This document shows positions 1 to 29,139 of a DNA stretch of 29,139 nucleotides, piece by piece. The DNA is from Thermodesulfobacteriota bacterium (GTDB lineage Bacteria > Desulfobacterota > Desulfobacteria > Desulfobacterales > SURF-7), in NCBI GenBank assembly GCA_049320885.1, contig JBMORA010000008.1, forward strand, positions 1 through 29,139, in the 5' to 3' direction. A program made the translations under genes and the position numbers. The notes beneath the pieces are model-generated. The model made no database searches. It was not told the origin of the DNA and worked only from the letters and a program-made list of their open reading frames with translations. How positions within the stretch are numbered: the first letter of the stretch is position 1; every line of letters begins with the position of its first letter.

Positions 1-120
1 CGGTCGGGCCTGAGGTCGGAAGCCTCCGGCGAACGTTTCGCTTGGTAGCAGTTCCATCCATCATGATCGGATCACATTGTTTTTACAGTACTATGCGAGC
101 CTCTACCGCCGTCAGGCTTA

Positions 121-140
121 ATGTAACATATATTATAGAA
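121..140 (-). mobile_element. attI: Candidate integron attI core site (minus strand TTCTATAATATAT-GTT-ACAT)
   Basis: A GTT core preceded by a TAAT L-box-like element, upstream of intI and facing away from it. It lies at the boundary between the AT-rich intI upstream region and more GC-rich sequence at 1-120. The bases after GTT (ACAT) do not fit the RRRY consensus. Confidence 0.4.
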
Positions 141-238
141 GGTAATCACTCCATATCAAGATATCGACTTTACCATAACACTTTAAATAAAAAGATAAAA
201 ACATTATCTTTTCGGCCATATTGAACACAAAGTTGAGG

Positions 239-294
239 GAAATCGCTAAATAACACCGGAAATCCCAGGATATGAAGCGAAATCGCGCAATAAC
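239..294. repeat. Periodic direct repeats upstream of intI
   Basis: GAAATCGCTAAATAAC (239-254) and GAAATCGCGCAATAAC (279-294), 14/16 identical, with a third GAAATC at 259. GAAATC therefore recurs every 20 bp. Confidence 0.7.
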
Positions 295-306
295 GCAAAA
301 AAGATG

Positions 307-345
307 TTGACAAACATTATCGATTATGTTTATTTATATAAACAG
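307..345 (+). promoter_or_regulatory. Putative intI promoter (-35 TTGACA) with an overlapping palindromic operator
   Basis: TTGACA at 307-312. The AT-rich -10 region is overlapped by the palindrome TGTTTAT-TTAT-ATAAACA (327-344). Confidence 0.45.
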
Positions 346-446
346 CGCCATGCCGTCAATTATCGTTATGATCTATTTAATTTGTTAATACAAAAGCATT
401 TTCAAGTCAAATCCTTTCATTAACAGGCGGGCGTGAGGAGAAACTC

Positions 447-1433
447 ATGGAAAAACGGCCGGTTAAATTGCTGGACCAGGTTCGGGACCTCATTCGGGTC
501 AGACATCTATCCATCCGAACGGAAGAAGCGTATGTCTCTTGGATCAAGCGTTTCATATATTTCCATGACAAGCGGCATCCAAAAGAAATGGGTCTCAAGG
601 AAATCGAAGCGTTTCTAACGGATCTGGCGGTAAAAAGGAAAGTGGCGGCCTCCACCCAGAACCAGGCGCTCAATGCGCTTTTATTCCTGTATTCGCAGGT
701 GTTGCAGATCGAATTCCCTGACAATATCAATTCCATCCGGGCCAAACGGCCGGAGAAGCGCCCGGTGGTTTTATCGGAAAACGAAATGATGGCCGTCATC
801 AATGCCATGTCCGGCGAATATCAATTGATGGGGAAAATATTATATGGCGCCGGTCTGCGCGGCATTGAATGCGCCAGGCTGCGGGTCAAGGACATTGATT
901 TTGAGTTGAATGAAATCATGGTGCGCGACGGGAAAGGCAGCAAGGACCGGGTCACCATGCTGCCCGAGGATATCAAACCGTTTTTGAAAGCCCACCTGCA
1001 TCTGCGCAAGCAAATCCATGAAAAAGATCTGGCGGAAGGAGGAGGCGCCGTGTACCTGCCATTTGCCCTGGATCGAAAATACCCCAACGCCGATCGGGCA
1101 TGGGGCTGGCAATATATCTTTGCATCCAAATCGATTTCCACCGATCCACGATCGGGCGCGCGCAGACGCCATCACATTCATTTATCCTGTCTCAATACCG
1201 CCATTCGCCAAGCGGTCAAACTGGCCCGGATTCACAAACCGGTCAGCAGCCACGTGTTTCGCCACAGCTTTGCGACACACCTGCTGATGAGCGGTTACGA
1301 TATCCGCACGGTTCAGGAATTGCTCGGACACAAGGATGTCAGCACCACGATGATTTACACCCATGTGCTGAACAAAGGCGGAAAGGCCGTGATCAGCCCG
1401 CTGGATCGCCAGCAGGCAGCGGGTTTGTGTTAA
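447..1433 (+). CDS. intI: Integron integrase (tyrosine recombinase, IntI family)
   Basis: N-terminal LLDQVR..IR.RH.S.RTEEAY and [17 protein letters not shown]. Catalytic motifs [22 protein letters not shown] and [16 protein letters not shown]. Integron-specific insertion [30 protein letters not shown] upstream. Confidence 0.96.
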
Positions 1434-1643
1434 TGTAAATAAACAGTTTTGGCACGGAATAGGGACTTGTTGCCATTAGGGCCGGGAATTGGCTGAGATA
1501 TTTTTCTGCCGGAATTCTGATGTCCATCATACCGACGGCCATAATGGGTAAATACACATCCCACTCGCTCCATTTCACGGATCAATTTTTAAATTGAATG
1601 CAAGAAACTACTATTTATAATAATACGCATCAGTTACCCCGCC

Positions 1644-2774
<1,131 letters not shown>

Positions 2775-3052
2775 CGGATTTTTCCTGTCGCTAATCTCCG
2801 TCAATCGATCTCAATTCCGGCTTTCCCCGGAACGACGAGCCTTGGTACGATTATTTTTCTTAGTAATAACAGGGAGCGTTATTCGTTGCAATACCGGATT
2901 TTTCACGGACATATCGGTTTGAGACGATTGCGCTGGGGAATTGCATGGAAAGGGACTTATTACCATTTCATCCAGATTGTTTCGTGTTACATCTGCGTCA
3001 TCTGCGGATTGTCCGTTTGTTGCCCTCCGATTTTTCTATCCGCCGATCCCGC

Positions 3053-3523
3053 CTAGAATGTTGGTTTCAGCCAGTTTTTTATCATTACACCCAGGTTTGG
3101 TTTCCGGCTATTTGACGAAGCCGTCTCCGGCCGGTGAAACCGATGCTCCGCTATGGGGCATTCGGACAGCGGCGCATGCCCCGTATCATTTTCTTGTCCA
3201 AAGATGACGCCGGTGAGCGTCCGCAAATGCGGTGTCTCCAAAAACAGCCGCCGTTCCTCGGAAGTCGTCAGGTTTTCCCGTTTTGCCTGGGTTGCGGCGA
3301 CCAGGAGAAACGTGTTCACCGCCGCCGCCACCGCCTGATCGCCCTCCGGGGACGCCATGCCATAAGTCACCGGCAGGCGATGAAGGGAATGCCCGCCGAT
3401 AAAATAATACCGGATGGTTTCCGCCACCAGGGCCCGCACCCGGGGGTCATTGATCTCCCGGTGCTGCTCTTCAATCCGCGTAAGCGAGATATGCAGCCGT
3501 AAAAAAACGTCCCGCAAGGTCAT
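3053..3523 (-). CDS. Hypothetical protein (last gene of the Hsp20/J-protein run)
   Basis: 156-aa ORF, co-oriented and 36 bp after the J-protein gene. No recognisable motif. Confidence 0.55.
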   Translation of the reverse strand: MTLRDVFLRLHISLTRIEEQHREINDPRVRALVAETIRYYFIGGHSLHRLPVTYGMASPEGDQAVAAAVNTFLLVAATQAKRENLTTSEERRLFLETPHLRTLTGVIFGQENDTGHAPLSECPIAEHRFHRPETASSNSRKPNLGVMIKNWLKPTF

Positions 3524-3558
3524 GACGATTTCACATCATAATGGATAGCATTTCTCCC

Positions 3559-4248
3559 TCATTCGCCGGTGCGGCGAAACAAGACCGTCAGGACCGTGTT
3601 GCGGATACCGAACCGATCCAGCGGCACCATGACGGCATGATCCCGTGTGAGGCCCGGGGGAAAGGAAATGGAAACCGGCACCTCGCCGCTCATGGCCCCT
3701 TCGCCGGCGCAGCGGGTGCAGGTGAAGGGGCCGATTTCACCATACCCATGGCAGACGGGACAGACCGCCCTGGCCGGAACCATCACCCGGGCGTTTCCGC
3801 CGCGGCGGGCCTGATCCTCCGTCAAGGGCACTTCCAGGGTCAATTGCTGAACCCGGCCGGATTTAGGGGGCGTCACGCTGGAAAAATTGTTCCACAGCCA
3901 ATCGAAAATTTCATCAAATGAGGGGGTAAACCGTTCGAAAGAGCGCACCGGGGAAATATCCCCGAGATCCATGGTTCTGTCTTCCGGAATCAGCGGTTCG
4001 ACTTCCGTTTTACCGGAACGCCGGATGGGAATGTCCACCGCCGATCGCCGCAGGGAGCTTTCGTATTGATGTCTTCTCTGGACGTTGCCCAGCACCGAAT
4101 AGGCTTCCTGAATTTCGCGAAATACCGAGCTGCCGCCATAATAATGATCCGGATGAAACTCTTTGGCCAGCCGCCGGTACGCCGACCGGATTTCATCCTG
4201 GGTTGCGTTCGATGCAATACCTAAAATCGCATAATAGCTCTTGGCCAT
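3559..4248 (-). CDS. J-domain (DnaJ-like) co-chaperone with partial zinc finger
   Basis: N-terminal J domain (YYAILG...AYRRLAKEFHPD). Two CxxCxGxG motifs (CPVCHGYG, CTRCAGEG). RBS GGGAGG. Confidence 0.9.
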   Translation of the reverse strand: MAKSYYAILGIASNATQDEIRSAYRRLAKEFHPDHYYGGSSVFREIQEAYSVLGNVQRRHQYESSLRRSAVDIPIRRSGKTEVEPLIPEDRTMDLGDISPVRSFERFTPSFDEIFDWLWNNFSSVTPPKSGRVQQLTLEVPLTEDQARRGGNARVMVPARAVCPVCHGYGEIGPFTCTRCAGEGAMSGEVPVSISFPPGLTRDHAVMVPLDRFGIRNTVLTVLFRRTGE

Positions 4249-4383
4249 TGACGCCTCCCGTTGTCATCTGGATATCGTCCGCCGATGATGATTTGCCGGT
4301 AACCATCCTTTCCATGGAGAAACCGCGCCGCCATAAAGATGCCGGGGCCTGTCGCCGCCTGGACGAAAGCCCCGGCCGATTCC

Positions 4384-4788
4384 TTACGCCGCCTGCACGG
4401 TGATTTTACGCGGTGTCGCTTTTTCGACTTTGGGTAGGGTCAGCCGCAGGACGCCGTCTTCCAGTTTGGCCTCGATCCGGGCCTGGTCGATGGTGTCTGA
4501 CAGACTGAACTGCCTGGCGAATTGCCCGACTTCATATTCAATGACAATATCCTCTTCGTTGGGACCTTCATAAGGAGCCACTTCTCCCTTGATGGTCAAG
4601 GTATTGTCGCGCAGATCGATGGTGAGATGATCGGCCTTCACGCCGGGCATGTCCGCCAGCAGAACGATATTCGATTCGGTTTCGAAAATGTCCACTTCGG
4701 GCGAAAATACCGGCCCCGGCTTGGTTTGCTCCGCGGGGCTTGCCACCGCTTGTTTTTCTTTTACCTGAATTTCTTTGCTGTCCGTCAT
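4384..4788 (-). CDS. Hsp20/alpha-crystallin small heat-shock protein
   Basis: PEVDIFET..LLADMPGV...F.RQFSL...IEAKLEDGVLRLTLPK...PRKITV. RBS AGGAGG. Confidence 0.95.
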   Translation of the reverse strand: MTDSKEIQVKEKQAVASPAEQTKPGPVFSPEVDIFETESNIVLLADMPGVKADHLTIDLRDNTLTIKGEVAPYEGPNEEDIVIEYEVGQFARQFSLSDTIDQARIEAKLEDGVLRLTLPKVEKATPRKITVQAA

Positions 4789-4815
4789 GGCGCATCCCTC
4801 CTTTCCTGCTGGCTA

Positions 4816-5271
4816 TTATTTCACGGTGATCTGTTTGGGTTTGGCTTTTTCCGATTTGGGCAGCACCACTTTCAAAATCCCGTTGGAAAGACCGGCCGCC
4901 ACCTTTTCCGCATTGATCTCCCGGTCAAGGCTGATGACCCGGGAAAATTTTCCCGCCTCCCGCTCCCGTCGATGATATTTGGCCTTGCTGTCTTCCTCCT
5001 GAATTTTCCGTTCGCCGGCGATGGACACGGTGTTGCCGGTGGCCTGAATCTCCAGATCCGTGGCCTTCACGCCCGGCAGTTCGGCCCGGATATAATAATG
5101 GTCCTTGTCTTCCGTCAGGTTGAGCAGGGGGAAAACCCCCACGCTTCGCTGGGCCGTTCGGCCCATCAGGCTGCCGGACAGCAGGTCCAACTGCCGTCTC
5201 ATCCGATCGAATTCGTCAAAGGTATTCCCAAAACGCCAATCCGGCCATCCGAAATATCGTCTCAGTATCAT
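4816..5271 (-). CDS. Hsp20/alpha-crystallin small heat-shock protein
   Basis: FPLLNLTEDKDHYYIRAELPGV...RREREAGKFSR...NGILKVVLPK..KPKQITVK. RBS AGGAG. Confidence 0.95.
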   Translation of the reverse strand: MILRRYFGWPDWRFGNTFDEFDRMRRQLDLLSGSLMGRTAQRSVGVFPLLNLTEDKDHYYIRAELPGVKATDLEIQATGNTVSIAGERKIQEEDSKAKYHRREREAGKFSRVISLDREINAEKVAAGLSNGILKVVLPKSEKAKPKQITVK

Positions 5272-5331
5272 GGTGAAATCTCCTTTCCTTTGTTATGGGT
5301 TGCAATTAATATACAAATGAAAATCAATCCC

Positions 5332-5823
5332 CTACATGCTTTTAACCTCGATTTTCCTGGTTTCCGATTCCTTTACCTTTTTCAACTCGATGGTCAACAC
5401 GCCCTTTTTATAGGTAGCCTCCACCTTGGCGTCATCCACTTCGGCCGGCAGTTCCACGGTCCGCTGGTAGCATCCGTAACTGCGTTCGCTGCAAAAAAAG
5501 CCCTTGCCCTCGTCCTGGCTTTCCTGGCGTTTCTCGGCCTTGATTTTCAGCAGCCGGCCGTCCAGGGACACGTCGATATCCTTGGAATCCACGCCGGGCA
5601 TCTCCGCTTCCACGATGATTTTCTTTTTCTCCTCTCGCACGTCCAGACGGGGAAGCAGGCCCGCTGTATCCATCAAACCATCGGAAGTCATCCATCCGCG
5701 GGGAAACACGTTGTCAAAAAAACCATCCATCCGCTGTTGAAGCTCGTTGAAAGTATTCTCCGGCTGTCGGGAAACCATCTGGTTTTTTCTTTTCCAGGGA
5801 ATGAGTTCTGAAAAGCGTTTCAT
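5332..5823 (-). CDS. Hsp20/alpha-crystallin small heat-shock protein
   Basis: PRLDVRE..AEMPGV...ERSYG.YQRTVELP...ATYKKGVLTIEL...RKIEV. ATG at 5823 preceded by AGGAGG. Confidence 0.95.
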   Translation of the reverse strand: MKRFSELIPWKRKNQMVSRQPENTFNELQQRMDGFFDNVFPRGWMTSDGLMDTAGLLPRLDVREEKKKIIVEAEMPGVDSKDIDVSLDGRLLKIKAEKRQESQDEGKGFFCSERSYGCYQRTVELPAEVDDAKVEATYKKGVLTIELKKVKESETRKIEVKSM

Positions 5824-5864
5824 TGGTTGCACCTCCTTTGCCGATGATAATTCTTTTTTCAACT

Positions 5865-5894
5865 AAATTTTAAGAATGAATCGATGGGTGTCAA
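5865..5894 (-). promoter_or_regulatory. Promoter of the hsp20 cluster (TTGACA-N14-CTTAAAAT)
   Basis: TTGACA at 5894-5889 and TAAAAT at 5872-5867. Same layout as the grpE promoter. Confidence 0.6.
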
Positions 5895-6139
5895 TCCGTA
5901 TTTTTCATTTTTTTATCAAAAAATTCCTCGAATCCATGAGCTTCAAACCGGCCTGATCGCAGGTATCAGGAAGATTACAGGCGCCTAGAATGTTCCCCGT
6001 CCATTCTCGAATTTCATGGATAGCCACGGACCGAACGGCTGTATCATCAACAAAATATTTGAAAAATATATCGGATGGCTGTATGCTTTCCGCCAGAAGA
6101 GTCAGGACTGTCGGCAACGCCAACGATGGAATCCCAGGC

Positions 6140-6862
6140 ATGAACATGGACTCGCAATCCCTGCCCCAGAAAAGCCCCAAAAATTCCGCGACCGAGGAGC
6201 GCCGGCTCATCGAGGACTCGGTCCGGTTCATCAACGAAAAAGCCCAGGAGACTCTGTATAAGGGCGCCCTGGAAATCGGCAATTACATTTTAAAGCATTT
6301 TTTCAACGACGACATCGAACTGGCATCGTCCAAAAACCCTAAAAAACCGAAAAGTTATTCGGCCCTGTGCGCCCATGGGGATCTGTCCGTCCCTTACAGC
6401 ACGCTGACGGTGATGGTGCGTGTCGCCGCCCAGGAGCGGTTTTTACGGGAACACCGTATCGATATCGATCGTCTGGGATATACCCAAAAAGCGACCCTCA
6501 TCCGGCTGCACAACAACAAACAGAAACTGACCCTGGCCAGGAAATGCGTGGACGAGCAGCTGTCCACGAGACAACTGAATGAAATCGTACAAAAAACACA
6601 GAAAAAAATGCTCTCCGGCCGCAAGGAGGATCAGGAAGAAACCGCTTTTAAAAACATCATGAAGATCGAACAGTTGATCGGGCGATCGGAGAAAGCCGAA
6701 CTGGTGACCGATATCAACAAGATCCGCTCCATGCAGACAAAAACCCGCGAGGATTTGCGGCAAAAAGCCCGGGAGCTGCTGCAGGTCATGGCCCAGACCT
6801 CCAAGGACTGCCGCAAACTCATTAAAAACCTTGAAAAAGTGGAAAAAGAAAAATCCGTCTGA
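6140..6862 (+). CDS. Hypothetical helical protein (loosely resembles DUF1016-N/ParB-like HTH regions, with coiled-coil C-terminus)
   Basis: Long ORF with normal codon usage from about 6140. Segments ALEIGNYIL and LSTRQLNEIV. Start uncertain (the frame is open from 5990). Confidence 0.7.
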   Translation: MNMDSQSLPQKSPKNSATEERRLIEDSVRFINEKAQETLYKGALEIGNYILKHFFNDDIELASSKNPKKPKSYSALCAHGDLSVPYSTLTVMVRVAAQERFLREHRIDIDRLGYTQKATLIRLHNNKQKLTLARKCVDEQLSTRQLNEIVQKTQKKMLSGRKEDQEETAFKNIMKIEQLIGRSEKAELVTDINKIRSMQTKTREDLRQKARELLQVMAQTSKDCRKLIKNLEKVEKEKSV

Positions 6863-6883
6863 ATCCAATTAAGGAGGTGCCGC

Positions 6884-7072
6884 ATGAAAGTCAACGACTG
6901 GATCCATGTCATCGCCGGAAGTTTCATCCTGATCAGCCTGGGGCTCGGTGCCTGGGTGTCCCCCTACTGGTATCTGTTCACGGCGTTTGTCGGGCTGAAC
7001 CTGTTGCAATACGGCTTTTCCAAATTCTGCCCCATGGCCCTGATCTTGAAGAAATTGGGCGTCCAGGAATAA
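6884..7072 (+). CDS. DUF2892/YgaP-like small membrane protein
   Basis: IAGSFILISL..G...SPYWYLFTAFVGLNLLQYGFSKFCPM..ILKKLG. RBS AGGAGG. Confidence 0.88.
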   Translation: MKVNDWIHVIAGSFILISLGLGAWVSPYWYLFTAFVGLNLLQYGFSKFCPMALILKKLGVQE

Positions 7073-7082
7073 GCGACCTTGC

Positions 7083-9104
7083 ATGGAGGCGACTTCCGAT
7101 AAGCTCCGGCGGATGGTGGTGATATCGTCAGCCGTGCGGGAATTCATGGCGTTTCCAGGCTGCGAGGATATCGCCGTCACGGAAACGGACGATATCCGGC
7201 GCGAACTGAACCGCTTCTTGAAAGCGGAAGAGGGTCGGGTGCATTGCGTTCTTTTCCTGCATGTGGACGATTATCGTGATGTCGCGGCGGCGCTTCGCCT
7301 TCCAGCCTTTTCCCGGCTCGCCTGTCAGCTCATCGCCTTCGGTGATGAAAAAAACATGGCGGAACTGGAATTCGAAGCCCTTTCGGAGATCGCCGAATTC
7401 CGGCGTCACCCGCTGTCCGAAAAGGAATCTCGCTTCATCGTGCAGAAGTCCTTTGCCGTTCTCCAGGCCCTGCAGGGCAACCGGTCTCCCGAGGAACGGT
7501 CCCTGGCCATGCTGATGGACACCAGGAAAGACCAGGACGATCTGATCCATATCGGCAGGGCCCTGTCCAGCGAAAAGAATCCCGAAAAACTCCTGCGGTT
7601 GATCCTGCACCTGAGCAAACGAATCACCGGAGCCGACGCCGGCAGCATTTACCTGGTGGAAACCGGACCCGACGACGAGAAACGGCTGCGCTTCCAATAC
7701 GCGGAAACCTTTTCCCGCGCGATTCCGCTGGAGGAATTCCTTCTGCCCCTGAATACGGCATCCATCGCCGGCTATGTGGCGGTGACCGGCCGGGTTCTCA
7801 ACCTGCCGGACGCCTATGATCTGCCGCCCGACACGCCCTATTCCTATAACGACTCCTTCGACAGGCGCTATGGCTATCAATCCCGATCCATGCTGGTGGT
7901 GCCCATGAAAAACCATCTGGATGAGATCATCGGCGTGATCCAGCTGATCAACTGCAAGGAATCCGCGGACGGGCTCTGCCGTCATGGCGATGCGGCCTTC
8001 ACCATCACACTGGAGACACCAGGGGATTTTGCCGACCATGTGGTGCCCTTTCCTCCCCGGTATGACAGTCTGCTGGAAGCCGTAGCCGGCCAGGCGGCCA
8101 TCGCCATCGAAAACAACCGCATGATCCGCCAAATCCAGCACCAGTTCGAGGAATTCGTCAAGGCCGCGGTTGCCGCCATTGAATCCCGGGATCCGGCCAC
8201 ATCGGGCCATTCCTTCCGGGTGGCCGAGATCTGCACGGCCATGGCCCGCGCCATCAACGAAACCGATGACGGCAACCTCAAGGATTTTCATTTTTCGGAA
8301 GTCGAAATCAAGGAATTGGAACTGGCGGCCCTGCTGCATGATTTCGGCAAGGTGTATATCGACATTTCGATTTTTCAGAAGGCCAGGAAACTCCACCCCA
8401 AAGACTTTGAAAACCTGTCCCTGCGGCTCGATTATTTGTACCGGTTCCTGGAACTCCGCTATGCTGCCCGGGAAGCCGGGCTGACCAAATCCTTTTCCGG
8501 CAGCGAAGCCCCTGGCCGTCTGGAAACGGAAAGGAAAAACGCGCTCCGGCGGATCATCGAGATCAAAAACCTGCTCACCAGGATGAACGAGCCCGCGGTA
8601 GTGGAGGAAAATCCGGAGGAAACGCTGGCGGAAATCGCGGCGGAAATCGCGGCGCTGGATTGCATCGGCATGGAAGGGGACCGGATCAGCGTGCTATCGC
8701 CGGCGGACATTCTGAACCTGTCGGTACGCCGGGGAACCCTGAATGCCCTGGAACGGAAGGAAATCGAAAGTCACGTGGGCCACACTCACCGTTTCGTGAG
8801 CAAAATCCCCTGGCCGCCGGAATACCGGAACATTCCGGAAATCGCGCTCCGGCACCATGAAAAATTGGACGGCACGGGCTATCCGGACGGGATCCGGGGC
8901 GCGGCAAACATCCCGCTGCCTTCCCGGATCATGGCCGTGGCCGACATCTTCGACGCCCTCTCCGCCGGCGACCGTCCCTACAAGAAGGCCGTCCCCCTTG
9001 AACAAGTCCTGAAAATCCTCCGCCAGGAGGCGGAAAAAGGCGGCATTGACAAGGACTTGACGGAACTGTTCATCACGAAAAAAATCTACGCCCGGTATTT
9101 ATAA
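7083..9104 (+). CDS. GAF + HD-GYP domain cyclic-dinucleotide phosphodiesterase
   Basis: GAF domain (ADAGSIYL, SIAGYVA, SMLVVPM..IIGVIQLIN). Split HD-GYP domain (TSGHSFRVA, ALLHDFGK, HHEKLDGTGYP, ADIFDAL...RPYK). Confidence 0.92.
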   Translation: MEATSDKLRRMVVISSAVREFMAFPGCEDIAVTETDDIRRELNRFLKAEEGRVHCVLFLHVDDYRDVAAALRLPAFSRLACQLIAFGDEKNMAELEFEALSEIAEFRRHPLSEKESRFIVQKSFAVLQALQGNRSPEERSLAMLMDTRKDQDDLIHIGRALSSEKNPEKLLRLILHLSKRITGADAGSIYLVETGPDDEKRLRFQYAETFSRAIPLEEFLLPLNTASIAGYVAVTGRVLNLPDAYDLPPDTPYSYNDSFDRRYGYQSRSMLVVPMKNHLDEIIGVIQLINCKESADGLCRHGDAAFTITLETPGDFADHVVPFPPRYDSLLEAVAGQAAIAIENNRMIRQIQHQFEEFVKAAVAAIESRDPATSGHSFRVAEICTAMARAINETDDGNLKDFHFSEVEIKELELAALLHDFGKVYIDISIFQKARKLHPKDFENLSLRLDYLYRFLELRYAAREAGLTKSFSGSEAPGRLETERKNALRRIIEIKNLLTRMNEPAVVEENPEETLAEIAAEIAALDCIGMEGDRISVLSPADILNLSVRRGTLNALERKEIESHVGHTHRFVSKIPWPPEYRNIPEIALRHHEKLDGTGYPDGIRGAANIPLPSRIMAVADIFDALSAGDRPYKKAVPLEQVLKILRQEAEKGGIDKDLTELFITKKIYARYL

Positions 9105-10171
9105 TACGCCGCGCAGGTGCCTTCGCTGGACACCATGCAGGGCCCCACAGGCGTCATGGGCGTGCAGACCGTTTCATACAGGGCGCAATCCGGCGGAATT
9201 TTCAGGCCGGTCAGGATCTCCCCGCAGGCGCAGCCTTTCGGAGGGGCGGCCGCCGACAGATGGATACCGAAACGCAGCCTGGCGTCATGGCGCTCGAACA
9301 GCGGTCTTATCCGCAGGCCACTCAGGGGAATGACGCCGATGCCGCGCCAGTCGGCATCCGCCGGTTCGAAAACCCGGTCCATGACGGCCCGGGCCTTGGG
9401 ATTTCCCGCCGCCGTCACGGCCCGGGGATAGGCGTTTTCCACCCGGGCCTCCTCCCCGGATCCGATCTGCCGGACCAGCAGCCAGATCGCCTGCAGAATG
9501 TCCGCCGGCTCGAACCCGGCTACGACGCAGGGCACGCCGTATTGTTTCACGAAAGAACGATAGGCGTCGGCGCCGATGATCACCGAGACGTGTCCCGGCA
9601 GCAGGAACCCGTCGATGCGGACGCCCCTGGTTTCCATCAGGGCGCAGAGGGCCGCCGGCACGGTTTTGTGGGCGCAGAAAACGGAAAAATTGTCCAGGCC
9701 GCTCTCCCGGGCCGCCAGAATGGCGGCAGCCACCGTGGGGGCCGTGGTCTCGAACCCGACCCCGAGAAAGACCACCGGGCGTCCCGGGTTTTCCCGGGCC
9801 ACGGTAAGGGCGTCGAAGGTGGAGTAGACGATTCGGATGTCCTTGCCTCCGGCGCGTTCCTGCTGCAGAGAGGACCCGCTGCCGGGAACGCGCATCAGAT
9901 CGCCGAAAGTGGTGATAATGACATCCGGCTGGGCCGCAAGGGAGACGAAAGCGTCGATTTCCGCCTGGGCGGTGACGCAGACCGGGCAACCCGGTCCGGA
10001 CAGCAGGGTGATGTCCCGGGGCAAAACGGACCGGATCCCGCTGCGGAAAATGGCCACCGTATGGGTTCCGCAGACCTCCATCAGGCGCAGCGGGCTGGTG
10101 AGTTCCCCGTTGATCCGCTGGATCAGTGATGCGGACACCTGTTTGTCCCGATATTCGGCCGCATGTTTCAT
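9086..10171 (-). CDS. hypD: Hydrogenase maturation protein HypD
   Basis: MEVCGTHT, GPGCPVCVT, GFETTAP, PGHVS and GPCMVSSEGTCAAYY motifs. Confidence 0.97.
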   Translation of the reverse strand: MKHAAEYRDKQVSASLIQRINGELTSPLRLMEVCGTHTVAIFRSGIRSVLPRDITLLSGPGCPVCVTAQAEIDAFVSLAAQPDVIITTFGDLMRVPGSGSSLQQERAGGKDIRIVYSTFDALTVARENPGRPVVFLGVGFETTAPTVAAAILAARESGLDNFSVFCAHKTVPAALCALMETRGVRIDGFLLPGHVSVIIGADAYRSFVKQYGVPCVVAGFEPADILQAIWLLVRQIGSGEEARVENAYPRAVTAAGNPKARAVMDRVFEPADADWRGIGVIPLSGLRIRPLFERHDARLRFGIHLSAAAPPKGCACGEILTGLKIPPDCALYETVCTPMTPVGPCMVSSEGTCAAYYKYRA

Positions 10172-12474
10172 CTGGTTTGTCCTTTCCGTTCCATGGCCGC
10201 GGCTGCCACGGCCTGCCCCAGGGAAAGCCCTCCGTCGTTGCAGGGGACCTTGCGGTGGGTGTATACCAGGAAGCCTTCCCGTTCAAGGGCTTTCATCAAT
10301 CCGCCAAACAGGAGGAGGTTCTGGAACACCCCGCCGCTCAGGGCCACCCGGTTGATTCCGGTGTCCCGGCGCAGGTTTCCGCAGAGCTCCGTGAAGAGGG
10401 CGACCAGGGTGGCATGAAACTTCCCGCTGATGACGGCCTGCGGCGTTTGCTGTTGAACGTCCGCCACGATCCCCCGGACAATCGGCCCGAGGTCGATGCG
10501 ATGGGGAAGGCCGGGGCTCCAACCGAAGTCATAGCGGGTTTCCACACCGGCATCGGCGATCATTTCCAGTTCCATGGCGGCCTGTCCCTCAAAGCGCACC
10601 TGCTGCCGCAGGCCGACCAGGGCGGCCACGCCGTCGAACAGCCGCCCCAGGCTGGAGGTCAGCGGGCTGTTGACCGATCGTTCCATCATCCGCAGGATGA
10701 TGTGGCATTTTTCCGGCGCCAGGTTCCGCACCAGGGGGATATCCATATCCGGAAAACACCTTCCATGGGCGGCATACAGATAGGCCAGCGCCATTCTCCA
10801 CGGTTCCCGGACAGCGGCGGCGCTCCCGGGCATGGCCGCATACTGCAGATGGGCCAGGCGTTGGAAGCTCTCCGGACGGCAGAGCAGCACTTCTCCGCCC
10901 CAGATGCGGCCATCGCTGCCGTATCCGGTGCCATCGAACGCCAGACCGATGACCGGATCCGCAAGCCGGTTTTCAGCCATGCAGGCGACAATGTGTGCAT
11001 GGTGATGTTGAACCCCCACCCGCGGTTTGTCCATCCGGGCCAGGGCATAGCGGGTGCTGAGATAATCCGGGTGCAGGTCATGGGCGATCAGCTCCGGCTC
11101 GATGCGGAGAATCCGCTGCATATGCGCGATGGACTTCTCAAAAAAACGTTCCGTGATCTCGTTTTCCAGATCGCCGATATGCTGGCTGAGAAACGCCTGG
11201 TCCCCGCGGGTCAGGCAGACCGTGTTTTTCAATTCACCGCCGCAACCCAGGACGCAAGGCTGGGAATGCAGAAGGAATAGGGGTGCGGGGACAAACCCCC
11301 GGGAGCGCCGGATAAAACGCGGCGCCCCGGCGGCATGCCGCACAATGGAATCATCGCTCCGCAAATAGATGTCCCGGTTGTGCACCAGGAAATAATCGGC
11401 GATGCCGGCAAGGCGTTTGAAGGCCTCCTCGTTTTCCATGGCGATGGGTTCCTCGCTGCGGTTGCCGCTGGTCATGACAAGGGCCGTGAATCCATGGGAC
11501 AGCAGCAGGTAGTGAAGGGGCGTATACGGCAGCATGACGCCGAAATACCGGTTGCGGGGCGCCGTTTGCTCGGCGATGCCATGGGGATTCCGCTTGGTCA
11601 GCAGCACAATGGGCCGGGTAATGGAGCCGAGCAGGCGTTCCTCCTCGGCGGACATGTCCGCGAACAGGCGGATGGTTGCCGGATCCGGCGCCATGAGCGC
11701 GAAGGGTTTTTCTTCCCGCCGTTTGCGCCGGCGCAGTTTTTCCACGGCGGCGTTGTTGCGGGCGTCAACCGCCAGATGAAAGCCGCCCAGCCCCTTGACG
11801 GCCATCACAACACCGGTCTTCAGCAATCCGGCGGCTGCGGCAATGGGATCTTCCGCATCCATTTTTCCGCCGTCACGGTTCAACAGGGTCACCTGTGGGC
11901 CGCATTGCTTGCAGGCGTTGGGCTGGGCATGAAAGCGCCGGTCGGACGGATCGTCATATTCCGCCTGGCACAGCGCGCACATCCGGAAATGCCGCATGGA
12001 GGTGTGCGGCCGGTCGTAGGGAATATCGGCGATGATGGTATAACGCGGGCCGCAATTGGTGCAGTTGATGAACGGATAATGGAAACGGCGGTCGGACGGA
12101 TCGAACAATTCCCGCAGGCAATCGGCGCAGACCGCCACGTCCGGTGAAATCAGGGCGGGTCGTTCGGGCGGCACCCCCCGGCTTTCGGCAATGGAAAATG
12201 TAGCGAACGAACCGGTGGGCGGAAGGTTTTGTTCCTTGATATCGGTGATCTGGGATAAAGGCGGAGCAGACGCGAGCAGTTCCTTCCTGAAGTTGTCCAC
12301 CGATACGGCCGGGCCCTCGGCATGGATTTCGACCCCGTCCAGGGTATTGGCGACTTCCCCGACCAGCCCGTGGCGGGTCGCCAGTTGAAAGACAAACGGA
12401 CGGAACCCGACGCCTTGGACGATTCCGGCGATTTTCCATCGCCTGGCGATATGTCCCTGATCGGCCGGCGTCAT
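10168..12474 (-). CDS. hypF: Carbamoyltransferase HypF
   Basis: Acylphosphatase domain (GIVQGVGFRPFV), two zinc fingers (CADC..CTNC; CALC..CKQC), VKGLGGFHL, QHHHAH, DGTGYG and NDGGLSLGQ. Confidence 0.97.
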   Translation of the reverse strand: MTPADQGHIARRWKIAGIVQGVGFRPFVFQLATRHGLVGEVANTLDGVEIHAEGPAVSVDNFRKELLASAPPLSQITDIKEQNLPPTGSFATFSIAESRGVPPERPALISPDVAVCADCLRELFDPSDRRFHYPFINCTNCGPRYTIIADIPYDRPHTSMRHFRMCALCQAEYDDPSDRRFHAQPNACKQCGPQVTLLNRDGGKMDAEDPIAAAAGLLKTGVVMAVKGLGGFHLAVDARNNAAVEKLRRRKRREEKPFALMAPDPATIRLFADMSAEEERLLGSITRPIVLLTKRNPHGIAEQTAPRNRYFGVMLPYTPLHYLLLSHGFTALVMTSGNRSEEPIAMENEEAFKRLAGIADYFLVHNRDIYLRSDDSIVRHAAGAPRFIRRSRGFVPAPLFLLHSQPCVLGCGGELKNTVCLTRGDQAFLSQHIGDLENEITERFFEKSIAHMQRILRIEPELIAHDLHPDYLSTRYALARMDKPRVGVQHHHAHIVACMAENRLADPVIGLAFDGTGYGSDGRIWGGEVLLCRPESFQRLAHLQYAAMPGSAAAVREPWRMALAYLYAAHGRCFPDMDIPLVRNLAPEKCHIILRMMERSVNSPLTSSLGRLFDGVAALVGLRQQVRFEGQAAMELEMIADAGVETRYDFGWSPGLPHRIDLGPIVRGIVADVQQQTPQAVISGKFHATLVALFTELCGNLRRDTGINRVALSGGVFQNLLLFGGLMKALEREGFLVYTHRKVPCNDGGLSLGQAVAAAAMERKGQTR

Positions 12475-12535
12475 CGCTGGCTACTCCCGGCCGGCGGCAT
12501 GTGCCGGCGGGATTCCATGCCGGCTGCCGGAACCG

Positions 12536-12772
12536 TCAGCTTTCATCTTCTTTTTCAACCAGGGCCAGGGTTTCTTTCAGGATCTGCAGGGTTTCATACG
12601 CCGCAAGTTCATCAATTTTGTGGATGGCGAACCCGGCATGCACGATGACGTAATCGCCGATCCGGGGGTCTTCGATCATGAGCAGGCTGACTTCCCGTTT
12701 GACCCCGTCCACGTCGACGGTGCCCATGTCGTTATCAATCCGGATGATTCGGGAAGGAATGGCCAGACACAT
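12536..12772 (-). CDS. hypC: Hydrogenase assembly chaperone HypC
   Basis: Starts MCLAIP; contains GDYVIVHAGFAI. RBS AGGAG. Confidence 0.95.
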   Translation of the reverse strand: MCLAIPSRIIRIDNDMGTVDVDGVKREVSLLMIEDPRIGDYVIVHAGFAIHKIDELAAYETLQILKETLALVEKEDES

Positions 12773-13265
12773 GCGTTTGACTCCTCTGCCGATAGGAAAC
12801 CCCTGCCGCATCCAGCTCCGTCAGCACCATGCCGATCACCGGATCGATCTGGCGGCGCAGGGTTTCGGTCAATTCAATCCCCATGCTCTCGATATCCCCT
12901 GGTTCCGCTCCGACAATCACGGTCTCCGGGACTTTGTCCAGGGCCTGGCACATGGTCAGGGCCTCCAGCAAATCCACCTGATGCAATGAATTTTTGGCCC
13001 GCACCCTTTCCGGAATGGCCGCCCCGGCCAGACGATACCGGTCTCCCGGCCTGCCGTTGTTGCGGATGACGTCCACGACGATCAGGCGGTCCGCATCGGA
13101 TATGACCCCCAGCAGGTTCAACCCGAGCACGCCGCCGTCCATCAGGGTGACATTCTCCGGAAACTCATACCGTCTTTCAAGCTCCTCCACCACCCGGACG
13201 CCGAACCCCTCGTCCGTGTACAGGATGCAACCCACCCCCAGTATCAGGATTTGTTCCGCTGCCAT
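12735..13265 (-). CDS. Hydrogenase maturation endopeptidase (HyaD/HybD family)
   Basis: ILILGVGCILYTDEGFGVRVV, DGGVLG, IVVD and SLHQ motifs. ATG at 13265. Confidence 0.93.
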   Translation of the reverse strand: MAAEQILILGVGCILYTDEGFGVRVVEELERRYEFPENVTLMDGGVLGLNLLGVISDADRLIVVDVIRNNGRPGDRYRLAGAAIPERVRAKNSLHQVDLLEALTMCQALDKVPETVIVGAEPGDIESMGIELTETLRRQIDPVIGMVLTELDAAGVSYRQRSQTHVSGHSFPNHPD

Positions 13266-13295
13266 GATTGTTTTTACTCCGCTCCCGCTGGTTTG

Positions 13296-13342
13296 AAAAG
13301 AAAAAAATCCCCGCGCCGGCCCGTGAGACCGGCAGCGGGGAT
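13296..13342 (-). terminator. Intrinsic terminator/attenuator after the hydrogenase structural genes
   Basis: Stem ATCCCCGC-T-GCCGG / CCGGC-GCGGGGAT followed by a T-rich tract on the minus strand, just after the large-subunit stop. Confidence 0.75.
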
Positions 13343-13354
13343 CCCGTTCATCCG

Positions 13355-14998
13355 TCAAACAGCGCGAATCTTATAGACCTCATTGGAGCTCGGATCAATG
13401 ACATGGACGCCGCAGGCAATGCACGGATCAAAGGAATGCACGGTCCGGAGAACTTCCAGGGGCCGCTTGGGATCCGCCACCGGGGTGCCGATCAAGGCCT
13501 CCTCCAGGGGACCGGGCAGGCCCTTGTCACACCGGGGTCCCAGGTTCCAGGTGGAGGGAACCACATACTGGTAATTCTTGATCATGTTGTTTTCGATCTG
13601 GATCCAGTGCCCCAGCGAGCCCCGCGGCACATCATTCAGACCGACCCCCATGGCGGTTTTGGGCATTGTCCAGCTCTGGTAGGTCTTGATATTGCCGTTT
13701 TTTACATTGTCGAACAGCTGCATGATCCAGCCTTCCATGGCATTGCCGATGGCCGCGGTTTCAAGCCCCCGGGCGGCGGTCCGGCCAAGGGTGGAGAATA
13801 AGGCCGACACCGGAATATTCAGTTTCTGGAGGGTGCTGTCCACCAGGGGCTTGATGTCTTTATGCCCTTTGCCATAGGCCACCAGGACCCGCGCCAGGGG
13901 TCCGACTTCGCAGGCGGCCTCTTCATAGCGCGGCGCCTTGAACCAGGTATATTTTCCGGTTCCGGGTTTATAGTCGCCGGGTTTGGGCTTGGTTTCACCC
14001 TCGAAGGGATGCTTGGGCTTTCCTTCCTCGTACCAGCCGTATTTGACGTGTTCGGTGACCTTGGTCTGATCCGCGGGCTGAACAGCGCCCACCTCCCTGT
14101 TTCGGATCATGCCGCGGGGCATGTACAGGCTTTCCGGCTCATTTTCGGAAAGCGGGAAATCCCCCCAGCACAGGAAGTTGGCGGTGCCGCCGATGGCGCC
14201 CCATTCCTTGTAAAAGGAAGCCACCGCCAGGAGATCCGGGATATAGACATTGTTGACAAAATCCTGGGTTTCCTTCCACAGATACAGGAATTGCGCCAGC
14301 CGGTCCGGATTCAAATCCTGTACGGAGGTGACGCCCCCCACCACCAGGGATTGCAGATGCGGATTCTTGCCGCCGAATATGGCGTGCATCTTGGCGGCCC
14401 TGGCCTGGAGACGCAGGGCCTCAATGTAATGGGAGGCGGCCATCAGATTGGCCTCCGGGGTCAGTTTGTAGGCCGGATGCCCCCAATAGCCGTTGGCGAA
14501 AATACCGAGCTGGCCGCTGTCCACAAAGGTCTGGATGCGCTGCTGCACGTTTTGGAAATAGGCTTTTCCGCCCCAGGGGGCGTTGGAGACGCTTTCGGAC
14601 AGGGTGGAGGTCTTGGCCGGATCGGCCTTGAGGGCGCTGAGAATATCCACCCAATCCAGGGCATGCAGGTGGTAGAAATGAATGATATGGTCGTGCTGAA
14701 ACTGGGCTCCATGCAGGAGATTGCGGATGAGACGGGCGTTTTCCGGAATCTTGACGCCAACGGCGTTTTCAACTGCCCTCACCGAGGACAGGGCGTGGGT
14801 GTAGGTTCAGACACCGCAGGAGCGCTGCACGAAATGGTGGGCATCCCGGGGATCCCGCCCGATCAGAATCATTTCAATGCCCCGGAACATCTGCCCGGAA
14901 CTCCAGGCGTTGGTAACCTTGCCGTCCGCCACTTCCACCTCGACCCGCATATGTCCCTCGATACGCGTAATGGGGTCGATCATAATTCGTTTTGCCAT
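13355..14998 (-). CDS. hynB: Periplasmic [NiFe]-hydrogenase large subunit (Hyn/group 1b-like), 547 aa, with in-frame TGA (predicted Sec64) in the N-terminal CxxC motif
   Basis: ORFs 14807-15031 and 13355-14782 share one frame. Joined sequence: [16 protein letters not shown]...RDPRD...QRSCGV[TGA][15 protein letters not shown]...[10 protein letters not shown]...PRGSLGHW...VVPSTWN...[12 protein letters not shown] plus a 15-aa cleavable tail. RBS AGGAG before the ATG at 14998. hynA/hynB naming differs between species. Confidence 0.92.
14772..14796 (-). promoter_or_regulatory. Candidate bacterial SECIS hairpin
   Basis: Begins 11 nt after the UGA: AC-GCCCU [GUCCUCGGUG] AGGGC-(A)-GU. The apical loop starts with G, 17 nt after the UGA. 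Confidence 0.65.
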
Positions 14999-15070
14999 AG
15001 AGACTCCTTTTTCTAAAGGAAGTTGTTTCACTGAAAGAATTTGTATCCAAGTTGCCCGGCCGGAGTAGAC

Positions 15071-16012
15071 TTACATCTCCTTGTAGAAAGGCGTCATTTC
15101 ATCCCAGAAATTGGGCTGACTGCAGCCGATGCAGGGATGACCGGCCTGTACCGGCCAGCTGGTGCCGCCGTTGAATTTGGCCGTGGGGCAGTTGTTGTAA
15201 GTTTCCGGGCCGCGGCAGCCGAGTTTGTACAGACAGTATCCCATGACCGCCTCCTCGGAGCCGAATTCCGTCACGAATTCATCATTTTCGAAATGTGACC
15301 GCCGCGGACACTGGTCGTGGACGGTTTTTCCATAGGCGAACAAAGGCCGCCCCAGGTTGTCGATTTCCGGAAGCTTGCCGAGGAGGATATAATTGACGAT
15401 GCTGCCGATAAGATTGAGCGGATTCGGTGGGCAGCCGGGTATATTGAGGGTCTTGATTCCAATGGCCTCACCAACGCCCTTGTATCCTCCGGGATTGGGT
15501 TTGGCGGCCTGAATGCCGCCGAAACAGGCGCAGGTTCCCTGACAAATGACGGCTTTGGCCTTGGGGCAGATATCCTTGGCGATCTCCAGGAAAGTGCGGT
15601 CCGAGAATTTCCCGTAAATCCCATTGTCTTTTGTGGCGATGGCCCCTTCCACCACACAGATGAATTCCCCTTCATAACGTTTCACCGAAGACCGCAACAC
15701 TTCCTCGGCCTGCTGTCCGGCGGGCGCCATGATGGTTTCGTGATATTCCACGGAAAGGATATCCAGCACCAACTCGTCCACCCAGGGATACATGGTGCGG
15801 ATCATGGCCTCCGAGCAGCCGGTGCACTCGCCGAAATGGAGCCAGATTACCGGCGGCCGTTGTTTGGGGGCGGCAAAGACCTCCGCCACCCCGGCCACAT
15901 GGGATGCGGAAAGCCCCATGGTGGCGGTCAGAAATGTGCAGAACTTCATGAAATCTCTTCGGGAGACTCCCTTGCTTTCCAATTTTTCAAAAAACTCTTT
16001 TTCCCTGCCCAT
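15071..16012 (-). CDS. hynA: Periplasmic [NiFe]-hydrogenase small subunit with Tat signal
   Basis: Twin-arginine motif SRRDFMKFC. Proximal cluster ECTGC, GTC, GCPP; distal HDQCPR..CLYKLGC; medial NNCP..WPVQAGHPCIGC (Pro, so [3Fe-4S] type). No C-terminal membrane anchor. RBS AAGGAGG. Confidence 0.96.
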   Translation of the reverse strand: MGREKEFFEKLESKGVSRRDFMKFCTFLTATMGLSASHVAGVAEVFAAPKQRPPVIWLHFGECTGCSEAMIRTMYPWVDELVLDILSVEYHETIMAPAGQQAEEVLRSSVKRYEGEFICVVEGAIATKDNGIYGKFSDRTFLEIAKDICPKAKAVICQGTCACFGGIQAAKPNPGGYKGVGEAIGIKTLNIPGCPPNPLNLIGSIVNYILLGKLPEIDNLGRPLFAYGKTVHDQCPRRSHFENDEFVTEFGSEEAVMGYCLYKLGCRGPETYNNCPTAKFNGGTSWPVQAGHPCIGCSQPNFWDEMTPFYKEM

Positions 16013-16173
16013 CGGCACCTCCTTCACAGGCAAAACAGGTTGTCATCATTGAGATCTTGTCGGGGGAAACCCTCCTTTCATGGCTTGATTTTCCGGGTTC
16101 AACCATAAGGGTGTTGATATCGAAGTGGCTATATCCGTTGGATAATGGCGGTTTTTTCCAAGACAGGAATATG

Positions 16174-16791
16174 TCAGCGAATGAAAACGGTGGCGACGAA
16201 GAAAACCGATCCCCCGTTATCAATAAACACATTCAAGTAGGGAGCATCGCCGCTTGTTCGAATAACCGGCGCCAGGTCCAGGATGCCGCTGGTATCGCTG
16301 GTGGTGTGGAGCAGGGTCTTCATATCGGCGGACTGAATAAAAAGAGCTTCGCCGGGGGCTGGCTCCGGACTTCCGCAAGACGCCACCTTGCCGGTTCTGA
16401 TCGTGCCGGTTTTCTGTACGGTTTCGTTCCGGCTTTTTTCAAATGCGCTCATGATCAGGGGCTGGCCGATCCTTGGAAAGACGAGTGCAAGGGGTGCCGA
16501 TACAGTCGCGGCCATGCCCGCAGCTTCGTCCCGGGGATCGCGGGAGACGGTCAACTCTTCCATCTCTTCGGCGCAATAGGGCCGTTTGGTCAACAGATAC
16601 CGCTGATCACTCCGGGGCATCGGCTTCAGGTTGAAAAGATACCCGACTGTTTCTCCCATGACTTTTTTCCCCTGCATGGTTTTCACCGGCTGGGCGGACG
16701 GTTTTCCCAAACCGGCGCAACCGGTCAACAAAAGGAGGATGCTCACGGCTGTAAAAGCTGAAACAAATGATTTACCATGTCCGATCATCAT
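16174..16791 (-). CDS. Hypothetical lipoprotein
   Basis: Signal peptide with lipobox LLTGC. RBS AGGA. No recognised domain. Confidence 0.75.
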   Translation of the reverse strand: MMIGHGKSFVSAFTAVSILLLLTGCAGLGKPSAQPVKTMQGKKVMGETVGYLFNLKPMPRSDQRYLLTKRPYCAEEMEELTVSRDPRDEAAGMAATVSAPLALVFPRIGQPLIMSAFEKSRNETVQKTGTIRTGKVASCGSPEPAPGEALFIQSADMKTLLHTTSDTSGILDLAPVIRTSGDAPYLNVFIDNGGSVFFVATVFIR

Positions 16792-16827
16792 GACGATTTC
16801 CTTTCCTGGAGTTGGCCGGCCGAAGCC

Positions 16828-17646
16828 TCAGAAGACCGGCCGCATGCCCCTCGCCTTCATGATTTCAATTCCGCGTTTTGACAATCCGAAATTAATCACG
16901 GACTTTGCGCGTCCCGCCGGTTCCCCTTTGGTGGCAAACGAATAGGTCTGAATTATGGGGTAGTCTTTGTCCGCGGTGGAAAATCCATTAATCTTTATGA
17001 TCTTGATGCTTTGATCACCGGCCAGCACCCCCTTGGAAACAAACGAAATGGAACCCGGCACGTACTTGATCGCCTCCACGGCAACGGTGCTGTCATACGC
17101 CATGAAATGATACTTCATTTCGTTGACCCGCATGATCATATCCCTGAAATTCTGGGTAACCCCCTCCTTCTCGCTGGGAATGATGACGATGATGTCCTTG
17201 TCCGCGCCGCCCAGCTCTTTCCAATTGGTGATCTGGCCGCTGAAAATACCCCGTACCTGCTTCTCCGACAAATTGTCGATATCGCAGGGCTGGGTCAAGG
17301 TGCACTGGGCGTTGGTGATCAGGGCGACGGGATCCTGGCAGAACGGGATTTCCACAAAACCGCTTGCTTTCATCTGTCCGGGAATGGGCCGATCGACCAC
17401 CGCCAGATCGCTGACACCGTTCATCAGGCGCTGCAGGACGGTTTCGTTCGGACCGGTATACACCTGCGCGGAGACTCCGGTCAGGGCTTCAAATTCCTTG
17501 GCGACACCCCGCCCGTATGCATCCGCGATCTGGGAAGAAGCGGCGAACCGGATTGTTTCCCCGGCGGCGACGGCTGGAACCACCGCCAGGCTTGCCGCCA
17601 TCGTCAATGCATAGAGACACATCAGAATAACGATATTCCGCCGCAT
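16828..17646 (-). CDS. PstS-like periplasmic substrate-binding protein (PBP domain)
   Basis: Signal peptide; LSEKQVRGIFSGQITNWKELGGADKDI and YPI motifs typical of the PstS/PBP family. RBS GAGGAG before the ATG at 17646. Confidence 0.85.
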   Translation of the reverse strand: MRRNIVILMCLYALTMAASLAVVPAVAAGETIRFAASSQIADAYGRGVAKEFEALTGVSAQVYTGPNETVLQRLMNGVSDLAVVDRPIPGQMKASGFVEIPFCQDPVALITNAQCTLTQPCDIDNLSEKQVRGIFSGQITNWKELGGADKDIIVIIPSEKEGVTQNFRDMIMRVNEMKYHFMAYDSTVAVEAIKYVPGSISFVSKGVLAGDQSIKIIKINGFSTADKDYPIIQTYSFATKGEPAGRAKSVINFGLSKRGIEIMKARGMRPVF

Positions 17647-17846
17647 TGTGTTTCTCCTCATAGGTGTGCGTGTTAAAAGTGCCGCCAAGCGACAATGTCG
17701 TGGCTACCATCAGGGTTTTCTTCGACCGGCCGGAGAAGATGATCGTCATGGAAAGCAGGCCAGGGCCGTCAGTTCGTTACCTTTTACCATGATCATGCCG
17801 CATGTGCAAGAGGTCGTTTTTCCATCAGTCCTCACCATGCCGCTCG

Positions 17847-18434
17847 TTACCGGGTAGAAAGCCACCCATGCCGAAATTCGCGGCATCGCAGGCTTTCATA
17901 CAGAGCGATGCCGGCGGCGGTCGACAGGTTGAGGCTCCGGACGGCCCGGGTGGTGGGAATGAAAAACAGGGCTTCGGGGAACTGCTGGAGAACCGAATCC
18001 GGCAATCCCGCCGTTTCGGATCCGAAAATCAGAAAAAGCCGCTTCTTTTGGGGAATTTCCCGAAAGGAGCGCAACCCGTTCTTGGTGAAAACCGCTACTT
18101 CCCCGCTGTCCGGCCGAATGGCATCCAGAAAATCCGCCACCGAATCCCAGACCCGCAGTTTCACCCGCGGCCAATAATCCAGGCCGGCCCGCTTCACTTC
18201 CCGGCTGCCCAGGGAAAATCCAAGGGGTTTGATCAGATGGAGCCAGGCGTCCACCGCCATGCAGGTCCGCCCGATATTGCCGGTATTCCAATGCACCTGC
18301 GGCGCCACCAGCACCACATGGCGCTCGAAGGCTCCCGGGCCGGCTGTTTCCGCCCGGGTTTCCGGCTCCAGCCCGTCAAAGCCTCCTGATGGTTGCTCAG
18401 GCGGTTGAGTCAGCGTCCCGCTCCTTTTCAGCAT
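17847..18434 (-). CDS. trmL: tRNA (cytidine/uridine-34 2'-O)-methyltransferase, SpoU family
   Basis: VVLVAPQVHWNTGNIGRTC, LHLIKPLGF, KRAGLDYW, FGSETAGL and RSLNLS. Start codon uncertain. Confidence 0.88.
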   Translation of the reverse strand: MLKRSGTLTQPPEQPSGGFDGLEPETRAETAGPGAFERHVVLVAPQVHWNTGNIGRTCMAVDAWLHLIKPLGFSLGSREVKRAGLDYWPRVKLRVWDSVADFLDAIRPDSGEVAVFTKNGLRSFREIPQKKRLFLIFGSETAGLPDSVLQQFPEALFFIPTTRAVRSLNLSTAAGIALYESLRCREFRHGWLSTR

Positions 18435-19155
18435 CCGGCTTTTTTCCGAAGATCCGGGCACCGACGATGCTGATTTCATACAGCAGCATCATGGGAATGG
18501 CCATCATGGTCTGGGAAACAACATCCGGCGGTGTCAGAATGGCGGCGACGATGAAAATCAGAAGGATCGCGTATTTTCTGTTTTTTTTCAGAAAATCGAC
18601 CGTCACCAGTCCGAAGCGTGCCAGACAGGTGATCACCAGCGGGAGCTCGAATGTCAGACCGAATACCAGCAACATGGTGGCGGCAAAACCGAGATACTCC
18701 CGCATGGACGGCATGGCCTTGATGGTTTCCGACTGAAAGCCCAGAAAAAACTCGAACCCCACCGGAAAAACGAAAAAATAGCCGAAAAGGGCGCCGCCGA
18801 TGAAAAACAGGGTGGACAAGACGACCACCGGCATCAGAATACGGCGTTCGGTTTTGTACAGCCCCGGGGCCACGAACATCCAGAACTCAAAAATGATCAC
18901 CGGCGAAGCCAGCATGACGCCCACTATAAAAGCGGTTTTCAAATAAGTGAAAAAGGCCTCGGCCAGACCCGTGAAGATCAGGGTGTCGCCTTTTCCCATG
19001 ACCGCCACCAGGGGACGGGTTAAAATATCGAACAGTTTTTCCTTGTACAGATAAGCGCCGGTGAAACCGATGCCAACGGCGATCAGGCATCGGATCAGTC
19101 GTGTCCGGAGCTCTTCCAGGTGGGCGGTAAACGGGAGTTTATCGTCTTCATTCAT
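18397..19155 (-). CDS. tatC: Twin-arginine translocase subunit TatC
   Basis: [32 protein letters not shown] and LLYEISI. Confidence 0.97.
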
Positions 19156-19492
19156 GGGGCGGGCTTTCCGGCTTCGACGGCTCCTTGGGCGGATTTTCCG
19201 TTGCGCCAGCCTCCGGGGTCCCGGGATTGGAATCCAGCGGGTTTTCCTGCCGTTCCGGTATGTTCAACGCGGTAAAGGCCGGATCTTTCTTGGCGCTGTC
19301 ATAGAGATCCGGTTGGTGATGGCGGTCCTCGCCGTCTAGATGGAAGGATTCTTTCAACTCGGTGGTCGCCCTTCGGAATTCTCCAAAGGCGCGTCCCAGG
19401 GATTTGGCCAGATCGGGCAATTTCTTGGGCCCGATCACGATCAATGCAACCACCAGGATCAACAACATTTCCGGCATGCCGATTCCGAACAT
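19148..19492 (-). CDS. tatB: Twin-arginine translocase TatA/TatB-family subunit (TatB-like)
   Basis: [33 protein letters not shown]; directly upstream of tatC. Confidence 0.85.
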
Positions 19493-19582
19493 ATTTTCGT
19501 CTCCTCATCCAGTTCCGGCACCTGATGACCAACCGTTGTGCCGGACTCGACTACCGAAACCTATGCTTTTTCCTTGGGGCTG

Positions 19583-20854
19583 TCAAGGCAGTTGGTCTGC
19601 CGTTGCCGGGTCCAGCACCAGAAAATACAGGTCGCCGGGATGTTGCATATGTCCGGCCGCAATCTCCGCATAGGGCCCTCCGCCCCAGAAAAGATCGGCC
19701 CGGCCCGGCCCGCGGATGGCGCCCCCCGTATCCTGATTCAAGGCGAACCGACCGAAGTCCTGCCAGCTTGAAATCCGGCCCTCCCCGTCCACAATGGGTT
19801 TGGCGGCGGTGATGAAGGCAAGACAACCGGCGGGGAAGATGCGGTTTTCCAACGCCACGGTGCGGCCCGGCGTGATGGTGACATTCAGACACCCGATGGG
19901 CCCTTCCTTTACCACCCGGAAAAACACATAGCTCGGGTTGTAGTCCAGAATCCGGTCGACTTCCCGGGGATGGGAGGCCAGATATTCCCGAATCCGCTGC
20001 ATGGACATTTCTTTCCGGGCGATCTTGCCTTCTTCCATCAGCAGGGCCCCGATGCTTTTATAAGGGCGGCCGTTGGATGCCGCGTAGCTCACCTGAATGG
20101 TTTCCCCGCTCTTGAGATAGATTTTCCCGGAACCCTGAATTTGCAAAAAAAACAGGTCGATGGGGTCGGAAACCCAGGCGATTACCCCGGCTCTGCCCTT
20201 CAGACCGTTCCGAACGATTTCCTTGCGTTCATAGTAGGGAATGACGGTGTGCTCCGCGGTGAAACGCCCCACGATACGATTCCTGCCCGGCACCTCGATC
20301 CCGAACAGTTTCAGGTCCACCACTGCCAGATCATCCGGCTTGGTGAATACCGGGTGGGGATAGGCAGGGTCAAACTGCTTACTGCCGGCCAGCGTCGGCT
20401 CATAGTACCCGGTGTACAGGACATCTCCCGATCCGTCCCGGCCTTTGGACTTATACACGAGAAAATGGTTTCGGATCAGCCGGTTCAATTCATCAGCCGC
20501 GGGTTTTTTCGCCACCAGGGACAGGAAATACGACAGTGTTTTCCGAATATGGCCGCAGGTATAGGCATCCGCACCGAACCAAAATGTCCGGTCGGCCGGC
20601 AACCGGTTCAAATATGCCAGACTCCTGGAAATTCCGTGCTGCAGACCGTCATACCCCATGTCATCCGAAAAGGACGGATATTGGGGCAAGGACAGCCGCA
20701 CCAGGGCGGAACCGTCGATTCGTGGTTCGGGAACCTCGGGCTGGAAAAGAGTGCAGGCGCCGATCAGCAGCAGCGAAAACAGACAACAGCCGGCAAGTCC
20801 CTGCCGGAACCGTTTCCCCGCGATGGAATGGGCAACAACCTTTTTCATATGCAT
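19583..20854 (-). CDS. mltA: Membrane-bound lytic murein transglycosylase A
   Basis: TGYYEP, FFLQIQGSG, YAASNGRPY, NPSYVFF and QDTGGAIRG..RADLFWG. Lipobox-like LIGAC. Confidence 0.95.
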   Translation of the reverse strand: MHMKKVVAHSIAGKRFRQGLAGCCLFSLLLIGACTLFQPEVPEPRIDGSALVRLSLPQYPSFSDDMGYDGLQHGISRSLAYLNRLPADRTFWFGADAYTCGHIRKTLSYFLSLVAKKPAADELNRLIRNHFLVYKSKGRDGSGDVLYTGYYEPTLAGSKQFDPAYPHPVFTKPDDLAVVDLKLFGIEVPGRNRIVGRFTAEHTVIPYYERKEIVRNGLKGRAGVIAWVSDPIDLFFLQIQGSGKIYLKSGETIQVSYAASNGRPYKSIGALLMEEGKIARKEMSMQRIREYLASHPREVDRILDYNPSYVFFRVVKEGPIGCLNVTITPGRTVALENRIFPAGCLAFITAAKPIVDGEGRISSWQDFGRFALNQDTGGAIRGPGRADLFWGGGPYAEIAAGHMQHPGDLYFLVLDPATADQLP

Positions 20855-20871
20855 TCAAGGTGAATCAAGGC

Positions 20872-21369
20872 TCAATCTAACAGGTCCGGATCTTCCGGTC
20901 GCAGGAAATGCCCGCTTTTTCCGCCCGCCTTCTCCAGCAGAACGATATCGGAAATCCTCATTTCCCGGTCGATGGCCTTGCACATGTCATAAATGGTCAA
21001 TGCGGCCACCGTGGCCGCCGTCAGGGCTTCCATTTCCACCCCTGTTGGTCCGTTCAGCCGGACATCAACCCGGATGGCGATGGCGGTTCGTTTGTCATCC
21101 GGATGAAAATCGATCCTTACATGGGTGAGATTCAATGGATGGCACATGGGGATCAGTTCCGCCGTCTTTTTCGCCGCCATGATTCCGGCAATTCTGGCGG
21201 TCTCCAACACATTGCCTTTGTCGATTTGCTGATGGATGATCCGGTGGAAGGTCTCCGGCTTCATGCGGATGACGCTCCGGGCGGCCGCATGCCGGAAGCT
21301 CGACTGTTTTTCAGTCACATCCACCATGCGCACGCTGCCGTTTCGATCCAAATGGGAAAAGTCTTCCAT
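20872..21369 (-). CDS. moaC: Cyclic pyranopterin monophosphate synthase MoaC
   Basis: MVDVTEK, LIPMCHP, TGVEMEAL, YDMCKA and KAGGKSG. Confidence 0.97.
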   Translation of the reverse strand: MEDFSHLDRNGSVRMVDVTEKQSSFRHAAARSVIRMKPETFHRIIHQQIDKGNVLETARIAGIMAAKKTAELIPMCHPLNLTHVRIDFHPDDKRTAIAIRVDVRLNGPTGVEMEALTAATVAALTIYDMCKAIDREMRISDIVLLEKAGGKSGHFLRPEDPDLLD

Positions 21370-21560
21370 GGCTGCCTGTCTTTTCCATCCTGATGAAATG
21401 TCATCTCATTCTGTCGTGACAAGCCCATCCTCATACCATGAACCCGGTAAAAGTCAAATCCGAAAAGGCGCCGGCGGCTATTTTCTTGACTCCATCTTGC
21501 AGGACCGATATGGTTCGCATCTTCGTGGTTCAAACCGAATCCAACCAGGAGGCGACAACA

Positions 21561-22481
21561 ATGGACCCCAAAACAGCTGCATCGGATTTCTTGCTGCTGA
21601 CAACGGCGGTAATCTGGGGTTTTGCCTTTGTCGCCCAGCGGGTCGGCATGGAATATATCGGGCCGTTTGCCTTCAACGGCATTCGCTTTGCGCTGGGTTG
21701 TGCGGTCTTGCTGCCGCTGCTCATCCGGGATCTGCGCCGGACGCCGCCTCCTGGCAGGACGTCCGCGCTTCCCGCCCATCGCTCCTTGCTTCCCGGCGGA
21801 ATCGCCGCCGGGATTTTCCTTTTCGGCGGGGCCTCTTTCCAGCAGGTGGGCATGGTCTACACCACTGCCGGCAATGCCGGATTCATTACCGGTCTGTATG
21901 TGGTCATCGTTCCCGTCATCGGACTCTTTACCGGACAACGATCCAGCACGGGAATCTGGCTGGGAGCGCTGCTGTCGGCGATTGGATTGTATCTTCTCAG
22001 CATTACCGGAGAATTTACCATATCCCGGGGAGATTTTCTGGTATTGATGGGCGCCTTCGTCTGGGCCGCCCATGTCCTCTTCATCGGCTGGTTCGCCCCC
22101 AAGACCTCGCCGCTGCGCCTTGCCTTCGCCCAATTCGCCGTCTGCTCGATCCTCAGTCTTGCCGTGGCCGCCGTCCGGGAGACATTTTCCGTCCCGTCTA
22201 TCCTGCAGGCCGCGCTGCCATTGGCTTATGGCGGCCTGCTTTCCGTGGGAGTGGCCTATACGTTGCAGGTTGTCGCGCAAAAATCCGCCCATCCGGCCCA
22301 TGCCGCCATTTTATTGAGCCTGGAAGCGGTATTCGCCGCCATCGGGGGCCGGCTGATCCTGGAGGAATCCATGACCACCAGGGCCATCATCGGATGCGCC
22401 TTCATGCTGGCCGGAATGCTCATTTCCCAGTTATGGGGCTGGTGGTGGTTTCATCTCCGGGAAACGGACAATCGTCATTGA
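21561..22481 (+). CDS. DMT/EamA family transporter
   Basis: IWGFAFVAQ and about 10 hydrophobic segments in two EamA repeats. RBS AGGAGG before the ATG at 21561. Confidence 0.92.
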   Translation: MDPKTAASDFLLLTTAVIWGFAFVAQRVGMEYIGPFAFNGIRFALGCAVLLPLLIRDLRRTPPPGRTSALPAHRSLLPGGIAAGIFLFGGASFQQVGMVYTTAGNAGFITGLYVVIVPVIGLFTGQRSSTGIWLGALLSAIGLYLLSITGEFTISRGDFLVLMGAFVWAAHVLFIGWFAPKTSPLRLAFAQFAVCSILSLAVAAVRETFSVPSILQAALPLAYGGLLSVGVAYTLQVVAQKSAHPAHAAILLSLEAVFAAIGGRLILEESMTTRAIIGCAFMLAGMLISQLWGWWWFHLRETDNRH

Positions 22482-22593
22482 AACCAGGTGGGGAGAGGAC
22501 CACCGCCGGACCGGACGTGATGCTTGACCGGCTCGGAAGGGTCTGTTATTCACGGAGGAAATCGATCCTTCGGCAGAAGAGGGTAGGCGACTC

Positions 22594-24177
22594 ATGATCA
22601 TAACGGAAATACTGGCAAGAAATGCACGGCTATATCCAACTGAAACCGCCCTGGTGGAACGCGAACCGGCGAAAAAGCTCCGGCGAGAAATCACCTGGGA
22701 GGAATTCGACCGGCAGGCGAGCCGGATGGCCCGGGCACTGATCCAACGGGGAATCAGCAAAGGGGACCGGGTGGTCCATCTGATGATGAACTGCCTGGAA
22801 TGGCTGCCGGTTTATTTTGGGATTCTGCGTACCGGCGCCTGGGCGGTGCCCCTGAATTTCCGTTTCACCGCCGAAACCATCCTCCGCTGCGCGGAAACCG
22901 CCGAAGCCAGGGCGTTCATTTTCGGACCCGAGTTCATCGACCAGGTAACCGCCATCAAGACCGATCTGGATGCAACCGTGCGCACCTATCTTTTCGTCGG
23001 CCCGGAAAACCTCCGGCCGGCCTACGCGGAACAGGTTGAAACCGTTTTGGCCATGCAGCCATCAGAAGACCCACGGATTTCCATTGATATCTCCGACGAG
23101 GCCGCCTTGTATTTCACCTCCGGAACCACCGGCGCTCCCAAGGCGACCCTGCTCACCCATCGGAATCTCGAATATGCCTGTTACGCTGAAAACCGGCACC
23201 ATCTTCTGGGCCACCGGGACAATTTCCTGTGCATACCGCCGTTGTATCACACCGGAGCGAAAATGCACTGGTTCGGTAATTTCATCGTGGGCGCCCGGGC
23301 CGTCATTCTGAAGGGCATTGAACCGCAATGGATTCTGGAGGCCGTCTCCGAGGAAAACGTCACGGTGGTCTGGCTGCTCGTTCCCTGGGCCCTGGACATT
23401 CTCTTTGCCATCGAAAACAAGGAACTGCGCCTGAGCGACTACAAATTGGACCAGTGGCGTCTGATGCATATCGGCGCCCAGCCCGTTCCGCCCAGCCTGA
23501 TCAAGGAATGGAAGCAGGTCTTTCCCCATCACCAGTATGACACCAATTACGGCCTGACGGAATCCACGGGTCCCGGTTGCGTGCATTTGGGAATGGAGAA
23601 CATGCACAAAGTCGGTGCCATCGGAGTGCCTGGTTTTGATTGGGAATTTAAAATCGTCGACAATGAGCTGAAACCGGTGGCCGCGGGCGCCATCGGCGAA
23701 TTGATGGTCAAGGGCCCGGGGGTCATGAAAGAATATTATAAAAATCCGGCGGCCACCATGGAATGCCTGAAGGACGGCTGGCTGATGACCGGAGACATGG
23801 CCCGCACGGACCCGGACGGATTTATATGGCTGGTGGACCGTAAAAAGGACGTGATCATCACCGGGGGTGAAAACATTTATCCCGTGGATATCGAGGATTT
23901 TTTGCAGTCTCACCCGAAAATTCAGGATGTTGCGGTGATCGGACTTCCCAGTCTGCGATTGGGGGAGATCGCCACGGCCATCATTCAGGTCAAACCGGGA
24001 CAACAGTTGACAGCGGAAGAAGTGGATGGTTTCTGCAAGGCGCTGCCGCGGTACAAAAGACCCCGGCGCATCATTTTCGACAATGTGCCCCGCAACCCCA
24101 CGGGAAAGATCGAAAAGCCCTTACTGCGTCGGAAATTCAGCGGGGCGGAAGAAAGTTTCACCATCGACACCCCGTAG
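22594..24177 (+). CDS. Acyl-CoA synthetase / AMP-binding (class I adenylate-forming) enzyme
   Basis: YFTSGTTGAPK, YGLTES, TGD, DRKKDVIITGGENIYP and PRNPTGKIEK. Confidence 0.93.
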   Translation: MIITEILARNARLYPTETALVEREPAKKLRREITWEEFDRQASRMARALIQRGISKGDRVVHLMMNCLEWLPVYFGILRTGAWAVPLNFRFTAETILRCAETAEARAFIFGPEFIDQVTAIKTDLDATVRTYLFVGPENLRPAYAEQVETVLAMQPSEDPRISIDISDEAALYFTSGTTGAPKATLLTHRNLEYACYAENRHHLLGHRDNFLCIPPLYHTGAKMHWFGNFIVGARAVILKGIEPQWILEAVSEENVTVVWLLVPWALDILFAIENKELRLSDYKLDQWRLMHIGAQPVPPSLIKEWKQVFPHHQYDTNYGLTESTGPGCVHLGMENMHKVGAIGVPGFDWEFKIVDNELKPVAAGAIGELMVKGPGVMKEYYKNPAATMECLKDGWLMTGDMARTDPDGFIWLVDRKKDVIITGGENIYPVDIEDFLQSHPKIQDVAVIGLPSLRLGEIATAIIQVKPGQQLTAEEVDGFCKALPRYKRPRRIIFDNVPRNPTGKIEKPLLRRKFSGAEESFTIDTP

Positions 24178-24225
24178 CATTTCATGAATGCCACGGAGTA
24201 TCCGGTGATTGCATGCGGCGATGTG

Positions 24226-24251
24226 ATCCGGAAAGTTCACCCCTTCCGGAT
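24226..24251. terminator. Hairpin between the convergent acyl-CoA ligase and dnaK genes
   Basis: ATCCGGAA-N10-TTCCGGAT; no clear U tract. Confidence 0.35.
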
Positions 24252-24260
24252 GGACCGCTG

Positions 24261-26183
24261 CTATTTCTTATCGTCCTTCACTTCCTCGAAATCCGCGTCC
24301 ACCACATCGTCATCCGTTTTCCCCGGCCCAGCCGCCGAATCGGCGCCGCCGCCGGCAGCATGCTGCTGTCCGGCCTGGGAAGCCTGCTGATACATGGCTT
24401 CCGCCAGTTTGTGGGATGCCTGGGTCAATTCTTCACTCAGACGTTTGATCTGATCCGCATCATCCCCTTCCATGGCCTTTTTCAGACGCCCGGAAATATC
24501 CTCCACATTGCTTTTGGTCTGGGCGTCCACTTTGTCGCCCAGCTCCTTGATGGATTTTTCCGTCTGGTAGATCAGGGTGTCCGCCGTATTGCGGGCTTCC
24601 ACCAATTCTTTCTTCTTTTTATCGTCTTCCGCATGGATCTCCGCCTCCTTGATCAGGCGATCGATCTCATCCTTGGAAAGGCCGGACGAAGCCGTGATTT
24701 GAATGGACTGTTCTTTCGCGGTGGCCATATCCTTGGCGGAAACCTTGACAATGCCGTTGGCGTCGATATCGAAGGTAACCTCGATTTGCGGCACCCCCCG
24801 GGGCGCCGGCGGAATCCCCACCAGTTCGAAACGGCCCAGGGTCTTATTACTTGCCGCCATTTCCCGCTCGCCCTGCAATACATGAATGGATACCGCCGGC
24901 TGATTGTCGGCCGCCGTGGAGAACACCTGGCTTTTCTTGGTGGGGATGGTGGTGTTCTTTTCAATCAGCTTGGTCATGATACCGCCCAGGGTCTCGATTC
25001 CCAGGGACAGGGGGGTCACATCCAGCAACAGCACATCCTTGACTTCCCCTTTCAACACCCCGCCTTGAATGGCCGCGCCGATGGCCACGACTTCATCCGG
25101 ATTGACGCCCTTATGGGGTTCCTTGCCGAACAGTTTCTTCACCCGGTCCTGAACCGCCGGCATGCGGGTCATGCCACCCACGAGAACGACCTCGTCGATT
25201 TCATCGGCCCGGAGACCGGCATCCTTCAGGGCAATCCGGCAGGGACTTTCCAGCTTGTCCAGCAGATCCGCCACCAGCGATTCCAGTTTTGCCCGGGTGA
25301 TCTTGATGTTCAGATGTTTGGGTCCGCTGGCATCGGCGGTGATGAACGGCAGGTTGACGTCCGTTTCCATGGAGGAGGACAGTTCCATCTTGGCTTTTTC
25401 AGCCGCTTCCTTCAAGCGTTGAAGCGCCATTTTGTCCCGCCGCAGGTCAATGCCCTGGTCTCTCTTGAATTCATCGGCAAGATAATCGATCAGCCGCAGA
25501 TCGAAATCCTCGCCGCCCAGATGGGTGTCACCGTTGGTCGCCTTGACTTCAAACACTCCCTCCCCGATTTCCAGGATGGAAATATCGAAAGTGCCGCCGC
25601 CCAGGTCGAATACGGCGATTTTTTCCTCGGTTTTTTTATCCAGGCCATAGGCCAGGGAGGCCGCCGTCGGCTCGTTGATGATCCTCAGGACATTCAGGCC
25701 GGCGATTTTCCCGGCATCCTTGGTGGCCTGGCGCTGGCTGTCGTTGAAATAGGCAGGAACGGTGATGACGGCGTCCGTCACTTTTTCCCCCAGGTATTCC
25801 TCGGCTGTTTTCTTGATATTGGCGAGCACAAAAGAGGATATTTCCGCCGGACTATGCTGCTTTCCGCGCAAATTGATGCGGATATCACCGTTGGAGGCCT
25901 GCTCTATCTTATAAGGAAGGATTTTAAGATCGCTTTGAACTTCCGGTGAAGAAAATTTCCGTCCGATAAGCCTTTTGACGGCAAACACCGTATTTTCCGG
26001 GTTGGTAATGGCTTGGCGTTTGGCGATCTGACCCACCAGCCGCTCACCGCTTTCGGTAATTGCCACAATGGAAGGGGTGGTCCTGCCCCCTTCCGGATTC
26101 GTAATCACCTTTGCTTCTCCACCCTCCATCAATGCAACGCATGAATTGGTCGTCCCCAAATCGATTCCGATTACCTTTGCCAT
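24261..26183 (-). CDS. dnaK: Chaperone DnaK (Hsp70)
   Basis: [34 protein letters not shown] and C-terminal DADFEEV. Confidence 0.99.
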
Positions 26184-26222
26184 CTGTATTCCTCCTTGAT
26201 CAAAGAATGCTCACCTGTATCA

Positions 26223-26888
26223 TCAAACTTGTTTTTCATCATCACCGGTCTCGCTTTTTTCAGGCGCTGCGGTTATCGCGGCCGAAACCACCACCATTGC
26301 CGGACGGATCAGACGCTCATGCAGCTTATATCCTTTCTGCAGCATCCGGGTCACTGTATTTTCCGGAAATTGATCGGTTTCCTCGCGCATGACGGCCTGG
26401 TGAAAGGCGGGATTAAAGGGTTCCGCCAGGGCCTCCACCGGCGAAACGCCGTTTTTTTGCATTATTTTAAGGATTTCTTTCAGGGTCATTTCAACCCCTT
26501 CCCGGACCTGGTTGCCATTGCCGCCCCCATTGCCAACGGATTGCAGCGCCCGTTCCAGGTTGTCCAAAACAGGAAGAAATTCCTTGATAATGGATTCATT
26601 GGCGTAGTTTCTCAGGTCGCTCATTTCGCGTGTGATGCGTTTCTTGTAATTCTCGAAGTCGGCGGACAACCGCAGCATCCGATCATAATGCGTCTCCGCT
26701 TCCTTTTTCGCGGAGGCCAATTCTTCTTTCAGCAATTCCACCTGTTCCTTTTCCGTTGCATCATGATCCGGCCTTGATTCCGCTTTGCCGGCCGCATCCG
26801 CGACATCGTCATCGAACTCCGCTGTCGGATCTTGAATATCTTGGGGTAAGGGTTGTTTTTCATCCTGGCAGATATGATCGGTACTCAA
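26223..26888 (-). CDS. grpE: Nucleotide exchange factor GrpE
   Basis: ADFENYKKR, LPVLDNLERAL, FNPAFHQAV and QKGYKLHERLIRPAMVVV. TTG start with RBS GAGG. Confidence 0.96.
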   Translation of the reverse strand: MSTDHICQDEKQPLPQDIQDPTAEFDDDVADAAGKAESRPDHDATEKEQVELLKEELASAKKEAETHYDRMLRLSADFENYKKRITREMSDLRNYANESIIKEFLPVLDNLERALQSVGNGGGNGNQVREGVEMTLKEILKIMQKNGVSPVEALAEPFNPAFHQAVMREETDQFPENTVTRMLQKGYKLHERLIRPAMVVVSAAITAAPEKSETGDDEKQV

Positions 26889-27002
26889 TTTTTCCTCAAC
26901 TGGTGCCTTGTGGTTGCGGATTGACCGGATCCGGCTTCAATCCAGCGGTTTTCGTTCTGTAGCGGATCAGGCGAAACGCTACGTAACCAAAGAAATTTAG
27001 CG

Positions 27003-27031
27003 AAAAATAAGACTGGTTGGGGGGATGTCAA
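27003..27031 (-). promoter_or_regulatory. Promoter of grpE-dnaK (TTGACA-N14-CTTATTTT)
   Basis: TTGACA at 27031-27026 and CTTATTTT from 27011. Same spacing as the hsp20 promoter. Confidence 0.6.
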
Positions 27032-27095
27032 GGGCTTTGCGGTCCTGGAAAAACGTGTTGTCGTAAAAAGCGTTTCAGGGGGCCTTCAAAAAAAT

Positions 27096-27254
27096 CACGG
27101 CCCCTTATTGAAAGGCGGATCATAGCATGACCGGGATCGATCCTCGACACAGACCACATCTCTTATCGCTGCTTCCTTCCGGACCTGACGAGGTTCGTGA
27201 GGGTCTGTTACGCGGCGACCGATCAGAATGATCCGCCTTTCAATAGGGGCCGTG
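27096..27254 (-). ncRNA. ffs: Signal recognition particle RNA
   Basis: Exact helix-8 motif TCAGGTCCGGAAGGAAGCAGC (27188-27168) inside a long rod closed by a 27-bp inverted repeat, followed by a T tract. Ends are approximate. Confidence 0.93.
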
Positions 27255-27304
27255 GTTGGAAATGTTGCGGCCGGGCGGCCTTTTCCCATGCGTCCTTGAT
27301 GGTC

Positions 27305-27333
27305 TGTATAATCAGAACGCGTATTTTTTGCAA
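27305..27333 (-). promoter_or_regulatory. Putative sigma70 promoter of ffs
   Basis: TTGCAA-N17-TATACA. Confidence 0.5.
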
Positions 27334-27432
27334 GCAATAATATGGAGCGTCCCGCTCACCGGGATCGCCATCCATCACCGCGGTTCCGAATGTATTGACA
27401 ATGCCGGGCCGCTGTCATAGGTAGGATTCCGC

Positions 27433-28911
27433 ATGGCAGCCACAATCCCGAATCATCACAAGCAGCATGATTTTCTCGGTCGGGTGTCCCAAACCATTGC
27501 TCATCACCGGATGTTTTCCAGCGGAGAGTCGGTGTTGATCGGCGTTTCGGGTGGAGCGGATTCGAGCGCCCTGCTGCAGGTCATGATTCAACTGGCTCCC
27601 GTTTTATACCTGAAACCGGCCGTCGCCCATCTGAACCACGGCCTCCGGCCGCTCGCGGCGGATGAAGAAGAAGCCTTTGTTGCCTCCCGGGCCGCGCAGC
27701 TCGGACTGCCCTTTTTTTCCAAGAAGGTCGATGTCCGGGCACTCCACTCCGGAAGCGGCCTCTCCCTCGAGGAGATCGGACGGAAAATCCGCTATGGTTT
27801 TTTCACCGAGCTGATGAAAACCGCCGGATTTACGAAACTGGTCCTGGGCCATCATCGGGACGACAATGCGGAGCTGATCCTGATGAACCTCATTAGGGGA
27901 AGCGGCACCCTCGGCCTGACCGGGATCCCTCCGGCGCGTGACGGTTACGTCGTCCGCCCGCTGATCGAGCTCTCCAAACAGGAAATTTACGCCTACGTCC
28001 ATGAACAACGGATTCCGTTTCGCGAAGACCTATCCAATGAGGATCGGCGCTTTTTACGAAACCGGATTCGACATGAATTGCTGCCGCTGCTCCGCTCGTC
28101 CTATAACCCCAATATCACGGAAACCCTGAATCGCCTGGGCAGGATACTTGCCGATGAAGAGCATTGGGCCGCCGGATACATCCAGACGGTTCTGACGGAT
28201 CTGACGGCCGGAATGCCGGACGGGTGCTTGCGGGTCTCCGCTTCCAGGATGGCGTTATGGCATGTGGCCGTCCGGAGGAGACTCTTGCGGGAGCTGCTCC
28301 GGAAACAGTCCGGGGGCCTGCGGAGGATCACCTTTGAACACATCGAGGCCCTGCTGCGTCTTGCGGAAAAAGGTGCCCCCGACGGAATGCTCAACCTTCC
28401 GGGGGGAATCGTGGCGGAACGTTCGGGCGATCAGCTCGAGTTTCGCCGATCAACCGAAAAACGCCCCGGCAGAAAGAGGCCCGGCGCCGCCGATGGCGGC
28501 TTCACCTGTTACCGCGCTCTGTTTCCGGACGGCTTTGAGCCCCTGACCATCCGCATCGAGGAACTCGGCCGGCAAATCCGGTTTTCCACCGTCGGTCCGG
28601 AAGAACTCAATCGTTTTGGCACTCCCGGGAAGCAGATCGGATTGTTTGACATCGATCGCCTGCAATTTCCCATGATCCTGCGGACCATTAGACCGGGAGA
28701 TTTCTTTCAGCCCCTGGGTTTGAAAGGCCGGCAGAAAGTGTCCAAGTTTTTCATCGATCATAAGATTCCCCGAAATGATCGCAACAACTGCCTGATTCTT
28801 GAAAGCGGCGGCAGAATCATTTGGATCGCGGGGCACCGGATCGACGATTCGGTCAAACTCACCGAAAATACCAGACAGGTCGTCAAGGCGGAATGGCTGG
28901 TTGCGGACTGA
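27433..28911 (+). CDS. tilS: tRNA(Ile)-lysidine synthetase
   Basis: PP-loop VSGGADS, HLNHGLR, GHHRDDNAE, RPL, RNRIRHELLP and a C-terminal TilS domain. Confidence 0.96.
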   Translation: MAATIPNHHKQHDFLGRVSQTIAHHRMFSSGESVLIGVSGGADSSALLQVMIQLAPVLYLKPAVAHLNHGLRPLAADEEEAFVASRAAQLGLPFFSKKVDVRALHSGSGLSLEEIGRKIRYGFFTELMKTAGFTKLVLGHHRDDNAELILMNLIRGSGTLGLTGIPPARDGYVVRPLIELSKQEIYAYVHEQRIPFREDLSNEDRRFLRNRIRHELLPLLRSSYNPNITETLNRLGRILADEEHWAAGYIQTVLTDLTAGMPDGCLRVSASRMALWHVAVRRRLLRELLRKQSGGLRRITFEHIEALLRLAEKGAPDGMLNLPGGIVAERSGDQLEFRRSTEKRPGRKRPGAADGGFTCYRALFPDGFEPLTIRIEELGRQIRFSTVGPEELNRFGTPGKQIGLFDIDRLQFPMILRTIRPGDFFQPLGLKGRQKVSKFFIDHKIPRNDRNNCLILESGGRIIWIAGHRIDDSVKLTENTRQVVKAEWLVAD

Positions 28912-29085
28912 CAAAAAATGCTTATTTTCTTATGCCATGCCGGACAGGGGAGCGGAAGACGATTGAATGTCGATCCCGAATGAATTCTGTTTCGCGGGTG
29001 CCGAAAAATATGATATGGAATAAAAACACGATAAAAAAAGTCTCCCCGGTTAGCGCCAAAGGGGGAATATGGGAGGTATCACCTT

Positions 29086-29139
29086 TTGAATCCGTTCTAT
29101 AAAAATCTATCCCTCTGGATCGTCATCGTGCTGATGGTG
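29086..29139 (+). CDS. ftsH: ATP-dependent metalloprotease FtsH, N-terminal fragment (truncated by the window end)
   Basis: RBS GGAGG and TTG start giving MNPFYKNLSLWIVIVLMV, a typical FtsH N-terminus. tilS-ftsH adjacency is common. Confidence 0.8.
   Translation, partial: MNPFYKNLSLWIVIVLMV

Follow-up and report, generated by a model that had tools for sequence, protein, structure and literature searches.

The hydrogenase large-subunit gene hynB of the genome studied here carries an in-frame UGA at codon 64, which is almost certainly a real selenocysteine (Sec) codon at a metal-bridging position, judging from its own sequence and those of its orthologues. Our main reading, which we consider very probable, is that of a Hyn-type hydrogenase in which SelB and Sec-tRNASec would recode UGA64 to a bridging Sec under the direction of an 8-bp hairpin. 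The residue inserted would be Sec, and its selenolate would replace the Cys thiolate that bridges Ni and Fe. The product of hynAB would be a soluble Group 1 [NiFe] uptake hydrogenase of Hyn type, exported by the Tat route, where C61, C526 and C529 as well as maturation (HypCDF and C-terminal cleavage by the adjoining protease) would be as in ordinary Hyn enzymes.

The hynB frame and the class of the enzyme

In the window (the whole stretch of DNA that was analysed, 29,139 nt), hynB starts at an ATG (14998-14996, minus strand) and ends at a TGA (13357-13355). The TGA at 14809-14807 is the sole stop inside the frame. When it is read as U, a single protein of 547 residues is obtained, and the Pfam model PF00374 (NiFeSe_Hases) is matched end to end across the stop (723.3 bits for a cut-off of 25.8, model positions 1-508 of 508, one TGA inside). 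Under translation table 11, the gene is reduced to a downstream piece of 475 aa with a GTG start (13355-14782), and the protein database entry for the window is precisely this shortened HynB (P0002). The original prediction had described one frame broken only by this TGA, otherwise intact, with an all-Cys C-terminal motif and prone to be split by gene callers; each of these points was borne out.

HynB bears both metal-binding motifs: RSCGV-U-TYTH, where U replaces the second Cys, and DPCIACGVH, read directly from the codons as DPC526IAC529GVH532. The ligand set therefore comprises a Sec codon at the second N-terminal position and Cys at the three others, Cys526 being encoded by TGC. The C-terminal tail that follows His532 is presumably cleaved at maturation. 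Coordinates of all features are collected in Table 1.

Table 1. Features of the hynAB region in the window, with the evidence for each
Feature	Position	Strand	Basis
hynB, [NiFe] hydrogenase large subunit; 547 codons + stop with UGA64 read through	13355..14998	-	PF00374
In-frame UGA, codon 64, second Cys position of the N-terminal RxCGxCxxxH nickel motif	14807..14809	-	
N-terminal Ni-binding motif R59-S-C61-G-V-U64-T-Y-T-H68	14795..14824	-	gap-free alignment to QRTCGVCTYTH of 1H2A_L
SECIS-type hairpin CUGUCCUC-GGU-GAGGGCAG, 8-bp stem, G opens the loop	14773..14791	-	conservation
C-terminal Ni-binding motif D524-P-C526-I-A-C529-G-V-H532, all Cys	13403..13429	-	
15-residue C-terminal extension past His532	13358..13402	-	aligns to the tail of full-length 1H2A_L
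Terminator-like GC-rich strong hairpin followed by a U-run, right after the hynB stop	13300..13349	-	folding
hynA, small subunit, twin-arginine signal SRRDFMKF, probable ATG start at 16012	15071..16033	-	1H2A_S, E 1.6e-118
HyaD/HybD-type hydrogenase maturation endopeptidase	12735..13265	-	PF01750; TIGR00140 157.9 bits (cut-off 151.8)
hypC	12536..12811	-	PF01455
hypF	10168..12474	-	five HypF domains
hypD	9086..10171	-	PF01924, 497 bits

Among solved structures, the best match of HynB is the large subunit of the Desulfovibrio vulgaris Miyazaki [NiFe] hydrogenase (1H2A_L, E 1.1e-210), a periplasmic enzyme whose counterparts in D. fructosovorans and D. gigas are also among the best. Sec-containing Hys enzymes are matched much more weakly (E about 1e-106 to 1e-98). 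HynB aligns with 1H2A_L free of gaps over the first 104 columns, and residues 61, 64, 526 and 529 correspond to 81, 84, 546 and 549 of 1H2A_L, where we take 84 and 549 to be the bridging ligands. HynA scores 395.8 bits with TIGR00391 (cut-off 179.5). Both NCBIfam Hys models stay below their cut-offs, at 423.9 for a cut-off of 780 with the HysA model (NF045518) and at 241.5 for 470 with the small-subunit model (NF045520). The DPUxxC motif, which is the group 1a criterion of classical HysAB, is absent from HynB, where Cys526 stands in its place. By sequence, HynAB is thus Hyn-type and not Hys-type, as had been predicted: both subunits have 1H2A as their best match. We infer group 1b from the Desulfovibrio Hyn enzymes being the best solved matches. 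Since the enzyme is of Hyn and not of Hys type, its predicted selenium use would have arisen separately from that of the classical DPUxxC enzymes, in agreement with the original proposal of an independent origin.

The window enzyme shares with the HynAB of D. vulgaris Miyazaki F (1H2A), D. gigas and D. fructosovorans the motifs, the Tat signal and the C-terminal extension, along with the GCxGP...NNCP stretch of the small subunit. It differs from these Desulfovibrio enzymes at residue 64, where they have Cys.

The hynA gene lies upstream of hynB, and the genes for the protease, HypC, HypF and HypD lie downstream; profile matches identify these maturation genes, which had been described as looking intact. 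A Tat-signal small subunit adjoining the large one, with a HyaD/HybD-type C-terminal protease, is what characterizes Group 1 periplasmic uptake enzymes. No cytochrome c (CxxCH) gene adjoining hynA was found. Opened at its TTG, the protease ORF reaches 13358; the likelier start is ATG 13265. The terminator-like hairpin that follows hynB folds at -35.3 kcal/mol (z -5.55; 0/200 shuffles fold equally well) and is not listed by a consensus terminator scan.

Conservation of codon 64 and of a downstream hairpin

The protein with its stop read through was searched against 41 relatives, 401 genomes of the order and 401 of the phylum. In the order, 242/401 genomes gave a match at E<=1e-100. The best 150 matches (73-100% identity, with 114 more matches beyond them) comprised 100 with one in-frame TGA and 50 with none. 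The codon itself was read at 78 excised loci. Within the order, 31 distinct loci from many families bear a TGA, and in every one it is codon 64, where the Cys-type orthologues have TGT or TGC; six close orthologues found elsewhere in the phylum, in other orders, also carry TGA at this codon. In 71 full-length sequences the N-terminal motif is CxxU in 37, CxxC in 31 and UxxU in three. The C-terminal motif is all-Cys in all of them. A TGA recurring at this codon in alternation with TGY had been expected for a Sec codon, and this was indeed the pattern obtained; the opposite outcome envisaged in the original prediction, a strain-specific TGA in a genome devoid of sel genes, is contradicted by the 31 loci that share it and by the sel genes described below.

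No other column of the alignment separates 35 CxxU from 23 CxxC close orthologues; residue 353 comes closest, its frequencies in the two sets differing by 0.76. Residues 67 and 71, which appeared in the same scan, lie in or beside the hairpin. In the protein database, 119/119 full-length matches show C at position 64, but any U that a record may bear could have been turned to C in the stored copies; for this reason the database search was dropped as a means to discriminate Sec from Cys.

The stem of the hairpin begins 15 nt after UGA64 and is located in the codons for L70-A75. Codons +7 to +11 (TCC TCG GTG AGG GCA) are unchanged in the 31 Sec-type genes, with the exception of one GTG>GCG in the loop, and the codons flanking the hairpin occur in two to four synonymous forms in these genes. 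The base of the stem alternates between C and U (20 CTG, 11 TTG), and G can pair with either. Free variation is seen at these codons in 11 Cys-type orthologues, where Arg, for example, is encoded by AGA, AGG, CGG, CGA or CGT. Bacterial SECIS elements open their apical loop with a G, according to the available text of Takano 2026 (PMC13582414), and a G is likewise the first base of the loop here. Folded in isolation, the 73-nt segment that surrounds the UGA does not exceed shuffled sequences in stability (z 0.17), so that fold energy alone was abandoned as SECIS evidence and it is conservation that supports the hairpin. With Rfam at the gathering threshold, only an SRP RNA was detected in the window, and no bacterial SECIS family reached its gathering score.

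Decoding of UGA64

The genome carries a canonical tRNA-Sec with G73 (contig C12) and encodes SelA, SelB and SelD, the SelD gene itself having a TGA. A complete selA, selB, selC and selD set had been named as something to confirm, and all four are present. Contig C14 encodes another hydrogenase, this one with the classical DP-U-xxC motif. SelA was found in 388/401 genomes of the order and was consequently discarded as a discriminator of Sec-type from Cys-type genomes; in four TGA-type genomes that are 61-97% complete (G002, G052, G164 and G241), no SelA match was obtained at E<=1e-30.

The same genome also carries a second tRNA that could read UGA. This selC*-type tRNA of 92 nt (G000:C1:315730-315821) has an 8-bp acceptor stem, A1:U72, U73 and the anticodon UCA. 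U73 is the cysteine discriminator base. The ORF directly downstream belongs to the SelB family (TIGR00475, 286.6 bits, above the cut-off) and is 32% identical to the canonical SelB, and a second, divergent CysRS-domain gene is present on the same contig. As far as the available text of Mukai 2017 goes, selC* is a tRNA-Cys with U73 and UCA or GCA anticodons, followed by selB*, in Desulfobacterales and Syntrophobacterales, and a selC*-type tRNA was used there to show opal suppression with cysteine in E. coli. Takano 2026 (PMC13582414), in a passage citing Vargas-Rodriguez 2018, states that tRNA-ReC decodes UGA as Cys when a SECIS is given. In its predicted features, the tRNA/SelB paralogue pair of our genome is a match to the selC*/selB* system of Mukai 2017.

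These genes could sometimes place Cys at residue 64. In its full form, this alternative holds that UGA64 is always read as Cys, by Cys-tRNA(UCA) via SelB* at the same SECIS, and that the product is an ordinary all-Cys [NiFe] enzyme. The tRNA with U73 and UCA, the SelB-family ORF next to it, the divergent CysRS-domain gene and the two published observations on cysteine at UGA are all in its favour. We nevertheless regard it as improbable. A selC*-like tRNA was detected in 6/12 genomes with a TGA-type hynB, in 0/7 with a Cys-type and in 4/22 others, counts over 41 genomes that reflect kinship and do not amount to a statistical test, three of the six belonging to one genus. The TGA form thus persists in the other six TGA-type genomes (G018, G020, G021, G025, G027 and G028), where no selC*-like tRNA was found. 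Moreover, the canonical Sec system of the genome is complete, and if Cys were always wanted, a TGY codon would suffice, as it does in the Cys-type orthologues. The original call of Sec at residue 64 is therefore retained on the strength of conservation, hairpin and Sec machinery, with one correction: the tRNA-Cys(UCA)/SelB* of the genome may insert Cys at a SECIS-dependent UGA.

The co-occurrence of a putative Cys-inserting tRNA also makes a dual decoding conceivable, in which Sec would be inserted at residue 64 when selenium is available and Cys, via selC*/SelB*, when it is scarce. We propose this tentatively and hold it to be rather unlikely. If true, a single gene would let the main periplasmic hydrogenase switch between a selenium-bridged and an all-sulfur Ni-Fe site. 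The tRNA that this would need is carried by half of the 12 TGA-type genomes sampled.

A pseudogene reading of hynB, in which the TGA stems from a nonsense mutation or from misassembly, would agree with the frame being split under table 11, with the single 475-aa piece in the database, and with the damaged copies seen in two relatives (frameshifted in G018, truncated in G025). Against this stand the TGA at codon 64 in every TGA-bearing locus checked, the lone TGA in two thirds of the best 150 matches, and selection. Pairwise dN/dS relative to the window hynB, for pairs with unsaturated dS only, ranges from 0.006 to 0.05 over the 63 codons upstream of the UGA and from 0.016 to 0.12 over 66 codons downstream, far under 1 on both sides, so that the purifying selection anticipated on either side of the TGA was observed. 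As regards assembly, the run that is probably the source yields a Logan contig identical over the stretch at a depth of 25, which is not independent evidence. Two sediment runs yielded fragments of the stretch, and no difference is listed for the short contigs of relatives that span the site, which is not independent proof of the base; one RNA run gave an identical 263-nt contig at 13694-13956, which is not independent proof of expression. Because the TGA is shared, the hairpin conserved, the gene under purifying selection and the Sec machinery present, we consider mutation or assembly error as excluded for practical purposes, and the same evidence leaves SECIS-directed recoding as the sole reasonable reading.

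Equally hard to credit is termination at UGA64 with a restart at GTG 14782, the start of the ORF noted above, so that pieces of 63 and 475 residues would assemble with the bridging ligand missing: the 27 nt from the UGA to this GTG encode TYTHALSSV, conserved at the protein level in Sec-type and Cys-type genes alike, the conservation of the hairpin fits a SECIS, and we know of no [NiFe] site lacking this bridging ligand.

Related enzymes, frequency and evolution of the Sec form

The N-terminal CXXU variant is already in print. Group 1 sequences of this kind are credited to Baltazar 2011 (Eur J Inorg Chem) in the available texts of Takano 2026 (PMC13582414) and Evans 2021 (PMC8020662), and only two such sequences are attributed to that work in a citing paper. 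They likewise have a Sec predicted at the bridging second position of the N-terminal CxxC, and the window gene belongs with them. The novelty first considered for a CxxU hydrogenase is thus not upheld, the variant being credited to Baltazar 2011 and common among relatives. Unlike the two sequences attributed there, the Sec form is here the majority form, accounting for 100 of the 150 best matches in one order. What the present analysis adds is this frequency, the sequence-level proof of the SECIS, the repeated switching between Sec and Cys described below and the co-occurrence of a predicted Cys-inserting tRNA.

'Purported examples' of a substituted bridging Cys are mentioned in Evans 2021 (PMC8020662). 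The second position of the N-terminal motif is described as bridging in the accessible parts of both Evans 2021 and Takano 2026. The assignment of residue 64 to a bridging position is supported by its alignment with residue 84 of 1H2A_L; the bridging role itself had been given as established in the original prediction, and it agrees with these two sources. U64 would correspond to C79 of E. coli Hyd-1 and, in the Miyazaki enzyme of D. vulgaris, to position 84.

The E. coli Hyd-1 variant C79U (PMC8020662) has Sec at this homologous N-terminal bridging position, also in Group 1; it differs in being artificial (UAG/EF-Tu route) and in having an O2-tolerant group 1d background. As reported in the available text of Evans 2021, C79U retained 13% of the native H2-oxidation rate, the highest of four Sec variants, and behaved like the native enzyme on transient O2 exposure. 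By analogy with Hyd-1 C79U, activity with shifted kinetics, and not inactivity, would be expected of the window enzyme. It is in this engineered E. coli enzyme only, going by the available text of Evans 2021 (PMC8020662), that selenium bridging Ni and Fe has been studied, and our literature search, which covered few subscription journals, found no biochemical study of a natural bridging-Sec hydrogenase.

Other selenium-containing hydrogenases resemble the window enzyme in part. HysAB (D. vulgaris Hildenborough, 2WPN/5JSH; Desulfomicrobium baculatum, 1CC1) are also Group 1 periplasmic enzymes with one Sec among the four Ni ligands. In these enzymes, however, Sec opens the C-terminal motif and is a terminal ligand of Ni, according to the available text of Takano 2026 (PMC13582414); the window HynB has Cys526 in its place. 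Sec in the N-terminal motif is predicted for Group 4 [NiFeSe] enzymes with CXXU, UXXC and UXXU (Takano 2026, PMC13582414), and a CxxU 'FrhA' of Olavius symbionts is given in Zhang and Gladyshev 2007 (PMC1976440); in the parts of these sources available, the prediction was similarly made from read-through and a SECIS with a G early in the apical loop. Both belong to other hydrogenase groups, which are membrane-bound and energy-converting, or cytoplasmic.

From the genomes searched, the main periplasmic hydrogenase of this sulfate-reducing-type order appears to occur more often in its Sec form than in its Cys form. Therefore, much environmental H2 turnover may use an uncharacterised enzyme type. 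Since gene callers truncate hynB, metabolic reconstructions may score such genomes as having no intact Hyn hydrogenase.

The Sec and Cys forms seem to interconvert inside the orthologue group. A quick maximum-likelihood tree of 43 rows, from which broken or distant sequences (L025, L028, L030 and L031) were omitted, requires at least four changes between Sec and Cys, of which at least two are forced by well-supported branches. Cys-type genes are nested in Sec-type clades, as illustrated by L022 beside L023. All close Sec-type genes have the same hairpin sequence, so that a single gain of Sec followed by several reversions fits the data; the order of events is conjectural. Sec-type and Cys-type genes that are 70-80% identical stand side by side in the tree and provide natural matched pairs for the role of selenium. 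Beyond the order, three additional families of the phylum have the same form with the same hairpin (L063-L065, L067, L068 and L093), and a more distant lineage (54% identity; L091 and L092) has CxxU with a different hairpin.

Group 1 large subunits with TGA at both N-terminal ligand positions

In three Group 1 large subunits, L066 (genome G658), L089 (G558) and L090 (G479), the two ligand codons of the N-terminal motif are both TGA (R-x-U-G-V-U), and the C-terminal motif is all-Cys. They share 73%, 55% and 54% identity, respectively, with the window's protein. Takano 2026 (PMC13582414) describes UXXU only in Group 4.

Divergent and possibly damaged CxxU relatives

A more distant CxxU lineage, represented by L091 (G632) and L092 (G712), is about 54% identical to the window's protein. 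Its downstream hairpin, CAGCUCCGUGAGAGCUG, is unlike the other CxxU hairpin, which suggests that this form either arose independently or has a SECIS that diverged strongly. In L067 (G628), a second in-frame TGA is found besides that of the CxxU motif, at the position of a Trp in the window's protein (NAY-*-GHPAY versus NGYWGHPAY); this codon may have mutated from TGG to TGA, or the TGA may be an error. Among other Sec-type hynB copies, L025 and L030, both in G018, are frameshifted, and L028 is cut short at about 244 residues in G025, a genome only 60% complete. Gene decay or faulty assembly may account for these copies.

Selenocysteine machinery and other features

No SelA match was obtained at E<=1e-30 in G002, G052, G164 and G241, all of which carry a TGA-type hynB. 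Since these genomes are 94%, 61%, 89% and 97% complete, respectively, the missing SelA genes probably correspond to assembly gaps.

In the source genome (G000), a SelB paralogue lies immediately downstream of a second UCA-anticodon tRNA, a layout matching the selC*/selB* arrangement of Mukai 2017. These genes are listed below with the other features of the genome and window. In the window, the stretch that separates the hynB stop from the protease gene holds a hairpin resembling a terminator or attenuator that would set hynAB apart from the maturation genes.

Features of the source genome (contigs C1, C9 and C14; locus L032, a C1 region) and of the window
Feature	Location	Strand	Details
Second [NiFe] hydrogenase	C14:133983-135233		classical C-terminal DP-U-ISC motif
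Third hydrogenase	C9:338999-340378		all-cysteine
selD	C1:345002-345928		in-frame TGA
Second UCA-anticodon tRNA	C1:315730-315821 = L032:6731-6822		8-bp acceptor stem, A1:U72, U73
Second SelB paralogue	L032:6848-8773		32% identity to canonical SelB
Second CysRS-domain gene	C1:238795-239697		divergent
Very stable hairpin, then U-run	window 13300-13349	-	-35.3 kcal/mol, z -5.55
Three tandem HSP20 genes	window 3559-5862	-	adjoining DnaJ-domain gene
Tyrosine integrase	window 447-1433	+	close to contig end
Small SRP RNA	window 27128-27224	-	Rfam, 57.8 bits
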